NCBI GenBank assembly: GCA_965248355.1 | Contig: OZ252098.1 | Location: 2,656,001-2,720,000 of the forward strand | Origin: Candidatus Latescibacterota bacterium | GTDB taxonomy: Bacteria; Latescibacterota; UBA2968; UBA8231 | Length of the DNA stretch: 64,000 nucleotides | Direction of reading: 5' to 3' | In this document: in pieces, positions 1 to 64,000 of the stretch | How positions within the stretch are numbered: the first letter of the stretch is position 1 | Layout: each line of letters starts with the position of its first letter | Position numbers and translations under genes: made by a program | The notes under the pieces: model-generated | Told to the model about the DNA's origin: nothing | Seen by the model: only the letters and a program-made list of their open reading frames with translations | Databases searched by the model: none

Positions 1-825
1 GCCCGGGCGGCCCTGCAGGGCAAGGTGAGCACCATGCGCAAGCTGGCCGCCCTCGGCGCGACGGTCCCGCGCGGGATCATCATGGGGTGCTGCGAGACGG
101 TGAACGGGGACGGCCTGAGGGAGCTGGTCGATGTCGGCGCCGAGTTGTGCGACTCGGAGGACGACCGCCTGGCTCCCGTCGCCCTGGCGCTGAGCACGTA
201 CGCGCGCAACCCGGCCGGCAAGCACGAGGTCCTGCGCATCCTGGAGGACAACCTCGACTACCCCGACACCCCCGCCATGGCCGTTCACCGCGGACGGATC
301 GACCTGCTCGACGCCCTGTACGAGCGCGACCCCGGCTTCGTAGGGCGGGCCCTGACCGGCGAGGACATCTACCCTCGGTCATGCGGCTGCGGCGGAGACG
401 ACGGCTACGGTCTGCACGGGACGCCGCTGCAAGGCGCCACGCTGCTGCACATGGCCATCGACTACCACGAGCGCGAGATCTTCGACTGGCTCCTGGCCCA
501 CGGCGCCGACCCGGATGCCCGCGCGGCGGTCGACGCCGACGGCTTCGGCGGGCACACACCGCTGTTCAGCGCCGTGGTCGTGCAGCCCGGGACGGTGCGG
601 GGCCTGGAGGCCGATCACTTCGTCAGGGCCCTGCTCGAGCGCGGCGCCGACCCTTCCGTGCGCGCCTCGATCCGCAAGCAGCTGATGTTCATCGACGACG
701 AGGCCCACGAGTACCACAATGTGACCGCCCTGGAGTACGGGCGGGCCTTCCACGAGGAGCGGTTCGTCAACATGGCGGCCCTGAACTTCCTGGGGGCGCA
801 CGCCGGCGGGGCGGAGGACTCCTGA
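1..825 (+). CDS. Ankyrin-repeat protein (5' partial)
   Basis: Frame is open from base 1. Ankyrin motifs GATLLHMA..LLAHGADPD and GHTPLFSA..LLERGADP. Confidence 0.8.
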   Translation, partial: ARAALQGKVSTMRKLAALGATVPRGIIMGCCETVNGDGLRELVDVGAELCDSEDDRLAPVALALSTYARNPAGKHEVLRILEDNLDYPDTPAMAVHRGRIDLLDALYERDPGFVGRALTGEDIYPRSCGCGGDDGYGLHGTPLQGATLLHMAIDYHEREIFDWLLAHGADPDARAAVDADGFGGHTPLFSAVVVQPGTVRGLEADHFVRALLERGADPSVRASIRKQLMFIDDEAHEYHNVTALEYGRAFHEERFVNMAALNFLGAHAGGAEDS

Positions 826-841
826 GCGGCCTGTCCGGCGG

Positions 842-1426
842 CTACTCGCCGGAGAAGTCGCGCACCACCTGGCCGTAGCCCTCGGTGTAGTCCATCTCCA
901 GGTACCAGGCGCCGTGGAAGGAGAGGGGGGCGAAGTCGGAGAGGTCGAAGACGGCGGAGGGGTTGAACTGGACGACGCCGTCGCCGGCGCGGCAGATGTG
1001 GACCTGCCGGTCGGTGCTGGCGCCGACCGTGTCGATGATCTGCATCACTTCGGGGCCGCTGCCGTCGGCCCGGGGAATCACCTTGAGGCGCCAGTTGGGC
1101 TCGGTGGCGGGCATGTCCTCGGGGCGCGCCTCCCGATGCATGGTGGAGCGGATGCTCATGACGGAACCGCCGCCCACCACCGTGTCGGTGCACATGACTC
1201 GCTCGTCCATGGAGACGGTGATGGCGGCGTGGACCTTCGGGGTCCCGTAGATCTCGCGGCCGGCGGGAATGCTGGAGCGGGAGTTGAGAAAGGCCACGGC
1301 GCAGAAGTACCCGGACCGGCCCTCGAAGGTGCAGGGCACGGAGAGGGCGCTCTCCTCGAAGGCGCCGTAGCTGGAGCTCCCCACGGCCAGACCCATGGCC
1401 ACGCACAGGCCGTCCTCAAGAGGAGG
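842..1426 (-). pseudogene. Acetoacetate decarboxylase family protein, N-terminally truncated
   Basis: Contains the ADC-like GREIYGTPK motif. The upstream frame reads PPLEDGLCV and then meets a stop at 1427-1429, leaving it shorter than typical family members with no proper start. Confidence 0.6.
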
Positions 1427-2106
1427 TCATGATGCATCGCCGTCCTATCGTCGCATTGATCCTCGCCCTTGTTGGCGTGAGGGGGATCAGTGCCGAGGAG
1501 AGACGGACGGTCACCTTGGGTGGTTGGCCTGCTGACAGTCGCCGAGAGTGGAGGAGCTGACCCTTATTCCATAATGTTCCTGAGGCCGGCTCAAGGGGGC
1601 GGGTATGAGTCTGCGGCCTATCTGGACACAACCTATAGAGCCATATGGTGGATCGGCAGTAACGCTAGGAACTTCCCGGATCCGCCAACGGGACAAAACG
1701 CGTGGGTATTCTGGGATGTCTCCTCCGTAGGGTTCAAGATGGGGGTTCCGAGCGAGGACTTCCCCTCCCAGTTCACGGCCACCGCGTCAATCGAGAACGC
1801 TGTCGATGCTTGGGACGATATCGAGTCGAGTGTGCTCAGTCTCACCTATGACGGCTTGGATGTATACCTGGCCAACGATCCCGGAGACGACGTAAATGTC
1901 ATCTTCTGGGCCAGCCACTCCAGTCTGGATACAGATAACCTCAATGGTCTTACCCTGATCACGACACCCATCAGCGGTGATGACATCGGAGAGTTCTCCG
2001 ACGTTGATATCGTCCTCAACGAGCGGAAGCGCTGGACGACGGTCCTATCCCGTTGTAGGCCAGGTACCGCCGGCGCAGACTACGTGGATACGCTTGATGT
2101 TCAGAG

Positions 2107-3530
2107 GGGCAAGTCCCATTTTCAGTTGAAACGTAGCCCAGGCTCGAGTGGATGAGTCAGCCCGTCATCGCGAGCTGCTGGATGCCGAGCTCGGCTTGGA
2201 GCGCTTGCCGGAGCATCGGCAGGTGGTGGTAGCCGTTGATCCGGCGCAGGCGAGGTTCGATGTCAAGCAACGCCGTGGCGACCCAGCGGTGACGCTGCGA
2301 CGAGTTGGTCCAGCGCCGCACGTTGTGCGTCAACTGCTCCAGGAGACTGTTGACGTTCTCGATACAGTTGGTGGTACGGAAGGAGGCCTTCAGCATCGGC
2401 ATCAGGCCCAGGCGGTGGAGCGTGAGGGTTTCTTGCTGGCCTTCCTCCAAGCTGCGCAGGGCCGACTGGTTCATCAACTGCAACCCCGGTTTCAGCGCCT
2501 CCAGGGCGGCTTGGGCCTCCTCGTACGTCGAGTGCCCATACGCCGCTTCCAGCTTTCGACGAAGGCCGGCCTGCTCGCTCTTGGGCAGGTACGAGACCAC
2601 GTTCTGGCGCTTGTGATACTGGCATCGCTGCACGCAGGCATGGCCCTGGAGCACCGACCGCACCGCCTTGTACAGGCCCTTGCCTCCATCGATCACCACG
2701 AGCAGCCCGGCTTCGTATTGCAGGCCCCGCTCGACCAGCTCCGCCAGGAAGCGGCGACAGACGCGCTCGTTCTCGGTGGCCGCCTGCACGAAGCCCAAGG
2801 GCACCTTCTGGCCCTCCAGAGTCACACCCAGGGCGATGAGGATCTCCTCGTCGGCGAAGCTCTTGCCGTCCAGAAACAGCGCCACCAGGTCGTAGCCTTC
2901 CAAGGATCGCTGCTGGAATTCGGCCAGCTTGCGCGCCGTGCCTTTCACGTACCGGCGAGAGACCGAGGAACGGGACAGACCGAAGGCTTGCGGGACGGTC
3001 TCGGCGCAGGCCTCGTAGTTGCGCGTGGCCAAGCCCTTCAGCACCCGCAACAACAGCCCCTGGTCCATCTGCCTCGGCGTCTGCAGGGCCTGATAGGCCT
3101 CCAGCGGGACCTCGGTGCCGCGGACCACATCGCGCACGCGCGGCACCTCGACCGGCAGTTTCTGATCGCCCAGGTACACCGACCCGGCCTGCGCCCCCCA
3201 GCGGCGCAACGCCTGATCCGGACCCTTGCGCTGATACCGAGGTCCGGCCAAGGCCTCGACCGACTGCTGCAGCTCCTCCGAGACCGCCTGCAGACCCAAA
3301 GGGATCAGCAGCTGGATGACCTCGATGCGAGTCTCCAGATCGTCCATCGACGCGGTGGCTTGGCGGTTCACGGGGCCGATGGCCACGGTCCGTTTGACGC
3401 CCTTCTTCCGTGCTTGTAGCTTGCTCATGGCAGGCTCCTTGGGTTACCGATACGAGGCTTCTTGGGGATTTCTCGTATCAAACGTAACGATGGGAGCCTG
3501 TGCTATTTCAACTAAGATCGGGACAATGCC
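2107..3530 (-). mobile_element. IS256-family element, copy 1
   Basis: Imperfect terminal IRs gggcaagtcccattttcagttgaaa / tttcaactaagatcgggacaatgcc. 8-bp TSD gttcagag at 2099-2106 and 3531-3538. Confidence 0.93.
2157..3428 (-). CDS. IS256-family (Mutator-like) DDE transposase
   Basis: LFLDG, VIDGGKGL, QRCQYHK and RTTNCIE motifs. Confidence 0.93.
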   Translation of the reverse strand: MSKLQARKKGVKRTVAIGPVNRQATASMDDLETRIEVIQLLIPLGLQAVSEELQQSVEALAGPRYQRKGPDQALRRWGAQAGSVYLGDQKLPVEVPRVRDVVRGTEVPLEAYQALQTPRQMDQGLLLRVLKGLATRNYEACAETVPQAFGLSRSSVSRRYVKGTARKLAEFQQRSLEGYDLVALFLDGKSFADEEILIALGVTLEGQKVPLGFVQAATENERVCRRFLAELVERGLQYEAGLLVVIDGGKGLYKAVRSVLQGHACVQRCQYHKRQNVVSYLPKSEQAGLRRKLEAAYGHSTYEEAQAALEALKPGLQLMNQSALRSLEEGQQETLTLHRLGLMPMLKASFRTTNCIENVNSLLEQLTHNVRRWTNSSQRHRWVATALLDIEPRLRRINGYHHLPMLRQALQAELGIQQLAMTG

Positions 3531-3845
3531 GTTCAGAGCGTCGTGACCCACGAATTGGGACACGCCCTCGGGCTGGGGCATGCCACGGGCGAGAATGCGA
3601 TGACCCCAAGTCAGGTATGGTGTGCGGACGATGACATGAAGGCCAAGTACGAAGAGCCTACCGACGACGGCGACGACGAAGTACCAGCACAGCGGATCGT
3701 CGCCGACGGGGATCAGGACGGATATCAGTATATCTACGTAGGGAACAAGAGCGTGCGCGCCACGTTCGGCGGCGATTCCAGTGACAAAGTCATCGCAGCA
3801 GGCGTGCCGGACGAGAGCGGCGTTGCGCAGGCCACCGTCTTTCCC

Positions 3846-4432
3846 AATCCCTTCAATCCGGAGGTCACGGTCGCCTTCGAGTTGGACCACCCGGCGTCCG
3901 TATCGGTGCGGGTCTACGACGAGGTGGGGCAGCGGGTGCGGGTGCTGGCCGCGGAGGCCGAGCGCCCGGCGGGCTCCTACCAGTTCATCTGGGACGGTCG
4001 CGACCAGGCGGGGCGGCTGCAGGCCTCCGGCACCTACTTTCTGGTGGTCTCGGTCGATGGGACGCCCGAGAGCCACAAGCTGACCCTGCTGCACTGAGGG
4101 AGGAAGGACATGGCAACCCGGCTTCATGGCGTTCTCGCCTTGTGGTGGCTTGCCCTGGCGGCCCCGGTGGGGGCGCTGCCGCCGTGCGGGGAGCCGGGCA
4201 CGATCAGCACCGTGACCGCCCCCGACGGTGGGGACTACCTTGCCGCTTTCAGTGGTTACTTGATCTATCCTCCGGTAGAGGGGGGGTTCCAAGGTGTAGA
4301 TGGCCCTGTCGACCTGGTCGCGGCGCCGGAGTACCGCAGTCACTATCCGAGGTATCTGGCCGTGGGTCCCCAAGGGCGCGTGCATATCGCCGACTGGACG
4401 ATCATCTACCGCCTCGAAGCCGATGGCAGCGC
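3846..4432 (+). repeat. Direct repeat copy A: FlgD tail + stop/RBS + signal peptide and N-terminus of the next gene
   Basis: Near-identical to 5522-6094 apart from a divergent patch near 4252-4320. Confidence 0.9.
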
Positions 4433-5773
4433 CACCCGCCTCGTCGGCGTACCGCAGTACCGTGACATCTATGGAACCGGCATCGGCAACGGCAATTCCG
4501 ACCGGCCACCCCTCTTGCAGGAACTCAATGTCTTTGAAGACACCGTGGCGGCCCTGGCCGCCCGTATTGCGCCGGGTCCGATGGCCTTCGACCGGCAGGG
4601 GCGGCTCTACTTCGTCGACTATGTCGATGCTTGGCAGCTCTTCTTGCACAGCAGCGACTACTCGAAGGTAGTGGCGCGCATCGCTCGCGTGGAGACCGAT
4701 GGGCGGGTGGTCACCTTCGCCGGTCCGGCGGCATTCGGTGGCATAGGTTCGCTGGTCTTCGATGTCCAGGGGGATCTGCTGTTGTCGGGCTATGGAGGGA
4801 TCTGGCGCATCGACGACCAGGGAGGTGTCTCAGGCCCCATGGGGCCACCTGGGCGAGGATCCCTGCAGATGGATGACCAAGGGAGACTGTACTTCCGGAC
4901 CCGTACCCAGGTCTTCCGCCGTCATCCCGACGGCACGATCGAACACCTGGCTGGGTCGGCTTGGGACGACCGCAGGCCATGCGTGAAGCCGCGCTGGAAG
5001 GAGAGGGGGCGGAAGAGCGCCCGGGCGGGTACTATGTCGCCAATGGCGCTCCGGCGACCGAGGCTCCGCTCCACTTTACCTCGGCCTTGGCTCTGGACTC
5101 GGACGGGTCGCTGTATGTGGCCAATTGGTACTTCAACCGCATCCATCGGGTCCGTCCCGACGGCGTCATCGAGACCGTCGCCGGCAACGGCCTGGACTTC
5201 ATGAAGTCACCCGGTTGTGCGGCGTCCGAGAAGCGGGTGGCCGGGGCCGTATCCGTACCCCGATGCCTGGACAATATCGGCGACGGCGGCTCGGCGCTGG
5301 AGGCCTCTATCTGGCATCCCGGTCCGCTGCAGATGACGCCGGACGGCGATCTCCTGGTGGCGATGGAGAAGGGAGGATTCATGTGGGCGGGTGGAGATGT
5401 CTCCCACCTGCGCCGCATCTGCCGGGTCCGCGAGTGGATGGTGGCCACGGCGGTGGAGGCGGTCGAGGAGGTGCCTGCGAATGGCGCCGAAGAAGTACTA
5501 CCCTCCGTGCGCCTGTGGCCGAATCCCTTCAATGCCTCTGTCACGGTCGCCTTCGAGTTGGACCACCCGGCTTCCGTATCGGTGCGGGTCTACGACGAGC
5601 TGGGGCAGCGGGTGCGGGTGCTGGCCGCGGAGGCGGAACGCCCGGTGGGCTCCTACCAGTTCGTCTGGGACGGGCTCGACCAGGCGGGGCGGCTGCAGGC
5701 CTCGGGCACCTACTTTCTGGTGGTCTCGGTCGATGGGACGCCCGAGAGCCACAAGCTGACCCTGCTGCACTGA
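4110..5773 (+). pseudogene. Secreted NHL/beta-propeller repeat protein with FlgD tail; frameshift near 4970
   Basis: Signal peptide and NHL-like repeats (LAVGPQGRVHIAD; LALDSDGSLYVANWYFNRIHRV..ETVAGNG). ORFs 4110..5204 and 4961..5773 join by a 1-nt shift. Confidence 0.75.
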
Positions 5774-6094
5774 GGGACGGAAGGCGATGGCAACCCGTCT
5801 CCACGGCCTCCTCGCCTTGTGGTGGCTTGCCTTGGCGGCCCCGGTGGGGGCGCTGCCGCCGTGCGGGGAGCCGGGCACGATCAGCACCGTGACCGCCCCC
5901 GATGGGGGCGACTACATAGCGGCCTTCAGCGGCTACAAAGTCTACCCGCCGCAGGACGTACCCGGCTTCCGGGACGGGGCGGCCGCGCCGGAGTACCGCA
6001 GTCACCATCCGCGGTACCTGGCCGTCGGCCCCGAAGGGCGCGTCCATGTCGCCGACTGGACCATCATCTACCGTTTGGAGGCCGATGGCAGCGC
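5522..6094 (+). repeat. Direct repeat copy B
   Basis: See copy A at 3846-4432. Confidence 0.9.
5787..6094 (+). pseudogene. Truncated paralog of the 4110 secreted protein
   Basis: Same N-terminus MATRLHGLLALWWLALAAPVGALPPCGEPG. It is cut at the IS630 left end and similarity does not resume after the IS. Confidence 0.8.
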
Positions 6095-7266
6095 TAGTGT
6101 CGCGTCCGACAAATGAGTTGTAAAAACAGAGTCAAGGCCTTATCTTCAGGCCATGGCCCGCCCGGTGTCCCGCCTTGAGTTGACCGCGTCCGAGCGACAG
6201 GAGTTGGAGCGTCGCGTCAGGGCCCCCTCCGCGTCCCAGCGCGACAGCCTGCGCGCGGCCATCGTCCTGCGCCGGGCCGAAGGGATCAAGCAGGTGCAGG
6301 TGGCCGCCGAGTTGGGCGCCAGTGTGGCGTGTGTGAACAAGTGGTCGCAACGCTTTGATCGCGAGGGTTTGGCGGGACTGAACGACGCCAAGGGCCGGGG
6401 CCGGCCGGCGAGCTTGCCGGCGGACAAGGTCGAGCAGGTCCTCACCGCGGTCACGCAGCCGCCGAAGCCGCGCACGCGCTGGAGCGTGCGCTCGATGGCC
6501 CAGGCGGCGGGGATGTCGCCGGACAGCGTGCACATCTGGAAGGCCAACGACATCAAGCCCCATTTGACCAAGACCTTCAAGGTCTCCACGGACCCGCACT
6601 TCGAGGAAAAATTCTGGGACGTGATCGGGCTCTACCTGGATCCCCCCGAGCGCGCGCTGGTGCTGTGCTGTGACGAGAAGAGCCAGTGCCAGGCGCTGGA
6701 ACGGACCCAGCCGGGCTTGCCGCTGGGGATCGGCGACATCCGCACCCGGACCCACGATTACAAGCGCCACGGTACGATCACCTTGTTCGCCGCGCTCAAC
6801 TACCTCGACGGCAAGCTCATCGCGCGTCTGGAGGCGCGTCATACCCACGTCGAATGGCTCCGCTTTCTCAAGCAGATCGACCGCGAGACGCCCAAGAACC
6901 TGTCGCTGCACCTGATCGTGGACAACGCCGGCCCCCACAAGGAGGAGAGCGTGCAGCATTGGTTGTCTCGGCATCGGCGCTTCCATGTCCATTTCACCCC
7001 CACCAGTTCCTCCTGGATGAACTTGGTCGAACGGTTCTTCGGCGAGCTGACGCAGGATGTGATTCGGGACGGCAGCTTTGCCAGCGTCGGGGAGTTGGTG
7101 CGCGACATCGAAGCCTACTTGGCGCAGCGGAACTTGGCCCCCAAACCCTACCGCTGGAAGGCCGACGGCGAGACCATCCTGCGCAAGATCCAGCGCGCTC
7201 GGGAGACGGTGGCGGCGACATCGGACAGCCCTTGTTGATTCTTCTTAATTCTCGGACGGGACACTA
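6095..7266 (+). mobile_element. IS630-family element
   Basis: IRs tagtgtcgcgtccgac / ctcggacgggacacta. TA duplication within a CTAG target. Confidence 0.9.
6153..7238 (+). CDS. IS630-family transposase
   Basis: HTH N-terminus plus CCDEKSQCQAL, THDYKRHGT, IVDN and PTSSSWMNLVERFF motifs. Confidence 0.93.
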   Translation: MARPVSRLELTASERQELERRVRAPSASQRDSLRAAIVLRRAEGIKQVQVAAELGASVACVNKWSQRFDREGLAGLNDAKGRGRPASLPADKVEQVLTAVTQPPKPRTRWSVRSMAQAAGMSPDSVHIWKANDIKPHLTKTFKVSTDPHFEEKFWDVIGLYLDPPERALVLCCDEKSQCQALERTQPGLPLGIGDIRTRTHDYKRHGTITLFAALNYLDGKLIARLEARHTHVEWLRFLKQIDRETPKNLSLHLIVDNAGPHKEESVQHWLSRHRRFHVHFTPTSSSWMNLVERFFGELTQDVIRDGSFASVGELVRDIEAYLAQRNLAPKPYRWKADGETILRKIQRARETVAATSDSPC

Positions 7267-7387
7267 GCGTGCCGGAAGCGGGTGCTGACCGAGGCAGGGC
7301 GAGGTCCTCGACGGCCATGTGATCCTCGGGCCGGATCCGCTCCACGCGCCCCTGGTCCCCCGACCAATCCAGCACGGAGCCGATGCG

Positions 7388-9142
7388 ATGAGCGGTGCCC
7401 TCGGGATCCTCACCGAGCCCGATGTGCGTGTGCCCATGCGCGACGGCGCGCGCATGGGGGCCCACGTCTTCCGGCCCGACGCCGAGGGCCGCTTCCCCGG
7501 GATCCTGCACCGCACGCCCTACGGCCGGCGGAGGGACGGGTACGAGCGCTACGTGCGCGCCGGGTATGCCGTGGTCTCCATGGACTCCCGCGGCCGCTAC
7601 GGCTCCGAGGGCGACTGGGTGCCCTTCACCGTGGAGCACACGGGGGACGCCGAGGACGGCTACGACTCGGTGGAGTGGCTGGCGGCTCAGCCCTGGTGCG
7701 ATGGCCGGGTGGGCACCCTCGGGGCCTCGTACGACGCCTGGATGCAGTGGCAGCTGGCCCGCCTGCGGCCCCCGCACCTGGCGGCCATGTGCGCCTACAC
7801 CATCCCCCTGGAGCTGACCGAGGTCGACTGGCCGGGCGCCTTCCGGCCGGGGCGGCGCATCAAGTGGTGGCTCACCTCCATGGCGCCGGACCTGCGCCGC
7901 CGGCGGGGACTGCCGCCGCCGCACACGCCGGCCGAGGCCCGGCAGGATTGGGCCGAGGCCGACGGCGAGAACCCGTGGACCGAATACCTGCCCTGGCTCG
8001 ACTTCCCGCGGCACCTGCCGCCCGGGCTGGCGGAGTACGCCAGGGACTGGCTCGAGCACCCGAACCGGCGTCCCTGGCGCTTCGACGAGGTCCACGGGGA
8101 GGTGGAGGTGCCGAACCTCGACTTCAGCGGCTGGTACGACCACTGCAACGGCTCCATGCGGCACCTGCAGCTCATGCAGCGCACCGGCCGCAGCGAGAGG
8201 GCGCGGTCCCAGACGAAGCTGGTGGCCGGCCCCTGGAACCACCCGGGCCTCGGCAGCCGCGCCGTGGCCGGCATCGACTTCGGACCGCAGGCCGGGCTCG
8301 ACCTGCCGGACCTGATCGTCCGCTGGTTCGACCACTGGCTGAAGGGCATCGACAACGGCGTCGACCGCGAGCCGGCGGTGCGCTACTTCGTGATGGCCGG
8401 CCGGCGGGGCCGGTGGCGCTCGGCCGATACCTGGCCCCCGGCCGGCACCACGCCCCGCGAGTACCGGCTCGGCAGCGGCGGCGACGCCGGCTTCGGCGGC
8501 TCCGGACGGCTGTCCACCGACGGCGGGCCCGAGGACGCCGAGGCCGACCGCTTCGACTACGATCCCCGCAACCCCGTGCCGACCCTGTGGACCCGGGAGT
8601 GGTTCACGGGGCCGTCGGACCGCCGCCGGCTGGAGGATCGCGAGGACATCCTCTGCTACCGCACCGAGCCGCTGGCCGAGGCGGTGGAGATCGCCGGCTA
8701 CCCGGAGGCCGTGCTCTTCGTCAGCTCCTCGGCGCCGGACACGGACTTCTTCGCCCGGCTGGTGGACGAGCAGCCCGCTCCCGGACGCGCCCTGGAGGTG
8801 TGCTACGGCATGGTCCGCGTTCGCCATCGCAACAGCCTCGACGCCGAGGAACTGCTCTCGCCAGGAGAGGTGGTGGAGGTGCGGATCCAGCTCGGACCGA
8901 CGGCCTGCCGCTTCGAGGCGGGCCACCGCATTCGCCTGGAGATCACCTCGAGCGACTTCCCCAACCACGACCGCAACCACAACACGGGGAAGAACGACCT
9001 GGCCGACGCCGAGCTGGCGGTGGCGGCCAACGCCGTGCACCACTCGGCTCGGCGGCCCTCGCGGCTGGTGCTGCCGGTGCTGGGGGGGGTGATGGACCGG
9101 CCTTGTTTCCCTTGCGCGGGTAACACAGGTCGGTCAATTTGA
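7388..9142 (+). CDS. CocE/NonD family hydrolase
   Basis: VPMRDG, RTPYG, GRYGSEG, GASY nucleophile, GPWNH and SSDFP motifs. Start could alternatively be 7319. Confidence 0.9.
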   Translation: MSGALGILTEPDVRVPMRDGARMGAHVFRPDAEGRFPGILHRTPYGRRRDGYERYVRAGYAVVSMDSRGRYGSEGDWVPFTVEHTGDAEDGYDSVEWLAAQPWCDGRVGTLGASYDAWMQWQLARLRPPHLAAMCAYTIPLELTEVDWPGAFRPGRRIKWWLTSMAPDLRRRRGLPPPHTPAEARQDWAEADGENPWTEYLPWLDFPRHLPPGLAEYARDWLEHPNRRPWRFDEVHGEVEVPNLDFSGWYDHCNGSMRHLQLMQRTGRSERARSQTKLVAGPWNHPGLGSRAVAGIDFGPQAGLDLPDLIVRWFDHWLKGIDNGVDREPAVRYFVMAGRRGRWRSADTWPPAGTTPREYRLGSGGDAGFGGSGRLSTDGGPEDAEADRFDYDPRNPVPTLWTREWFTGPSDRRRLEDREDILCYRTEPLAEAVEIAGYPEAVLFVSSSAPDTDFFARLVDEQPAPGRALEVCYGMVRVRHRNSLDAEELLSPGEVVEVRIQLGPTACRFEAGHRIRLEITSSDFPNHDRNHNTGKNDLADAELAVAANAVHHSARRPSRLVLPVLGGVMDRPCFPCAGNTGRSI

Positions 9143-9170
9143 CATGAGAGTCTCCCGAGAAAAGAACTGA

Positions 9171-10470
9171 ATGGACCTCCCATACGAGATTCGAGATCCG
9201 ATTCACGGCTTTATCGGTATCAGCGAGTGGGAACGGGACCTTCTCAACCATCCGGCGCTCCAGAGGCTGAGGCGAATCCGGCAGCTCGGCCTGAGCGAAA
9301 TGGTCTATCCCGGTAGCGTACACACACGGTTCGAGCATTCCCTCGGGGTGATGCATGTCGCCTCGAGAATGTTCAGCGAGATCCGCGTTCGTTCACCGGA
9401 GCTTCTGAGAGAGTTGGGCTACGAGAGGGCCGGGCTGGACCGCCAACATGCGTTGATCCGGGTCACCGCACTGATGCACGACGTGGGACACGCGCCCTTC
9501 TCCCATGCAACGGAGGAGTTGATGGAGGGAGAAGAGGGGGACGTGGTGTCTCACGAGAGATACTCCGCCGGGATAGTGAAGCACGTGCTTCGAGAGGTAA
9601 TCGAAGATCATCCCGTGAACACCGCCAACTACCGCATTCGCGCTGAGGAGGTGACCGGCTTACTTGCAGGTGAGCCCGCGCCCGGACACCAGGAGCTTCT
9701 GTGGCGAGAGCTGATCTCCGGTCAATTGGATGCGGATCGCGCCGACTACCTGCTGCGCGATGCCTTCCATGCGGGGGTGGAGTACGGGAGATATGACCTC
9801 GAGAGGATGCTCGTGTGCCTGCGGCTGGCAATCGATCCGGAGACGGACTCACCCCGGATCGCAATGAGCGCAGGTGGGTGGCACGTTGCGGAGGCCTTCA
9901 TCATTGCGAGATACATGATGTTCACGCAGGTCTATTTTCAGCATACCCGCAGGGCCTATGACAAGCACTGCGTCCTGGCTACGCGGGAGGTGCTTGAGAG
10001 AGATGCGAAGCAGGCAGGCCGGTCGATCGGCGTTGTTGCCATCGGCCAGCGATGCGGACACTCTTTCCGACTATCTCGCCTGGGATGACTGGCGAGTCAT
10101 GGGACGGGTGAAGGAAGGCGAAGGGGGCAAGCACGGGATCGCATTGCTGGAGCGAAAGCACTTCCGGCATGTCTTCGAAACGCCGGAAGTCCCTGAGGAG
10201 AATGATCTCGAGCTCTTCGAATCACTGACCGGCGAACTTGGTGACATGGTCGGATTCGTGGACGAGGCCCAGAGCTCTTGGTACCGCCAGGAGGCTGACG
10301 CCCTGATTGACGGAAAGGATGGAGTGAAGAGGCTCTCGCAGTTGTCGACCATCGTCGGCAACATGAAAGCCGTAAATCGCCACAGAATCTACGTACGGAT
10401 GTCAGATCGCGAACGAGCAGAGCGAATAGTTGCCGACTTCCGAAAAGAAAAGGAGGGAGCAGGCGAATGA
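9171..10470 (+). pseudogene. SAMHD1/YwfO-like HD phosphohydrolase (putative dNTP triphosphohydrolase); frameshift near 10020
   Basis: IRDPIHG, QRLRRIRQLG, HTRFEHSLG, HDVGHAPFSH, DADRADYLLRD and ARYMMFTQVYFQH motifs. The C-terminal part (YLAWDDW) is in the +1 frame and ends at 10470. Confidence 0.82.
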
Positions 10471-12514
10471 GTGAGAGTCCTTTGAGATGCGAGATCCCTT
10501 GGGAGCGCTATGGCCTTATCGCCGCCATAGTCAGGGGACTGCACCCGAGATCACCTCAACTGGGAAAGACGGTTCTGCAGAAGGTCGTTTTCCTGCTTCA
10601 GGACCTTGCCGGCGTTCCCATCGGGTACCGGTTCCAGTTTTATACCTATGGTCCGTTCTCCGTGGAGTTGTTGCAGGACCTGGATTTGGTCGAAGGCCTT
10701 GGGGGTGTGAAGATTCATCGCGTGGTAAGTCTGACGGGTGGGTTTGAAATCTTGCCTGGTGACAGGGCAGATGGCCTCATTCGGAAGGCAGGCAACTGGC
10801 TGAAAGAACAAGGGGCAGACGACGCGATCACCCGGATCGTTGCGGACTATGGCCATCTCTCCGCTCGGGATCTGGAGTTGCGCGCCACGGTCGTCTATGT
10901 GGTGCGAGATCTCGAACTTCAAGGTACGATCGGGGACAACGGTCGTGTGAAGGAAGTCGTCGAGAACTTGAAGCCAAGGTTCGGTGCTCGCGAAATCGAG
11001 GATTCGATCCTGGAACTCGACCGGAAAGGGTATATGCCGGGCAAGTCCCATTCTCAGTTGAAACGTAGCCCAGGCTCGAGTGGATGAGTCAGCCCGTCAT
11101 CGCGAGCTGCTGGATGCCGAGCTCGGCTTGGAGCGCTTGCCGGAGCATCGGCAGGTGGTGGTAGCCGTTGACCCGGCGGAGGCGAGGTTCGATGTCAAGC
11201 AACGCCGTGGCGACCCAGCGGTGACGCTGCGACGAGTTGGTCCAGCGCCGCACGTTGTGCGTCAACTGCTCCAGGAGACTGTTGACGTTCTCGATACAGT
11301 TGGTGGTACGGAAGGAGGCCTTCAGCATCGGCATCAGGCCCAGGCGGTGGAGCGTGAGGGTTTCTTGCTGGCCTTCCTCCAAGCTGCGCAGGGCCGACTG
11401 GTTCATCAACTGCAACCCCGGTTTCAGCGCCTCCAGGGCGGCTTGGGCCTCCTCGTACGTCGAGTGCCCATACGCCGCTTCCAGCTTTCGACGAACGCCG
11501 CCCTGCTCGCTCTTGGGCAGGTACGAGACCACGTTCTGGCGCTTGTGATACTGGCATCGCTGCACGCAGGCATGGCCTTGAAGCACCGACCGCACCGCCT
11601 TGTACAGGCCCTTGCCTCCATCGATCACCACGAGCAGCCCGGCTTCGTATTGCAGGCCCCGCTCGACCAGCTCCGCCAGGAAGCGGCGACAGACGCGCTC
11701 GTTCTCGGTGGCCGCCTGCACGAAGCCCAAGGGCACCTTCTGGCCCTCCAGAGTCACACCCAGGGCGATGAGGATCTCCTCGTCGGCGAAGCTCTTGCCG
11801 TCCAGAAACAGCGCCACCAGGTCGTAGCCTTCCAAGGATCGCTGCTGGAATTCGGCCAGCTTGCGCGCCGTGCCTTTCACGTACCGGCGAGAGACCGAGG
11901 AACGGGACAGACCGAAGGCTTGCGGGACGGTCTCGGCGCAGGCCTCGTAGTTGCGCGTGGCCAAGCCCTTCAGCACCCGCAACAACAGCCCCTGGTCCAT
12001 CTGCCTCGGCGTCTGCAGGGCCTGATAGGCCTCCAGCGGGACCTCGGTGCCGCGGACCACATCGCGCACGCGCGGCACCTCGACCGGCAGTTTCTGATCG
12101 CCCAGGTACACCGACCCGGCCTGCGCCCCCCAGCGGCGCAACGCCTGATCCGGACCCTTGCGCTGATACCGAGGTCCGGCCAAGGCCTCGACCGACTGCT
12201 GCAGCTCCTCCGAGACCGCCTGCAGACCCAAAGGGATCAGCAGCTGGATGACCTCGATGCGAGTCTCCAGATCGTCCATCGACGCGGTGGCTTGGCGGTT
12301 CACGGGGCCGATGGCCACGGTCCGTTTGACGCCCTTCTTCCGTGCTTGTAGCTTGCTCATGGCAGGCTCCTTGGGTTACCGAATACGAGGCTTCTTGGCG
12401 ATTTCTCGTATCAAACGTAACGATGGGAGCCTGTGCTATTTCAACTAAGATCGGGACAATGCCTATATGCCGATGGCTGAGGCGAAGACGCAGGCGGCAG
12501 ACCAGGGGTTGTGA
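10467..12514 (+). CDS. YwgA/Panacea(SocA)-like winged-helix protein; last codons displaced by IS256
   Basis: GKTVLQKVVFLLQ..YRFQFYTYGPFS.EL motif and LELRAT. Starts by ATGA overlap with the HD gene. The pre-insertion end GYMPMAEAKTQAADQGL* overlaps the MTase GTG. Confidence 0.65.
11039..12463 (-). mobile_element. IS256-family element, copy 2
   Basis: Near-identical to copy 1. Has its own 8-bp TSD tatatgcc at 11031-11038 and 12464-12471. Confidence 0.93.
11089..12360 (-). CDS. IS256-family transposase
   Basis: 423 aa with only a few substitutions relative to copy 1. Confidence 0.93.
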   Translation of the reverse strand: MSKLQARKKGVKRTVAIGPVNRQATASMDDLETRIEVIQLLIPLGLQAVSEELQQSVEALAGPRYQRKGPDQALRRWGAQAGSVYLGDQKLPVEVPRVRDVVRGTEVPLEAYQALQTPRQMDQGLLLRVLKGLATRNYEACAETVPQAFGLSRSSVSRRYVKGTARKLAEFQQRSLEGYDLVALFLDGKSFADEEILIALGVTLEGQKVPLGFVQAATENERVCRRFLAELVERGLQYEAGLLVVIDGGKGLYKAVRSVLQGHACVQRCQYHKRQNVVSYLPKSEQGGVRRKLEAAYGHSTYEEAQAALEALKPGLQLMNQSALRSLEEGQQETLTLHRLGLMPMLKASFRTTNCIENVNSLLEQLTHNVRRWTNSSQRHRWVATALLDIEPRLRRVNGYHHLPMLRQALQAELGIQQLAMTG

Positions 12515-13641
12515 AAACAAGCGCTAACGTGACCGCCGGTGATGGCACCGATCTCGGCTTCCTTAACGAGAAATCGGTGGACTTGGTGGTGACCTCACCC
12601 CCATACCCGATGATCGAGATGTGGGACGACGTGTTCCAGCGCCAGAGACCCGCCGCCGAGGGGGCTTTGGCCGCTGGTGACGGTCCGCACGCGTTCGAGA
12701 TGATGCACGAGCTGCTCGATGCGGCGTGGGTGGAGGTTTACCGCGTCCTGCGGCCGGGCGGGGTTGCCTGCATCAATATCGGCGACGCCACCCGCACCAT
12801 TGACGGGGATTTCCGGCTTTATTCCAACCATTCCCGGATCCTGTCCAGCTTACTCGGGATGGGGTTCGTTGCCCTGCCGGACATCCTCTGGCGCAAGCCG
12901 ACCAACGCGCCGAACAAGTTCCTTGGATCCGGGATGCTGCCGGCCGGAGCCTACGTAACCTATGAGCACGAGTATATCCTCATCGTGCGCAAAGGGCCTC
13001 GGCGGGATTTCAGGTCACCCGCGGAGAAGAGCCGGCGGCGGGAGAGCGCGTTCTTCTGGGAGGAGAGGAATCTCTGGTTCTCCGATGTCTGGTGCGATAT
13101 CCGGGGAGCCGGGCAGGAGCTTCTCGACAAGACTTCCCGAAAGAGAAGCGGAGCTTTTCCCTTCGAGTTGGCCTACCGGCTGGTGTGCATGCACTCAATA
13201 AAGGGGGACACAGTGCTGGACCCGTTCGGAGGTACCGGGATCACGGCGGCTGCGGCCCTTGCCGCCGCCCGGAACGCGATCTCGGTAGAACTGGATCCGG
13301 CACTACTGCCGGTGGCTCGGTCACTCCTTCAAGCGCTCCCGAAGTTTGCCAACGAGCATGTCCGGCGGCGTCTTCAGCGCCACGTGGAGTTCGCTCAGAA
13401 CCGAATCGCCGAAGGGGGCGCCTTCAAGCACCTCAATCGGAACTACGGCTTCCCCGTAGTGACGTCCCAGGAGAGAGAACTCCTGCTGAATGATGTCCTG
13501 TCAGTTACGAACGACGATGGTTCGATCATCGCTCAGTACGACGAGGAGCCGCAGTCGGAGTTCGTAAAGGAGTGGACACCTGAAGAAGTGGAGCGGTTCT
13601 CCTTCCGTCCCAGAGAACTCCAGGCTGAGTTGCCTCTGTAG
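12511..13641 (+). CDS. Site-specific DNA methyltransferase, beta class (probably N4-cytosine)
   Basis: VTSPPY catalytic motif N-terminal to the VLDPFGGTG SAM-binding motif. Confidence 0.9.
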   Translation: MKTSANVTAGDGTDLGFLNEKSVDLVVTSPPYPMIEMWDDVFQRQRPAAEGALAAGDGPHAFEMMHELLDAAWVEVYRVLRPGGVACINIGDATRTIDGDFRLYSNHSRILSSLLGMGFVALPDILWRKPTNAPNKFLGSGMLPAGAYVTYEHEYILIVRKGPRRDFRSPAEKSRRRESAFFWEERNLWFSDVWCDIRGAGQELLDKTSRKRSGAFPFELAYRLVCMHSIKGDTVLDPFGGTGITAAAALAAARNAISVELDPALLPVARSLLQALPKFANEHVRRRLQRHVEFAQNRIAEGGAFKHLNRNYGFPVVTSQERELLLNDVLSVTNDDGSIIAQYDEEPQSEFVKEWTPEEVERFSFRPRELQAELPL

Positions 13642-14223
13642 CCCCTCAGAAATCGAACCTGAACGATATACCGTCTTTCTTCTTCTCATAGACGATCATC
13701 TGGGCATCGATAGTCTCCCTTGGGATTCCTCTTCGGCGTCGGCTAGCCGGTAGGAGGTTCCTTTCATTTCGGCGACCCGTGCTATCAGTGCCTCCTGGAA
13801 GCAGAGTCCAGTGAAGGTCTTGACGAGCACCAGATCCTCTACCCATTCACGGATCATCGGCTTGTCGATCAGCAGAATCGCTTCCTGGAGTCTTCCAAGC
13901 ATCGAATAGACACGCTCAGTCGCATTGTCGATTGCGGCCGGTTCTTTTTGGAGATACCAAGCCTTCCACTCCTCGAAGTTTCTTCCAGAGAACTCCGCGA
14001 AGAGATCGGTCATCTGGCCAACAACGCCTGGGCGTGTCCCTCCTGCATTCTGGTTTGCCAGATTCAGGAAGTGTACCCCGTCAACTGGACAGGAATTGGG
14101 CTTGTACAAGCGAGAGTCTCGAGATGTAATGGAGCCGTACTGCGCCCCGGCGCTGGGACCGAAGCCCCGCCTCCCGGACTTGCACCCAGGCCGGGCCACC
14201 GAGGCCGTGAGGAGCCCCCGCGC

Positions 14224-15072
14224 TCAGGCCGCCCGGTGGTAGACATCGCTGGGGGTCTCGTAGTCGAAGGCCTGGTGCGGCCGCTCGAGGTTGTAGAAGC
14301 GGAAGTAGGCCGCCACGCCCTCGATCAACTCGGGGACGCTGTCGTAGGCCTTCAGGTAGATGTCCTCGTACTTCAGGGAGCGCCACAGCCGCTCGATGAA
14401 GATGTTGTCCAGCACCCGGCCGCGGCCGTCCATGCTCACCCGGGCCCCGGCCGCCTCGACCCGCCCGGTGAAGGCGGTGCTGGTGAACTGGGCCCCCTGG
14501 TCGGTGTTGAAGATCTCCGGCCGCCCCTGGCTCAGGGCTTCCTCCAGGGCCTCCAGGCAGAAGGCCGCGTCGAGGGTGTTGGAGACCCGCCAGGCCAGCA
14601 CGTAGCGGCTGAACCAGTCCATGACCGCCACCAGGTAGACGAAGCCGGAGGGCATCGGCAGATGGGTGATGTCGCTGCACCACACCTGGTCCGGCCGGTT
14701 CACGGTCACCCCTCGCAGCAGATACGGATAGACCCGGTGCTGAGGGTTGGGGGTAGTCGGTCGCGGCCGGGGATAGATCGCCTGCAGGCCCAGGGCCTTC
14801 ATCAGGCGGTGCACGCGCTTGGGATTGACCGGGTAGCCGTCCCGCCTCAGGGCCGCGCAGATCCGGCGCACGCCGTAGACCGGGTGCTCGGTGTAGATCC
14901 GGTCGATGGCGTTCATCAGGTCGAGGGTGAGCCGATCCGGCGCCTCCGGGCGGTAGTAGAAACTGGAGCGGGCCAGCCCGAGCAGTTGGCACTGCCGATG
15001 CACGCTCAGCGGGCCGGGGTGCGGCTCGATGAGGGCGCGGCGCTCAGCCACCGAGAGCCTCGTGTTTTTTTT
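14224..15072 (-). CDS. IS3 transposase OrfB (rve integrase core)
   Basis: [16 protein letters not shown] and [15 protein letters not shown] motifs. Confidence 0.92.
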
Positions 15073-15337
15073 GAAGCCACTCCAGTTCCATCTGCAGCCG
15101 CCCGATCTGCTGGTAGAGCTCGGGCACCAAGGCGGCCTCGTCGTCGGCCCGGCGGGTCCCGGGGCCCCGGAAGACCTCGGGCAGCCGCTCCAGCAACTGC
15201 TTCTTCCAGCCGTGGATCTGGCTGGGGTGGACGGAGAACTTGTGGGCCAGCTCGTTGACTGTCTGCCGTTCGCGCAGAGCCTCCAAGGCCACCTTGGCCT
15301 TGAACTGCGCCGAATGCGTCTTGCGTTTCCTCGTCAT
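15044..15337 (-). CDS. IS3 transposase OrfA
   Basis: [19 protein letters not shown] and [15 protein letters not shown]. Confidence 0.9.
15064..15072 (-). promoter_or_regulatory. Programmed -1 frameshift slippery site (A8-C) joining OrfA and OrfB
   Basis: Run of 8 A on the minus strand at the OrfA/OrfB overlap, as is typical of IS3. Confidence 0.75.
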
Positions 15338-15511
15338 CCAAGCCCCTCCGGACAGTGGGTCGGTGGACGCAAAGTCTCGCTTAGCCACCTGTCCAGGATT
15401 TGGGGTACACTACCTCATGATCTGAGTCGTGTACTTTGGAAACTCGGCGACTCGCCCAACCGCGAAGTCGACGATGTCCGCAGTCTTGATCTTGCCAGTC
15501 TGCATTCATCC

Positions 15512-16846
15512 TCAGAACACCGACAGGTAGGTGTCCCGCTCCCAGTCGCTGACCGACTGGTGGTAGGACCGCCACTCCTCGCGCTTGCACTCCAGGTAGT
15601 AGCCGGCGTACTCGAGGCCGAGGGCCTCGCGGATCACCTCGTCCTCCTCGAGCGCGTCGCAGGCGTCGCGCAGGGTCGCGGGCAGGTAGTCGATGCCACG
15701 CTCGGCCAGCTCCGCCTCGGTCAGGTCGTAGAGGTTCTCGTTGTTGCGGCGGCCGGGGTCGGTCTCGTTCTCGATGCCGTCGAGGCCGGCGGCGAGCAGG
15801 ACGGCTGAGGCCAGGTAGGGGTTGGCGGCGCCGTCGACGCAGCGGTTCTCGATGCGGCCGGGCGCCGGGATGCGGATCATCTGGGTGCGGTTGGAGCCGC
15901 CGTAGGTGACGTAGACGGGGGCCCAGCTGGCGCCGGAGCGGGGGGCGCCGCGGGTGAGGCGCTTGTAGCTGTTGACCAGGGGGCCGGTGACGGCCACGAG
16001 GGCGCGGGCGTGGGCCAGGACGCCGCCCATGAAGTGGTAGGCCATGCGCGACAGGCCGCTGGCGTCGCTCTCGTCGAGGAAGAGGTTGGTCTCGTTGGCC
16101 GTGTCCCACAGGCTCATGTGAAAGTGGGCGCCGGTGCCGGTGAGGTCGCTGAAGGGCTTGGGCATGAAGGTGGCCATGAGGCCGCGCTCCTCGGCCACGG
16201 TCTTGACCATCCAGCGGTAGAAGGTGTGGCGGTCGGCCGTGGTCAGGGCGTCGGAGTACTCCCAGTTGATCTCGAACTGGCAGTTGGCGTCTTCGTGGTC
16301 GTTGGCGTACGGACCCCAGCCGAGCTCCTGCAAGTGGCCGATGAGGGTGGTCATGAGGTCGAAGTTGCGGTTGAGGGTGACCAGGTCGTAGCAGGGCTTG
16401 TCGAGGGTGTCGAAGGGGTCGCTGGGCGAGCAGTGGCCGGCCTCGTCGCGCTTGAGGAGCATGAACTCGGCCTCGACGCCGACGTTGAACCGGTAGCCGA
16501 GACCGTGGGCGCGGGCGAGTTGGCGGTTGAGGATGGTGCGCGGGCAGTAGTCGAAGGGCTCGCCCTCGACCTCGAGGTTGCCGGGCACCCAGGCCATGTT
16601 GGGCCGCCAGGGCACGATCATCCCCTGGCCGAAGTCGGCCATGTTGGCCAGCTCGGGGCTGTGGGGGCCCTGGCCCATGTTGCCGGCGGCGAAGCCGGCG
16701 AAGCCGGCGCCCTCGGCGGCCATGTCCTGAAGGTTGGTCGCCGGCACGAGCTTGGCCTTGGGCATGCCGCCCATCTCGACGAAGGAGCACAGGAAGTACT
16801 CGATCTTCTTGTCCTTCACCCACTTCTCCACGTCTCTCAGTTCCAT
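15512..16846 (-). CDS. gmaS: Glutamine synthetase-like gamma-glutamylmethylamide synthetase
   Basis: GAGFAGFAA, GVEAEF, NDHEDANCQFE, TFMPKPF and NRTQMIR motifs. Lies in an NMG cluster context. Confidence 0.8.
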   Translation of the reverse strand: MELRDVEKWVKDKKIEYFLCSFVEMGGMPKAKLVPATNLQDMAAEGAGFAGFAAGNMGQGPHSPELANMADFGQGMIVPWRPNMAWVPGNLEVEGEPFDYCPRTILNRQLARAHGLGYRFNVGVEAEFMLLKRDEAGHCSPSDPFDTLDKPCYDLVTLNRNFDLMTTLIGHLQELGWGPYANDHEDANCQFEINWEYSDALTTADRHTFYRWMVKTVAEERGLMATFMPKPFSDLTGTGAHFHMSLWDTANETNLFLDESDASGLSRMAYHFMGGVLAHARALVAVTGPLVNSYKRLTRGAPRSGASWAPVYVTYGGSNRTQMIRIPAPGRIENRCVDGAANPYLASAVLLAAGLDGIENETDPGRRNNENLYDLTEAELAERGIDYLPATLRDACDALEEDEVIREALGLEYAGYYLECKREEWRSYHQSVSDWERDTYLSVF

Positions 16847-16878
16847 GATCCTCTCCTCGGGGATGCGTTGAAGTTTGC

Positions 16879-17619
16879 TCAGGCCTGCAACTCGCGAAGG
16901 GCGGCGGCGCCGATGGGCGCGATGCCCAGCTCGGCGCCGGCCTCCATGAGGATGTCCCAAACGTAGGCGCCCTGGGCGCGCCCGCCGAGCACGCGAAAGG
17001 CGGGCAAGTCTCCGGCATCGGCGCGCACCACGAGGGCCCTGACGCGGGCCACGCTGGTCTCACGCGCGCGGCGGTCCGGGAAGGCGTCGGCGTCGAAGTC
17101 GAGGCCGCAGACCTTGCTCAGCAGCCGGGGCGCCTCCGGGCCGACGATGCGGTACTCGAAGCGGCCGTGGGTGACGTCGGTGACGGTCACCAGGCCGGGG
17201 GCCTCGGCCGCGGACTCTTCCAAGGCGGCCAGGACCGCTTCCCCCTCTCCGGGGCCGGCGGCCACGAGCAGCAGGTCGGGCCGCAGCCGGCAGGCGGTCA
17301 CCCGGGTCCCGCTCACCTCGCCCAGACGGGGTGCAGGCGAGCCGGTGGCGGCAGCAACCACCCCGGCCGCCTCCTCGCCCATCCGGGGCTCCGTCAAGCC
17401 CGTGGCGGTGGAGACCACCGGCCCGGCCCCCTCGCCCTGCACGAGCAGCTTGGCCCGCGGCGTCTCGTCTCCGAGAGCCACGCCTTCGCGCGCTGCCCGC
17501 TCCTCCACGGCGCCGTCGCCGAAGCGCTCGGGCACGCGCCAACCGCCCACCTCGGTCAGGTGCGCGTCCATTGCCTGCCAGCGGCCGTGGAGGGGGGTCG
17601 CGTACCAGGGACCCGCCAT
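16879..17619 (-). CDS. soxG: Sarcosine oxidase gamma-like / NMG dehydrogenase subunit D
   Basis: VTDVTHG..GPEAPRLLSKVCGLDF motif. Last subunit of the B-D-A-G order. Confidence 0.72.
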   Translation of the reverse strand: MAGPWYATPLHGRWQAMDAHLTEVGGWRVPERFGDGAVEERAAREGVALGDETPRAKLLVQGEGAGPVVSTATGLTEPRMGEEAAGVVAAATGSPAPRLGEVSGTRVTACRLRPDLLLVAAGPGEGEAVLAALEESAAEAPGLVTVTDVTHGRFEYRIVGPEAPRLLSKVCGLDFDADAFPDRRARETSVARVRALVVRADAGDLPAFRVLGGRAQGAYVWDILMEAGAELGIAPIGAAALRELQA

Positions 17620-20597
17620 CAGCTGCGCAGCCTCTCGCCGGCGGGATCGTAGAACGCCCCGTGGTGCACGCGCCCCTCCTCCAGGCGCCCCCCGGCGTAG
17701 ACGGTGAAGGGGGCGCCTTCCTCCGAGGCGAGGCCGGCCGGCAGCCAGCAGAGGCCGATGACGCCTCCGAGGGTGGGCGAGCGCCGGCAGGAGGTGATGA
17801 AGCCGATGATGTCGAAGCCGCCCCCGGACCGGCGGGTGACGATCTGCAGTCCCTCCTCGACGGCGGCGTCGTCGCGGGTCATGCGGAACCCCACGAGGCG
17901 CTGCTTCGGGCCGGTCTCCGCCACCCGGGTCAGGGCCCGCTTCCCGAGGAAGTCCTCCTTCTCCAGCTTGACGGCCCAGCCGGAGTCGGCGGAGATGGCG
18001 TCGGAGAGGGCATCCGTGTCCTGGCCGACGATCAGGTGGCCCTTCTCCAGGCGGAGGATGCGCTGGGCCTCGACGCCGAAGGGGCGGATGCCGTGCTCCT
18101 CCCCGGCCTCCATGAGCGCTTCCCAGAGATACGCCCCGCCGCCCGCCGGGCCGTGGATCTCGTAGGACCGCTCGCCGGTGAAGCCGATGCGCAGCACCAG
18201 GCAGGAGAGGCCGGCGATCCTCGTGCTTCGGGCGCGCATGTAGGGGAACCGGGCCTTGGACAGGTCGCGGGAGGTGAGCTTCTGCAGCACCTCGCGAGAG
18301 GCCGGGCCCGCCAGGTTGACGGCGGCCCGGGCCTCGGTGAGATCGGTGACGTGGACGCCGTCGCCCCAGCCGGACTGGCGCCACCACTCCACCCACTCCA
18401 GGGCCCCGGCGGCGCCGGTGGAGGTGGTGCTCACGTACCAGTCGTCGTCTCCCAGGCGGGCGCAGACGCCGTCGTCGAGGATGACGCCCTCGTCGTTGCA
18501 CATCATGCCGTAGCGCACGCGGCCCCGGCGCAGGTCCCGCCAGGAGTTGACGTAGAGGCGCTCCAGCAGGTCGGGCACGCCCGGCCCGGTGAGGCGCAGC
18601 TTGCCGAGGGGGCTCACGTCGATGAGACCGACCGCGTTGCGCACCGCCGCCACCTCCTCGGACGGGGGGCCGTAGCGCTCGGGCCGCAGCCAGGTGCCGG
18701 CGGTCATCATCCGGGCCCCGCGGGCCACGTGCCAGTCGTGCATCGCCGAGAGCTGCACCGGCTCCATCTTCTGGCCGGCGAGGGCCCCCAGGGAGACGGG
18801 CGTCGCCGGGGGCCTCGCCGTGGTCCGTCCCGTCTCCTGCACCGAGCGGCCGGTGCCGCCGGCGCACAGGCGGATGCCGTGGAGGTTGCACATGCGCCCC
18901 TGGCAGGGGCCCATGCCGATGGTGGTGTAGCGCTTCAGCAGCTCCAGGTGGTCGTAGCCCTCGGCCAGGGAGGTCTCCACGTCGACGTCGGTCACGTCCT
19001 CGCACAGGCAGACGAAGCGCTTGCCGCCGCCGCAGGCGGGAGCGCTGACCAGGGCGGAGGAGTGGGAGGCCTCCCCCGGCGGATCCCCGGCGGCCTCGGC
19101 CTCCCCGGGCGGATCCCCGGGCGGATCCCCGGCGGGGGCCTGCGGGCTGTCCTCCAGGGCCTGGCCGGCTTTCGCGGGGTCTGCGTCCGGGGCCCGGCCG
19201 GCCTTCGCGGGGTCCGCGCCCAAGGCGTGGGTGGCCGCGGCGGCTCCCGCCCGGCGGCCGTGCTCCTCCTCGGCCGCGACCGGTCCCTGCCGGCCGGCGA
19301 CCCGGCCCGCGAGGAACACGCCGTCCGGGAGGTCCACCACCCGAATCTCCCTGTGCTCCTCGTCGTAGCGGCTGCCCGCCCCCGCCATCCAGGCGAGCTC
19401 CGCCGAGGGCTGCCGCCCGGTACTGACGGCGACGAGGTCGCAGCGCACCTGGCGCCGCGAGCCGGTCCCCGAAGCCGGCACGAGCACGGCCTCGCGCACC
19501 CGGCTGCCGCCCCGGGCGGCGCCGATGGTGTACCCGGTGAGCAGCTCGGCCCCGGAGGCGGCCAGGGCCTCCGCCCCGGGAGGCTCCACCCCCTGGCGTT
19601 CGTCGGCCACGGCGGCGACCTCGATCCCGGCGGCCAGCAGGTCGGCCGCCACCTCCCAGCCGCCGTCGTGGGCCGTGACCACCACCGCCCGCCGGCCCGG
19701 GGCCACGCCGTAGAGCCGCAGCAGCCGCTGCACCGCCGTGCCGAGCATGACCCCCGGCCGGTCGTTGCCGACGAAGAGCGGGGGGATCTCGTGGGACCCG
19801 GTGGCCACCACCACGGCGCGGGCCCGGATCTTGAAGAGCCGGTGGCCGCGCACCGCCGACAGCCAGTGGTCCTGGTACCAGCCGGTCACCGAGGTGCCGG
19901 TGATCACCTCCACGCCGGCTCGGGAGAGTCGCTCCGCGGCGGCGTCGAGATGGCCCTGCGGCGCCGGACCGCTGAAGCGCAGGTGTCCGCCGAGGGCGGG
20001 GTTCTCGTCCATCAGCAGCACCCGGGCCCCGCTCTCCCGGGCGGCCAGGGCGGCGCTCATACCGGCGGGACCGCCGCCGGCGACGACCACGTCGGCGTGC
20101 AGGTACTGCTTGTCGTGCTCCCCCTCCGGCGTCTGCTCGTCGACGGTGCCGAGGCCGGCCGCCGTGCGCAGCACCCGGTCGTACAGGGGCCACAGCCGCC
20201 GGGGCCGGATGAAGGTCTTGTAGTAGAACCCGGCGGGCAGGAAGCGGGAGACCCACTCCGTCAGGGCCATGACGTCGAGCTTCAGCGACGGCCAGGCGTT
20301 CTGGGGCCGCACCTCCATGCCGTCCTTCAGCGGCTGGAGGCAGGCGCGCACGTTCGGCTCGGAGCCCACCTGGACCAGGCAGTTGGGGCAGTGGCCGGCG
20401 CAGCACAGCAGGCCGCGGGGCCGGTGGTACTTGAAGGAGCGGCTGAAGACGGAGACCCCGGCCGCGGCCAGGGCCGAGGCGATGGTGTCGCCGGCGCAGC
20501 CGCTGTAGTCGCGGCCGTCGAAGCGGAAACGCAGGCTGCGCCCGCGGTCCAGGATCTCTCCCGGACGCGGGTCGATCCGGTGGGCGGATCCGCTCAT
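17619..20597 (-). CDS. soxA: Sarcosine oxidase alpha-like / NMG dehydrogenase subunit C
   Basis: SRSFKYHRPRG, GGGPAG, ELLKRYTTIGMGPCQG and a GcvT-like folate domain. Confidence 0.88.
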   Translation of the reverse strand: MSGSAHRIDPRPGEILDRGRSLRFRFDGRDYSGCAGDTIASALAAAGVSVFSRSFKYHRPRGLLCCAGHCPNCLVQVGSEPNVRACLQPLKDGMEVRPQNAWPSLKLDVMALTEWVSRFLPAGFYYKTFIRPRRLWPLYDRVLRTAAGLGTVDEQTPEGEHDKQYLHADVVVAGGGPAGMSAALAARESGARVLLMDENPALGGHLRFSGPAPQGHLDAAAERLSRAGVEVITGTSVTGWYQDHWLSAVRGHRLFKIRARAVVVATGSHEIPPLFVGNDRPGVMLGTAVQRLLRLYGVAPGRRAVVVTAHDGGWEVAADLLAAGIEVAAVADERQGVEPPGAEALAASGAELLTGYTIGAARGGSRVREAVLVPASGTGSRRQVRCDLVAVSTGRQPSAELAWMAGAGSRYDEEHREIRVVDLPDGVFLAGRVAGRQGPVAAEEEHGRRAGAAAATHALGADPAKAGRAPDADPAKAGQALEDSPQAPAGDPPGDPPGEAEAAGDPPGEASHSSALVSAPACGGGKRFVCLCEDVTDVDVETSLAEGYDHLELLKRYTTIGMGPCQGRMCNLHGIRLCAGGTGRSVQETGRTTARPPATPVSLGALAGQKMEPVQLSAMHDWHVARGARMMTAGTWLRPERYGPPSEEVAAVRNAVGLIDVSPLGKLRLTGPGVPDLLERLYVNSWRDLRRGRVRYGMMCNDEGVILDDGVCARLGDDDWYVSTTSTGAAGALEWVEWWRQSGWGDGVHVTDLTEARAAVNLAGPASREVLQKLTSRDLSKARFPYMRARSTRIAGLSCLVLRIGFTGERSYEIHGPAGGGAYLWEALMEAGEEHGIRPFGVEAQRILRLEKGHLIVGQDTDALSDAISADSGWAVKLEKEDFLGKRALTRVAETGPKQRLVGFRMTRDDAAVEEGLQIVTRRSGGGFDIIGFITSCRRSPTLGGVIGLCWLPAGLASEEGAPFTVYAGGRLEEGRVHHGAFYDPAGERLRS

Positions 20598-20679
20598 GCC
20601 CAACCCTCCCGGGCGCCGCTGTCGCGGCTGGAGGGGTTCACTCGCCGCTCCCGGGCACCGCCCGCGCGGCTGGAGCGGC

Positions 20680-20964
20680 TCACCCGGCGCTCTCCGTCCC
20701 GGCGGTGTCCGGGGACCACGGGAAGGTCCGGGACACGGCGTTCGTGCGCCGGTCGCGCTCGGCCAGGAACCACAGGCCGCAGCCGGCACGGTGGAGCCAC
20801 CACTCGCGCCGCGGGCCCATAGGGTTGTCGCGCAGGTAGAGGTAGTCGTGCCACTCTTCGTCGCCGGCCTCCATCGAGGGGGAGGGCCGAGGCCGGTGCT
20901 CGCCGCCGTAGTGGAACTCGGAGACGTTGCGCTCGCCGCAGTGGGGGCAGGTCAGCAACAGCAC
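20680..20964 (-). CDS. soxD: Sarcosine oxidase delta-like subunit
   Basis: CPHCGER..EF.YGGE, YLYLRDNP and H..GC motifs. Confidence 0.88.
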   Translation of the reverse strand: MLLLTCPHCGERNVSEFHYGGEHRPRPSPSMEAGDEEWHDYLYLRDNPMGPRREWWLHRAGCGLWFLAERDRRTNAVSRTFPWSPDTAGTESAG

Positions 20965-20965
20965 G

Positions 20966-22198
20966 TCAGTGGCTCACCGAGGCGGCGCCCTTCTCGCCCA
21001 CCGGATCGAACTCGGCGAAGCGGGACAGGCGGAAGGGATGGATGAGGTCGGGGGTTCGGCCGGTGGCGATCAGCTCGGCCAGGGTCTGGCCGCAGATGGG
21101 CGAGGCCTTGAAGCCGTAGGTGCCCCAGCCGGCGTCCATGAGGAAGCCGTCCACCGGCGTGAACCCCATGAGGGGGCTGTAGTCGGGCGGCATCTCGCAC
21201 AGGCCCGCCCACTGGCGCAGGATGCGGACCTGCGACAGGAAAGGGAACAGCTCCAGCACGTGCCCCGAGAGCCCCTCGAGGAAGTCGAGGGAGCCGGCCA
21301 TGGAGTAGGAGGTGAAGGGATCGACGCTGGCCCCCATGACCAGCTCGCCGCGGCCGGACTGGCTGATGTAGACGTGCAGGGAGCCGGAGACGACGACCAC
21401 GTCGAGGAAGGGCTTGAGGGGCTCGGTGACGCAGGCCTGGAGGGGGAACGTGTCCAGAGGCAGGCGCAGGCCGGCCATGGCGGCCAGGTTCGAGGCCCAG
21501 CCGGCGGTGGCCGACAGCACGGTCCCGGCCGAGACGGGGCCCCGCGTGGTGCGCACCCCGGTGACGGCGCCGGCGGCCACGTCGATGCCGGTGACCTCGG
21601 TGTACTGATGGATGTCGACGCCGCGCTCGTCGGCGCCGCGGGCGTAGCCCCAGACGACGGCGTCGTGGCGGATGATGCCTCCGGGCGGATGGTAGAGGGC
21701 GGCGTGGATGGGGAAGCGCGGGCGGTCGGAGAGGTCGAGTTGCGGGCAGATGCGGTCCAGCTCGTCCGGGAAGACGAGGCGGGAGTCGACGCCCTCCAGG
21801 CGGTTGACCTCGGCGCGGCGGCGCATGGTGCGCACCGAGCCGTCGTCGTGGGCCAGGGTGAGGTGGCCGCGCCGGCTGAACATGACGTTGAAGTCGAGGT
21901 CGGCGGCCAGCCCCTCGTAGAGCTCGAGGCTGGCGTCGTAGAAGCGCACGCCCTCCGGCGTGAGGTAGTTGGAGCGCAGGATCGCCGTGTTGCGCCCCGA
22001 GCCCCCGGAGCCGATGTAGCTCTTCTCGAGGACGGCCACGTCGGTGATGCCGTGGTCGCGGGCCAGGTAGTAGGCGCAGGCCAGACCGTGGGCGCCGCCG
22101 CCGATGATGACGACGTCGTAGCGGTCCTTCAGGGGGCGGTCGTGCCACATGCGCCGGGGGCTGGCACCCAGGCCGTGGCGCAGCAGTTCGAGGGGCAT
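20966..22198 (-). CDS. soxB: Sarcosine oxidase beta-like / NMG dehydrogenase subunit A (FAD)
   Basis: GGGAHGL, GRNTAILRSNY and GWGTYGFKA motifs. Confidence 0.88.
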   Translation of the reverse strand: MPLELLRHGLGASPRRMWHDRPLKDRYDVVIIGGGAHGLACAYYLARDHGITDVAVLEKSYIGSGGSGRNTAILRSNYLTPEGVRFYDASLELYEGLAADLDFNVMFSRRGHLTLAHDDGSVRTMRRRAEVNRLEGVDSRLVFPDELDRICPQLDLSDRPRFPIHAALYHPPGGIIRHDAVVWGYARGADERGVDIHQYTEVTGIDVAAGAVTGVRTTRGPVSAGTVLSATAGWASNLAAMAGLRLPLDTFPLQACVTEPLKPFLDVVVVSGSLHVYISQSGRGELVMGASVDPFTSYSMAGSLDFLEGLSGHVLELFPFLSQVRILRQWAGLCEMPPDYSPLMGFTPVDGFLMDAGWGTYGFKASPICGQTLAELIATGRTPDLIHPFRLSRFAEFDPVGEKGAASVSH

Positions 22199-22285
22199 AC
22201 GGTGGCGCTCCGGCGCGGATGTGCACGGGAGAAGGGCGATAAGATGTGCAGCCCGAGGGGTGGCCGCCAAGGGGTCTCGCCGCCG

Positions 22286-23720
22286 GGTAGTGGCTCAGTT
22301 TGAAAAAACTTACCCAAACGGCATGAAAAAGCCGCTCACCAATCGGGAAGCGGCCCGTAACTCGTAAAGGGTTGAGTCTGGGGGCTATTCGGTCGAGGGG
22401 TAAACCCGCTGCCTCCGGTGGTGGCGGGGACCAGCCAGTAAATTCAAGGCCGCAAGGTGGCCTTGATGCGGGCCCAGGTAGTGGACTCGACGGCTGTGTC
22501 CGATCCCACCAGGATACCGTGTACGAATACATCAACCTCGTCCCCTGGGCCCGGGTCCTCTGGAATGTCATGCAAGTAGAACTGACCACTCCCTCTGTCG
22601 TCGTGGTCCCAATCGAAAACACCCAGGATGAATCCCATGACCTGGCCGGGTTCGAACGTGGAAATTTCGCTTCCGTCGGGATCGGACTGGATCATGCGAT
22701 CGAAGGCCGTGACGTAGAACTCGACAGTCCACAAAGCGGTTTCGTCGTCCAGGACAGAGCCCGCTCCAAATGCGTAGGGAAGTTCGACGACCCAGTCGCT
22801 GTCAGCGACGTACGGAAACCCTACTAGACCCCACCGATCTGAGTAGGGTTTGACCTCGTAATACTGAGCATGGGAATTATTCCTCGGGAACCTTCCGCCA
22901 GAATGGTCTCCGTCCACCATCAGGGCGACGTGATCGGACAGCTCGTGAAAACGGCTATCGTCTGTGTTTCGGTACACGTCATCTGAAGCCTCGATGGCGA
23001 CGTACACCTTGCCGTGGTCGGACCAAGCCATCCAGGCGCGGAAATCCAGGTTTGCGGGATCGTATTCGCCGTGCGGCGGATCGTAGTGCCAGGACAGTTC
23101 GAAGTCGAGCCGCGTCACGATGGGTTCCCCGAACAGGTCTTTCCAATCAGCCAGATCACCATCCACAGTCAACTGGTCCGCGGATACGTAGGGGATGGAG
23201 AATACTCGGTCTCCCACGTGCGCGCTGGCCTGGGTTGATAGGATTTCCAGCAGCAGCACCAAGACGATCACCATGAGTCCCTCCTGTCGAACAGCTCGAC
23301 CACATCGGCCAAATGACAAGTGTTCTTCAGACGCTTCGACGCTTGATACCGCTCCGAAGTTTCGACCCCGACCATAACCCGTAAGCCCAGATTCCTGCCC
23401 TGCGTTGGACCCGGCGGCTGAAGCAAAGACCTGTTTTGCCGAGCACCAGGAAACGTCCGTCTGTCCTCGCCAACCACGAAACCCGAATCCAACGCTTGGA
23501 GGCTGCTGTCGGATGAGCAAGGGACGACTGTCCTGGACAGGTTACAAAGGAGCAACGCCCGCCGATATAGGCCGGCGTTGCTGCGTAAGAAGTCGCCCAA
23601 GGCCACCCAGACCGCTTTCCGAACATAGCGCCACTACGTGCTGCATCTGCTGCAAAGTGTCGCTGCGCGATGGTCCCGGCTCCGGCAGCAAGAAAGCTTT
23701 TTTCAAACTGAGTCACTACC
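22286..23720. mobile_element. Non-autonomous mobile cassette with IS1-like ends
   Basis: IRs ggtagtggctcagtttgaaaaaa / ttttttcaaactgagtcactacc. 8-bp TSD cgccgccg at 22278-22285 and 23721-23728. No transposase inside, and visibly lower GC. Confidence 0.85.
22444..23274 (-). CDS. Secreted protein, DOMON/CBM9-like, with C-terminal TAVESTTWARIK motif (cassette passenger)
   Basis: AGGAGG RBS and signal peptide. VDGDLADW, VYVAIEASDD and DGDHSGG motifs. Confidence 0.7.
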   Translation of the reverse strand: MVIVLVLLLEILSTQASAHVGDRVFSIPYVSADQLTVDGDLADWKDLFGEPIVTRLDFELSWHYDPPHGEYDPANLDFRAWMAWSDHGKVYVAIEASDDVYRNTDDSRFHELSDHVALMVDGDHSGGRFPRNNSHAQYYEVKPYSDRWGLVGFPYVADSDWVVELPYAFGAGSVLDDETALWTVEFYVTAFDRMIQSDPDGSEISTFEPGQVMGFILGVFDWDHDDRGSGQFYLHDIPEDPGPGDEVDVFVHGILVGSDTAVESTTWARIKATLRP

Positions 23721-23822
23721 CGCCGCCGCCCGCCGGACATCCTCCCCGGCGCCGGTACGGCCGGCGGCCGAGCTTGCCGGCCCCATCCCCCTTGTGCAAC
23801 ATCAGCCTCGGAAGACGCCGAG

Positions 23823-25822
23823 ATGCCCTCACCCCGCTTCGACCGCAGCCTGCTGCCGCCGGCGGACCTCGAGTTCGTCGTCGTCTCCGACACCCATTAC
23901 ATGATCGACGTCGGCGACGCGCCGCTGGAGTTCGAGTCGCGCCGCCGCCAGGGCGAGCGGGCCGGCGCCGCCTGGCGCGCCATCGCCAGCCTCGACCCGG
24001 CCTTCGTCGTGCATCTGGGCGACATGGTGCAGGAGTTCCCGGGCCGTCCCGACTACGACCGCGCGGTGGGCGAGGCCCTCGGCCAGATCCACGCCGCCGG
24101 GCTGTGGGAGCGCTGCCGCTTCGCGGCCGGCAACCACGACATCGGCGACCGGCCCGATCCGACCATGCCCACGGGCGAGACCACGGAGGAGAGCCTCGAT
24201 ACCTGGGAGCGGAGGCACGGAGCGTCCTGGCGCACCTGGGCCGCGGCAGGGATCCGCTTCCTTGTGCTCAACTCGCAGCTGTTCAACACCGGCCTGGCCG
24301 CGGCCGCCCGGCAGCGTGCCTGGTTCGAGGCGCAGCTGGTGGAGGCGGGTCCCGAGCCGTGCGTCCTGTTCCTGCACATGCCGCCGTACCTCAGGGACCC
24401 CGGCGAGCCCTGGCTCGGCCACTACGACAACCTCGGCGAGCCGGACCGCGGCTGGCTCCTCGACCTGGTGCGCCGGCACCGGTTCCTCGCCATGTTCGCC
24501 GGCCACGTGCACTTCCAGTTCTTCGATCACGTGGCCGGCGAGGCCGGCCTCTGCCGCTACTACGTCACACCCTCCCCGTCGTTCACGAGGCCCGGGTTCT
24601 CACACCTCTTCACCTCGGCCCCGCCTCCGGAGCAGGGCCGGGACGACGCGGAGAAGCTGGGATTCTTCCTGTGCCGGATGGCTGGAGGCCGGCTCGACGT
24701 TCACCGCGTGCGAATGGCGGCCCTGCCGGCCGCGGGCGACGGGTCCTGCCTCATCACTCCGCTGCCGGCCGCCTCCGGGCCGGGGCAGGACGGAGCTCGT
24801 TTCGGCACCGGTCTCACCCTGCGCCACGCCTTGGCCCCCCAGACCGACGTGCCCCTGGCCTGGCCGTCGGTGATACGTCAGCCGGTGCGCAACGACTACC
24901 CCCTGCTCGCCTGTCTGGAGATGGGCGCTTCGTGGGTGCGCACGCCTCTGGCCGACCTGGCGGACCCGGTCCAGGGCCGGCGTCTCGACCTGCTCCGCGC
25001 CGAGGGGGTCCGCGTGCAGGCCGTCGCTCTCGGCGAGGAAGAGGCCCTCGCCCACGCCGCCGATCTCGCTGGTGCGGATGCCCTGGAGGTGCAGTTGCCC
25101 GGGCGCGTCCTGCCGGACACTCGATCTCTGGCGGCGCACCGCCCCTGGTGCTCGCTCCCGTGCTGCCGGGCCAGCCGGTGCCGGGAAAGCAGCACCACCG
25201 CACGCGGATCGGCTTCTCGCCCGACGAGCTGGACGGCCTCGGCGAGGCCCTCGAGGAATCGCACCTGACGGCCGCTGCCGCCTGCCGGCTGGATCCGGCG
25301 GACCCCTGGAGGACGGCGAGGCGCCTGGAGCAGGCCCGCGGCCGGAGACCGCAGCAGCTGCAGCTGCTTGCCGAGCTGCCCGGCGTGGACGACGGGACCA
25401 ACGCCAAGGCCGTGGCGCGCGCCCTGCTGGCGGCGGCGAGTCTCGACGTACGTCTCTTCCTCGAGCCGCTGGTCGACATGGACCGCACCATGGACGTGGC
25501 CCGGGGCCTGCTGGACACACGCTGCAACCCGCGCCCCCCCTTCGAGGTCGCCCGCTGCCTCGCGGCGCTGTTGCGGCGGGAAGCCGGCAGACCGGTGGCC
25601 GTCTCCCGGCGCGGGCCCTGCGAGATCGCCTCCCTTGGAGATGCAGCCTGCCTGGTGATCGCCGACGCCGGGCCCGTCCGTCTGGGCGACGTGCTGGACC
25701 CGCCGCCCCTGGGCCCCCTGTGGTCGTGCCGGCTCGCGGCGGGCGCGGTGACCACCTTCGATCCGCGAAGCGAGTTGACGCCGGAGGACGGCCCCCTGCT
25801 GGTGTTCCGCCGCCCCGACTGA
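23823..25822 (+). pseudogene. Calcineurin-like metallophosphoesterase with long C-terminal region; frameshift near 25135
   Basis: SDTH, HLGD, GNHD and AGHVH motifs. Coding-like sequence continues in the 23405..25822 frame (PPLVLAPVLPG..). Confidence 0.65.
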
Positions 25823-25898
25823 CCCGTAACCGGCGCCGCCTGTTGAATGCAGGGAAATCAGATTGCATCAGAGAACCGGGAGACGTATACTCCCGGGG

Positions 25899-26528
25899 AT
25901 GGCCGAGTCGAATCAGCGGAACGCCGCCTCCGACCCGGCGACCACCGGGGCGCCGGAGAACCGCCTGGAGAGCTCCATCGGGCGCCAGATCCGCACCTTC
26001 CGCCGGCAGTTGGACATGACCGCCGCCGACCTGTCGCGCGAGGCGGGTCTGTCGGCGGGGATGCTCTCCAAGATCGAGAACGGCCTCACCTCGCCCTCGC
26101 TGGCGACCCTGAGCGCCCTGGCGGGAGCCCTCAACGTCCCGGTGACCGCCCTCTTCCGCAAGTACGAGGAGGCCCGCGACGCCTCCTTCGTGCCCGCCGG
26201 CACCGGGCTCGACATCGAGCGCCGCGGCACCCGGGCCGGCCACCAGTACCAGCTCCTCGGGCACACGGTGAGCCGGCGCATGTTCGTCGAGCCCTACCTC
26301 ATCCACCTGACCGCCGAGTCGGACGTCTTCCCCGTCTTCCAGCACGGCGGCGTGGAGTTCATCTACATCCTGGAGGGGCGCATCACCTACCGGCACGGGG
26401 ACCGCACCTGGGCCATGGGCCCGGGCGACTCCCTGTTCTTCGACGCCGACGCGCCCCACGGGCCCGAGGAGCTCACCGAGCTGCCCATCCGTTTCCTGTC
26501 CATCCTCATCGAGCCGAGGGAGAGCTGA
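25899..26528 (+). CDS. XRE-family HTH + cupin transcriptional regulator
   Basis: GLSAGMLSKIENG..SPSL and GDSLFFDADAPHGP motifs. Confidence 0.9.
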   Translation: MAESNQRNAASDPATTGAPENRLESSIGRQIRTFRRQLDMTAADLSREAGLSAGMLSKIENGLTSPSLATLSALAGALNVPVTALFRKYEEARDASFVPAGTGLDIERRGTRAGHQYQLLGHTVSRRMFVEPYLIHLTAESDVFPVFQHGGVEFIYILEGRITYRHGDRTWAMGPGDSLFFDADAPHGPEELTELPIRFLSILIEPRES

Positions 26529-26529
26529 C

Positions 26530-27435
26530 ATGTGCGGCATCGCCGGAATTCTGTTCAAGCGTCCGCCGGAGCACCTGAGCGCCGGCCGGGCCCTGGTGGA
26601 GATGCTGGACGGCTGCCAGCACCGCGGCCCCGACTCCACCGGATTCGCCCTCTACGGCCAGGACGAGCCCGGCCGCCTGCGGCTGCGCTTCATCGTCGGC
26701 GAGGACGGCGTCGCCGAGGCGGCGTGCGCCCGCATCGGCGAGGCGCTGGCGGAGCAGGGGGCTTCGGTGGTCAGCGAGGAGCGGGTCGGCGGCGACTACC
26801 GCGTGACGGTGGAGTTCGACGGCGACCTGCAGCGCTTCGCCTACGCCGTGGAGCACGCCGCCAAGGTCGTCTCCATCGGCTCGAGCCTGGAGATCGTCAA
26901 GGACGTGGGCGGCGCCCGCGACGTGGACGCGCGCTACGGCGTGCAGGGCTTCGAGGGCAGCCACGGCCTCGGCCACGTGCGCCTGGCCACCGAGAGCGAC
27001 GTCAAGCCGGAGGCCTCCCACCCCTTCTGGGCCACGGGGTTCGCCGACGTGGCCATCGTCCACAACGGCCAGATCACCAACTACTGGAAGATGCGCCGCC
27101 GCCTGGAGCAGCGCGGCTTCGAGTTCGCCACCGACAACGACTCCGAGCTGATCGCCGTCTACCTGGCGGACAAGCTCTCCCAGGGCCTGCCGCTTCAGGA
27201 GGCCCTGCGCACCTCCATCGACGATCTGGACGGGACCTTTTCCTTCCTGGTGTCGACGAAGGACGAGATCGGCTACGCCAAGGACCGCATCGCCGCCAAG
27301 CCCATGATCATGTACGAGGACGACGACCTCGTGGCCGTGGCCTCGGAGGAGGTCTCCCTCAACCGCCTGTTCCCCGGCCAGGCCCTCGACACCCGCGAGC
27401 CCCCGCCCGGGACCTACGCCACATGGTCCAGGTAG
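26530..27435 (+). CDS. glxB: Class II glutamine amidotransferase, NMG synthase subunit A (GlxB/MgsA)
   Basis: MCGIAG, HRGPDSTG, HVRLATES, HNGQITNY and DSE motifs. Confidence 0.85.
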   Translation: MCGIAGILFKRPPEHLSAGRALVEMLDGCQHRGPDSTGFALYGQDEPGRLRLRFIVGEDGVAEAACARIGEALAEQGASVVSEERVGGDYRVTVEFDGDLQRFAYAVEHAAKVVSIGSSLEIVKDVGGARDVDARYGVQGFEGSHGLGHVRLATESDVKPEASHPFWATGFADVAIVHNGQITNYWKMRRRLEQRGFEFATDNDSELIAVYLADKLSQGLPLQEALRTSIDDLDGTFSFLVSTKDEIGYAKDRIAAKPMIMYEDDDLVAVASEEVSLNRLFPGQALDTREPPPGTYATWSR

Positions 27436-29351
27436 ACCTCGCCCGGCTCCCGGTCCGCCAGGCCAACGAGCGCATCCGCGCCCACGGCGAGGCCGGCGAG
27501 GACGTGGAGGTCCTCAACCCCGACGCCCGCCACCACATCGGCGTGGGCCTGACCGCACCGATCCGGGTGCGCGTCCGGGGCTCGGCCGGCTACTTCTGCG
27601 CCGGCCTCTCCGACCAGGCCCGTTTCGAGGTCGACAACAACGTCGGCTGGGGGCTGGCCGACAACATGTACACCGGGTCGGTGGTGGTGCGCGGCAACGC
27701 CGGCGCCATCGCCGGGGTCGCCATCCGGGGGGCGGAGGTCGTGGTCCACGGCAACCTCGGCTCCCGCGCCGGCCAGGTGATGAAGGCCGGCACCCTGTGC
27801 TGCGCCGCCAACGCCAACTTCATGGCCGGCTACATGATGTACGGGGGGCGCATCATCCTCCTCGGCGACTCGGGCGAGCGCGTCGGCGAGGACATGACCG
27901 GGGGCGAGATCTTCGTGGGCGGCCAGGTCCGCGACCTGGGCAGCGACGCCGCCCTGACCGACCTGGCCGAAGGCGACGACGACGGCGTGCGCGAGTTCCT
28001 CGACCGCTGGGAGATCCCCTTCCGCGGCTCCCTGCGGAAGATCGTCAACGCCGGCAAGAAGCTGCGCTACGCCACCGAGGAGCCCCAGGTGCGCAGCCTC
28101 CCCTTCTTCACCTACTCGCGGGACTCGGAGTACTGGAACCCCAAGGTGCAGGAGGACGTGCACGTCAAGTCGCGCATCGGCCGCTACCGCATCCGCGGGT
28201 ACGGGGCGGCGCGGCCCCTGCCGCACCTGGCCGATCTGGGCTTCCGCGCCGATCTCTCCGGCGCCGGGCCGGTGGAGGACGTGGTCTCCAAGGTCCAGAT
28301 GCGCACCGAGATCGGCGGGCTACACGGCGCCGAGCCTCTCAAGCTGAGCATGCCGGTCATGATCGCGCCCATGAGCTACGGCGCCATCAGCCGCTCGACG
28401 AAGCAGGCCGTGGCCATGGCCTCGGCCCTGTCCGACATCGCCGAGAACACGGGCGAGGGCGGCATGAGCGACGCCCAGAGGGACGCGGCCAAGCAGCTGA
28501 TCTTCCAGTGCCTGGGCGGCCGCCTGGGCTGGAACATCCACGACATGAAGCGCGCCGACGGCCTGGAGATCTACATCTCCCAGGGGGCCAAGCCCGGCCT
28601 CGGCGGCCAGCTCATGGCCAAGAAGGTGACGCCGGAGCTGGCGGCGATCCGCGGCATCCCGGCCGGCATCGACCTGCGCTCGCCGTCGCGCCACCCGGAC
28701 ATCCTGGGCGCCGACGACCTGGTCATCAAGATCGAGGAGTTCCGCGAGGCCACCGGCTACCGCAAGCCGGTGAGCGTCAAGCTCGGCGCCGGGCGCGTGC
28801 GCGACGACATCAAGATCGCCGTAAAGGACGGCTTCGACTTCGTCGAGCTCGACGGCATGCAGGGCGCCACCGGCGCCGGCAGCGGCGAGGTCATCGACCA
28901 CGTGGGCATCCCCACCCTGCCGGCCATCATCGAGGCCCTGGAGGCGCTGGAGGAGATCGGCCGCCGGCAGGACATCGAGATCGTGCTCATGGGCGGCCTG
29001 CGGGACGGCATCGACGCCGTGAAGGCCCTCTGCCTGGGGGCGGACGCGGCCGCCTTCGGCACCTCGGTGCTCATCGCCGGCGGCTGCATCGCCTGCATGC
29101 AGTGCCACGTGGGCCAGTGCGTCACCGGCATCGCCACCCAGGATCCGGAGCACGAGAAGCGCTACGAGCCGGCCGTGGAGGCGCGCAACATCCACCGCTT
29201 CCTGGAGACGGTGCGCTGGCAGATCGCGGCCCTGACCCACGGCCTGGGCTACTCCAGCACCCGCGAGCTGAACCGCGGCGACCTCGTGGCGCTGACGCCG
29301 GAGGCCGCCGAGATCACGGGCCTCCCGCTCGCGCCGGGGCGGAGCTCCTGA
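27423..29351 (+). CDS. Fused GlxC(MgsB)-GlxD(MgsC): GXGXG beta-helix + FMN glutamate-synthase domain
   Basis: N-terminal GSAGYFCAG..GYMMYGG, then APMSYGA, TGEGG, QGAKPGLGG and CIACMQCHVGQC with no intervening stop. Confidence 0.85.
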   Translation: MVQVDLARLPVRQANERIRAHGEAGEDVEVLNPDARHHIGVGLTAPIRVRVRGSAGYFCAGLSDQARFEVDNNVGWGLADNMYTGSVVVRGNAGAIAGVAIRGAEVVVHGNLGSRAGQVMKAGTLCCAANANFMAGYMMYGGRIILLGDSGERVGEDMTGGEIFVGGQVRDLGSDAALTDLAEGDDDGVREFLDRWEIPFRGSLRKIVNAGKKLRYATEEPQVRSLPFFTYSRDSEYWNPKVQEDVHVKSRIGRYRIRGYGAARPLPHLADLGFRADLSGAGPVEDVVSKVQMRTEIGGLHGAEPLKLSMPVMIAPMSYGAISRSTKQAVAMASALSDIAENTGEGGMSDAQRDAAKQLIFQCLGGRLGWNIHDMKRADGLEIYISQGAKPGLGGQLMAKKVTPELAAIRGIPAGIDLRSPSRHPDILGADDLVIKIEEFREATGYRKPVSVKLGAGRVRDDIKIAVKDGFDFVELDGMQGATGAGSGEVIDHVGIPTLPAIIEALEALEEIGRRQDIEIVLMGGLRDGIDAVKALCLGADAAAFGTSVLIAGGCIACMQCHVGQCVTGIATQDPEHEKRYEPAVEARNIHRFLETVRWQIAALTHGLGYSSTRELNRGDLVALTPEAAEITGLPLAPGRSS

Positions 29352-29355
29352 CCCG

Positions 29356-31893
29356 ATGGCCGTCTACGACCTGCTGCGCATCGACATGCCGGAAGCCCCG
29401 CCCGGCTTCGCGGACGACACCAAGGATCTCCACTACGTGCCGGCGCCCTGCCAGGTCGCCTGCCCCGTGGGCACCGACGCGGCCTCCTACATCGGCCTGA
29501 TCTGGGAGGGGAAGTACGAGGAGGCCTTCGAGGCGATCACGGCGACCAATCCCTTCAGCTCCATCTGCGGCCGCGTCTGCGACGCCCCCTGCGAGCCGGC
29601 CTGCCGGCGCACCGACTCGGACGGCCCCATTCAGATCCGCAACCTCAAGCGCTTCGTCATGGACCGCATCGGCCACCGCTGCGACCCGCCGCCGGTGCCG
29701 GTGACGAAGAAGGAGACCATCGGCATCGTCGGCTCCGGCCCGGCGGGGCTGACCGCGGCCCACGACTTGGGCGAGGCCGGGTACGCCGTGCACGTCTACG
29801 AGATGACGGACCGCCTCGGCGGCATGATGGTGTGGGGCATCCCGGCCTTCCGCCTGCCTCCCGGCATCATCGACGAGGACATCACGCGGCTGACGGGGCG
29901 CTGTTCCGGCCTCGAGGTCCACCTGAACACGGCCCTCGGCCGCGACGTGAGCCTGGCCGAGCTGAAGGAGCGCCACGACGCCGTGGTGCTGGCCATCGGC
30001 GCCTGGTGGGGCAAGCCCATGGGAATCCCGGGCGAGGAGCACGAGGCCGTCGTCGACGGCGTCGGCTGGCTGCGCGAGATCAACGCCGGGGCGCGGCCCC
30101 GGCTGCCGGAGAAGGTGGTCGTGATCGGCGGCGGCGACGTGGCCATGGACGCCTGCCGCGTCGCCCGGCGGCTGCCCGGCTGCGAGCACGTGCAGGTCCT
30201 CTACCGGCGGGGGCCGGATGAGATCCCGGCGCGGCGCATCGAGCTGGAGGGGGCGATCGAGGAGGGTATCGAGTTCGTGCACCATACGCAGCCCGTGGCC
30301 GTCGAGCCCCGCGGCGAGGGACTCGCCCTGAGGTGCGTGCGCACCGAGCTGGGCGAGCCCGAGGCCGATGGCCGCCGCCGCCCCGTCAACGTGCCGGGAA
30401 GCGAGCACGACGTCGACTGCGGCCTGGTCATCGCGTCGGTGGGGCAGAAGGGGGTCTGCGACGAGTTGGACCAGCTGGGCATGATGCGGCCCGACCGCAT
30501 CGACGCCGACTTCGACCGCATGCGCACCACCGACCCGAAGGTCTTCGCCGCCGGCGACGGCGCCTTCGGCGGCTCGACGATCGTCATGGCCATGCACCAC
30601 GGGCAGAAGGCCGCCTACTACGTGCGCAACTTCCTCGAGGGCCACGAGGAGCCCCTGCCGTACCGCACTCCCTACCGCACCCGCCGCGTGGAGGTGGCCC
30701 AGGACGCCATGTGGGAGCGGCTGGCCCTGCAGCACCCGGAGTTCCACGGCCTCGGCCGCGAGCCGGTGACCTTTCCGGAGATCGAGAGCACCTACGACCC
30801 CGAGACGGCCCAGAAGGAGGCGGCGCGCTGCTACCGCTGCGACGCCGAGACCGGCACCCCCGACTACAGCGTGCAGCACCGCGAGGACCTGTTCTCCATG
30901 GCGCGCATGGAGCCGCGGGAGTCCGACAAGCAGCAGGCCATGCTGCGGCGGCGGCTGGCGCCGCGGGACAACCCCTTCCCGGAGGAGCGGCCGGCGCAGC
31001 TGGAGGACCTGGTCTTCCTGCCGGCCAACCTGTCGCGCCTGGTGATCGACCCCTACCGCGAGGCCTGCCGCGTCGGCTGCGACCTGGGCGGCGTCCTGGA
31101 GCTGGCCCACCCGCTCCTGGTGACCGGCTTCGACCGCGCGCCGGGGCAGGTCAAGGAGGCGGTGGCCCTCGGGCTGGCCGAGGCGGAGTCCGTCTACGTG
31201 GGGACCCGGCCCCTGTCGCGGGAGACGGCGGTGACGTGGCTGCAGGTGCTCGAGGAGGACGGCCCCGCGCCGGCGGCGGAAGCGTCCGGGCTGCTGGGGC
31301 GAGTCTCAGGCGCTGGGGGCGCGCGCCTGCCGAAGCGGCTGCGGGAGGGGCAGGCGACGGGGCTGGTGGTCTCGCAGCCGGAGCACCTGGAGGCGGCCGT
31401 GGAGGCGGCCCTCGAGCAGGAGGCGTCACTGCTGCTGCTGAACGGCCAGGGACCCGCGTGGCCCGCCAACGGCTGGGCGGAGCTGGCCGGGGCCCCGGAC
31501 CTGCGGCTGCTGCGCGATGCCGTGAGCCTGCTGCGCGGCCACCGCCGCGAGGGCGACGTGGACCTCATCCACTTCGGCGGGGTCCGCTCGGGCACCGACG
31601 CGGCCAAGCTCATCGGCCTGGGCGCCGTGGCCATGGTGCTGGGGGTCTCGGCGGGCCTGGCGGCCGGCGGTCACATCCAGGGGCCGGAGCTGATCTTCGA
31701 GGCCGACCTCGGCGGCCAGGAGCGGGCCTCGGCGGTGGCCAACCTGGTCCGGGCCAACTGCAGCGAGGCCTCGATGATGGCGCGCTGCTGCGGCAAGACG
31801 GTGCTTCACAACATCGAGCCCGAGGACCTGCGGGCCCTGACCCTGGCCACCTGCGAGAGCACGGGGATTCCGCTGGCGGGGCAAAGGGGCTAG
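29356..31893 (+). CDS. GltD-like FAD/Fe-S oxidoreductase fused to a degenerate GlxD-like domain
   Basis: PCQVACP, CGRVCDAPCE, GSGPAG, GGGDVAMD and EAARCYRC motifs. C-terminal DLVFLPANLSRL..ARCCGK..NIEPEDLRALT. Confidence 0.8.
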   Translation: MAVYDLLRIDMPEAPPGFADDTKDLHYVPAPCQVACPVGTDAASYIGLIWEGKYEEAFEAITATNPFSSICGRVCDAPCEPACRRTDSDGPIQIRNLKRFVMDRIGHRCDPPPVPVTKKETIGIVGSGPAGLTAAHDLGEAGYAVHVYEMTDRLGGMMVWGIPAFRLPPGIIDEDITRLTGRCSGLEVHLNTALGRDVSLAELKERHDAVVLAIGAWWGKPMGIPGEEHEAVVDGVGWLREINAGARPRLPEKVVVIGGGDVAMDACRVARRLPGCEHVQVLYRRGPDEIPARRIELEGAIEEGIEFVHHTQPVAVEPRGEGLALRCVRTELGEPEADGRRRPVNVPGSEHDVDCGLVIASVGQKGVCDELDQLGMMRPDRIDADFDRMRTTDPKVFAAGDGAFGGSTIVMAMHHGQKAAYYVRNFLEGHEEPLPYRTPYRTRRVEVAQDAMWERLALQHPEFHGLGREPVTFPEIESTYDPETAQKEAARCYRCDAETGTPDYSVQHREDLFSMARMEPRESDKQQAMLRRRLAPRDNPFPEERPAQLEDLVFLPANLSRLVIDPYREACRVGCDLGGVLELAHPLLVTGFDRAPGQVKEAVALGLAEAESVYVGTRPLSRETAVTWLQVLEEDGPAPAAEASGLLGRVSGAGGARLPKRLREGQATGLVVSQPEHLEAAVEAALEQEASLLLLNGQGPAWPANGWAELAGAPDLRLLRDAVSLLRGHRREGDVDLIHFGGVRSGTDAAKLIGLGAVAMVLGVSAGLAAGGHIQGPELIFEADLGGQERASAVANLVRANCSEASMMARCCGKTVLHNIEPEDLRALTLATCESTGIPLAGQRG

Positions 31894-31998
31894 CAGGGCA
31901 GGCGCCGGCCGCTCGTCGGACGCTCCCTGCCGCGAGGTTCCCGCAAGAGAAGGTCTGAGACTTCGCAAGCGCCTCGGGATCCGAAGCCGGCCGCAACG

Positions 31999-33852
31999 TC
32001 AGCGCAGGTAGAGCAGCTTCCGCGTCTCCGTGACGGTCCCGGTCTCCAGGCGGTAGAGGTAGACGCCGCCGGCGACCGGGCGTCCGCCCTGGTCGCGGCC
32101 GTCCCAGGCGGCCTCGCCATAGCCCGCCGGGACCGAGCCGTCGATCAGGGTGCGGACCCTCTGCCCCTGGAGGTTGTAGACGTGCAGGGCCACCCGGGCG
32201 GAGCGGGGAGCCTGGAAGGGCAGGACCGTGCTCCCGTTGAAGGGGTTGGGGTAGTTCTGCAGGAGGGTCCAGTCCGAGGGCGCGGAGGCGGGGGCGTGGG
32301 CGGTCTCGATTGTGGTGATGATCTCGGGCGGCCCGGAGGTGCGGAGCTGCTCGACGGTGAGCGCGGCCGGTTCGGCGAAGGGCATCGGACCCCCGCCGTC
32401 GGCGAAGGGTGTGGAACGGACCTCGCGGCCGTCGGCCAGGGTGACGACCAGCTCCCATTTCTCCAGGGGGGTGTCGGCCGAGCCGGCGCAGTCCCAGCGG
32501 GCGTCTGCAGAGCGGATGTTGTCCACCGTGGGCAGGTCGGGGTTGTAGTCGAACATGGGGTCCACGGTCATCTCGTCGGCCGAGAGGGTGGTGTAGAGCC
32601 GGGTGAGATAGGGCTTGTCGGCAAAGAGCTGCTCCACCTCTTCGAGGGGCTCGACGACGATGCGTTCCAGGTCGGCGGTGAAGGCTGCGGCGTCGAAGTC
32701 GAGATCGGCGGTCCAGCGGTCGTAGGCGCGCATGTTGTTGTAGAAGGATCGCTCGGCGGTATCCTGGAGCCAGCCTTCTTCCTTCGCCTTGTCGTAGGCT
32801 TCGCGGTCCCCGCCGAACACGACTTCGAGCACCCCCTCCTCGAGCACCGCGGCCGGCATGGGGATGTGGCGGCGGATCAGGGTCTGCATCTGGGTGTCGC
32901 GTGGGAATCCCTGCCCGAGGGCCTCGTCGAGGAAGTCGGCGGGATGCTCCTTGCCGCGCAGTTCCTCCAGATCGAACTCTCCGAAGAAGAAGTCGCCCAC
33001 GATGCTGCTGGGCCCGGCGTAGTCGGTGACGAAGGCCTGGCCGCCCGCTTCATCGGCGGCCTGCGTGACGATGTCCGGGTAGTTGAAGCCGCCGCTCCAC
33101 CAGTCGATCAGGGCCTCGTTGATCTGCACGTGCAGGTAGTTCTCCGGGATGGCGCGCTGGTCGGCCAGAATCCAGGCGAGGATGCCGAGGTCGGGAACGG
33201 TGGCCACGGCGGTGAGGCGGATGGGGATGCCGGGCCTCTCGGCGGCGTAGGTCATGGCGATCGGCTGCAGGTCGCCCACCTCCTGATCGGCGGCGAGCTT
33301 GAGGGCGAGGAAGTAGAAGGCCTCTTCCACGTACGGGGTCAGGAGGGGGACCCCGAGGTCGCCGAGCTGGTAGCCGTTGTCCACGAGCCAGTCGACGATG
33401 GCGTGGGGATCCTCGGAGGTGATGACCGCGATGTCGTAGGGCCCGACCTGTTCCTGGAGGACGACTTCCACCTCCTCGGGGAAGCCGGTGGGGAAGGTGC
33501 AGTTGGGACAGTCATGAGTCCTGAGGACGATCGGGAAGCCGCAGTCGTCATCCTGGAAATTCAGCTGGTAGAAAGGCTGGGTTGCCCACTGCAGCTGGGT
33601 GAAGATGGAGTTGTGGCTCACGGCCAGCTCCGGCACCGAGGGCAGGGGCAGGATCCAGGCGAAGTCCGAGGCCGCGCCGCTGTACAGGAGCTGCACGTGG
33701 GTGGTGACGGTGCCTTCGCCCTGGACGAAGAGGATGTTCTCGGCCACCTGGTTCATGGGGAAGGTGGTGCAGAAGAAACCGCCGCAGGCGCGGGCGGCGG
33801 GGACGCTGAGCAGGAGGGAGAAGAGCGTGGCAAGTGGCAACCTGGCGGTCAT
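31999..33852 (-). CDS. Secreted DUF2330-like protein with FlgD-Ig tail
   Basis: Signal peptide + ACGGFFC, FAWILPLP, VGPYD, WLVDNGY, YLTRLYT and NYPNPFN motifs. Confidence 0.78.
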   Translation of the reverse strand: MTARLPLATLFSLLLSVPAARACGGFFCTTFPMNQVAENILFVQGEGTVTTHVQLLYSGAASDFAWILPLPSVPELAVSHNSIFTQLQWATQPFYQLNFQDDDCGFPIVLRTHDCPNCTFPTGFPEEVEVVLQEQVGPYDIAVITSEDPHAIVDWLVDNGYQLGDLGVPLLTPYVEEAFYFLALKLAADQEVGDLQPIAMTYAAERPGIPIRLTAVATVPDLGILAWILADQRAIPENYLHVQINEALIDWWSGGFNYPDIVTQAADEAGGQAFVTDYAGPSSIVGDFFFGEFDLEELRGKEHPADFLDEALGQGFPRDTQMQTLIRRHIPMPAAVLEEGVLEVVFGGDREAYDKAKEEGWLQDTAERSFYNNMRAYDRWTADLDFDAAAFTADLERIVVEPLEEVEQLFADKPYLTRLYTTLSADEMTVDPMFDYNPDLPTVDNIRSADARWDCAGSADTPLEKWELVVTLADGREVRSTPFADGGGPMPFAEPAALTVEQLRTSGPPEIITTIETAHAPASAPSDWTLLQNYPNPFNGSTVLPFQAPRSARVALHVYNLQGQRVRTLIDGSVPAGYGEAAWDGRDQGGRPVAGGVYLYRLETGTVTETRKLLYLR

Positions 33853-33971
33853 ACACTGCCTCCTTCCTTGTTGAAGAGTAAGGAAGTATAGCCACCGGGC
33901 GGATCTGCTGCCAGGCGACAGGCGGATCCGTCGCCGGGCCGAGAGGGGGCGCCGACCGCGGGGAGGCGCGA

Positions 33972-34922
33972 CTAGCGTGGCTTCACCCCGGAGGTGTCCG
34001 GCGGCGGCGCCCACGATCCCGGAACCTCCAGGCCGGCCACCTTGACGTTGGCCAGGATTGACACGCCGATGCGCCGGTCGCCGGCCGCATACAGCGGCGC
34101 CAGGGTTTCCTCGCTGGCCCCGAGGAGGGCGGCGGCGGCGCGGTCCACGGCGATAGCGTCGGCACTGGCCAGCACCAGGCGGCCCTCGCCGGCCTCGTCT
34201 CCCGTCATGTCGAGCAGGGTGTAGTCCACCTCCGCCAGCAGGGCCAGGTCGACGGGGCCGGGGACCGGCCCGCCGGAGCCGGGGCCCGCCAGCCCCCGGA
34301 GGTTGTCGAGGCCGGCCAGGGGACCCCCCGCCCGGGAGACGTTGACGAGGGCGTCGCACTCCAGCAGGCTGACCGGCACCGCGTAGGGACCGCCGCCGCC
34401 GGGTACCTCCGTCTCCTCCAGCTCTTCCTCTCGCAGGACGAGTATTTCCAGGCCGACCCCGGCCAGCTCCGGGTCCCCGAGCAGGGCCGCCAGGGCCTTC
34501 GACAGGCCTTCGGGAGGCTCGGCCGACGTGCCCGGGACGCCGCCCACCAACAGGCCGATCCCGGCCTCGGGGGCGGTCCGGGCCAGCTCCTTCACCACGG
34601 CGGCGATCACGCGCACGTGGCGGCCCAGCGCCCCGTCGTCCATGGGCCCGTGGGCAGGGCGCACCAGGATCCGCTCCGAGGACGGGTCGATGGCCTTGTG
34701 GAGGCCTCCGGAGAGGTAGATGGCTCCGCGCACGAGGTCGGCTTCCGTGGCGGATTCCGGTGCGCCGGGTCCCGACGGCGAGGCGGCGCCGACGACGGCC
34801 ACGTGGCCGGGGGTGGCGGCCGAGAGGGCGTCAGGCCCCCCGGGACCGGGCGGCCAGAGGCCCGGCAGGCCTGGCGCCAGAATCGCGGCGAGGACGAGGA
34901 TCAGGCGGCCCTTCGGAGTCAA
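33972..34922 (-). CDS. Exported hypothetical protein, weakly DUF362-like
   Basis: Hydrophobic N-terminus. ECDALVNV and LVLASADAIAVD segments. Start uncertain (TTG overlapping the glcF stop). Confidence 0.45.
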   Translation of the reverse strand: MTPKGRLILVLAAILAPGLPGLWPPGPGGPDALSAATPGHVAVVGAASPSGPGAPESATEADLVRGAIYLSGGLHKAIDPSSERILVRPAHGPMDDGALGRHVRVIAAVVKELARTAPEAGIGLLVGGVPGTSAEPPEGLSKALAALLGDPELAGVGLEILVLREEELEETEVPGGGGPYAVPVSLLECDALVNVSRAGGPLAGLDNLRGLAGPGSGGPVPGPVDLALLAEVDYTLLDMTGDEAGEGRLVLASADAIAVDRAAAALLGASEETLAPLYAAGDRRIGVSILANVKVAGLEVPGSWAPPPDTSGVKPR

Positions 34923-36217
34923 GCGGGACCGGTCTTCTCCAGGGCCGCGGGGCGGGGTCCGCCCGTGGCCCAGTCGAGCAGCTCCACGGTATGGACAACC
35001 GGGCTGTCGACGGCGGCCCCGATCTGCTCCAGGCAGCCGATGTTGCCGGCCGCCACCGCATCCGGCGCGAGGCTGCGGATGTGGTCGGCCTTGCGCTGCT
35101 GCAGGGGCTGGGCCATGTGCGGCCGCAGCAGGTTGTAGGTGCCGGCGCTGCCGCAGCAGATGTGGCCTTCGGGGATCTCGAGCACCTGGAAGCCCGCCTC
35201 GCTCAGCAGCTGCCTTGGTTCGTCGCGGACCTTCAGTCCGTGCTGCAGGGAGCAGGCGTCGTGATAGGCCAGCCGCAGGGGCGGGACCTCGGCCGTCTCG
35301 CCGAGACCGAGGCCGGCGACGACCTCGGTGATGTCCCGGGTCGCCTGGGCCACGCGTGCCGCGTCCCCGGCGCGTTCGGGATCCTCGGCGAAGAAATGGC
35401 CGTACTCGCGCACGGCCGTGGCGCATCCCGATGTGGTGAGCACCACCGCATCGACTCCGTCGGCGAGCAGCCGGCTCCACACGTCGATGTTGTTCGCCAT
35501 CATCCGCAGGCTCTGCCGGCGCTCCCCCATGTGATAGGTGAGGGCGCCGCAGCACCCGGCCTCCTGGGGGATCACCACCTCGACGCCGAGCCGCGTCAGC
35601 AGGCGCACGGCGGCGTCGTTGATGTCGGGTCCGAGTACCGACTGGGCGCAGCCCGTGAGCAGGGCCGCGCGTAGTCGCCCCGGCCCCTGGGCGGCATGCA
35701 CGCCAGGGGTGGCGAGCCCCGCCGGCGCCGGCAGCCGCCGCGGTGTCATGGCTGCCAGATGGCGCAGCCGCCGGGGCAGCAGGCCCGCCAGGGGGCGCGT
35801 CCATCCGGCCAGGGTCAGGGCGCGGCGGAAGCGGCGGGGATGGGGCAGCATCCACGCGAGCAGGCCGCGCTGCAGGCGGTCGACCAGCCCTCGCCGGCGC
35901 AGCTTCTCGATGCGGGGACGGCCGTCGTCGAGCAGCCTCGAGTAGAGGACCCCGCTGGGGCAGGTCGTCTCGCAGGCGAGGCAGCCGAGGCAGTTGTCGA
36001 TGTGGTCGAGAGTCGCCGCCGAGGGAGTCACCCGCCCCTCGAGGACGCTCTTCATCAGGTAGATCCGTCCCCGCGGTCCTTCCAGCTCGTTACCGGTGAG
36101 CAGGTAGGTGGGACAGGTGGCGTTGCAGAACCCGCAGTGCACGCAGGTGCGCAGGGCGGCCTCCGCGTCACGCACGGAGGCCTCGGACCGGAGATCCTCG
36201 GGGATGTCGGTACGCAC
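34919..36217 (-). CDS. glcF: Glycolate oxidase iron-sulfur subunit
   Basis: CVHCGFCNATCPTY, CLGCLACETTCPSG and two CCG domains. Confidence 0.88.
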   Translation of the reverse strand: MRTDIPEDLRSEASVRDAEAALRTCVHCGFCNATCPTYLLTGNELEGPRGRIYLMKSVLEGRVTPSAATLDHIDNCLGCLACETTCPSGVLYSRLLDDGRPRIEKLRRRGLVDRLQRGLLAWMLPHPRRFRRALTLAGWTRPLAGLLPRRLRHLAAMTPRRLPAPAGLATPGVHAAQGPGRLRAALLTGCAQSVLGPDINDAAVRLLTRLGVEVVIPQEAGCCGALTYHMGERRQSLRMMANNIDVWSRLLADGVDAVVLTTSGCATAVREYGHFFAEDPERAGDAARVAQATRDITEVVAGLGLGETAEVPPLRLAYHDACSLQHGLKVRDEPRQLLSEAGFQVLEIPEGHICCGSAGTYNLLRPHMAQPLQQRKADHIRSLAPDAVAAGNIGCLEQIGAAVDSPVVHTVELLDWATGGPRPAALEKTGPA

Positions 36218-36310
36218 GATCGGCTCGGCGGGGGTCCTGGAGGGCAGGAAAGTTGAGCGCGCGGGTGATGTTGTGGAAGTTACGGCGCCCGGAGAGACCG
36301 GCAAAGAGAG

Positions 36311-37423
36311 ATGAGAATCGTCGACGGCGTCCGACTCGCCCCTTACACCAGCCTCGGCCTCGGCGGCATGGCCCGCCACCTCGCCCATTGCACGAGCGAG
36401 GAGGATGTCCGCGAGGCCCTGTGCTGGGGGCGGTCCCGGGGCCTGCCGGTCCACGTGCTGGGCGGTGGCAGCAACACCGTCTTCGACGACGCCGGGTACG
36501 ATGGCCTGGTGCTGCGGGTAGAGCTCCTCGGCGTGCGCATCGAGGCCAACGGCGGCGGCGCCTCCGTGTCGGCCGCCGCGGGGGAGGACTGGGACGGCCT
36601 CGTGCGCTGCTGCATCGAGGCGGACCTGTCCGGCGTCGAGTGCCTGTCCGGCATCCCCGGCCAGGTGGGCGCTACGCCCATGCAGAACGTGGGCGCCTAC
36701 GGACAGGAGGTCTGCCACACCATCGTCGCGGTGCGAGCCATCGAGCGCGCCTCCGGCGAGGCGCGGACCTTCGCCAACGAGGAGTGCGGCTTCGGCTATC
36801 GCACCAGCCGCTTCAAGACCGGCGACCGCGACCGCTACATCATCACCCAGGTCACCTACCGGCTTCCTCGCAGCCGCCGCCCCGAGATCCGCTATCCCGA
36901 GCTGCAGCGCCGCCTGGAGACGGACGGCGTGGACCTGGAGAGCCTGCCCGCGGGAGCGCCGGCGTCGGCGGCCGTGCGCGAGGCCGTCCTGCACCTGCGG
37001 CGCGGCAAGGCGATGCTCCTCGACGGCGGTCCCAACGCCCGCTCGGCCGGGTCGTTCTTCCTGAACCCCGTGCTCACCGGGGAGCAGCTGGCCGCGGTGC
37101 GTGAGCGCTGGCGCCAGCGGGGCGGGTCTCCGGCCGGGATCCCGGTGTACGCCGCCGGAGACGGTCTCCACAAGGTGGCCGCCGCCTGGCTCGTGGAGGG
37201 CGCCGGGTTCGCCAGGGGCACCCGGCGCGGCGGAGCCGCCATCTCCGAGCGCCACGCCCTGGCCCTGGTCAACCGGGGCGGCAGCAGCGCGGACCTGCTC
37301 GCTCTCGCCGGGGAGGTCGCCGCCAGCGTGCGCGAGACCTTCGGCGTGTCCCTGGAGCCCGAGCCGGTGTACGTGCCGCCCCATCCAGGCCCCTGCGGCG
37401 AGCCCGCAAAGGAGAGCGGCTGA
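36311..37423 (+). CDS. murB: UDP-N-acetylenolpyruvoylglucosamine reductase
   Basis: LGGGSN, GIPG.VGA.P.QNVGAYG, SAGSFFLNP and HALALVN motifs. Confidence 0.93.
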   Translation: MRIVDGVRLAPYTSLGLGGMARHLAHCTSEEDVREALCWGRSRGLPVHVLGGGSNTVFDDAGYDGLVLRVELLGVRIEANGGGASVSAAAGEDWDGLVRCCIEADLSGVECLSGIPGQVGATPMQNVGAYGQEVCHTIVAVRAIERASGEARTFANEECGFGYRTSRFKTGDRDRYIITQVTYRLPRSRRPEIRYPELQRRLETDGVDLESLPAGAPASAAVREAVLHLRRGKAMLLDGGPNARSAGSFFLNPVLTGEQLAAVRERWRQRGGSPAGIPVYAAGDGLHKVAAAWLVEGAGFARGTRRGGAAISERHALALVNRGGSSADLLALAGEVAASVRETFGVSLEPEPVYVPPHPGPCGEPAKESG

Positions 37424-38136
37424 TGTCGACCATCCTCGTCCTGCAGCACCACCCCGTGGAGAACCTCGGCATCATCGAGCAGGCCCTGGGGGCCCGCGGG
37501 TTGAAGTCCGAGTATGTCCATTCCTACGCCGGACAGCCGGTGCCCGGGAGCATGGAGGGCTACGGCGGCCTGGTGCTCATGGGCGGTCCCATGGGGGTGT
37601 ACGAGAACGACCGCTATCCGTGGCTGAACGACGAGATGCGCCTGGCCGGCCGGGCCCTGGAGGCCGAGGTGCCGGTCCTGGGCGTCTGCCTGGGCAGCCA
37701 GCTGCTGGCCGCTGTGCTCGGGTCCCACGTGCGCAAGGGCGAGGCCCCGGAGATCGGCTGGCACGAGGTCCGCCTGAGCGGGATCGCCGCCGGCGATCCC
37801 TTGTGGAAGGAGGCGGCGTCAGCGGGCGGCCGGTTCCGGGCCTTCCACTGGCACGGCGACATCTTCGATCTGCCCCGGGGCGCCGGGGCCCTGGCCTCGT
37901 CGGTGCAGACCGCGTGTCAGGCTTTCGTCTACGGCCCCAACGCCTACGGCCTGCTCTTCCACATGGAGGTGACGGAGCAGAGCGCCGGCGACATGATCAC
38001 CGCCTTCGACGACGAGGTCCTCGAGGCCGGCCTCGAGGGCGGCGACCTGCGGCAGGAGACATCGGTTCGGCTGCCGGACCTCCATCGCGTCGGCGAGCCG
38101 GTCTACCGGAACTGGGCCGGACTGGCCGTGCCTTAG
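37423..38136 (+). CDS. Type 1 glutamine amidotransferase-like protein
   Basis: MGGPM, GVCLGSQL and FHME motifs. Confidence 0.85.
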   Translation: MSTILVLQHHPVENLGIIEQALGARGLKSEYVHSYAGQPVPGSMEGYGGLVLMGGPMGVYENDRYPWLNDEMRLAGRALEAEVPVLGVCLGSQLLAAVLGSHVRKGEAPEIGWHEVRLSGIAAGDPLWKEAASAGGRFRAFHWHGDIFDLPRGAGALASSVQTACQAFVYGPNAYGLLFHMEVTEQSAGDMITAFDDEVLEAGLEGGDLRQETSVRLPDLHRVGEPVYRNWAGLAVP

Positions 38137-38150
38137 GCGGGTGGCCCGCC

Positions 38151-38783
38151 ATGCCGAGGCGCCGGCTGCGCTGCTGGTGGGCGTGTCTGCCCCTGCTGGC
38201 CCTGTTCCTGCCGGCGGCGGCCCGCAACCTGGCCGTGGACGCCCTCACCCGCGCCACCAGCTGGAACGAGCACGAGGGGGACCCCGCCTGGCTCACCGAT
38301 GGCCTCGTCCCGCCCGAGGCCGGGGCGCGGCCCTTCTCCTGGAAGACCAAGGGCATCCTGGTCTTCGCCTGGGGCGAGGTGGTCGAGGTCGAGGACGTCC
38401 GCATCCGTGTCGGCTCCATCGCCAACGACTACCAGGTCCGCACCTTCGTGGGCGGCCATCTCCAGGACGAGGGCGCCGTGCGCGATCCCCCGGGCGATCA
38501 GACGGCCCGCGTCGAGGACTTCTCCCGCGCCCTGGACGACTGGGTCGAGATCGAGCTGCCCCCGGGGACGCGGGCCGACAACCTGGAGTTGCGCACCCTC
38601 GGGCCGGCCCACTTCTTCGAGGTCGAGATCCTGGCCGCCGCCGCCACGCCGGTTCGCGGCAGGACGTGGGCGGCGGTCAAGCAGGAGGCAGGGGGCCCCG
38701 CCGTCCTCCATCCCACCGGTCTACCGCCGGGACGCACGGAAGCCTCGCCTGGTGGGCCACAGACGCAGAGGAGTCAACCGTGA
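38151..38783 (+). CDS. Secreted hypothetical protein with ATPVRGRTWAAVK motif
   Basis: Signal peptide, discoidin-like LTDG/EVEI segments and GC-rich third codon positions. Confidence 0.6.
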   Translation: MPRRRLRCWWACLPLLALFLPAAARNLAVDALTRATSWNEHEGDPAWLTDGLVPPEAGARPFSWKTKGILVFAWGEVVEVEDVRIRVGSIANDYQVRTFVGGHLQDEGAVRDPPGDQTARVEDFSRALDDWVEIELPPGTRADNLELRTLGPAHFFEVEILAAAATPVRGRTWAAVKQEAGGPAVLHPTGLPPGRTEASPGGPQTQRSQP

Positions 38784-39706
38784 TCGACAGGAAGGTCCTG
38801 GGCGCCTACGCCGCCGTGGGCGGCCTCTCGCCGGAGGAGCAGGCCGGCTGGTACCGACGCGCGGCCACCGACTGGAACCTGAGTTGTTTCGAGATCCCGC
38901 TGATGGCCGGGGTGCCGCTGAGCGAGCCGCTGCAGGCCGCTCTCGCCGAGCAGTCGGCCTCGCTCGTGGTGACCCTCGTGGCCCAATGGGCGGTGAAGGG
39001 GCAGTCCAACGTGGCCTACGGCCTCGGCTCCACCGAGGAGCAGGCCCGGCGCGAAGCCGTCCTCGACGTGCAGTCGGCGATCCAGCAGTGCCTGCGCCTG
39101 AGCCGGGAGGGGATCGAGATCGCCGCGCTGGAGGTCCACGTGGGCCAGCGGACCGGCGGTCCCATGGCCCATGCCGTGGCCCTGTACCGGAGCCTGCTCG
39201 AGCTGCGCGGCGCCCTGGCCGCGGTCCTGCCCGACTGCCGCCTCGCGGTGGAGATCACGGACAGTCTCGCCGCCGATCACGCCATCCCCTTTCCCGGCGC
39301 CAAGAAGGCCTCCCTGACCACCGCCGAGCTGCTCGACGCCGTGGCCGCGGCCAACGCCCCCGGGGGGCCGCCGATCTCGGCGGTGATCAACTGGGGCCGC
39401 CTGCTGATCAACGGCGACCGCCCCCTGGACGTGGTGGAGGAGGTCCTCGCCTCGCCCGTGCCCCTGGCCGGCGTGATCCTGTCCGGGGCGGCGGCCACGC
39501 CCGACGGCTTCGCCGATGCCCACAACTCGCACCTCGACCCCGCCTGCGGCTTCTCCCTGGCGGACGGAGAAGCCTGCGCCGGGCGGCTGAGCGAGTCGTC
39601 GCAGCCCAGCTTCCTGGGGATGAAGTGCAGCCTGAAGAAGGGGGACGGCGAGCTCGAGGCGGCCGAGGTGCTGCAGGCCCAGGCGGATTTCCTGAACCGC
39701 GTGTAG
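38780..39706 (+). CDS. DUF4862-like protein
   Basis: LGAYAA N-terminus, YGLGS and INWGR motifs. GTGA overlap with the upstream gene. Confidence 0.6.
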   Translation: MIDRKVLGAYAAVGGLSPEEQAGWYRRAATDWNLSCFEIPLMAGVPLSEPLQAALAEQSASLVVTLVAQWAVKGQSNVAYGLGSTEEQARREAVLDVQSAIQQCLRLSREGIEIAALEVHVGQRTGGPMAHAVALYRSLLELRGALAAVLPDCRLAVEITDSLAADHAIPFPGAKKASLTTAELLDAVAAANAPGGPPISAVINWGRLLINGDRPLDVVEEVLASPVPLAGVILSGAAATPDGFADAHNSHLDPACGFSLADGEACAGRLSESSQPSFLGMKCSLKKGDGELEAAEVLQAQADFLNRV

Positions 39707-39712
39707 AGCGGC

Positions 39713-40130
39713 ATGAAAATGGGCTACACCACCTGGGGCCTGCCGCGGATGCCCATCGACGAGGCCCTGCGGCACCTGGCGCGGCTCGGTTTCGACGGCG
39801 TCGAGATCGCCGTGATCCGGGGCTTCACCACCGAGCTGGACACCCTCGACACCGCCGAGCGGCGGCGCATCCGGCATCTCCTGGACGAGCACGGTCTCGA
39901 GCTGACCGCCGTGGGCGGCCACGCCTCGCTGCTGAGCCGGGGGGCCGGCGCCCACGCCGAGAACTGGGGCGGCTGACGGGCGCCGTCGACCTCTGCGTCG
40001 ACTGGGCCGGCCCCCAGGGCCCCCCGGTGCTCGACACCGTCCTCGGCAGCTCGCCGGAGACCTGGGACGGCGGCTCCACCGCCCGCAGCGTGGAGTTGCT
40101 GGCGCCCTTGGCGGCGCAGCCCCTGTGGAA
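39713..40130 (+). pseudogene. Sugar phosphate isomerase/epimerase (xylose isomerase-like TIM barrel) remnant
   Basis: LARLGFDGVEI N-terminus. Frameshift in the G-run near 39967, after which similarity is lost by about 40100. Confidence 0.65.
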
Positions 40131-40283
40131 CCTCCGCCGGTGTAACCCTCTCCCCGCCAGGGTCACCTCGCCGCCAGCGGCGCCTGAAGACGGCGCCTCC
40201 GCGGTCGAGTCCGAGACGCCGAGCGCCTTCGCGGCAGGCGGGACCCCTCGGCCCGGCGGCGCCGAACGCTCTTTGGGCTGGGC

Positions 40284-41147
40284 CTACCTCGCCGCCGCCG
40301 GGCGCCTGAAGACGGGCGCCTCCGGGGTCGAGTCCGGGGCGCTGAAGCGGTAGCCGCCGCCGGCGAAGTCCGGCAACTCGCCCGGATCCCTCACGTCGTT
40401 GTCGACCAGCCACCGGGCCATCAGTCCGCGGGCGTGCTTGGCGAACATGCCGAGCACCTTGAACCGCCCCCCCGACTCGTCCTGGAAGACGGGGTGCACC
40501 ACCGGACAGGGCAACTCCTTCTCGCGCACCGACCGGTAGTACTCCTTGCTGGCCAGGTTGCATATCCAGGCCGGATCCTCCTCGGCCAGCCCCTCGGTGA
40601 TGGCGCTGCCCCAGAACTGGTACAGATCCCGGCCCCTGGGCGTCCCGAGCTTGGTGCCCATCTCCAGCCGGTAGGGCAGCATCAGGTCGAGGGGCCTGAG
40701 GAACCCGTAGAGGCCCGACAGGATGCGGATGCGGCGCTCGGCGCGGTCGATCCCCCGGCCCTTCAGGGAAGAGGCGTCGAAGCCCTGGTACACGTCTCCG
40801 GTGAAGGCCCACAGGGCCTGCTTGGCCGGTGGCGGAGAAGCCGCCCGGCCGCGGGCTCCGGCCTTTGCCGACTCCTTCGCCTGCCTGCGGAGGAGGGATG
40901 GATCGAAGCTCTGATAGCGCCGGAAGTTGAGCTCCGCCAGCCTCTCGCTCAGACCCATCAGTCCGGCGAGCTCCACGGCGGACTTCTCCTTCAGCAGGCC
41001 CGCCAGCTCGGAGGTCTGGGCCCCCAGAAACGGCGGGACCCCCGCCCTGGCGGTAGGGGGCGGCGTCTCGAAATCGAGCGACTTGGCCGGGGACAGCAGG
41101 ATCAGGGGCGGTTTCCCGGACTTCCGGGGGGATTTCGTGTCGGCCAT
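40284..41147 (-). CDS. yaaA: YaaA (UPF0246) peroxide stress protein
   Basis: LSPAKSLD, FTGDVYQG, LSGLYG.LRPLD..YRLEMG, NLAS.EY and AKHARGLMAR motifs. Confidence 0.92.
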   Translation of the reverse strand: MADTKSPRKSGKPPLILLSPAKSLDFETPPPTARAGVPPFLGAQTSELAGLLKEKSAVELAGLMGLSERLAELNFRRYQSFDPSLLRRQAKESAKAGARGRAASPPPAKQALWAFTGDVYQGFDASSLKGRGIDRAERRIRILSGLYGFLRPLDLMLPYRLEMGTKLGTPRGRDLYQFWGSAITEGLAEEDPAWICNLASKEYYRSVREKELPCPVVHPVFQDESGGRFKVLGMFAKHARGLMARWLVDNDVRDPGELPDFAGGGYRFSAPDSTPEAPVFRRPAAAR

Positions 41148-41422
41148 CGTTGTTCTCCGGATGGAGGGTCGGCCTCTCGGGCGTCTGAATGGTGCACGGC
41201 GGAGGCTGCGGTCCGGTGCCGCCGACGCCCTCGTGCGAATCTCAGCGGATGCTTCCGGTCTCGCAAATGGCGACCGGGTGCTGGCCGAAGCCCCTGCAAT
41301 CCCAACCTGCAGGTTCGGGCCCTGGTCTGGGGCCGCGTTTGAGGCCGGCCGGGCGCCAGGCTCGCCAAAGGCCGGGGGGGAGGATCAGCCCTGTCCCGGG
41401 TGGCCCGCCGGTGGTGGGAACC

Positions 41423-42004
41423 TCAGGGGCCGGCTTCGAGGACGCCGACATGGGGCAGACCCCGGTAGCGCTGGTCGAGGTCCAGACCGTAGCCGACGAC
41501 GAAGACATCCTCCACCTCGAATCCGCGGTAGTCGATCGGCACCGGGACCCTGCGCCGGCTCGGCTTGTCCAGCAGGGTGCAGACCCGAAGCCGGGAGGGG
41601 CCCTCTTGCCGCAGGTGACGCAGCACCGCCCGCATCGTCCGGCCCGTGTCGACGATGCCGTCGACCACGAGCACCGCGCGTCCCTCGAGGTCGACGACGA
41701 GGTCGCCGGCCAGACGCACATCGCCGGCAGACCGTGATCCCGCGTAAGAGGTGGCGTCGAGGAAGTCGAAGGCGAGGTCGGCGCGCCAGGAGGCCGGCAG
41801 GGCGCGGAGCAGGTCCATCATGAAGGGCACGGCCCCGTTGCGGATCCCCACGATGACAGGCGGCGTGTCGCCGTGGTCGGCGGCGATCTCCCCGGCCAGC
41901 GCGGCGACCCTTCGGCGGATGGCGTTCTCGTCGAAGAGAACCCGGATGGCCGCGGCCGAGTCCGACGACCACTCGTCCTTCTTGACTACCCAGTTGGGAT
42001 CCAT
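41423..42004 (-). CDS. hpt: Hypoxanthine phosphoribosyltransferase
   Basis: VLVVDGIVDTGRT, LLDKP and FVVGYGLD motifs. Start approximate. Confidence 0.88.
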   Translation of the reverse strand: MDPNWVVKKDEWSSDSAAAIRVLFDENAIRRRVAALAGEIAADHGDTPPVIVGIRNGAVPFMMDLLRALPASWRADLAFDFLDATSYAGSRSAGDVRLAGDLVVDLEGRAVLVVDGIVDTGRTMRAVLRHLRQEGPSRLRVCTLLDKPSRRRVPVPIDYRGFEVEDVFVVGYGLDLDQRYRGLPHVGVLEAGP

Positions 42005-42152
42005 GACCCTGCGAAATGTAACGAGAGGGGCTGTCGAGGCGAGTGACAGCCCCTCTCGCAGGGGAGGGTCGGAGCCGGGGAGCGGGGAGTCCTGTTGGAG
42101 ACCGCCGCGGGGGGCCGGCGGGTCTTCCGCAGGCAACGCGTTGGAGGAAAGG

Positions 42153-43268
42153 TCAGGCAGCCGCCTTCTGTTTCTTGGCCGGAGCCGCCGCTTCCTCCGT
42201 GCCGTCGCCGCCGGGCTCCGGATCCGTCCCCGGCAGCGGGATATTCAGCAGGTTGCGCACCTCGTCCTCGATCTGTCCGGCGAGCTGGGGATTCTCGCGC
42301 AGGAAGAGGCGGGCATTCTCCTTGCCCTGACCGAGACGCTCCCCGCCGTAGGAGAACCAGGTGCCGCTCTTGTCGACGACTTGGTGCTCGACGCCCAGGT
42401 CGATCAGGTCGCCCTCGCGGGAGATGCCCACGTCGTCGCCGCGGAACATGATGTCGAACTCGGCCTCGCGGAAGGGCGGCGCCACCTTGTTCTTGACCAC
42501 CTTGATGCGCGTGCGCCGTCCGATGACCTCGTCGCCGTCCTTGATGGTGCCGATGCCGCGGATGTCGAGGCGGATCGACGCGTAGAAGCACAGGGCCCGG
42601 CCCCCCGTGGTCGTCTCGGGGTTGCCGAACATGACGCCGATCTTCATGCGCAACTGGTTGATGAAGATGACGGTGGTGCGCGACTTCTGGATGGACCCGG
42701 TGAGCTTGCGCAGGGCCTGCGACATGAGCCGGGCCTGCAGGCCCATCTGCGAGTCCCCCATCTCGCCCTCGAGCTCGGCGCGCGGCACAAGGGCGGCCAC
42801 CGAGTCGACGACGACCACGTCGATGGCCCCGGAGCGCACCAGCGTGTCGGTGATTTCCAGCGCCTCCTCTCCGCAGTCGGGCTGGGAGACCAGGAGGTTA
42901 TCGACATCGATGCCGAGGCGGCGCGCGAAACCGATGTCGAGGGAGTGCTCGGCGTCGATGAAGGCGGCCGTGCCCCCGCGCCGCTGAGCCTGGGCGACCG
43001 CGGTGAGCGCGCACATCGTCTTGCCCGCCGACTCGGGGCCGAACATCTCGATGACCCGGCCGCGCGGCAGGCCGCCGATGCCGAGAGCGGCGTCGAGGGA
43101 GAGACACCCGGTGGGGATGATGTCGACCTCGACCACCTGGGACTCGCCCAGGCGCATGATGGCGCCCTTGCCGTACTGCTTTTCCACTTGGGCGAGGGCC
43201 TGATCCATGGCCTTCTGCCTGTCCTTCGGCTCGTCGCCGGGCCGGGCGCCGGAATACTTGGAGACCAT
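42153..43268 (-). CDS. recA: Recombinase A
   Basis: [26 protein letters not shown] and KNKVAPPF motifs. Confidence 0.98.
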
Positions 43269-43374
43269 CGCTCTTGACTCCTTTTGAAAAGGTGGGGCCG
43301 CGAGCCGCACGGCCCGCTTGGACCGGCCGGTGGCGGAAGAGGTCTGCAGCACCGGCACGCTGGCACATCTGCGA

Positions 43375-43412
43375 TGCACAAAAGAATAGGGATTGTTTGT
43401 GCACCTTGTCAA
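43375..43412 (-). promoter_or_regulatory. recA sigma70-type promoter with overlapping palindrome
   Basis: TTGACA-N18-TATTCT on the minus strand. Inverted repeat TGCACAAA-N13-TTTGTGCA at 43375-43403. Confidence 0.6.
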
Positions 43413-43641
43413 GAGGTTTCTCACCAGCCCGTACCGCCCCGCCAGCCCTCGCGGCGAGGAGGGGGATACAACGAACGTACCATCGACGCGGAGCTCTCCG
43501 AGGTCATCCTAAAGCCAGGAATATCAATGGGTTGGAACCCAGGGGAGGATTGGTGGGCCGGCGGGGATGTGTGGCGGGGGCGACACTCGCGTGAACCGAG
43601 GGTTACATCCCCCCCGGGTTGGAGCGCCGGGCCGGACGGAA

Positions 43642-44511
43642 TCAGGAAGGGGCGGTGGCGATGACGAGACGCGGGAGGCCGGCCAGGTCGGGACGCACCT
43701 CGGTCGGGTCGCGGAAGCCCGCCTCGCACAGCAGACGGGAAGCCTCCTCGGCCTGGCAGTCCCCGACCTCGAGGAACAGCCGGCCGGCCGGCTCCAGGTG
43801 AGGCAGGACGGTCCCGGCGACCCTGCGGATCAGGGCGAGCCCGTCGGGCCCGCCGTCGAGGGCCAGGCGCGGCTCGTGGTCGCGGACCTCCGGCTCAAGC
43901 GTCTCGAGGTCGGCGGTACGGATGTACGGCGGGTTGCAGAGCACTGCCCGGAAGCGCCGCGCCCCCAGGGGCTCGCACAGGTCGCCGCAGACGAAGCGGA
44001 TGCGGTCGCCGAGCCCGTGCCGCCGCGCGTTCCGGCGCGCCAGGACCAGGGCCTCCCGGGAGAGGTCGCTGGCCACGACCTGGGCGTCCTCGTGCTCCTG
44101 GGCCACGGCGATGGCGATGGGGCCGCAGCCGCAGCCCAGGTCGAGGACCGGGCCCGGCGGGGCGCCGGCGAGAAAGGACAGGGCCTCCTCCACGAGCAGC
44201 TCGGTCTCGGGCCGGGGCACCAGGACGCTGTCGTCCACGTGCAGGTCGAGGAGCCGGAATCCCGCTTCGCCGGTGATGTACTGGGACGGCCGCCCCGCGA
44301 GCCGCTGGCGCACGAAGCCGCGGAAGGTCTCGACCTCGCCGGCGGTGAGGATCCTGTCGAACTGCAGGTAGAGATCGAGGCGGCGGAGGCCGAGGGCGGC
44401 CGCCAGCAGCAACTCCGCCTCCAGACGGGGACTCTCGAGGGCGCGCGAGCCCAGGAAGCCGCTGGCCTCCTGCAGCAGGTCGAGGAGTCTCCAGCGCCGT
44501 CCGTCGGCCAT
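43642..44511 (-). CDS. prmC: Release factor glutamine methyltransferase
   Basis: VLVPRPETE, DLGCGCG, NPPY and ALDGGPDGL motifs. Confidence 0.95.
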   Translation of the reverse strand: MADGRRWRLLDLLQEASGFLGSRALESPRLEAELLLAAALGLRRLDLYLQFDRILTAGEVETFRGFVRQRLAGRPSQYITGEAGFRLLDLHVDDSVLVPRPETELLVEEALSFLAGAPPGPVLDLGCGCGPIAIAVAQEHEDAQVVASDLSREALVLARRNARRHGLGDRIRFVCGDLCEPLGARRFRAVLCNPPYIRTADLETLEPEVRDHEPRLALDGGPDGLALIRRVAGTVLPHLEPAGRLFLEVGDCQAEEASRLLCEAGFRDPTEVRPDLAGLPRLVIATAPS

Positions 44512-45587
44512 CAGCCTGAAGCGGAGCCGTCGGCCAGGATGCGCCGCTGCTCGGCGGCGATGAGCTCCTCCACGAAGGAATCGATATCGCCGTCGAGGAC
44601 CTCCGCGAGCTGGTACAGGCTCAGCTTGACGCGGTGGTCGGTGACGCGGCCCTGGGGGAAGTTGTAGGTGCGGATCTTGTCGCTGCGGTCCCCGCTGCCG
44701 ATCTGCTGCCGGCGCTCCCGCGACAGGGCCGCCTCCTGCTCCGCCTTCTTGCGCTCCAGCAGCCGCGCCCGCAGCACCTTCAGGGCCTTGGTCTTGTTCT
44801 TCAGCTGCGACTTCTCGTCCTGGCAGCTGACGACCAGGCCGGTGGGCTTGTGGGTGACCCGGACCGCCGAATCGGTGGTGTTCACGCTCTGCCCTCCGGG
44901 GCCTCCGGAGCGGAAGACGTCGATCTCGAGATCCTCGGGATCGATGCCGACCTCCACCTCCTCCGCCTCGGGCAGGACCGCCACGGAGGCGGCCGAGGTG
45001 TGGATCCGTCCGCTGGCCTCGGTCTTGGGGACCCGCTGCACCCGGTGCACGCCGCTTTCGAACTTGAGCCGCCCGAAGGCGCCGGGGCCGGAGACCAGGA
45101 GGACGGCCTCCTTGAATCCGCCGGCGGGGTTGGTGCTCGAGGACAGGGGCTCGATGGTCCAGCGCCGCCGCTCGGCGTAGCGGTCGTACATCCGGCAGAG
45201 ATCGGCGGCGAACAGGCCGGCCTCGTCGCCCCCGGCGCCGGCGCGGATCTCGACGATGGCGTTGCGCGAGTCGCTGGGGTCCCTGGGGATGAGCAGCAGC
45301 GTGAGGGCCTCGGTGAGGGCCTCGACCTCGGGGGTCGCGGCCTCCAGCTCGGCGCGCGCCAGCTCGAGCAGCTCCTCCTCCCCGCCGTCGGAGAGGATCT
45401 CCCGGGCCTCGTCCCGGCGTGCCAGGGCCTGCCGGTAGCGCCGCGTCGTCTCCACGGTCTCCTTCAGATCGCCCGCCTCCCGGGCCAGTCTCCGGTACTC
45501 GGCGCCGTTGCGCGCCACCCCGGGGTCGGCGAGCCTCTCGTTGAGTTCGGCGTAGCGCCGCTCGATTTCCGCCAGTCGTTCGAGCAC
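44511..45587 (-). CDS. prfA: Peptide chain release factor 1
   Basis: PKT tripeptide, GGQ and IRTYNFPQ motifs. Confidence 0.97.
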
Positions 45588-45721
45588 GTCAACCGCCTCT
45601 CACGGCGCCGTCCCTCCACCTCGGGGCGGCGCTCGCCGTCCGGTCCCGCTCAGGGCGAGGACGGGCTGGTTTCGGTTCGCGGAACCCCATCCGGTTCTCT
45701 CCGGTTCTCCGGCCGAGGCAC

Positions 45722-45760
45722 AAAAAAAACGGGCCGAAGCGCCGCCGGCGCCCCCGCCCA
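45722..45760 (-). terminator. Intrinsic terminator after rpmE2
   Basis: GC-rich hairpin followed by T8 on the minus strand. Confidence 0.6.
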
Positions 45761-45788
45761 TCACCTGTCGTCGCGCCCGGCGGCGCGG

Positions 45789-46103
45789 CTAACCGTCGGT
45801 GGATTCCCCGGCCGGCTCCTCGGCCGGAGTCTCCTCCTCGCCCTTCTTCGCGGCGTTGTACCCCGCGTAGCGCTGGCGGAACTGCTCGATGCGGCCGCCC
45901 CTCTCGGACAACTGCTGCTCCTTGCCGGTGTAGAACGCGTGCGACGCCGAGCTGAGGTCGAAGCGGATGACGGGATATTCCCGTCCGTCCTCCCATTCCA
46001 TCTTTTCGTCGGAGGTCGCCGTCGACCGGGTGAGCACCTTGAAGTCGACGCTCACGTCGTAGAAGATGACCGGTCTGTACTTGGGGTGGATTTCCTGCTT
46101 CAT
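45789..46103 (-). CDS. rpmE2: 50S ribosomal protein L31 type B
   Basis: MKQEIHPKY..SSASHAFYTG with no CxxC. Confidence 0.92.
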   Translation of the reverse strand: MKQEIHPKYRPVIFYDVSVDFKVLTRSTATSDEKMEWEDGREYPVIRFDLSSASHAFYTGKEQQLSERGGRIEQFRQRYAGYNAAKKGEEETPAEEPAGESTDG

Positions 46104-46188
46104 CGCTCCGGCTCGCTTGCAATCGCTGACGGGAAGATAAGATACGGCCCGGTACGGGCAAGAGGGATCCCCCGGGAGGGGGGTCCGC

Positions 46189-47637
<1,449 letters not shown>

Positions 47638-47937
47638 GACGCTCGTAACCTTTCGATGGTGGGCTGGATTGCTGCGGAGGGGGGTGGTCGGTGAACCGGC
47701 GCAACCGCCGATGGGACCGGCGAAAGCAGCCGGCCGAAAGCGGGTTACGCAACGGCTTTCCGGCCGTTGTAGGTCAGATTTCGTCGAGCCGAATTCCGTC
47801 GCGCCACAGACCCGCCGATGCGGGCTGCGGACGAAAGTCAACTGGCTTGCTACGCTGAAGGATTTGCTGAGATCAGGGGGGAATCCGGAAGTGGAGCCCC
47901 GGACGTTGGGAGGAATTCGCTTCAGGAGTGTCCGGTC

Positions 47938-47966
47938 AAGTTATCCAAGCTATCCGGCGTTGTCAA
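47938..47966 (-). promoter_or_regulatory. Putative rho promoter
   Basis: TTGACA-N17-TAACTT on the minus strand, about 300 nt upstream of the start. Confidence 0.55.
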
Positions 47967-48096
47967 GAAGAAAACAACCCCCAGGGTCCCGTCCCCTGGG
48001 GGCCGGAAGGCGCCTGCGAGCCTCTGGCGAAGGCTTTGACCGGGTTCCGGGGGAGGGGTAGCTTGTGCGCGCCGGCCCTCTCTCCGCCCCTTGCCC

Positions 48097-49926
48097 ATGG
48101 CCCTCATCCCCCTGGAGACCATCGAGCGCGTCAAGGCGTCCACCGACATCGTCGAGGTCGTCTCGGAGCACGTGCAGCTCCGGCAACAGGGCCGCAACTG
48201 GCTGGGGCTGTGCCCGTTCCACAACGAGAACACGCCCTCATTCAACGTCAATCCCGAGCTGCAGATCTACCACTGCTTCGGCTGCGGCGCCGGCGGCGAT
48301 GTCTACAAGTTCCTCCAGGAGATCGACAAGGTCTCCTTCCTCGAGGCCGTGACCTTCCTCGCCGGGCGCACCGGGATCCCGCTGCCGCGGGCCGGGGGCG
48401 GCGCGGCCGAGGACGAGCGCAACGACCGGCTGTTCCGTGCCAACGAGCTGGCGGCGAAATACTTCCAGTACATGCTGCGCCGCCCCGAGGGAGAAGCGGC
48501 GCTCCGCTACCTGCACGGCCGCGGTGTCACCGACGAGACCGCCGATGCCTTCCGCCTCGGGTATGCCCCGGGGGGATGGACGAGCTTCCTCGACATGGCC
48601 ACCAAGCCGCGCCGCGGCTTCCGCGTCGAGGAGCTTGAGCAGGCCGGCCTGGCCGTACCCAGCCGCACCGGCCGCGGCCACTACGACCGCTTCCGGGACC
48701 GCGTGGTCTTTCCGATCACCAACCTGTCGGGGCGCACGATCGCCTTCGGTGCGCGGGCCCTGCGCGACGACGACGAGCCGAAGTACCTCAACTCGCCGGA
48801 GAGCGCCATCTACCACAAGAGCGGAGTCCTCTACGGGCTGGCCGCCGCCCGGGAATCGATCCGCCGCCGCGGGACGGCGCTGGTGGTCGAGGGGTACATG
48901 GACGTCGTCGGCCTGGCTCAGCACGAGGTCGCCAATGTCGTCGCCTCCTCCGGGACCTCCCTGACGGCGGCCCATGGGAGCCTGCTGGGGCGCTACGCCG
49001 AGCGCGTGGTCCTGCTCTTCGACGGCGACGCGGCCGGCGGCACGGCCGCCGAGCGCGGCGTGGAGGTGCTGCTCGGGACCGAGCTCGATACCCGCATCGC
49101 CACCCTGCCCCCCGGTCACGACCCCGACAGCTTCGTGCGCCGGGAGGGGGGAGCCGAGGCCTTGGAGAAGCTGGTCGAGGCGGCCCCGCCCGCCCTCGAC
49201 GTCTACCTCGACCGCATGGCGGCGGCGGTCGATCTCACCTCCGTCGCCGGCCGGGCCCGCGCCGTGGAGCGGATGGTCCCCCTGTTCTCGCAGTGCCGGG
49301 AGGAGGTTCGACGCGACCTCATGCTGCGCCGGGTGGCGCAGCGGTTCGAGGTGGACGAGCAGGCCCTGCGGCGGGACGTGGCCGCCGCCCTGTCCCGGCC
49401 GCGGCGGGCCCCGTCGGCCGAACCGCTGGAGGTCCAGGCACCCCGGCCGCGCTCGGCGGGCGGAGCGCCGAAGCCGGCCACCGGAAGCGAGCTCGAGCGG
49501 CAGTTCGTCGGTCTGCTGCTGCAGCGTCCCGAGCTGATCGGACGGACCCGGGAGCAGATCGCCCCCGAACTCTTCTCCGATGCCGACGTCCGCCGCCTGG
49601 TGGCTCATCTCACCGATCATCCCCCGGAGGACGGCCACGTCGATCTCACGGCCTTGCTGAACCACGTGGACGAGGACCTCCGGCGCCTGGTCTCCACCTG
49701 TGCCATGGAGAGCTTCGACCTCGACCAGGTGCAGGAGCTGTGGAGCGACCACGTCCATCGGCTGCGGCGGGATGACCTCACCCGCCGCATCGACGACACC
49801 ACCCGCCGGCTCCGCCGGGCCGCCGAGGCCGGCGACGGCGGTGAGGTGGAGCGCCTCCAGGCCGCCCATCGTCATCTCGTCGTCGAACGCACGCGGCTGG
49901 ACCACGGACCGGCCGGGGAGTCTTGA
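48097..49926 (+). CDS. dnaG: DNA primase
   Basis: CPFH..CFGC zinc finger, KYLNSPE, EGYMD and FDGDAAG motifs. Confidence 0.97.
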   Translation: MALIPLETIERVKASTDIVEVVSEHVQLRQQGRNWLGLCPFHNENTPSFNVNPELQIYHCFGCGAGGDVYKFLQEIDKVSFLEAVTFLAGRTGIPLPRAGGGAAEDERNDRLFRANELAAKYFQYMLRRPEGEAALRYLHGRGVTDETADAFRLGYAPGGWTSFLDMATKPRRGFRVEELEQAGLAVPSRTGRGHYDRFRDRVVFPITNLSGRTIAFGARALRDDDEPKYLNSPESAIYHKSGVLYGLAAARESIRRRGTALVVEGYMDVVGLAQHEVANVVASSGTSLTAAHGSLLGRYAERVVLLFDGDAAGGTAAERGVEVLLGTELDTRIATLPPGHDPDSFVRREGGAEALEKLVEAAPPALDVYLDRMAAAVDLTSVAGRARAVERMVPLFSQCREEVRRDLMLRRVAQRFEVDEQALRRDVAAALSRPRRAPSAEPLEVQAPRPRSAGGAPKPATGSELERQFVGLLLQRPELIGRTREQIAPELFSDADVRRLVAHLTDHPPEDGHVDLTALLNHVDEDLRRLVSTCAMESFDLDQVQELWSDHVHRLRRDDLTRRIDDTTRRLRRAAEAGDGGEVERLQAAHRHLVVERTRLDHGPAGES

Positions 49927-49976
49927 CCCTGCCGGGCGGCGGCGTCACCTTTGTCCGGTCCGGGTCGTATCCCCCC

Positions 49977-50053
49977 GGGCCCATAGCTCAGCTGGTCAGA
50001 GCGGCGGACTCATAATCCGTTGGTCCCAGGTTCGAACCCTGGTGGGCCCACCA
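49977..50053 (+). tRNA. tRNA with CAT anticodon (probably Ile2/lysidine; elongator Met not excluded)
   Basis: Cloverleaf with anticodon loop CTCATAA and a CCA end. Confidence 0.9.
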
Positions 50054-50064
50054 AGCCTTCACTC

Positions 50065-50141
50065 GGGCGATTAGCTCAGTTGGTTAGAGCGCCGGTCTCA
50101 CATACCGGAGGTCGCTGGTTCAAATCCAGCATCGCCCACCA
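50065..50141 (+). tRNA. tRNA-Val(CAC)
   Basis: ccggt-CTCACAT-accgg anticodon arm and a CCA end. Confidence 0.93.
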
Positions 50142-50244
50142 TGTGTGGGCAACGGCCCCGTCGGAGGCCATCGGACGGGGCCGTGGTGATGCGGTCCACG
50201 GCCCCGTCCGTGCTCGCCGGGTCCGGCTGACAGGAGGTGTCCCC

Positions 50245-50421
50245 ATGGCCTTCCGCCGCTCTCTCGCGTTCCTGTTCCTGCTCGTCCTGCTGGTCTCCTG
50301 CGCCAGGGGAGCTTTCACGCCCTCCTCTCCCGAAGGAGAGTCCGAGCCACCGCCGGGAGACCCCACCGACACCGGCCCGGCGCCGGAGGCGGCGCCCACG
50401 CAGGCGGACACCGGGGTCTGA
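50245..50421 (+). CDS. Small Pro-rich lipoprotein
   Basis: AGGAGG RBS, hydrophobic signal and LVSC lipobox; 58 aa. Confidence 0.6.
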   Translation: MAFRRSLAFLFLLVLLVSCARGAFTPSSPEGESEPPPGDPTDTGPAPEAAPTQADTGV

Positions 50422-50688
50422 TCTCGTGGACCGCCCTCGCACCGGACCCGGCGATGGACCGGGGCGGAACCGGTGTCTGTGCCATCGATCCTCCGACCGC
50501 GCCCGTACCCGGCGGGAGGTCTTCCTTTGACACCCAACCTCTTGGAGAACAGATTGTTACGCCTGTTCTGCCGCGCCGCCTCCCGGAGGGAGGGCCACCG
50601 GCTGACCGGGATCCCCGGCGGACCCCGGCAGGGGCTCTCATCCCCGCGGATGGGCGGTGGCGGGGCAGAGGTTCGCGGCTGAGGCGAG

Positions 50689-51693
50689 ATGGCGGAGCTG
50701 TTCATCCACGGTATGGGCCACTTCCATCCCGAGAACGTCATCGACAACGCGTTCCTCGAGGAGCTGGACATCGGCACCGACGAGAGCTGGATCCTGGAGC
50801 GGGTCGGGATCCGCGAGCGCCGCACGGTGCTGCCCCTGGACTACATCCGGGAGACGCGCAACGGGGATCCGCGGCAGGCGGGGGAAGCGGCGGTCTACGA
50901 CAACGCCGAGACCTCCGCCCTGGCGGCCGGGCAGGCCCTGGCCCGGGCCGGCGTCGGCCGCGACCAGATCGGCCTGGTGATCGCGGGCGGGTGCTATCCC
51001 GACACCGCCATCCCGGCCGAGGCCAGCCGCGTCGCCGCGTCGCTGGAGATCGACGCGCCGGGGATCGACATCAACTCGGCCTGCTCCACCTTCGGCGCCC
51101 AGTTGCACTTCCTGGCCTCCATGTCCGGGCTGCCCCCCTTCGTGCTCGTCGTCAACCCCGAGAACACGACCCGCGCCGTCGACTACGGCGACCGGCGCAC
51201 CGCGGTGCTGTGGGGCGACGGGACGAGCGCCGCCGTCGTATCCACGCGGGAGTCCGCCCCGCGCAAGGTGGTGGAGACGACCCTGGCCGCCGACTCGGCG
51301 CGCTGGGAGGCGGTCTGCATCCCCCGCTTCGGGCACTTCTTCCAGGACGGCAACGCGGTGCAGCGCTTCGCCATCAAGACGACGGTCTCCTCCGCCGAGA
51401 GCCTGATGCCGGGCGCCCGGACGCGCGCCGCCGAAGGGGGGGGCCGGGTGCGCTTCATCGGCCACCAGGCCAACCTGTTGATGCTGGAGGCCGTGGCCCG
51501 GCGGCTCGGACTCGCAGAGGATGCGCACTGGTACAACGTGGACCGCTTCGGCAACACCGGCGCCGCCGGGGCGCCCGGCGTCCTCTCCCAGTACTGGGAC
51601 GAGATGGACGACGGCGACTCCCTGATCCTCGTCGTCGTCGGGGCGGGGCTGACCTGGTCGGCCCTGCGCATCGACGTGGGGGACCGCCCGTGA
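50689..51693 (+). CDS. fabH: 3-oxoacyl-ACP synthase III family
   Basis: SAC, GDG, HQAN and GNT catalytic motifs. Confidence 0.85.
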   Translation: MAELFIHGMGHFHPENVIDNAFLEELDIGTDESWILERVGIRERRTVLPLDYIRETRNGDPRQAGEAAVYDNAETSALAAGQALARAGVGRDQIGLVIAGGCYPDTAIPAEASRVAASLEIDAPGIDINSACSTFGAQLHFLASMSGLPPFVLVVNPENTTRAVDYGDRRTAVLWGDGTSAAVVSTRESAPRKVVETTLAADSARWEAVCIPRFGHFFQDGNAVQRFAIKTTVSSAESLMPGARTRAAEGGGRVRFIGHQANLLMLEAVARRLGLAEDAHWYNVDRFGNTGAAGAPGVLSQYWDEMDDGDSLILVVVGAGLTWSALRIDVGDRP

Positions 51694-52286
51694 CCCACGC
51701 CGAGTTCGTCGAGCGCGGCCACTACGAAGCGGAGGAGCTGCTGGCCCTGTCCCAGGGCAACCTCGTGGTCGACGCGCCCGAGGAGTTCATCCGCCTGCCC
51801 GCTCCGCCCATGCTCATGATCACGCGGGTCACCGAGCTCGAGCGCCGGGGCCCGCGGGGCCGCATCGTCGGCGAGCAGGACATCGCCCCCGCCGACTGGT
51901 TCTTCCACTGCCACTTCCGCTCCGACCCGGTGCAGCCCGGATGCCTCGGCGTCGACGCCATCTGGCAGCTCGTGGGACTCTACATCGCCGCCTGCGGCGC
52001 CCCGGGCTCGGGACGGGCCCTCGGCTGCAAGGAGGTGGAGTTCTCCGGCCAGATCCGGCCCTACAACCGGACCGTGCGCTACGAGGTCGACATCCGCCGG
52101 TACTCCCAGCTCAAGGAGTCCGGCTCTGCCGTGGCCATCGGCACGGCGAAGGTCCTGGTGGACGGAGAGCACATCTACACGGTGAAGGACGCCAAGGTCG
52201 GCATGTTTCTCGGCATCGCCTACCCCGACTACCCCCTGCGCTCCGAGCACAGCGTCGGCGGCCTCATGGACCGCACCGGATGCTGA
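51690..52286 (+). CDS. fabA: FabA-type 3-hydroxyacyl-ACP dehydratase/isomerase
   Basis: LPAPPMLM, WFFHCHF..DPVQPGCLGVDA and GRALG motifs. Confidence 0.85.
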   Translation: MTHAEFVERGHYEAEELLALSQGNLVVDAPEEFIRLPAPPMLMITRVTELERRGPRGRIVGEQDIAPADWFFHCHFRSDPVQPGCLGVDAIWQLVGLYIAACGAPGSGRALGCKEVEFSGQIRPYNRTVRYEVDIRRYSQLKESGSAVAIGTAKVLVDGEHIYTVKDAKVGMFLGIAYPDYPLRSEHSVGGLMDRTGC

Positions 52287-52738
52287 CGCCGGAGCAGGTC
52301 CTGGACCTGATCCCGCAGCAGCGGCCCTTCCGGTTCATCGACCGCCTCGTCGAGCTGGGCGAGGCGAGCGCCGTCGGCGAGTACACCTTCCGCGACGACG
52401 AGACCTTCTACGCCGGCCACTTCCCGGGGCATCCCGTGACCCCGGGCGTGATCCTCATCGAGACCATGTGCCAGACCGGGCTGGTCGCCCTCGGCATCCA
52501 CCTGCTGGGCATGGAGCTGCCGGCCCACGAGGTGGCGCGGACGGTCACCCTGTTCACCGACGCCGACGTCGAGTTCGTGCGCGTCGTGGGGCCGGGGGAG
52601 ACGGTGCGCGTCTCCGCCGAGAAGATGTTCTGGAGAAGACGGAAGCTGAAGTCGAAGGTCGAGCTGAAGCTGGCCGACGGGACCTACGTGGCCGGCGGCA
52701 CGGTCTCCGGCATGGGAGTCGCCCGTGAGCAATTCTGA
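52280..52738 (+). CDS. fabZ: FabZ-type dehydratase
   Basis: IPQQRPFRFID and GHFPGHPVTPGVILIE motifs. Confidence 0.85.
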   Translation: MLTPEQVLDLIPQQRPFRFIDRLVELGEASAVGEYTFRDDETFYAGHFPGHPVTPGVILIETMCQTGLVALGIHLLGMELPAHEVARTVTLFTDADVEFVRVVGPGETVRVSAEKMFWRRRKLKSKVELKLADGTYVAGGTVSGMGVAREQF

Positions 52739-54008
52739 ACCGCGCGTCGTCGTCACCGGCATGGGGGTGCTGGCCCCCAACGGGCACGGCCTGGAGGCGT
52801 TCGTCCGGGCCCTGCGCGACGGCATCAGCGGCATCGCCTTTCACCCGCAGCTCGCCGACCTGAACTTCGCCTGCCAGGTGGGCGGCGTGCCCCCCGACGT
52901 GGAGGAGATCCAGAAGCGCTACCTCACCGGGGAAGAGCTGTTCGCCATGAACGCCAACATGGTGTACGCCGCCATCGCCACCATCGACGCCTGGACCGAC
53001 GCCGGCCTGGACCTGCCGGAGCCCGACAGCGAGGAGCCCGACTGGGACACGGGAGCCATCGTCGGCACCGGCATCGGCGGCATCGACACCATTGCCGACA
53101 CGCTGGCGCCGCGGACCCAGGCGGGCCGGGTGAAGCGGCTCGGCAGCACCATGGTCGAGCAGATCATGTCCAGCGGCAACAGCGCCCGGATCGCCGGCAA
53201 GCTCGGTCTGGGCAACCAGGTGAGCACCAACTCCAGCGCCTGCAACACCGGCACCGAGGCCGTCATCCAGGGCTTCCAGCGCATCCGCGACGGACTGGCC
53301 CGGCGCATGCTGGCCGGCGGCTCCGAGGGCCACTCCCACTACATCTGGGCCGGCTTCGACGCCATGCGCGTCCTCAACCGCACGAAGAACGACGACCCCG
53401 AGGGCGCCTCCCGCCCCATGAGCGCCAGCGCCGCCGGCTTCGTCCCCGGGTCGGGGGCGGGGGTGCTCATGCTCGAAGAGCTGGACAGCGCCCGCGAACG
53501 CGGCGCCCGGATCTACGCCGAGATCATCGGCTGCGCTCTCAACTGCGGCGGCCATCGCCAGGGGGGCAGCATGACGGCGCCGAACCCGGTCAGCGTGCAG
53601 CGCTGCCTGGTCGCGGCCCTCGACATGGCCGGCATCCCCGGCGAGCGGATCGAGGCCATCAACGGCCACCTCACCGCCACCTTCGCCGATCCCCACGAGG
53701 TCCACAACTGGTCGCGGGCTCTCGGCGTCGAGCCGCGCCGCATGCCCTGGATCCAGAGCACCAAGTCCCTCATCGGCCACGGCCTGGGCGCCGCCGGCGG
53801 CCTCGAGTCGGTGGCCGCCGTCCTGGAGCTGCACGAGGGATTTGTCCACGGCTCGCTGAATTGCGAAGATCTGCACCCCGAGCTCGAGGCCTACGCCGAC
53901 CGCATCCCTCACAAGAGCGTGGAAGCCCCCGGTCTCTCCGTCATCGCCAAGGCCAGCTTCGGCTTCGGAGACGTCAATGGCTGCGTCATCTTCCGCAAGT
54001 TCGACTGA
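52725..54008 (+). CDS. Beta-ketoacyl-ACP synthase (FabB/FabF family)
   Basis: VVVTGMG, SSAC, INGH.T.T, TKSLIGH and SFGFG motifs. Confidence 0.9.
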   Translation: MSNSEPRVVVTGMGVLAPNGHGLEAFVRALRDGISGIAFHPQLADLNFACQVGGVPPDVEEIQKRYLTGEELFAMNANMVYAAIATIDAWTDAGLDLPEPDSEEPDWDTGAIVGTGIGGIDTIADTLAPRTQAGRVKRLGSTMVEQIMSSGNSARIAGKLGLGNQVSTNSSACNTGTEAVIQGFQRIRDGLARRMLAGGSEGHSHYIWAGFDAMRVLNRTKNDDPEGASRPMSASAAGFVPGSGAGVLMLEELDSARERGARIYAEIIGCALNCGGHRQGGSMTAPNPVSVQRCLVAALDMAGIPGERIEAINGHLTATFADPHEVHNWSRALGVEPRRMPWIQSTKSLIGHGLGAAGGLESVAAVLELHEGFVHGSLNCEDLHPELEAYADRIPHKSVEAPGLSVIAKASFGFGDVNGCVIFRKFD

Positions 54009-54050
54009 CTTGGAGATCCCATCCCACCGCAACCGAAGGAACGAGCACCG

Positions 54051-54296
54051 ATGAACACGCAGGAAGTCTTCGACAAGGTCGTCGCCATCCTCAAGCCCTT
54101 CGCCAAGAACGAGGAAGCCCTGTCCGGGGTCTCCATGGAGACCTCGCTGCAGAACGACCTGGAGGTGAACTCCGCGCGGCTCGTCGACATCGTGCTGGAG
54201 ATCGAGGACGCCTTCGGCATCGAGGTCTCCGACGACGACGCCGACAAGGTGGCCACCGTGGGCGACGCGGTGAACCTGATCGTGGCCGCCGGCTGA
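54051..54296 (+). CDS. Acyl carrier protein
   Basis: DLEVNSARLVDIVLEIEDAFGIE; acidic, 81 aa. Confidence 0.88.
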   Translation: MNTQEVFDKVVAILKPFAKNEEALSGVSMETSLQNDLEVNSARLVDIVLEIEDAFGIEVSDDDADKVATVGDAVNLIVAAG

Positions 54297-54317
54297 GCCC
54301 GGCCGGGGCCGCCCCGC

Positions 54318-55151
54318 GTGCGGATACCCGCCGACGAGCGGGCCAGCCTGAGCCGCGTCGAGCGCTTCGCCCTGGCCTTCGCCGGGTGGATGAACGAGAC
54401 GCCGGCGGTTCAACGTCCCTTCTACTGGCTGAACCTGCGCCTGCAGCGGCGCGTCCTGCTGCTGGGCACGAGCCGCCGGACGCACCTGATAGGGCTCGAG
54501 CGGATCGCCTCGCTGCAGCCCGACCGCGGCGTGCTGATGGCGGCCAACCACCGCACCTTCCTCGATCAGTTCGCAATCCTCGCCCACCTGGTGGAGCACG
54601 TCGGCTTCTGTCGGCGCTGGTTCTTCCCCGTCCGCTCCAACTTCTTCTACGACAACCCCCTCGGCGTCCTCGTCAATCTCCTGGCGAGCTCCTGCAGCAT
54701 GTATCCGCCGATCTTCCGGCCGCGGGCCAAGCGCGGCGTCACCCGCGCCTGCCTCACCTTCCTCATCGAGCAGCTGCGGTCGCCGGACACCCTCGCCGGC
54801 ATCCACCCCGAGGGCACGCGCGGCAAGGGCCCCGATCCCTACGAGCTGCTGCCCGCGGAGCCCGGCTTCGGACGTGTCCTGCTGCAATCCCGCGCCATCG
54901 TCCTCCCCGTGTTCATCAACGGGATCAGCGACAATCTGGTCCGCGAGGCGGTGCACAACTTCACCGGCAGCGGCCCACCGGTCATCATCGCCTTCGGCGC
55001 CCCCGTCGACCTGTCCGCCTTCGACGGGGAGGACCCGCGCCTGCTGCGCAACCAGATCAAGGCGGGTCGCCGGGTGCTGGAGGAGGTGGCCCGGCTGGGG
55101 GAGGAGGAGCGCCGGCTGCGTCAGCGGCTGGAGGCCGCCCGCGCCTCCTGA
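54318..55151 (+). CDS. Lysophospholipid acyltransferase (PlsC family)
   Basis: NHRTFLD and PEGTR motifs. Confidence 0.85.
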   Translation: MRIPADERASLSRVERFALAFAGWMNETPAVQRPFYWLNLRLQRRVLLLGTSRRTHLIGLERIASLQPDRGVLMAANHRTFLDQFAILAHLVEHVGFCRRWFFPVRSNFFYDNPLGVLVNLLASSCSMYPPIFRPRAKRGVTRACLTFLIEQLRSPDTLAGIHPEGTRGKGPDPYELLPAEPGFGRVLLQSRAIVLPVFINGISDNLVREAVHNFTGSGPPVIIAFGAPVDLSAFDGEDPRLLRNQIKAGRRVLEEVARLGEEERRLRQRLEAARAS

Positions 55152-55747
55152 GGCAGGGCGGCGAAAGCCGCGAAGGGGCCGTCGTGGGACAGGCTGATGT
55201 CGATGCCGGAAGGCCGCCCGTCGAGCAGCAGCCGGGGCGGCGCCAGCCCGTCGCGGGCGCCCGGCTCGCGGGGCCGCTCGATGGCCAGGCGATGTTCCGG
55301 CAGGCCCAGGTGGCCGGCCACGCGGCGGCAGGTCAGGTCCCGCACGGCGTCGCTCTGATGCCGGCCGCGGGGTATTCGCTCGACACCGGCCTCCGCCCGC
55401 CCGGGGTCGCCGTCTCCGCAGATCACCACCGCGTGGACCCACAGCGGATCCCGCGTCAGCCGCAGCCCCATCTCCAGGTCCCGGTAGCGCACCCGGCGCA
55501 TCTGCGCGTCCACCTCGAAGAGCCGCGGTGAGAAGACGAGGCCCGGCCGCCGTTTGAGGGCCGCCTTGTAGGCGGCCTCCTTGGCGGCGAACAGCGACCA
55601 CAGCAGGATCAGGGGCCCGTCGCTTCGAGCCACTCGGGAGCGCTCGGCGGCGGCGCAGACGCGCTCGACGAAACGGCTCCGGAGGTGGTGCCCGGAGATC
55701 TCCGGGTCGGCCAGGTAGACCAGGTCGTTGCCGACGGCGTTCACCAT
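55121..55747 (-). CDS. 4'-phosphopantetheinyl transferase
   Basis: VGNDLV, FAAKEAAYKA and ISLSHDG motifs. Confidence 0.85.
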   Translation of the reverse strand: MVNAVGNDLVYLADPEISGHHLRSRFVERVCAAAERSRVARSDGPLILLWSLFAAKEAAYKAALKRRPGLVFSPRLFEVDAQMRRVRYRDLEMGLRLTRDPLWVHAVVICGDGDPGRAEAGVERIPRGRHQSDAVRDLTCRRVAGHLGLPEHRLAIERPREPGARDGLAPPRLLLDGRPSGIDISLSHDGPFAAFAALPQEARAASSR

Positions 55748-55906
55748 CGAGGTCCGGTTTTCCGAGGGAGGGATCGAGCCCGACGGACCCCGTACTTTGG
55801 CGACCGCCCCCACCCCGGCGCAAACCATTCCGAGCCGGGACCCGGCCACCGCGGCGGCCGGCGCCGTCGGTTGACGGCTCCCGGGCCGGCGCCTTGGTTC
55901 CACCGG

Positions 55907-56851
55907 ATGCCCGCCCTGTCCGCCCTGTCCCTCCTCTCTCTCGCAGTGGCCGTCTCCCTGCTCGCCGCCCTGACGGGCTGCGGGCAACCGGAGGTCGAGT
56001 CCTGGCACCACCCGGTCCGCGCCGGCGAAAAGGCCCTCCACTCCAAGAGCTACGACAAGGCCGCGGCGCACTACCGGTCGGCCCTGGCCGAGGCCGCCGC
56101 TTCCGGGTCCGTTGAGGGCCGCATGGTGGCCCTCAACGGGTTGGCCATGAGCCGCGCCATGGGCGGCCACCTGGCGGAGGCGGAGAGTCTCTACGTCCAG
56201 GTCCTGACCCTGCAACGCCGGCGGATGGAGGCCGACAGTCTGTCGGGGGTGACCCTGGCGCGCACCCTCGGATCCCTCGCCGAGATCAGCCTGCGTCTCG
56301 GCCGCGTCGGCCGGGCCGACACGTTGCTGTCCGAGGTCCTGGGGCTGGGAGAGGCGGGTCTCGTCGATCTGCTCCCCGAGGACCGGATGGTCTCCTACAC
56401 TCTGAACGGTCTCAGCAAGGTCCTGCGGTTCCGCGGCGACACGGCGCGGGCCGACTCCTTGGCCGAGCGGGCCCTGGCGCTTCAGCTCTACGCCCTCGGC
56501 TTCGAGCACCTCATCGGCGAAGACCTGGGGAAGGCGGAGAAGCTCTACCTCGAGTCCCGTGGCCGCTTCGAGGAGATGTACGGCCCCGACCATGGGGACG
56601 TCGCCCGCGTCCACCATGCCCTCGGCCGGCTGTACGAATACCAGGGCCGGCGGTCCGAGGCCGTCACTCAGTACCAGCGCGCCGTGGCCGCCTACGAGGG
56701 GGCCGGCGCCGCTTCGCCCGATCTGGCCTGGGCCCTGGAGGATCTGGCCAGGACCCTGGATGCCGGCCAGGCCGACGAAGCCGCCCGGTTGAGTCGGCGA
56801 GCCGCCGATCTGCTCCAGGGCCGCCCGACCTCTCCGTCCCGCCTGCAGTAG
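55907..56851 (+). CDS. TPR-repeat lipoprotein
   Basis: LTGC lipobox. Repeats such as AESLYVQVL and GPDHGDVARVHHALGRLY. Confidence 0.75.
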   Translation: MPALSALSLLSLAVAVSLLAALTGCGQPEVESWHHPVRAGEKALHSKSYDKAAAHYRSALAEAAASGSVEGRMVALNGLAMSRAMGGHLAEAESLYVQVLTLQRRRMEADSLSGVTLARTLGSLAEISLRLGRVGRADTLLSEVLGLGEAGLVDLLPEDRMVSYTLNGLSKVLRFRGDTARADSLAERALALQLYALGFEHLIGEDLGKAEKLYLESRGRFEEMYGPDHGDVARVHHALGRLYEYQGRRSEAVTQYQRAVAAYEGAGAASPDLAWALEDLARTLDAGQADEAARLSRRAADLLQGRPTSPSRLQ

Positions 56852-56884
56852 CCCCCGCGCAGACGGCCGACCCCGGCTCCCGCC

Positions 56885-57658
56885 TCAGCGCAGCCGGCGC
56901 CGCCGGACCATGCGCATCACCCACCAGGCTCCGAGGGCGCCGAGCAGGTGCTTGCAGGTGTGGCCGCTGATCCATCCCCCCGCCGAGTACACGGCCTGGT
57001 CGAATACCTCCGCGGCCTTGGCGAGCAGATAGAACAGGGCGGCCACGTAGAGATCGGAGCCGCGCGTGTACGGCGACGGCAACAGCCGCACCATGAGCGG
57101 CACGAACAGGACGGGGTAGGCCTGGGCGAGGATGTAGTAGCGGAGGTCTCCGGCTCCCGCGCGCTCGGTGAAGTGCCAGTACAACACGCTGAACAGGCCG
57201 AAGGCGATGAGCGGCGGCAGGGCGAGGAGACCGGCGCGCCGGTCCACGCGCTCGGCCAGGGCCGCGGCGAGAAAGGCCATGAAGGCCACGCTCATGGGCA
57301 GGCGGTCCCACAGAAGCGTCTCGTTTCCCGGGGACAGGTGGTACCAGGAGGAGCCGAGGCCGACCAGCGCCACCGAGAGAAAGAGGACCTGGTAGGCCAG
57401 GGCATCGGCCGGGCGCACAAAGGCCTGCGGCCCCCGGGCCGCGGCGAGGGAGAAGAGGAGACGGCATCCCCACAGGCCCACGGCGAGGAAGGGCAGGTTG
57501 GAGAGGACGTTCAGAGAATGGGGGATGCCGAGCAGGGTGCGCTGATCGGCGAACCGGTGATAGGCGGGGTTCTGGGGGATCGGCGCCTGCAGGAAGACGG
57601 CGGCCCAGAAGGCGAGGGTCAGGCAGGCGAGCAGCCGGAGGCTGTGGTCGCGGTTCAT
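56885..57658 (-). CDS. Alkaline ceramidase-like membrane protein
   Basis: YHRFAD.R, NVLSN.PF, GSSWYH, WDRLPM and SGHTCKH motifs. Confidence 0.8.
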   Translation of the reverse strand: MNRDHSLRLLACLTLAFWAAVFLQAPIPQNPAYHRFADQRTLLGIPHSLNVLSNLPFLAVGLWGCRLLFSLAAARGPQAFVRPADALAYQVLFLSVALVGLGSSWYHLSPGNETLLWDRLPMSVAFMAFLAAALAERVDRRAGLLALPPLIAFGLFSVLYWHFTERAGAGDLRYYILAQAYPVLFVPLMVRLLPSPYTRGSDLYVAALFYLLAKAAEVFDQAVYSAGGWISGHTCKHLLGALGAWWVMRMVRRRRLR

Positions 57659-57668
57659 CCGGCCGGCG

Positions 57669-59042
57669 TCAGGGCGCGTTCTCCGGCGCCGCGGCCGGAC
57701 TCGCTGACTGGCGCCGCTCCAACACACGGGCCCACACCGCGGCCGCCATGACGCACATCAAGGGCAGGGCGGGCAGGTGATACCTGGGCATGACCACGGG
57801 CCCGGGCAGGACCAGGTAGTAGGCCGCGAAGGCCAGGAAGAAGAAGCCGAGAAACCACTCCCCCCGCCGCAGCCAGCGGCCGAGCTGCATCAGGCAGCCG
57901 AGATAGGTCACCCCCACGACGGCGAGGGCGGGCAGCAGGGGCAGCAGCAGCCACGTGCGGTCGCCGAAATAGTGCCGCACGGCGGCCAGGACGCCGCGGC
58001 GGTGGAGGATGTCGAGGGTGCCCCGGCCCGCCTGGGTGAGCCCGAGATGCTCGTAGAAGGCGGGGGCGTCCGGCAGCAGGATCGCGGGGTTGAAGTGCAG
58101 GCTGAGATAGGTCCACTTGTGGGCGGCGATCAACTGCCAGGCCTTTTCGAGCTTGTAGCGGGTGCGGGCGTCCTCGTCGGCATAGCGGGCGGGATGCGCG
58201 GCGAACTCGGCCTCGGCCTGGCCTGTCCAGCGTTGACGCAGGGTGACGCGGGGGACCCCGGCGACCACCGACATGAGGGCCGCGCAATTGTGATAGTAGA
58301 GGGTGTTGCCAAGGTTGGTGTCGAGGCGAAAGCCGCCCCCGGCCAGGGAGTTGCGGTACATCCAGGGAGTCAGGACCGCGGCGAAGATCAGCACGCAGCC
58401 CGCGGCTCCGAGCAGGCGCCGGCGCACGGAGAGGCCCTGGAAGACGAGGACCAGGAAGAGGCAGGGCACGATCCACAGCAGCCCCGTGGGGCGGATCAAG
58501 GTGCCGGCGGCGTCGAGCAGGATCGCCAGCCAGAGATCGGCCAGCCGCCCATGGAAGTAGAAGCGGGCGAAGAAGTAGAGCATCCACGCCGTGACCAGGG
58601 CGAAGAGGGTGTCGGAGAGATAGAACGGGGCATGGGCGATGCTGGTGAGGTTGAGGGCCAGCAGCAGGGCCGCGAGGGTCCCGGCCAGGGGCCCGCCGAA
58701 CCAGCAGCCCACGCGGAACACGGGAACGCAGGTGAGCGCCCCGAGCCCGCAGAAGAGGACCACGGGCAGTTGCAGGCCCTTGCCCAGCAGGCCGAAGACG
58801 AGGGCCAGGAAGGCCGGGTACCCGGGACCGCGCAAGGTGTAGGGCTCGGTCTCGCCCGGGGCCCCCACGTAGCGGCCCTCTTCGAGCAGGGCCAGCGCCG
58901 GCTGGAGGTAGGACGGGGTGTCCGGCCGGAAGAAAGCGGTCTCCGGCGCCGGCAGGCCGGGCATGGCCACGGCGACGCGCAGGACCGCGGCCAGCAGCAC
59001 CACCAGCCAGAGGCTGCGGCCCGGGGTGCGGGGTCCGGTCAG
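57669..59042 (-). CDS. ArnT/GT39-like membrane glycosyltransferase
   Basis: DTPSY, R.PGYP, LSDTL, PWMYRN and PRYHLP motifs with many TM segments. Start uncertain. Confidence 0.72.
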   Translation of the reverse strand: MTGPRTPGRSLWLVVLLAAVLRVAVAMPGLPAPETAFFRPDTPSYLQPALALLEEGRYVGAPGETEPYTLRGPGYPAFLALVFGLLGKGLQLPVVLFCGLGALTCVPVFRVGCWFGGPLAGTLAALLLALNLTSIAHAPFYLSDTLFALVTAWMLYFFARFYFHGRLADLWLAILLDAAGTLIRPTGLLWIVPCLFLVLVFQGLSVRRRLLGAAGCVLIFAAVLTPWMYRNSLAGGGFRLDTNLGNTLYYHNCAALMSVVAGVPRVTLRQRWTGQAEAEFAAHPARYADEDARTRYKLEKAWQLIAAHKWTYLSLHFNPAILLPDAPAFYEHLGLTQAGRGTLDILHRRGVLAAVRHYFGDRTWLLLPLLPALAVVGVTYLGCLMQLGRWLRRGEWFLGFFFLAFAAYYLVLPGPVVMPRYHLPALPLMCVMAAAVWARVLERRQSASPAAAPENAP

Positions 59043-59989
59043 GGCCGGGGGCCTTCGATCCGGTCGATGAGGTGGACGGTGTGGATCACGTCGCGCAGGT
59101 CGGTCAGGGGCACCAGGCCCTTCTCGATGCAGTCGAGGAAGTGCTCGTGCATGGTGAGGGTGCCCTCGTAGAGCTGCACGTCCTCCTCGTCGACGCCGTC
59201 CACCTCCCAGCCGCCCATCACCGTGGTCCCGCCGTCCTCGAGGATCTCGATCTCCCGGGGGATCTTCATGTAGCACCCGACCCCCACGCCATGCAGCTCG
59301 GAGCGCAGGACCCGTCCGCCCGAAGCGCGGTTGCCGAAGACGACGCCGGTGGCGCCGTTGTCGAAGCGGATCATGGAGGTGTAGCAGTTGCGGCTCTCGC
59401 CGCCGAAGCGGTCGCGGTAGGCCGTGACCTCCACCGGCTCGCCGCCGGCCATGTACCGCAGCAGATCGACGACGTGGATCACGTCGTCCCACAAGGTGGT
59501 GCTGAACTCCCTGCCGTCGCCGCCGAGGACCCGCTTGTTGAAGGTGACGCTGGCCACCGAGACCGGTCCCTTGGCGGCCACCCGGCGCATGGCCTCGCGG
59601 GTGACGGCGGCGTAGCGGCGCTGGAGGCCGACCATGCAGTACACGCCGTTGGCCACGGCGGCGTCCAGCATCTGCCGTGTCTCGCCGCTGTCGGCGCCGG
59701 GCGGCTTCTCGATGAAGAGGTGCTTGCCGGCATTGAGGCAGTCGAGGGCCGGGCGCAGCACCCACCGCTCGTGCATGACGCAGTAGACCACGTCGAGATC
59801 GACGGCGGCCAGCATTTCCCGGTGGTCGGTGAAGGTCCGGTCGAATCCGTACTCGTCGACGACGAGCTGCATGCGCTCCGCGTCGAGCTCGCAGACGGCG
59901 GCGACCTCCACGCCGCCGAGGCGGGCAAGGGCGGGATAGTGGGCGCTGCGGGCGCGTCCGCCGGCGCCGATGAAGCCTGCTCTCAGCAT
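59039..59989 (-). CDS. Gfo/Idh/MocA oxidoreductase
   Basis: GFIGAG, EKP and IHVVD motifs. Confidence 0.9.
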   Translation of the reverse strand: MLRAGFIGAGGRARSAHYPALARLGGVEVAAVCELDAERMQLVVDEYGFDRTFTDHREMLAAVDLDVVYCVMHERWVLRPALDCLNAGKHLFIEKPPGADSGETRQMLDAAVANGVYCMVGLQRRYAAVTREAMRRVAAKGPVSVASVTFNKRVLGGDGREFSTTLWDDVIHVVDLLRYMAGGEPVEVTAYRDRFGGESRNCYTSMIRFDNGATGVVFGNRASGGRVLRSELHGVGVGCYMKIPREIEILEDGGTTVMGGWEVDGVDEEDVQLYEGTLTMHEHFLDCIEKGLVPLTDLRDVIHTVHLIDRIEGPRP

Positions 59990-60172
59990 GGGAAGCGGTA
60001 ATTACTGCCGCCGTGACCCATGCCGCAACCGCCGCAGAACACGGCCGGGGGGAGGCCCGGTATTGACCCTGCCGGCAGCAGTCCTATTATATCGGGCTTG
60101 GTATTTCGGGACCGGTCGGGGCCGACGGACCCCGACCGGGAGCCATCCGCCCCCACGAGAAAGAGAGGTCCG

Positions 60173-60889
60173 GTGTCCCTCAAGGAAGGTCTGCAGCTGC
60201 TGCTCAAGGTCCAGGACGTCGACCACGAGCTCAAGGCCCTCGAAGAGGCCAAGAGCAAGTACCCGGCCGAGATCAGCCAGCGGCGCGGGGAGATCGACCG
60301 GGCCGAGCAGGACCTCAGCGAGCTCACCGGACGCCTGGAGGAGCAGCAGCGGCGGCAGCGGCACTTCGAGCGCGAGCTCGAGGAGGCCCGGGACCAGTTG
60401 AAGAAGCTCGAGGCACGGTTCTCCGAGGTCCGGACCAACAAGGAGTACGACGCCCTCCAACTGGAGGTCGAGGCCTGCAAATCAAGGATGTCGGAGTGCG
60501 AGGGCCAGGTCCTCGAGCTCATCGAATCGAGCGAGAGCATTCGCGAGCAGGTCGATCTCGAGCAGCAGGATGTCGAGGCGGTCCGGGAGGAACAGCAGTC
60601 CCGCATCGACGAGTTGCAGACCCGGCTCGACTCCCTCCAGGGGGAGGTGGACGCCGTGCAGCGGCGACGGGAGGCGGAGGTGGAGGGCATCGACAAGAGG
60701 CTGCTGCGGACCTACGAGGTCGCCCGGGGCAGCCGCGGGCTGACGGTGGCCGCCGTTCGCAAGGGCGCCTGCGGCGCCTGCTTCCGCCAGTTGCCGGCGC
60801 AGATGAAGAGCCATGTCCGCCGCCACGAGCAGGTCGTGCACTGCGAGAGTTGCGGCGCCCTGCTGGCCTGGGACGACGAGTCCTCCTGA
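60173..60889 (+). CDS. Coiled-coil C4-type zinc ribbon protein (DUF164-like)
   Basis: TNKEYDAL, CGAC and CESC motifs. Putative promoter TTGACC..TATTAT near 60063-60090. Confidence 0.85.
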   Translation: MSLKEGLQLLLKVQDVDHELKALEEAKSKYPAEISQRRGEIDRAEQDLSELTGRLEEQQRRQRHFERELEEARDQLKKLEARFSEVRTNKEYDALQLEVEACKSRMSECEGQVLELIESSESIREQVDLEQQDVEAVREEQQSRIDELQTRLDSLQGEVDAVQRRREAEVEGIDKRLLRTYEVARGSRGLTVAAVRKGACGACFRQLPAQMKSHVRRHEQVVHCESCGALLAWDDESS

Positions 60890-60913
60890 GGCGGCTCATG
60901 GCGTGGAACGGCC

Positions 60914-61287
60914 GGAGTGGTTCGGGTGAACGCGGGGCCGGCTTGGCCGGCCTCGAGGAAAGTCCGAGCTCCGCAGGGCAGGATGCTGGGTAACGCCCAG
61001 GGGGGGCGACCCCACAGAAAGTGCCACAGAAAACAAACCGCCCGGCCGCTGGCCGGGTAAGGGTGAAAAGGTGAGGTAAGAGCTCACCGCGTCGCCGGCG
61101 ACGGGGACGGCACGGCAAACCTCATCCGGAGCAAGGCCAAATAGGGGAGGAGAGGTGGCCCGCCTCGCAACGACTCCCGGGTAGGCCGCACGAGGCGGCG
61201 GGCAACCGCCGTCCCAGATGAATGCTCACCCGGTGCGCCGGCGCACCCCGCCGGCCGCCGACAGAACTCGGCTTACAGAACTACTCC
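60914..61287 (+). ncRNA. rnpB: RNase P RNA (class A)
   Basis: GAGGAAAGTCCGAGC, AGTGCCACAGAAA, GAGCAAG and ACAGAACTCGGCTTA conserved segments; terminal P1 pairing. Confidence 0.96.
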
Positions 61288-61296
61288 GGCCCTCAC

Positions 61297-62337
61297 GTGC
61301 AGATCGCCATCCTTCCTTTCGTCACCCTGCTCCTGTGGAGCGCCGCCGCGGCCCAGGAGACCTCCCGGGCCGTGGTGGAGACCCTCGCCGTCGCGGCTCC
61401 CTCCGGGGGGCGGCTCCAGGGGCGCCTCGACTGGACGGCGGGCACCCTCACGGTGACCGGCGCGGCGGCGCTCCAAGAGGGTGCCAGTCCCCCCCGGCAG
61501 CGCCTCACGGGATTCCGCGCCGCCAGGGCGGCCGCCCTGGCCGGCCTTCGGGAGGCCGTGTCGAGCGTCCGCGTCGACGCCCGCACCACGGTGGGCACGG
61601 CCATGTCGGCCAGCGGTTCGATCCGGGCCCGGGTGGAGGAACTGGCGCTCAACGCGAGGGTGGTGCCCGGCTCCCGCCGCGAGGAGGAGGGCCTCTGCCG
61701 GCTCGATGTGCGCCTTCCCCTGCTCGGCGATCTCGCCCGGGCCGTGCTTCCCCCCGCCTCCGGCAGGTCCGTCTCCCTGCCGCCGACGGAGCTGCCGGAG
61801 CGCGACTCCCTGGTCGTCTTCGTGCCCGGGGGACCGTACACGGGGCTCGTCGTCGACGCCCGGGGCACGGACCTGCGTCCGAGCCTGTCGCCGCGCATCC
61901 TCGACGACCGGGGCCGCGTCATCTACGCCGCCGCTCACGTCGACCGGGGCCTGGCCGCCCGCGACGGCCTGGCCGGCTACGAGCCGGACCTGCGGCGCGC
62001 CGTCCTCAGCGAGCGCGTCCGGGGGGAGCCGGCTCACCCCTTCCTGGTGGCGGTGATGGGCGTCTCCGGCCCCTACCGCGCCGACGCCGTGATCCGCGCC
62101 GACGACGGCACGCGCCTGCAGCTGGCCGACCTGCACGGCGACTTCCTGGCCAGGGGCCGGGTGGTCTTCGTGATCGGCCCGAGGCCGCCGCCGGAGCCGG
62201 CGGTCATGGATACGGCCGGCGTCCCCGACAGCCTGGCGGCTCCGGTCGTGTATCGAGACTTCCTCGACTCCCTGCTCCAGGCGCGGGCCAGGGCCCTGCC
62301 GGACACGGTCCCGGACTCGGGGAGCGTCTCTCCGTGA
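61297..62337 (+). CDS. Exported LPP20-like protein
   Basis: Signal peptide and YTGLVVDARG..PSLSPRILD motif. Confidence 0.6.
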   Translation: MQIAILPFVTLLLWSAAAAQETSRAVVETLAVAAPSGGRLQGRLDWTAGTLTVTGAAALQEGASPPRQRLTGFRAARAAALAGLREAVSSVRVDARTTVGTAMSASGSIRARVEELALNARVVPGSRREEEGLCRLDVRLPLLGDLARAVLPPASGRSVSLPPTELPERDSLVVFVPGGPYTGLVVDARGTDLRPSLSPRILDDRGRVIYAAAHVDRGLAARDGLAGYEPDLRRAVLSERVRGEPAHPFLVAVMGVSGPYRADAVIRADDGTRLQLADLHGDFLARGRVVFVIGPRPPPEPAVMDTAGVPDSLAAPVVYRDFLDSLLQARARALPDTVPDSGSVSP

Positions 62338-63167
62338 GCACCTTCGCCGACCGCCTGTCGCGGGCCGTCGCCGACCACGACTCGCTCCTGTGCGTCGGGC
62401 TGGATCCGGTCCCCGAGCGCCTGCCCGCCGGCCTGTCCCGCGACCCCTCGGGCGTGCTGGAGTTCAACCGCCGCCTGGTGGAGGCCACGGCGGACCTCGT
62501 CTGCTGCTACAAGCCCAACCTGGCCTTCTACGGCGCTCTCGGCGCCGGCGGCTGGGACGTGCTGGCCGCCACCATCGAGGCCGTGCCGGACGCCGTGCCC
62601 GTGGTGGTCGACGCCAAGTGCGGCGACATCGGCCCCGTGGCCGAACGCTGGGCCCACATGCTTTTCTCCGAGCTCGGCGCCGACGCGGTCACCGTGACCC
62701 CCTACATGGGCTCCGATGCGGTGCGGCCCTTCACCAGCCACGCCGACCGCGGCGTCTTCCTCGTGTGCCTGACCTCCAACCCGGGCGCCGCCGACTTCGA
62801 GAGGCTCGCCGTCGAGGGCGGGGAGAGGCTGTGGGAGCAGGTGGCGCGCCGGGCCCTGGAGTGGAACGCCGAGCACGGCAACTGCGGACTCGTGGTGGGC
62901 GCCACCCGGGCCGAGTCGATGGCCGGGTTGCGAAGGTTGGCCCCGGAGCTTCCCTTTCTGGTGCCCGGCATCGGCGCCCAGGGCGGGGACCTGGCCGGGT
63001 CGGTGGCCGGCGGCCTGCGGAAGGACGGCGCCGGGTTGCTGATCAACGCCTCGCGCAGCGTCATGCACGCCTCGCAGGGGGCCGATTTCGCCGAGGCGGC
63101 GCGCGCCGAGGCTCAGGCGTTGCGGCGCGAGATCAACCGGGTTCGGGGTGTAGCGCAGTCCGGTTAG
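62334..63167 (+). CDS. pyrF: Orotidine-5'-phosphate decarboxylase
   Basis: CVGLDP, KPNLAF, DAKCGDI, VVGAT, PGIGAQGG and NASR motifs. Confidence 0.95.
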   Translation: MSTFADRLSRAVADHDSLLCVGLDPVPERLPAGLSRDPSGVLEFNRRLVEATADLVCCYKPNLAFYGALGAGGWDVLAATIEAVPDAVPVVVDAKCGDIGPVAERWAHMLFSELGADAVTVTPYMGSDAVRPFTSHADRGVFLVCLTSNPGAADFERLAVEGGERLWEQVARRALEWNAEHGNCGLVVGATRAESMAGLRRLAPELPFLVPGIGAQGGDLAGSVAGGLRKDGAGLLINASRSVMHASQGADFAEAARAEAQALRREINRVRGVAQSG

Positions 63168-63221
63168 CGCACCTGCTTTGGGAGCAGGGGGTCGTCGGTT
63201 CGAATCCGACCACCCCGACCA
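63144..63221 (+). tRNA. tRNA-Pro(TGG)
   Basis: cctgc-TTTGGGA-gcagg anticodon arm and a CCA end. Confidence 0.95.
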
Positions 63222-63288
63222 CTTACCGGTTGGCTCGTTCTTTCGCCGGTCCGTATCTTGGATCCCTGTCCCACAAGACTCGCCGAAG

Positions 63289-63365
63289 GTGCCCATAGCT
63301 CAGCTGGACAGAGCATCTGCCTTCTAAGCAGAATGTCCCAGGTTCGAGTCCTGGTGGGCACGCCA
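63289..63365 (+). tRNA. tRNA-Arg(TCT)
   Basis: tctgc-CTTCTAA-gcaga anticodon arm and a CCA end. Confidence 0.95.
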
Positions 63366-63377
63366 TCCTCGACGTGT

Positions 63378-63455
63378 GGTGGATGTAGCTCAGTTGGTTA
63401 GAGCGCCAGGTTGTGGCCCTGGAGGGCGCGGGTTCAACTCCCGTCATCCACCCCA
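63378..63455 (+). tRNA. tRNA-His(GTG)
   Basis: G-1/C73 pair and ccagg-TTGTGGC-cctgg anticodon arm. Confidence 0.95.
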
Positions 63456-63459
63456 TTCT

Positions 63460-63499
63460 CGGCCCTTTGCGAGTCCCTCGCTCAGGGCCGTCTTCTTTT
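63460..63499 (+). terminator. Hairpin terminator after the tRNA cluster
   Basis: cggccct..gcgag/ctcgc..agggccg stem followed by tcttctttt. Confidence 0.6.
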
Positions 63500-63509
63500 G
63501 ATCCGCCCG

Positions 63510-63992
63510 GTGCACGCCGAGAAACTCCTGTCCCGCTCCGACCTGCTCGACCTGCGCGCCGGCTGCCGCCGCGAGGGCCGCGTCGTGGTCTTCACCAACG
63601 GCTGCTTCGACCTGCTGCACCGCGGCCACGTGGAGTACCTGCAGGAGGCCCGGGCCCTGGGGGATCTGCTCGTGGTCGGTCTCAACGACGACGAGGGGGT
63701 GCGCCGGTTGAAGGGCCCGGGGCGCCCCCTGGTGCCGCAGCAGGACCGGGCGGCCCTGCTGTGCGCCCTCCAGGACGTGGGCGCCGTCACCCTGTTCTCC
63801 GGGACCAGCGTCGAGCCTCTCATCGCCGCCCTGCGGCCCGACGTGCTGGTCAAGGGAGGGGACTACGCTCTGGGCGACGTGGTCGGCCGCCGGGTGGTGG
63901 AGGAGGCCGGCGGCCGGGTACGGGTGCTGTGCCACGTCCGCGGCCGGTCGACGGAGACCCTTCTCGCGCGGACATCCCGGGTCTCCGGGTGA
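63510..63992 (+). CDS. rfaE2: D-glycero-beta-D-manno-heptose 1-phosphate adenylyltransferase
   Basis: FTNGCFDLLHRGH, GLNDD, KGPGRP and VKGGDY motifs. Confidence 0.9.
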   Translation: MHAEKLLSRSDLLDLRAGCRREGRVVVFTNGCFDLLHRGHVEYLQEARALGDLLVVGLNDDEGVRRLKGPGRPLVPQQDRAALLCALQDVGAVTLFSGTSVEPLIAALRPDVLVKGGDYALGDVVGRRVVEEAGGRVRVLCHVRGRSTETLLARTSRVSG

Positions 63993-64000
63993 GCGCCTCC

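Follow-up and report, generated by a model that had tools for sequence, protein, structure and literature searches.

A decayed HD hydrolase gene and its Panacea-like partner in a Latescibacterota genome: a candidate nucleotide-depletion defence module

In a 64,000-nucleotide stretch of a Candidatus Latescibacterota genome (hereafter the window), genes for a SAMHD1-like HD-domain protein, a small partner protein and a DNA methyltransferase lie in a row, which raises the question of whether they represent a two-component defence system and whether such a system is tied to restriction-modification (R-M). An earlier note on this DNA had described the three genes as chained by overlapping stop and start codons once an IS256 insertion is removed, and both overlaps can indeed be read in the sequence: at ATGA (10467-10470), the HD stop codon TGA (10468-10470) shares bases with the partner ATG at 10467, and at GTGA (12511-12514), the partner TGA (12512-12514) shares bases with the methyltransferase GTG at 12511. 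The chain runs on the forward strand and is convergent with a MjaI-type endonuclease gene on the reverse strand, and the four genes form the lower-GC block that had been noted, with GC contents of 0.56-0.61 against 0.68-0.75 for the flanking genes. The methyltransferase (12511..13641, forward strand; Pfam N6_N4_Mtase, 4.5e-35) is a Type II enzyme of the MjaI/MthZI type, a family whose specificity we take to be CTAG. It is apparently intact, with residues 1-346 matching positions 1-341 of the 352-position PADLOC MTase_II model (1.2e-142). Both R-M proteins resemble those of plasmid pFZ1 of Methanothermobacter (NC_001337.1), which has the same convergent order, at 50% identity over 327 aa for the methyltransferase and 49% for the endonuclease; the window endonuclease differs in being split by an IS3 element and apparently damaged internally. 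Taken together, the HD-partner pair and the MjaI/MthZI-type R-M pair plausibly make up a horizontally acquired islet of ~4.3 kb, as part of an explanation that we consider, as a whole, about evenly balanced between right and wrong.

Apart from the methyltransferase, every gene of this islet is disrupted, and the window copy of the module is non-functional. The HD gene (9171..10470, forward strand) is a pseudogene read in two frames (9171-10088 and 9958-10470). Because an intact relative of 431 aa (P0073) matches both pieces, aligning with them residue for residue when read by eye, we placed a frameshift of four extra nucleotides at ~10026-10029. The partner gene loses its last 13 codons to an IS256-family element on the reverse strand (11040..12463; transposase 11089-12360, Pfam Transposase_mut 3.9e-36) with imperfect terminal inverted repeats. 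Alignment with a second, ~99% identical copy at ~2107-3530 fixes the element ends at 11039/11040 and 12463, flanked by a target duplication of 8-9 bp (11031-11039 and 12464-12472). When the element and one duplicate are removed, the first 191 codons (10467..11039, forward strand) join the displaced final 13 codons (12473-12511; 12473..12514 with the TGA), and the length and C-terminus of the reconstructed protein agree with those of a relative of 205 aa (P0001). The endonuclease gene is split after codon 30 by an IS3-family element on the reverse strand (14067..15414; orfA 15044-15388, orfB 14224-15051; Pfam HTH_Tnp_1, rve and HTH_21), with inverted repeats at 14066-14093 and 15388-15415 and, as read at the junctions, a 3-bp duplication TGA at 15415-15417 and 14064-14066. 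Its 5' part (15415..15505, reverse strand) runs from an ATG at 15505 through 30 codons to 15416 and corresponds to pFZ1 endonuclease residues 21-33, while its 3' part (13646..14066, reverse strand) matches positions 5-120 of the 164-position Pfam profile RE_MjaI (1e-41). The current frame of this 3' part stops at 13696 and an alternative frame at 13646; a tblastn search with the pFZ1 endonuclease aligned its residues 34-149 to one frame but residues 175-190 to a different one, so that, judged against this single distant comparator, ~25 codons appear to be missing near 13720 together with a change of frame. With its endonuclease split by the IS3 element, the methyltransferase is an orphan in the window. 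A further transposase gene, of the IS630 family (6153..7238, forward strand; Pfam DDE_3, HTH_32 and related domains), lies 2 kb upstream, outside the module.

What the HD gene would have encoded can be judged from its relatives. The profile and structure searches that the earlier note had proposed bore out its description of the protein as SAMHD1-like and placed it in the SAMHD1/EF1143-like family of dNTP triphosphohydrolases, of the COG1078/YdhJ type (Pfam HD 1.5e-11 and HD_assoc_2 5.4e-6; PDB 2hek 6.8e-44, EF1143 of Enterococcus faecalis, 2o6i, 3.8e-40, and SAMHD1 ~1e-18), with the EF1143 similarity spanning residues 7-306. Across 46 relatives, H56, H103-D104, H107, H112, H128, D187 and D189 are invariant and E129 is nearly so (at least 90% of rows). 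Histidines and aspartates for metal binding and catalysis are conserved as in EF1143 and SAMHD1, and the Clover preprint (PMC12265719), in the part available, gives the HD motif and the HE dyad as features of dNTPases. We therefore regard the protein as a putative dNTPase, an activity that stands or falls with the evenly balanced explanation to which it belongs. A different reading holds that the enzyme hydrolyses another nucleotide (signalling or NTP) or cuts nucleic acid, and that the partner is a DNA-binding winged-helix regulator. It can draw on the closest solved structures (2hek, 2q14 and 9mr6), whose deposited names carry no function, and on dGTPase models, which matched far under the cut-offs in NCBIfam (the PADLOC-DB v2 match, 7e-10, was also weak and partial), but it sits poorly with the long match to the characterised dNTPase EF1143, the match to SAMHD1, and the conserved HD and HE motifs.

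For the partner, the same searches pointed to a DarG-like fold. The protein, which had been described as YwgA/Panacea-like, has 72 homologues, some of which carry the source names "uncharacterized protein YwgA" or "Panacea domain-containing", and the SocA_Panacea profile (PF13274) weakly matched 16 of 44 relatives, although in the Pfam search it did not match the window's own partner. The description holds through the relatives; going by the source names, ywfO-ywgA of B. subtilis would be a matching pair. DarG models gave weak matches (PADLOC-DB v2 9e-8, partial, residues 13-184; NCBIfam 1.9e-4), and in each case the match fell on the C-terminal half. The AlphaFold2 (AF2) model of the partner (pLDDT 91.7) best matched the DarG chains of the DarTG complex in Foldseek (7yk3_B and 7yk3_D; TM 0.61, probability 1.00), and the sole longer protein retrieved with the partner profile carries a Macro domain, like DarG. 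Going by the 7yk3 entry title and the discussion in Kurata et al., we take this C-terminal domain to be the part of DarG that binds the toxin DarT. The HD-partner pair differs from DarTG in lacking a macrodomain and DarT, the predicted bound enzyme being an HD hydrolase instead.

Do the two proteins bind each other in the same manner? Complex models of HD protein and partner scored 0.83, 0.84 and 0.82, with a best control of 0.00, and passed a mark that 116 of 157 solved complexes attain, as do 2 of 215 mismatched pairs; across runs, the partner had a pLDDT of at least 84 and contacts agreed to at least 67%. This score is a model confidence and is silent on inhibition versus activation. The predicted interface falls on invariant or near-invariant partner residues (K34/T35, Y59/Y61/G62, A133/E137 and K169/P170), and direct binding of the two proteins is predicted. 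Such a placement of invariant residues speaks against a partner that acts as a DNA-binding regulator, and the regulator folds that would favour one, of the PadR/MarR type, are only the next Foldseek matches after DarG and are weak (TM 0.3, E>0.03, against TM 0.61). We consider the reading without dNTPase activity highly improbable.

The pairing itself is far more regular than the window alone would suggest. At 72 of 80 loci, the gene immediately upstream of the partner, in the same orientation, is an HD gene; seven of the other eight loci are truncated where the contig ends, which gives 72 of 73 testable loci. Stop and start codons overlap in 48 of these 72 relatives, 26 of them in the 4-nt form. 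This chaining is far beyond chance, and HD gene and partner are an obligate two-gene module, found in ~20 phylum-level groups.

The methyltransferase does not share in this regularity. The earlier note had coupled the pair to an R-M methyltransferase, and this part of its proposal fails: homologues of the window methyltransferase occur in one of 80 loci, MjaI endonuclease homologues in none of the 80, and the GTGA overlap in the window alone among the relatives surveyed. An integrated machine of three or four genes (HD, partner and methyltransferase, with or without the endonuclease), in which for instance the dNTPase is released when methylation or restriction fails and the GTGA overlap is functional, would account for that overlap and for the low GC common to all four genes. 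It could also appeal to the methylation-based systems found in 12 of the 19 loci with defence genes nearby (L005, L006, L009, L013, L014, L018, L020, L021, L022, L056, L075 and L076). Yet the methyltransferases there vary (MjaI type, XhoI-associated, type I, PglXI and type IIG) and lie upstream or downstream of the pair. In addition, 60 loci lack any defence-model match, and therefore any methyltransferase model match, within two genes, and Pfam likewise found no DNA methyltransferase within two genes there; the pFZ1 R-M pair, for its part, has no annotated HD or partner gene in its 3.3-kb stretch. An integrated machine is accordingly very improbable.

Is the pair, then, a defence module at all? 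Counting PADLOC matches with E<=1e-12 within two genes, and setting aside six generic matches, defence genes accompany the pair at 19 of the 79 loci, which leaves 60 without any. In six loci from different phyla (L006, L013, L014, L018, L020 and L022), the pair occupies the slot between BrxC and PglXI of a BREX type 3 operon, in the order BrxF-BrxC-[HD-partner]-PglXI-BrxH-PglZ-BrxA in L014, and with BrxC alone on the contig in L022. Type II R-M genes lie directly upstream in L009 and L021, in L056 a methyltransferase follows the pair at a distance of 7 nt, L039 has flanking DISARM genes, and a CBASS cyclase and effector lie downstream of the pair in L049. As a control for distance, PADLOC matched 46 of 268 nearby genes (17%; 15% filtered) versus 15 of 148 genes at least 6.5 kb away (10%); the frequency of defence matches shows no sharp drop with distance. 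The neighbourhood survey proposed earlier thus came out divided, with defence genes beside a minority of pairs and many of the remainder in housekeeping or metabolic surroundings. It favours the view that the pair lodges as an accessory in defence loci (BREX type 3, R-M, DISARM and CBASS) with no fixed methyltransferase partner, which we hold with the same even confidence as the explanation it belongs to.

These divided surroundings are the main argument for the alternative that the HD enzyme is a cellular regulator of the dNTP pool, a role put forward for YwfO, EF1143 and Dgt, with the partner as its regulatory subunit and defence neighbours as incidental. The closest relatives (L001-L004) have UxuA, oxidoreductase and PhyH genes as neighbours, and the neighbours of the Latescibacterota relatives are metabolic; five Chloroflexota species share a conserved order in which holA/rpsT and plsX bracket the pair; and further neighbours include MreB, GyrA, CarB, UvrA and RNase E/G. 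In a quick tree of the HD proteins, several clades (Acidobacteriota, Planctomycetota, Chloroflexota and Alphaproteobacteria) track taxonomy, as would be expected of a vertically inherited cellular gene. The accessible parts of the literature agree, with YwfO discussed as a nucleotide-sanitising enzyme in minimal genomes (PMC4993169) and a Dgt-type dNTPase favouring cell-cycle progression in Caulobacter (PMC12186491). The same tree, however, holds a clade of 13 (SH-aLRT 96) that mixes ~8 phyla on short branches and includes five of the six BREX-embedded and three of the six R-M-adjacent copies. Incidental company is also hard to square with the recurrence inside BREX type 3 operons of different phyla and beside R-M, DISARM and CBASS genes, with a context that is almost never conserved (390 neighbours fall into 349 clusters), with the low-GC islet that the window pair shares with an R-M system, and with a pair that is dispensable, being broken in the window and in at least nine relatives. 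We consider a purely cellular role unlikely.

The closest described counterpart is PanAT, in which a small Panacea-superfamily antitoxin (PF13274, DUF4065) follows its toxin (Kurata et al. 2022, PMC8832971). Our pair shares the toxin-then-antitoxin order, the 4-nt overlap and the predicted direct binding, and Dataset S1 of that study lists five predicted HD(YdhJ)-PanA toxin-antitoxin pairs (toxin cluster T34, marked "notest"), which we liken to ours by description and which the main text does not mention. The surveyed pair spans its ~20 phylum-level groups, well beyond thermophilic Clostridia, and enters defence systems, and the window partner falls under Pfam detection. The Desulfofundulus HD relative P0102 and partner P0058 both come from 1996-nt contigs, which suggests that they share one contig. 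The claim that the pair was undescribed as a defence system therefore stands in part: it has been predicted as a toxin-antitoxin pair, but we did not find it catalogued for defence, and the PADLOC-DB v2 check suggested earlier yielded only the weak, partial dGTPase (7e-10) and DarG (9e-8) matches. The literature we searched held no activity, toxicity or phage tests on any member of the pair.

A plain type II toxin-antitoxin system of this PanAT kind, with HD as the toxin, could also stabilise its carrier DNA, R-M and BREX islands included, with no direct antiviral role. Besides gene order, overlaps, the predicted complex and the listing by Kurata et al., such selfish addiction would suit the mobile DNA beside the pair (integrases in L005, L043 and L077, transposases in L002 and L032) and the PsyrTA and MazF neighbours in L006 and L029. 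It is less compatible with the absence of the family from a phage collection and its near-absence from a plasmid collection, with chromosomal positions that are stable in several lineages, and with the defence role of related dNTPases reported in the available parts of the Tal et al. and Clover (PMC12265719) preprints. The absence from phages and near-absence from plasmids count against a defence module too, as does the pattern of decay: HD (broken in 10 of 72 relatives) and partner (4 of 80) are broken at similar rates per kb, so nothing suggests that the "toxin" goes before its partner. Addiction on its own is improbable, though addiction and abortive defence shade into one another, and both readings could hold.

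The reading that we prefer, and to which we give an even chance, sees in the pair a PanAT-like defence module built around a dNTPase, whose copy in the window is dead. Of the earlier proposal of a two-component defence system backing up R-M, the two-gene module and its recurrence in defence loci remain, without the methyltransferase coupling and with many housekeeping contexts set against it. In such a module, the partner, as a stand-alone relative of the DarG C-terminal domain and of the SocA/Panacea antitoxin domain, would be made by translational coupling with the HD enzyme and would bind it directly, probably restraining rather than activating its dNTP triphosphohydrolase activity, as an unchecked enzyme would drain dNTPs. 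Infection or another disturbance may free the enzyme, and the loss of dNTPs would then halt phage DNA replication and protect against phage. EF1143 and SAMHD1 are under oligomeric and allosteric control, and no partner protein was named for either in the literature searched. The defence dGTPases of Tal et al. and the Clover dNTPase likewise have an HD-superfamily enzyme as presumed effector, and Clover, as far as the available part of the preprint describes it (PMC12265719), sets a two-gene precedent in which a partner, the nucleotidyltransferase CloB, restrains the dNTPase CloA until infection. The window enzyme, however, belongs to the EF1143/SAMHD1-like branch (COG1078, HD_assoc_2) rather than the Dgt branch, and since its partner is a predicted binding protein and not a nucleotidyltransferase, control would go through protein contact rather than a nucleotide signal. 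The intact relatives of this decayed pair often lie inside known anti-phage systems, which makes the pair a candidate nucleotide-depletion defence module.

The HD gene, its partner gene, a type II methyltransferase gene and a convergent MjaI-type endonuclease gene occupy the stretch from the start of the HD gene (9171) to that of the minus-strand endonuclease gene (15505). The lower-GC block reported in the earlier note was recovered here: these four genes have GC contents of 0.56-0.61, whereas the peptidase, glutamine-synthetase-like and sarcosine-oxidase-like genes on either side lie at 0.68-0.75. This contrast points to a small acquired islet, which has since been struck by two IS elements. 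The HD gene is read on the plus strand in two frames, frame 1 starting at 9171 and ending with a stop at 10088, frame 2 covering 9958-10470. In public data, an intact HD relative (P0073, 431 aa) follows frame 1 over its first 285 residues and the frame-2 translation from there to its C-terminus, with 100% identity to the window protein across the 282 queried residues. Since P0073 agrees with both frames, the window gene, as assembled, contains 4 extra nucleotides at approximately 10026-10029; its reading frame is not intact and shifts past residue 285. The partner gene, also on the plus strand, begins at the ATG within the ATGA at 10467-10470, overlapping the HD stop, and runs for 191 codons to 11039. 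There it is interrupted by an IS256-family element (11039/11040-12463), which encodes a transposase (11089-12360), ends in imperfect inverted repeats and is framed by a target duplication of 8-9 bp. Past this element, the displaced end of the partner gene, 13 codons long, closes with the TGA at 12512-12514, within a GTGA that overlaps the GTG start of the methyltransferase gene. The ends of this element were set by comparison with a second, approximately 99% identical copy at ~2107-3530, which has an 8-bp duplication. This second copy appears to split a gene within 1490-4097, of which the downstream piece (3543-4097) encodes FlgD_ig and secretion-sorting-tail domains, and the upstream piece (1490-2155) has a low GC content (0.57) and no Pfam match. 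An IS630-family transposase gene (6153-7238) has a short ORF on one side and the S15 peptidase gene on the other, bringing the number of IS elements within 15 kb to four.

The methyltransferase gene (12511-13641, plus strand) is matched from end to end by the PADLOC type II model (1.2e-142), and its product shows 50% identity, across 327 aligned residues, with its counterpart on the Methanothermobacter plasmid pFZ1. The facing endonuclease gene begins on the minus strand with 30 codons (15505-15416), followed by an IS3-family element (14067-15414; 3-bp duplication) and then the rest of the gene, in which the RE_MjaI domain was found (1e-41). Like the IS256 element, the IS3 element has a transposase of its family, terminal inverted repeats and a target duplication. 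Compared with the pFZ1 enzyme, approximately 25 codons are missing and the frame changes near 13720, a call with moderate support, as pFZ1 is a single, distant comparator. Pfam recognized neither the alternative-frame C-terminus nor the 31-aa N-terminal piece of the endonuclease, both of which were placed by the pFZ1 comparison only. The gene order is that of MjaI/MthZI-type restriction-modification (R-M) systems, in which an N6_N4 methyltransferase and an RE_MjaI endonuclease are convergent, except that the endonuclease is disrupted here. The same convergent, overlapping order of endonuclease and methyltransferase is found on pFZ1, an archaeal plasmid (NC_001337.1, 1399-3063), at 49-50% identity to the window; judging from this similarity, the MjaI-family R-M pair has crossed domains. 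The chain of genes described earlier, with its ATGA and GTGA overlaps and convergent endonuclease, is thus present, but three of its four genes are disrupted: the HD-partner module and the endonuclease are dead in the window, and the methyltransferase alone survives. Elsewhere in the window, a 358-aa minus-strand ORF without Pfam match (22444-23520; GC 0.58 vs approximately 0.72 around it) may be another foreign gene.

The protein encoded by the HD gene contains the Pfam domains HD (1.5e-11) and HD_assoc_2 (5.4e-6). Its metal ligands and catalytic residues (H56, H103, D104, H128, D187 and D189) are invariant among 46 HD relatives, in which E129 of the HE dyad is at least 90% conserved, and frame 1 of the window gene holds every one of these seven residues. 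The nearest solved structures are 2hek (6.8e-44) and the dNTPase EF1143 of Enterococcus faecalis (2o6i, 3.8e-40), with 2q14 and 9mr6 also among the best, and many SAMHD1 chains match at 5.5e-19 to 7e-16, so that the SAMHD1-like assignment made from the sequence alone is upheld. No full-length, above-cutoff match to a dGTPase family was found in PADLOC or NCBIfam: the PADLOC dGTPase model covers residues 26-118 only (7.1e-10), and the NCBIfam antiphage_dGTPase model scores 24.6 bits against a cutoff of 400. As the Dgt-type models are matched weakly and partially, the protein belongs to the EF1143/SAMHD1-like branch (COG1078/YdhJ), outside the catalogued defence dGTPases, which are of Dgt type. 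The distance from these models leaves some room for an HD enzyme with a different chemistry; with the metal-binding and catalytic residues retained and SAMHD1 chains among the matches, we regard this as highly improbable.

The window partner is a protein of 204 aa without any Pfam match; SocA_Panacea (PF13274) in particular was not detected even at an E-value of 0.05. The YwgA/Panacea-like character ascribed to it in the earlier note is therefore visible in its relatives, but lies below PF13274 detection in the window copy itself. Of 72 homologs, several bear the name "uncharacterized protein YwgA" and one is annotated as "Panacea domain-containing"; weak matches to PF13274 (best 3.4e-6) occur in 16 of the 44 relatives that were aligned, and one relative, P0038, has a precomputed PF13274 annotation. 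A second affinity is to DarG, the antitoxin of DarTG systems. The PADLOC DarG model aligns its positions 164-325 (of 329) with partner residues 13-184 (9e-8), and the C-terminal half of the NCBIfam model matches at 1.9e-4. In a Foldseek search with an AlphaFold model of the partner (pLDDT 91.7), the only strong PDB fold matches were DarG chains from DarTG complexes (7yk3_B; TM 0.61, probability 1.00). Searching PDB chain sequences with the partner profile returned nothing meaningful (best E-value 0.41, monellin), and among PDB entries the kinship with DarG thus surfaced by fold comparison only. The partner shares with DarG the C-terminal toxin-binding domain; DarTG further comprises an N-terminal macrodomain and the DarT ADP-ribosyltransferase, whereas here both are missing and the upstream gene encodes an HD hydrolase. 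Neither a Macro nor a nucleotidyltransferase domain was found in the partner. The family counts 283 clusters (50% identity) at E-values up to 1e-30 and 1409 at up to 1e-10. Among the matches listed, which cover 150 of the 283 clusters, almost all are stand-alone proteins of less than 200 aa. When longer proteins were searched with the profile, the single one retrieved carries a Macro domain, and no HD-partner fusion was seen, which is a weak negative. The phage collection contained no match to the partner, and the plasmid collection a single weak one, from Haloarcula (30% identity, 54% query coverage).

To survey the pair in other genomes, a single profile scan of species-representative genomes was run with the partner alignment as query, yielding 80 loci from approximately 20 phylum-level groups, in which HD genes were called with HMMs built in this analysis. 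The coupling of the two genes proposed from the window was borne out: the partner is directly preceded by a same-strand HD gene in 72 of the 80 loci, or 72 of the 73 that could be tested, as in seven further loci the partner is within 350 nt of a contig end, and one locus alone (L026) has room upstream and no HD gene. Of these 72 loci, 48 have an HD stop that overlaps the partner start, by 4 nt in 26 of them; the gap is 3-27 nt in 20 loci and larger in four. Complex prediction with both alignments gave scores of 0.83, 0.84 and 0.82, while the best of three controls scored 0.00; of 157 solved complexes, 116 reach the mark used, as do 2 of 215 mismatched pairs. The partner has a pLDDT of at least 84 in the predicted complex, contacts agree between runs by at least 67%, and the predicted interface joins the most conserved motifs of the partner, among them YGP and LKP, to a conserved HD loop (221-229) and the C-terminal region. 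As a prediction, the modeling supports binding of the HD protein by its partner and is mute on inhibition. In 9 of the 72 relatives (L001, L003, L004, L039, L050, L064, L068, L073 and L074) the HD gene is broken into two to six ORFs, and L059 retains an HD remnant only, behind an AbiEi gene; part of this damage may be assembly error in long-read metagenome-assembled genomes (MAGs). The layout, two cistrons with a short gap or overlap, is that of toxin-antitoxin systems and would also suit an addiction module that is selfish and nothing more, a reading we consider unlikely. Asked whether the HD "toxin" is lost more readily than the partner, the survey showed no asymmetry per kb, with the caveat that several affected MAGs may carry assembly indels.

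We then analyzed the genes around the pair, submitting the nearest two on either flank to Pfam and PADLOC scans, which for 79 loci amounted to 268 proteins. A PADLOC match at an E-value of at most 1e-12 was obtained for 46 of these proteins. Six generic matches, judged by Pfam, were left out (an ABC transporter in L010, an HTH protein in L024, a sigma-54 activator in L048, a methyltransferase in L072 and two UvrA pieces in L074), leaving 40 proteins and 19 loci with defence neighbors. Methylation-based systems account for 12 of these 19 contexts. In L006, L014 and L018 the pair sits between BrxC and PglXI of BREX type 3, the full set in L014 reading BrxF-BrxC-[HD-partner]-PglXI-BrxH-PglZ-BrxA, and in L013, L020 and L022 it is flanked by BREX parts; in the window, no BREX type 3 genes were found within the approximately 1-25 kb examined. 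Type II R-M genes lie directly upstream of the pair in L009 and L021, a methyltransferase gene follows it by 7 nt in L056, L005 has type I R-M and DpdA, and L075 and L076 have type IIG genes or fragments. Other contexts include DISARM genes (DrmMI, DrmA and DrmB in L039), a CBASS cyclase accompanied by a 2TM effector (L049), and SIR2, OLD/GajA-like, BrxL, GmrSD-like and AbiEi proteins. In L076 (311-3055), the pair lies between N- and C-terminal fragments of type IIG/ISP restriction-modification genes, and looks as if it had been inserted into such a gene or had replaced its middle. A PsyrT/PsyrA pair follows PglXI in the BREX type 3 operon of L006 (13738-17133), as does a PDC-M45B-like gene in L018; it seems that BREX type 3 operons have two positions for cargo.

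The survey answers the expectation of a defence neighborhood only in part, as 60 of the 79 loci have no defence-model neighbor within two genes. Defence genes are not known to exceed a few percent of a genome. In a distance control, PADLOC matches were found in 15 of 148 genes at least 6.5 kb from the pair; defence genes are frequent at 6.5-10 kb too, so that this control gives no clean background and the enrichment is regional rather than sharply local. The nearest relatives (L001-L004) have sugar-acid and oxidoreductase genes around the pair, and in five Chloroflexota species it is kept between holA/rpsT and plsX. Such contexts would suit a housekeeping regulator of the dNTP pool with its regulatory subunit, a reading that we find doubtful next to the 19 loci with defence neighbors. 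At five Chloroflexota loci, a gene of 591-592 aa without Pfam or PADLOC match starts at or just inside the partner stop (L023:10555-12330, L030:10572-12347, L032/L033:10549-12327 and L034:10543-12321) and could, in this lineage, be a third component; a 629-aa relative of it is encoded upstream of the pair at a Latescibacterota locus (L004:5302-7191).

The proposed coupling of the pair to the R-M system of the window was not recovered. Among the 80 loci, one (L009) has a homolog of the window methyltransferase, placed upstream of the pair and accompanied by an XhoI-type endonuclease. None of the 80 has the MjaI endonuclease, the S15 peptidase or the glutamine-synthetase-like gene; the 390 genes within three positions of the pair fall into 349 clusters. 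A machine truly integrated with the methyltransferase, as the gene overlap in the window might suggest, is very unlikely.

A maximum-likelihood tree, built by a quick search from 66 HD proteins, contains one well-supported clade of 13 (SH-aLRT 96) in which about eight phyla are mixed on short branches and which holds most of the BREX- and R-M-linked copies, and other clades follow taxonomy. The family is therefore in part mobile and lodged among defence genes, and in part stably inherited. Taking these results together, the most likely reading, with about an even chance, is that the pair is a module like the Panacea-antitoxin toxin-antitoxin systems (PanAT) and that, where it is mobile at least, it serves as an accessory to other immune loci, defending by nucleotide depletion from within them. 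The toxin of such a module would be the SAMHD1/EF1143-like dNTPase, and the antitoxin-like partner, a relative of Panacea and of the DarG C-terminal domain, would bind it.

No description of the pair, of YwgA or of COG3465 as a system was found in the literature searched, in which ywfO receives passing mentions and COG1078 comes up in work on SAMHD1 and in genome notes; nor was a paper found that connects BREX and PglXI with an HD domain, and no model in PADLOC-DB v2 or NCBIfam claims the HD-partner pair. No source searched describes it as a defence system, in line with the earlier note, but it has been listed: in the work describing Panacea antitoxins (Kurata et al. 2022, PMC8832971), Dataset S1 includes a toxin cluster, T34, of five "HD domain-containing protein" entries (CDD YdhJ) from Ammonifex, Desulfofundulus and three Caldicellulosiruptor, all marked "notest". 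Their order is toxin, then antitoxin, with gaps of -4, 0, -17, -17 and +23; two further pairs are flagged as not conserved, and T34 is absent from the main text. A functional precedent is Clover (PMC12265719), a two-gene defence whose partner restrains a dNTPase via a nucleotide signal. The Clover partner is a Pol-beta-type nucleotidyltransferase, whereas the fold here is like that of the DarG C-terminal domain. A 2026 survey of dGTPases (PMC13519002) covers fusions and oligomers, in passages that do not mention this partner.

The pair is thus not categorically new, and it is not functional in the window, where it lies in a small, IS-ridden, decaying defence islet that leaves an orphan methyltransferase; intact copies exist in a family of 283-1409 clusters. 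Tentatively, and with less confidence than the PanAT-like reading, we propose that it is a widespread anti-phage system outside the catalogues searched, in which the partner, as a free-standing relative of the toxin-binding domain of DarG, clamps a SAMHD1-like dNTPase and acts as an infection-sensitive switch, and which has repeatedly been recruited as a second line in methylation-based immunity (between BrxC and PglXI in BREX type 3 operons, and next to R-M systems of types I, II and IIG). If the pair protects against phages, a second HD dNTPase branch would join bacterial nucleotide-depletion immunity, namely the EF1143/SAMHD1-like one, to which the human restriction factor is closer than it is to dGTPases of Dgt type. 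In that case a new restraint on a dNTPase would also emerge, with a DarG/Panacea-type binding protein replacing the nucleotide signal of Clover; the large, uncharacterized YwgA (COG3465) family would gain a function, and BREX type 3 operons would be seen to have a slot for cargo. If the wider proposal is true, the pair would be a bacterial counterpart of SAMHD1 under the control of protein contact rather than nucleotides.

Follow-up and report, generated by a model that had tools for sequence, protein, structure and literature searches.

Insertion sequences (IS) of the IS1 family carry short terminal inverted repeats (IRs) with a GGnnnTG-type terminus, and duplicate 8-9 bp of their target; the classic IS1 is shorter than 1 kb and has two overlapping frames, insA and insB', joined by a -1 frameshift. 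Among the elements that lack a transposase, MIC231 of Bacillus cereus is an example of a mobile insertion cassette (MIC), and for transporter IS (tIS), which hold extra genes between their IRs, the founding paper is reportedly that of Siguier et al. from 2009. In a section of the ISsaga paper, IS derivatives are defined that comprise MICs, MITEs and solo IRs (PMC3129680). The element described here spans 1435 bp at positions 22286-23720 of the window, which is the whole 64,000-nucleotide stretch of Candidatus Latescibacterota DNA that was analysed. It shares with MICs the IS-type terminal IRs, the target duplication, the absence of a transposase and a passenger gene unrelated to transposition, along with a presumed mobilisation by a cognate transposase in trans, and elements of this type are usually missing from annotation. 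In contrast to them, its parent belongs to an IS1-family group, its host is an uncultured high-GC bacterium, and this genome holds no active partner; in a literature search that was far from exhaustive, we found no published IS1-family MIC. Its full-length partners are tIS, with extra genes between the IRs, whereas the element itself, which lost or never had a transposase, is their non-autonomous counterpart and not itself a tIS. With the IS1 family it has in common IRs of about 22-23 nt, the GG...TG terminus and the 8-bp duplication.

The element is a genuine MIC, a kind that is known but seldom annotated, and is very probably a non-autonomous IS1-family derivative that was inserted by transposition, with a transposase most likely supplied in trans, and that carries a putatively secreted CBM9-like cargo, probably from a lower-GC relative. 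In the course of events that we propose, the element would retain the two terminal IRs of about 22 nt recognised by the transposase, with one cargo gene in place of the transposase gene; it would have entered, by DDE transposition, the intergenic stretch that separates a DAO oxidoreductase gene from a metallophosphoesterase gene, giving rise to the 8-bp target duplication. The transposase would most likely have come from a full-length element with ends of this IR group, whose full-length members, as far as seen, are all cargo-carrying tIS. The features of the locus are collected in Table 1.

Table 1. Coordinates of the element and of its two flanking host genes, in window positions.
Feature	Position	Strand	Basis and remarks
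Host gene to the left, DAO-family FAD-dependent oxidoreductase	20966..22270	-	Pfam PF01266, E 1.3e-70
Target-site duplication (TSD), left copy	22278..22285	.	8 bp, CGCCGCCG; read from the sequence
IRL, left terminal inverted repeat	22286..22308	+	GGTAGTGGCTCAGTTTGAAAAAA; fits the group consensus GGTAGTGnCTCAGTTTGAAAtt
Terminator-like hairpin 3' of the cargo gene	22315..22338	-	Consensus scan
Cargo gene P0001, stop codon included	22444..23274	-	Open reading frame, 276 aa
Non-coding right arm, 423 bp	23275..23697	.	Sequence comparison
AGGAGG, Shine-Dalgarno-like	23280..23285	-	5 nt 5' of the ATG; sequence inspection
IRR, right terminal inverted repeat	23698..23720	-	GGTAGTGACTCAGTTTGAAAAAA
Target-site duplication, right copy	23721..23728	.	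8 bp, CGCCGCCG; exact match to the left copy
Right flanking host gene, metallophosphoesterase-domain protein	23823..25268	+	Pfam PF00149, E 3.6e-10

The anatomy that a sequence-only reading of this DNA had described, namely IRs, an 8-bp TSD, a length of 1435 bp, a lower GC content and an intact gene with a ribosome-binding site but no transposase, was borne out in full by the sequence checks: the element is a transposase-free, IR-bounded and TSD-flanked insertion. IRL and IRR, of 23 nt each, are mismatched at 1 of 23 positions and have the terminus GGTAGTG, and the group consensus that they were compared with was drawn from 86 element ends. The GC content is about 0.58 within the element (0.56-0.61) against 0.70-0.77 in the flanks, and the insertion lies in the 5' region of the DAO-family oxidoreductase gene, which is divergently oriented to the metallophosphoesterase gene. 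P0001 and two further open frames of the element returned no Pfam match at E ≤ 0.1, and no transposase among them; blastn of the element against the plasmids of PLSDB gave no match.

Evidence for insertion was obtained from relatives. Nine other species of the genus were compared, and in four of them (G068, G073, G074 and G075) the two flanks were found to adjoin; in G068 and G073 the alignment spans the junction uninterrupted, with a single related octamer (CGTCGCCG in G068), which is the empty site that the sequence-only reading had pointed to as a check. Moreover, a contig from run X6 joins position 22235 to position 23810 through 136 other letters and represents an element-free relative. 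These data bear on the notion that a chance inverted repeat surrounds an ordinary horizontally acquired gene that never transposed, for which nothing specific speaks, apart from a GC-rich, low-complexity target octamer in a genome of 72% GC. Not one of 100 dinucleotide-shuffled versions of the window contained the IR match, the empty site with its single octamer is precise, and dozens of genomes hold TSD-flanked elements that end in this IR; a chance origin is refuted, its probability being negligible.

The element was found at the same site in contigs of three samples from three studies, in a comparison that left out run shares below 0.2 and in which, for runs X6 and X7, bins without contig cover were not counted as absence. 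Its fixed site in three samples and its single copy give no sign of current mobility. One contig from run X5, of another sample and study and with a depth of 2.7, has positions 23682-23718 deleted, which reduces IRR to its last 2 nt.

Within the own genome of the element (5.5 Mb), no other IR was found at up to 4/20 mismatches, leaving a single IR pair, and the further copies envisaged by the sequence-only reading are not there. An intact cognate transposase was not found in this genome either, with no PF03400 match above the cut-off, and the one transposase relic (C1:21240-21689) is frameshifted and truncated, with no IR core within 19.0-24.5 kb. A search with one query in the own genome and the 9 other genomes of the genus found no active partner. 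As no working transposase copy is left in its genome, the cassette would now be stranded, although the genome is 95.7% complete and a transposase-bearing plasmid could be absent from the assembly.

Outside this genome, elements delimited by the IR GGTAGTGnnTCAGTTTGAAA and accompanied by 8-bp duplications occur among related genomes, across many other phyla and on a plasmid of Mesorhizobium loti. An IR scan allowing up to 3 mismatches in the 75 other genomes of the taxonomic family gave 25 matches in 18 genomes, compared with 2 for the reversed control, and within the family IR pairs with 8-bp TSDs enclose elements coding for DDE_Tnp_IS1 as well as others that do not. The relatives hold the same ends together with IS1-family transposases, which is where the sequence-only reading had proposed to look, and its assignment of the ends to the IS1 family stood: proteins encoded by elements with the same IR and 8-bp TSDs exceed the Pfam threshold for DDE_Tnp_IS1 (PF03400; 36.6, 41.1 and 46.3 bits for L028, L030 and L040, cut-off 24.1), and the homologue in the 3370-bp copy of M. 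loti plasmid CP050295.1 (TSD CGCTGGTG) is annotated as 'IS1 family transposase'. NCBIfam NF033558 (IS1) is the top match of the cognate transposases, at 63-79 bits and under its cut-off of 100. Unlike the insA/insB' arrangement of classic IS1, each of these transposases is encoded in one open frame, about 284-300 aa long with 276-344 aa as the outer limits, and their elements measure 2.1-4.8 kb with cargo; they fit a single-frame IS1 subgroup, and not classic IS1. A literature search for ISMhu11 returned nothing.

When the IR scan was extended over the genomes of all species, at least 129 stretches were recovered from many phyla. Among 46 distinct convergent IR pairs, an exact 8-bp TSD was present in 24 and one matching at 7 or more of 8 positions in 32, compared with 0/46 in the shifted control. 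A total of 42 elements were sorted by content: 19 have a full transposase (2066-4790 bp), 11 are transposase-free and of at least 600 bp, 8 are miniature (< 350 bp), and 4 bear a defective transposase gene, interrupted in one case and partial in three (L042, L099, L108, L124). All 19 elements with a full transposase, as well as the M. loti plasmid copy, hold between 1 and 4 extra genes between their IRs. TSDs are present on the 8 miniature and on 10 other transposase-free elements of the group, which makes mobilisation of the window cassette in trans plausible at the level of sequence.

The same collection bears on whether the cassette decayed in place, that is, whether a complete tIS with both transposase and P0001 cargo inserted at this site and afterwards lost its transposase by internal deletion, the cassette itself never having moved without its own enzyme. 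An ancestor with transposase and cargo is expected, given that 19 of 19 full-transposase elements bear cargo; the partly deleted transposases listed above are precedents in the IR group; and the right arm is unexplained, window positions 23464-23506 in it showing a weak match over 43 nt (81%, E 5e-5) to sequence 5' of the L030 transposase of G013. However, no transposase remnant was found in the right arm, and when three cognate transposases were compared with the element by tblastn, the best E was only 0.45. Furthermore, P0001-type copies in two other genomes, G075 and G013, have no transposase beside the homologue, so the transposase-free layout is probably older than the insertion in the window, and the 8 TSD-bearing miniature elements indicate that mobilisation in trans is routine in the group. 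We consequently infer mobilisation in trans over loss of the transposase in place, the latter being unlikely.

The cargo protein P0001 is intact, from its ATG at 23274 to its stop at 22444-22446, and has a hydrophobic N-terminus (a signal-like helix) and a short, lineage-specific C-terminal tail that ends in ...AVESTTWARIKATLRP. The sequence-only reading had spoken of a 'TWxxIK' tail; a tail is present, and its motif is better worded as AVE..[ST]W[GA]x[IVL]KA. The AF2 model (mean pLDDT 80.5) predicts a CBM9-like beta-sandwich, its best Foldseek matches being CBM9 modules (7nwn, E 1.3e-10; 1i82_A, E 3.6e-9; target TM-score 0.72-0.73; 7nwo is a further CBM9 structure in the comparison), and PF06452 is found in 13-100% of the members of the nearest ESM-Atlas clusters. 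By sequence, P0001 matched nothing in Pfam at E ≤ 0.1 (PF06452, CBM9_1, included) or in NCBIfam, and a profile of 37 homologues found no related chain among PDB sequences, its sole match at E ≤ 1 being an unrelated ribosomal protein (E 0.087). P0001 also differs from CBM9 in being a stand-alone predicted secreted protein, not a glycoside hydrolase module, and in its C-terminal tail. It is presumably secreted and may bind sugar.

The closest relatives of P0001 are a metagenome protein (P0002, 85% identity) and homologues in G075 (70%), G013 (65%) and G011 (57%), whereas its paralogues in the own genome (23 tblastn matches) reach only 23-40%, which points to a foreign origin of the cargo. A metagenome scan with P0001 returned distant relatives only, at 6 loci and with 24-43% identity. 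The low GC of the cargo and its nearest relatives together suggest import from a lower-GC relative, for which genus g9 of the same family is probably the best candidate seen.

Two of these homologues retain traces of the ends. In G013, which belongs to another genus, an IR of the same family lies 128 bp upstream of the gene start, matching the arrangement in the window as to side, and no left IR was found beside the gene, so that the copy is one-ended. In the congener G075, an island of 76% nucleotide identity begins with GGTAGTG exactly at its junction, at a site other than that of the window and empty in G000; this related cassette is decayed, with only the first 7 nt of the IR kept, and it conserves the initial ~155 bp of the right arm 5' of the cargo gene. 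No adjacent IR was found at up to 6/20 mismatches for the G075 and G011 homologues. The remnants in G075 and G013 partially support, as judged from sequence comparison, that a P0001-type gene may already have moved together with such ends.

A dedicated system of cassettes, mobilised in trans and shuffling the tail-bearing secreted proteins of this lineage around the genome, as the sequence-only reading had supposed, would go well beyond this. Three members of the P0001 subfamily are indeed tied to ends of the IR group; they come from three genomes, which represent two genera. Two other transposase-free elements of the family bear exported-type proteins: that of L035 has 1056 aa and a T9SS sorting domain, and that of L034 is an M48 peptidase. 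Against it, the single IR pair in 5.5 Mb means that 0/23 of the other P0001 matches in the own genome are flanked by such IRs, and no intact cognate transposase is available there. Across 43 elements the gene content sorts into a single conserved cluster, which is the transposase, and otherwise into small clusters and numerous singletons, with no second P0001-like cargo; where annotated, the cargo is unrelated and mostly of toxin-antitoxin (TA) or defence type (HTH-Peptidase_M78, P63C, SocA/Panacea, Fic, MazF, RelE, NYN, STAND, methylase-HNH). For the own genome this claim is largely refuted, and as a general account we regard it as highly improbable.

The MIC described here is a clean and fully documented example of how an IS derivative that is not autonomous can bring in a whole foreign gene: its two ends, its target duplication, an empty site in relatives, cognate partner elements and sister copies in decay are all on record. 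It provides a concrete route by which the large family of CBM9-like, tail-bearing surface proteins of an uncultured lineage can acquire members from relatives. Gene callers and IS annotators overlook such elements because there is no transposase to detect; the general understanding of them is unchanged by these findings. A by-product, maybe of more interest to the mobile-DNA field, is the IS1-type group itself, with near-invariant ends across many phyla and cargo, much of it TA/defence-like, in every autonomous copy seen. Tentatively, and with slightly less than even confidence, we suggest that the cassette may be one tip of a cross-phylum guild of IS1-type 'gene haulers', whose near-identical ends of ~22 nt occur in Acidobacteriota, several proteobacterial classes, Verrucomicrobiota, Chloroflexota, Binatia, Bacteroidota, Actinomycetes and this lineage. 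Such a guild would carry variable, mostly TA/defence-type cargo in every full-length copy seen, would spawn MITEs and transposase-free cassettes, and would here spread genes that encode tail-tagged surface or secreted proteins from one genus to another.

Regarding expression signals, a sigma-70-like promoter scan of 22000-24000 found none, and the host may use other promoter types. The only RNA-family match in 21500-24500, to Guanidine-II, lies outside the element and stays below the threshold (19.7 bits, cut-off 32; E 0.61); it was taken as chance. The RNA fold of the region 3' of the cargo gene is unexceptional (z -1.18), and the hairpin scan gave 1 site against 1.7 expected from shuffles, which is weak taken alone; the T-run of this hairpin continues into the A-run of IRL. 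At the other side of the element, the right arm contains a 16+16-nt palindrome at 23551-23582.

The element at window positions 22286-23720 belongs to the mobile insertion cassettes, an established class of insertion sequence (IS) derivative, and what is new about it is that it is an IS1-group cassette of this lineage whose cargo is CBM9-like. The sequence-only reading had described a transposase-free cassette bounded by terminal inverted repeats (IRs), flanked by a target-site duplication (TSD) and holding a single gene; this observation was right, and the claimed anatomy was confirmed in full, namely IRs with one mismatch, an 8-bp TSD, a total length of 1435 bp, lower GC, one gene with a ribosome binding site and no transposase. 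The IR match was absent from 100 of 100 dinucleotide-preserving shuffles of the window, and GC is 0.56-0.61 inside the element vs 0.70-0.77 in the surrounding DNA. No Pfam match was obtained for the cargo protein P0001 or for two other open frames of the element, and tblastn of three cognate transposases (i.e., those encoded by elements with the same IR) found no transposase inside it (best E 0.45).

Features of the cassette, of elements with the same IR in other genomes of the family, and of tail-coding arrays in the own genome
Feature	Location	Strand	Size	Remarks
Left IR (IRL)	window 22286-22308			GGTAGTGGCTCAGTTTGAAAAAA
Right IR (IRR)	window 23698-23720			reverse complement of IRL save one position
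TSD	window 22278-22285 and 23721-23728			CGCCGCCG; directly abuts both element ends
Cargo gene (P0001)	ATG at window 23274, stop 22444-22446	minus	276 aa	sole intact gene of the element
AGGAGG	5 nt upstream of cargo ATG	minus
L028			3372 bp	TSD AGCAGCTT
L030			2146 bp	TSD GAAAAAAG
L040			2895 bp	TSD AAAAATCG
L042			1689 bp	TSD CGCCCTCG
L035			3730 bp	TSD GAATTATG
L019			903 bp	TSD CAATTTTT
L034			1654 bp	TSD match 7/8
L017			1207 bp	TSD match 7/8
Tail-bearing open-frame arrays	C1:2865362-2869184; C1:2921979-2932250			own genome

The element is an insertion, and the empty site proposed as a check was found in relatives. Searches with the region recovered both flanks adjacent, at 91-94% identity, in 4 of the 9 other species of the genus (G068, G073, G074 and G075), and in G068 and G073 the alignment runs unbroken over the junction with the octamer in single copy (CGTCGCCG in G068). 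Among public sequencing runs, contigs of X1, possibly the source sample, cover 22100-24200 with zero differences; X5, from a different sample and study, carries the element at the identical site with 9 substitutions; and a contig of X6 joins 22235 to 23810 via 136 other letters, representing an element-free relative. One X5 contig (depth 2.7) is devoid of 23682-23718 (37 nt), that is, the whole IRR except its last two bases. That single contig has one additional G behind 22482, within the end of the cargo gene that encodes the tail, and at this depth either difference may be an error; the identical 37-nt joint occurs in a 151-nt contig of X6, depth in these contigs being low (2-3). The insertion lies between a DAO-family oxidoreductase gene and a metallophosphoesterase gene, in the divergent intergenic region common to them. 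The first in-frame ATG of the former (22198) follows about 88 nt downstream of it, and hence the promoters of both genes could be affected. The DAO gene is the last of the long minus-strand open frames of window 16879-22270, one of which encodes 1056 aa. Within the metallophosphoesterase gene, a Guanidine-II riboswitch match (window 24039-24084, minus strand; 19.7 bits vs a threshold of 32, E 0.61) is probably due to chance.

Similarity to elements of other genomes places the ends of the cassette in an IS1-family group, in agreement with the assignment first made from their sequence. The suggested IR search recovered only the element's own pair in the own genome (5.50 Mb in a single contig, completeness 95.7%), at up to 3/23 and at up to 4/20 mismatches, and 25 matches at up to 3 mismatches in 18 of 75 other family genomes (2 with the reversed control). 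Longer flanks around the family matches were then taken, revealing convergent IR pairs with 8-bp duplications. The cognate autonomous elements that had been sought are among them, as proteins of L028, L030 and L040 passed the Pfam DDE_Tnp_IS1 threshold (36.6-46.3 bits vs 24.1), and L042 holds fragments. The NCBIfam IS1 model was the best match of these transposases, yet at 63-79 bits vs a cut-off of 100, and the IS1595 model gave just 17-21 bits. A different IS of 1230 bp, with 27-nt IRs GGTCGTAACGTGAGATTATCTCAGACC and a 372-aa transposase, was observed in locus L038 (G051:C1:2240846-2249210, at 906-2135), 21 bp inside a GGTAGTG-type IR; over its N-terminal part, this transposase shares 35-38% identity with the query transposase (residues 13-154 of the latter), and similar copies account for some 10-12 matches in each of G051, G053 and G042.

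The sequence-only reading had further envisaged a system shuffling tailed proteins around the genome, which is not borne out in the own genome, with its single IR pair and no intact transposase. A single locus, C1:21240-21689 (outside the window), was detected there by tblastn of the three cognate transposases; it shares about 50% identity with the N-terminal 160 or so residues of the transposase (13-166 of the 284-aa L040 protein). This is an IS1-type relic in a patch of GC 0.57-0.69; inspection of its three reading frames revealed frameshifts and loss of the C-terminal part. No IR core was found near it within 19.0-24.5 kb, and no PF03400 match exceeded the cut-off in the own genome. With the transposase query used for the family, matches at E <=1e-15 occurred in 20 of 75 other genomes, including 3/3 of genus g9 and 13/31 of genus g13, and in 0/9 of the own genus. 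Since no intact cognate transposase was found in the own genome, the cassette is stranded today; its movement may have been due to the copy that is now broken, to a transposase on DNA that entered transiently, or to a replicon that the assembly lacks.

The distribution of the cargo bears on how the cassette arose. In the own genome, tblastn of P0001 gave 23 matches beyond its own gene at E <=0.01 (12 at about 2e-20 or better), all 23-40% identical, several of this CBM9-like family lying in tandem arrays. Its nearest relative is a metagenome protein (85% identical), followed by homologues in the congener G075 (70%) and in G013 (65%) and G011 (57%) of genus g9; only 5 of 76 family genomes, the own one among them, gave a match at E <=1e-40. 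A right-type IR, GGTATTGGCTCAGTCTGAAAT, precedes the start of the G013 homologue by 128 bp, the side on which the window also has it, and no left IR was found beside this homologue; a full-length element, L030, resides in G013 as well, and its right IR and that of the window disagree at 4/23 positions. In G075, an island of about 1.0 kb (L188, G075:C6:314841-318671, about 1482-2486; GC 0.59-0.64 vs a background of 0.71-0.77) aligns with element positions 149-1144 at 76% identity. GGTAGTG, located exactly at the left junction of the island, is all that is kept of the left IR before an internal deletion, and the right end is lost; the island is a decayed sister of the cassette, occupying another chromosomal site. 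The uninterrupted counterpart of that site is present in the own genome (C1:~2203015), and the window site is empty in G075, so each congener is empty where the other is filled. The cargo gene has thus travelled with such ends more than once, without an adjacent transposase. A transposase lost in place, rather than supplied in trans, would also leave a cassette of this kind, but such repeated travel argues against it, and we rate trans-mobilisation above in-place loss.

Sequence methods (Pfam, NCBIfam, profile vs PDB) related P0001 to no known family. An AlphaFold2 model from a 37-sequence alignment (mean pLDDT 80.5, pTM 0.80) displays a helix at the N-terminus (residues 2-17), a beta-sandwich and, at low confidence, a C-terminal helix (265-273). 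Foldseek against the PDB ranked CBM9 modules first (7nwn, E 1.3e-10; 7nwo, 1.9e-9; 1i82_A, 3.6e-9; target TM-scores 0.72-0.73), with DOMON-like haem-binding subunits and cytochrome domains below them; PF06452 is present in 13-100% of the members of the nearest ESM-Atlas clusters, which occur most often in Latescibacterota, Gemmatimonadota and Poribacteria. The motif [ST]Wxx[IVL]K falls within the last 25 residues of 37 of the 15,646 open frames of at least 150 aa in the own genome, most following AVE..SWGRIKA and a few being evident chance matches, and just 24 times in all remaining sequence of those frames; the tail is real and lineage-specific. Many exported-looking proteins of this genome end in AVE..[ST]W[GA]x[IVL]KA plus 2-6 residues. 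P0001 is predicted to be secreted and sorted, and to bind sugar.

The most interesting leftover is how widely the parent group is spread, its ends being near-invariant over many phyla among the matches listed. A wide scan for GGTAGTGNNTCAGTTTGAAA, with one genome per species, gave at least 129 stretches, and flanks were taken for 80. According to their record titles, the matches listed include Acidobacteriota, Alpha-, Beta-, Gamma- and Deltaproteobacteria, Verrucomicrobia, Chloroflexia and Binatia, as well as Chitinophaga, Mucilaginibacter, Actinomycetes and a Mycobacterium. Among them, 46 distinct convergent IR pairs had enough flank, with an exact 8-bp duplication in 24 and at least 7/8 in 32, compared to 0/46 for control 8-mers 20 nt further out; a looser flank requirement gave 33 pairs at >=7/8 (25 exact). 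One copy resides in a cultured organism, on Mesorhizobium loti plasmid CP050295.1 (3370 bp, GGTAGTGGGTCAGTTTGAAAT at both ends, TSD CGCTGGTG), with one gene annotated 'IS1 family transposase' and three others. The consensus of 86 ends is GGTAGTGnCTCAGTTTGAAAtt, partly by construction, since the search pattern picked one end of each pair, and conservation is absent further inside.

The proposed catalogue of what lies between IR pairs was compiled from 42 elements, of which 33 came from the wide scan and 8 from the family, the last being that of the window. Near-full-length transposases occur in 19 among the matches listed, all of which also carry cargo, judging from their size (2066-4790 bp), much of it toxin-antitoxin- or defence-like; one further transposase is interrupted and three are partial, 11 transposase-free elements measure at least 600 bp, the window's among them, and 8 are miniatures (154-304 bp). 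These classes are the same as the MITEs, mobile insertion cassettes and transporter IS described in PMC3129680, PMC7986276 and PMC4611040. When 113 open frames from 35 elements of at least 500 bp, with the M. loti copy added, were clustered, the transposase formed the sole large cluster (24 members), the others being clusters of 2-4 or singletons. Pfam-matched cargo comprised HTH + Peptidase_M78 (4), P63C (3), SocA/Panacea (2), Fic, MazF/PemK, RelE, NYN, STAND NTPase, a methylase-HNH fusion, an SDH-type protease, a proteasome-like protein, RibD_C, DUF4440 and an IS66 transposase, the latter probably a nested IS. By these domain matches, cargo of the group (L058-L137 and L205, many phyla) appears dominated by toxin-antitoxin/defence-type genes. 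In the window's bacterial family, cargo includes an M48 peptidase (L034) and a 1056-aa protein with a T9SS sorting domain (L035); no second P0001-related cargo was found among the 42 elements. One transposase-free element of an Acidobacteria subdivision 13 MAG (L068, 5001-6434) is, at 1434 bp, nearly equal in length to that of the window, with perfect 20-nt IR cores, TSD GGCGCTAG and an unrelated cargo without Pfam match.
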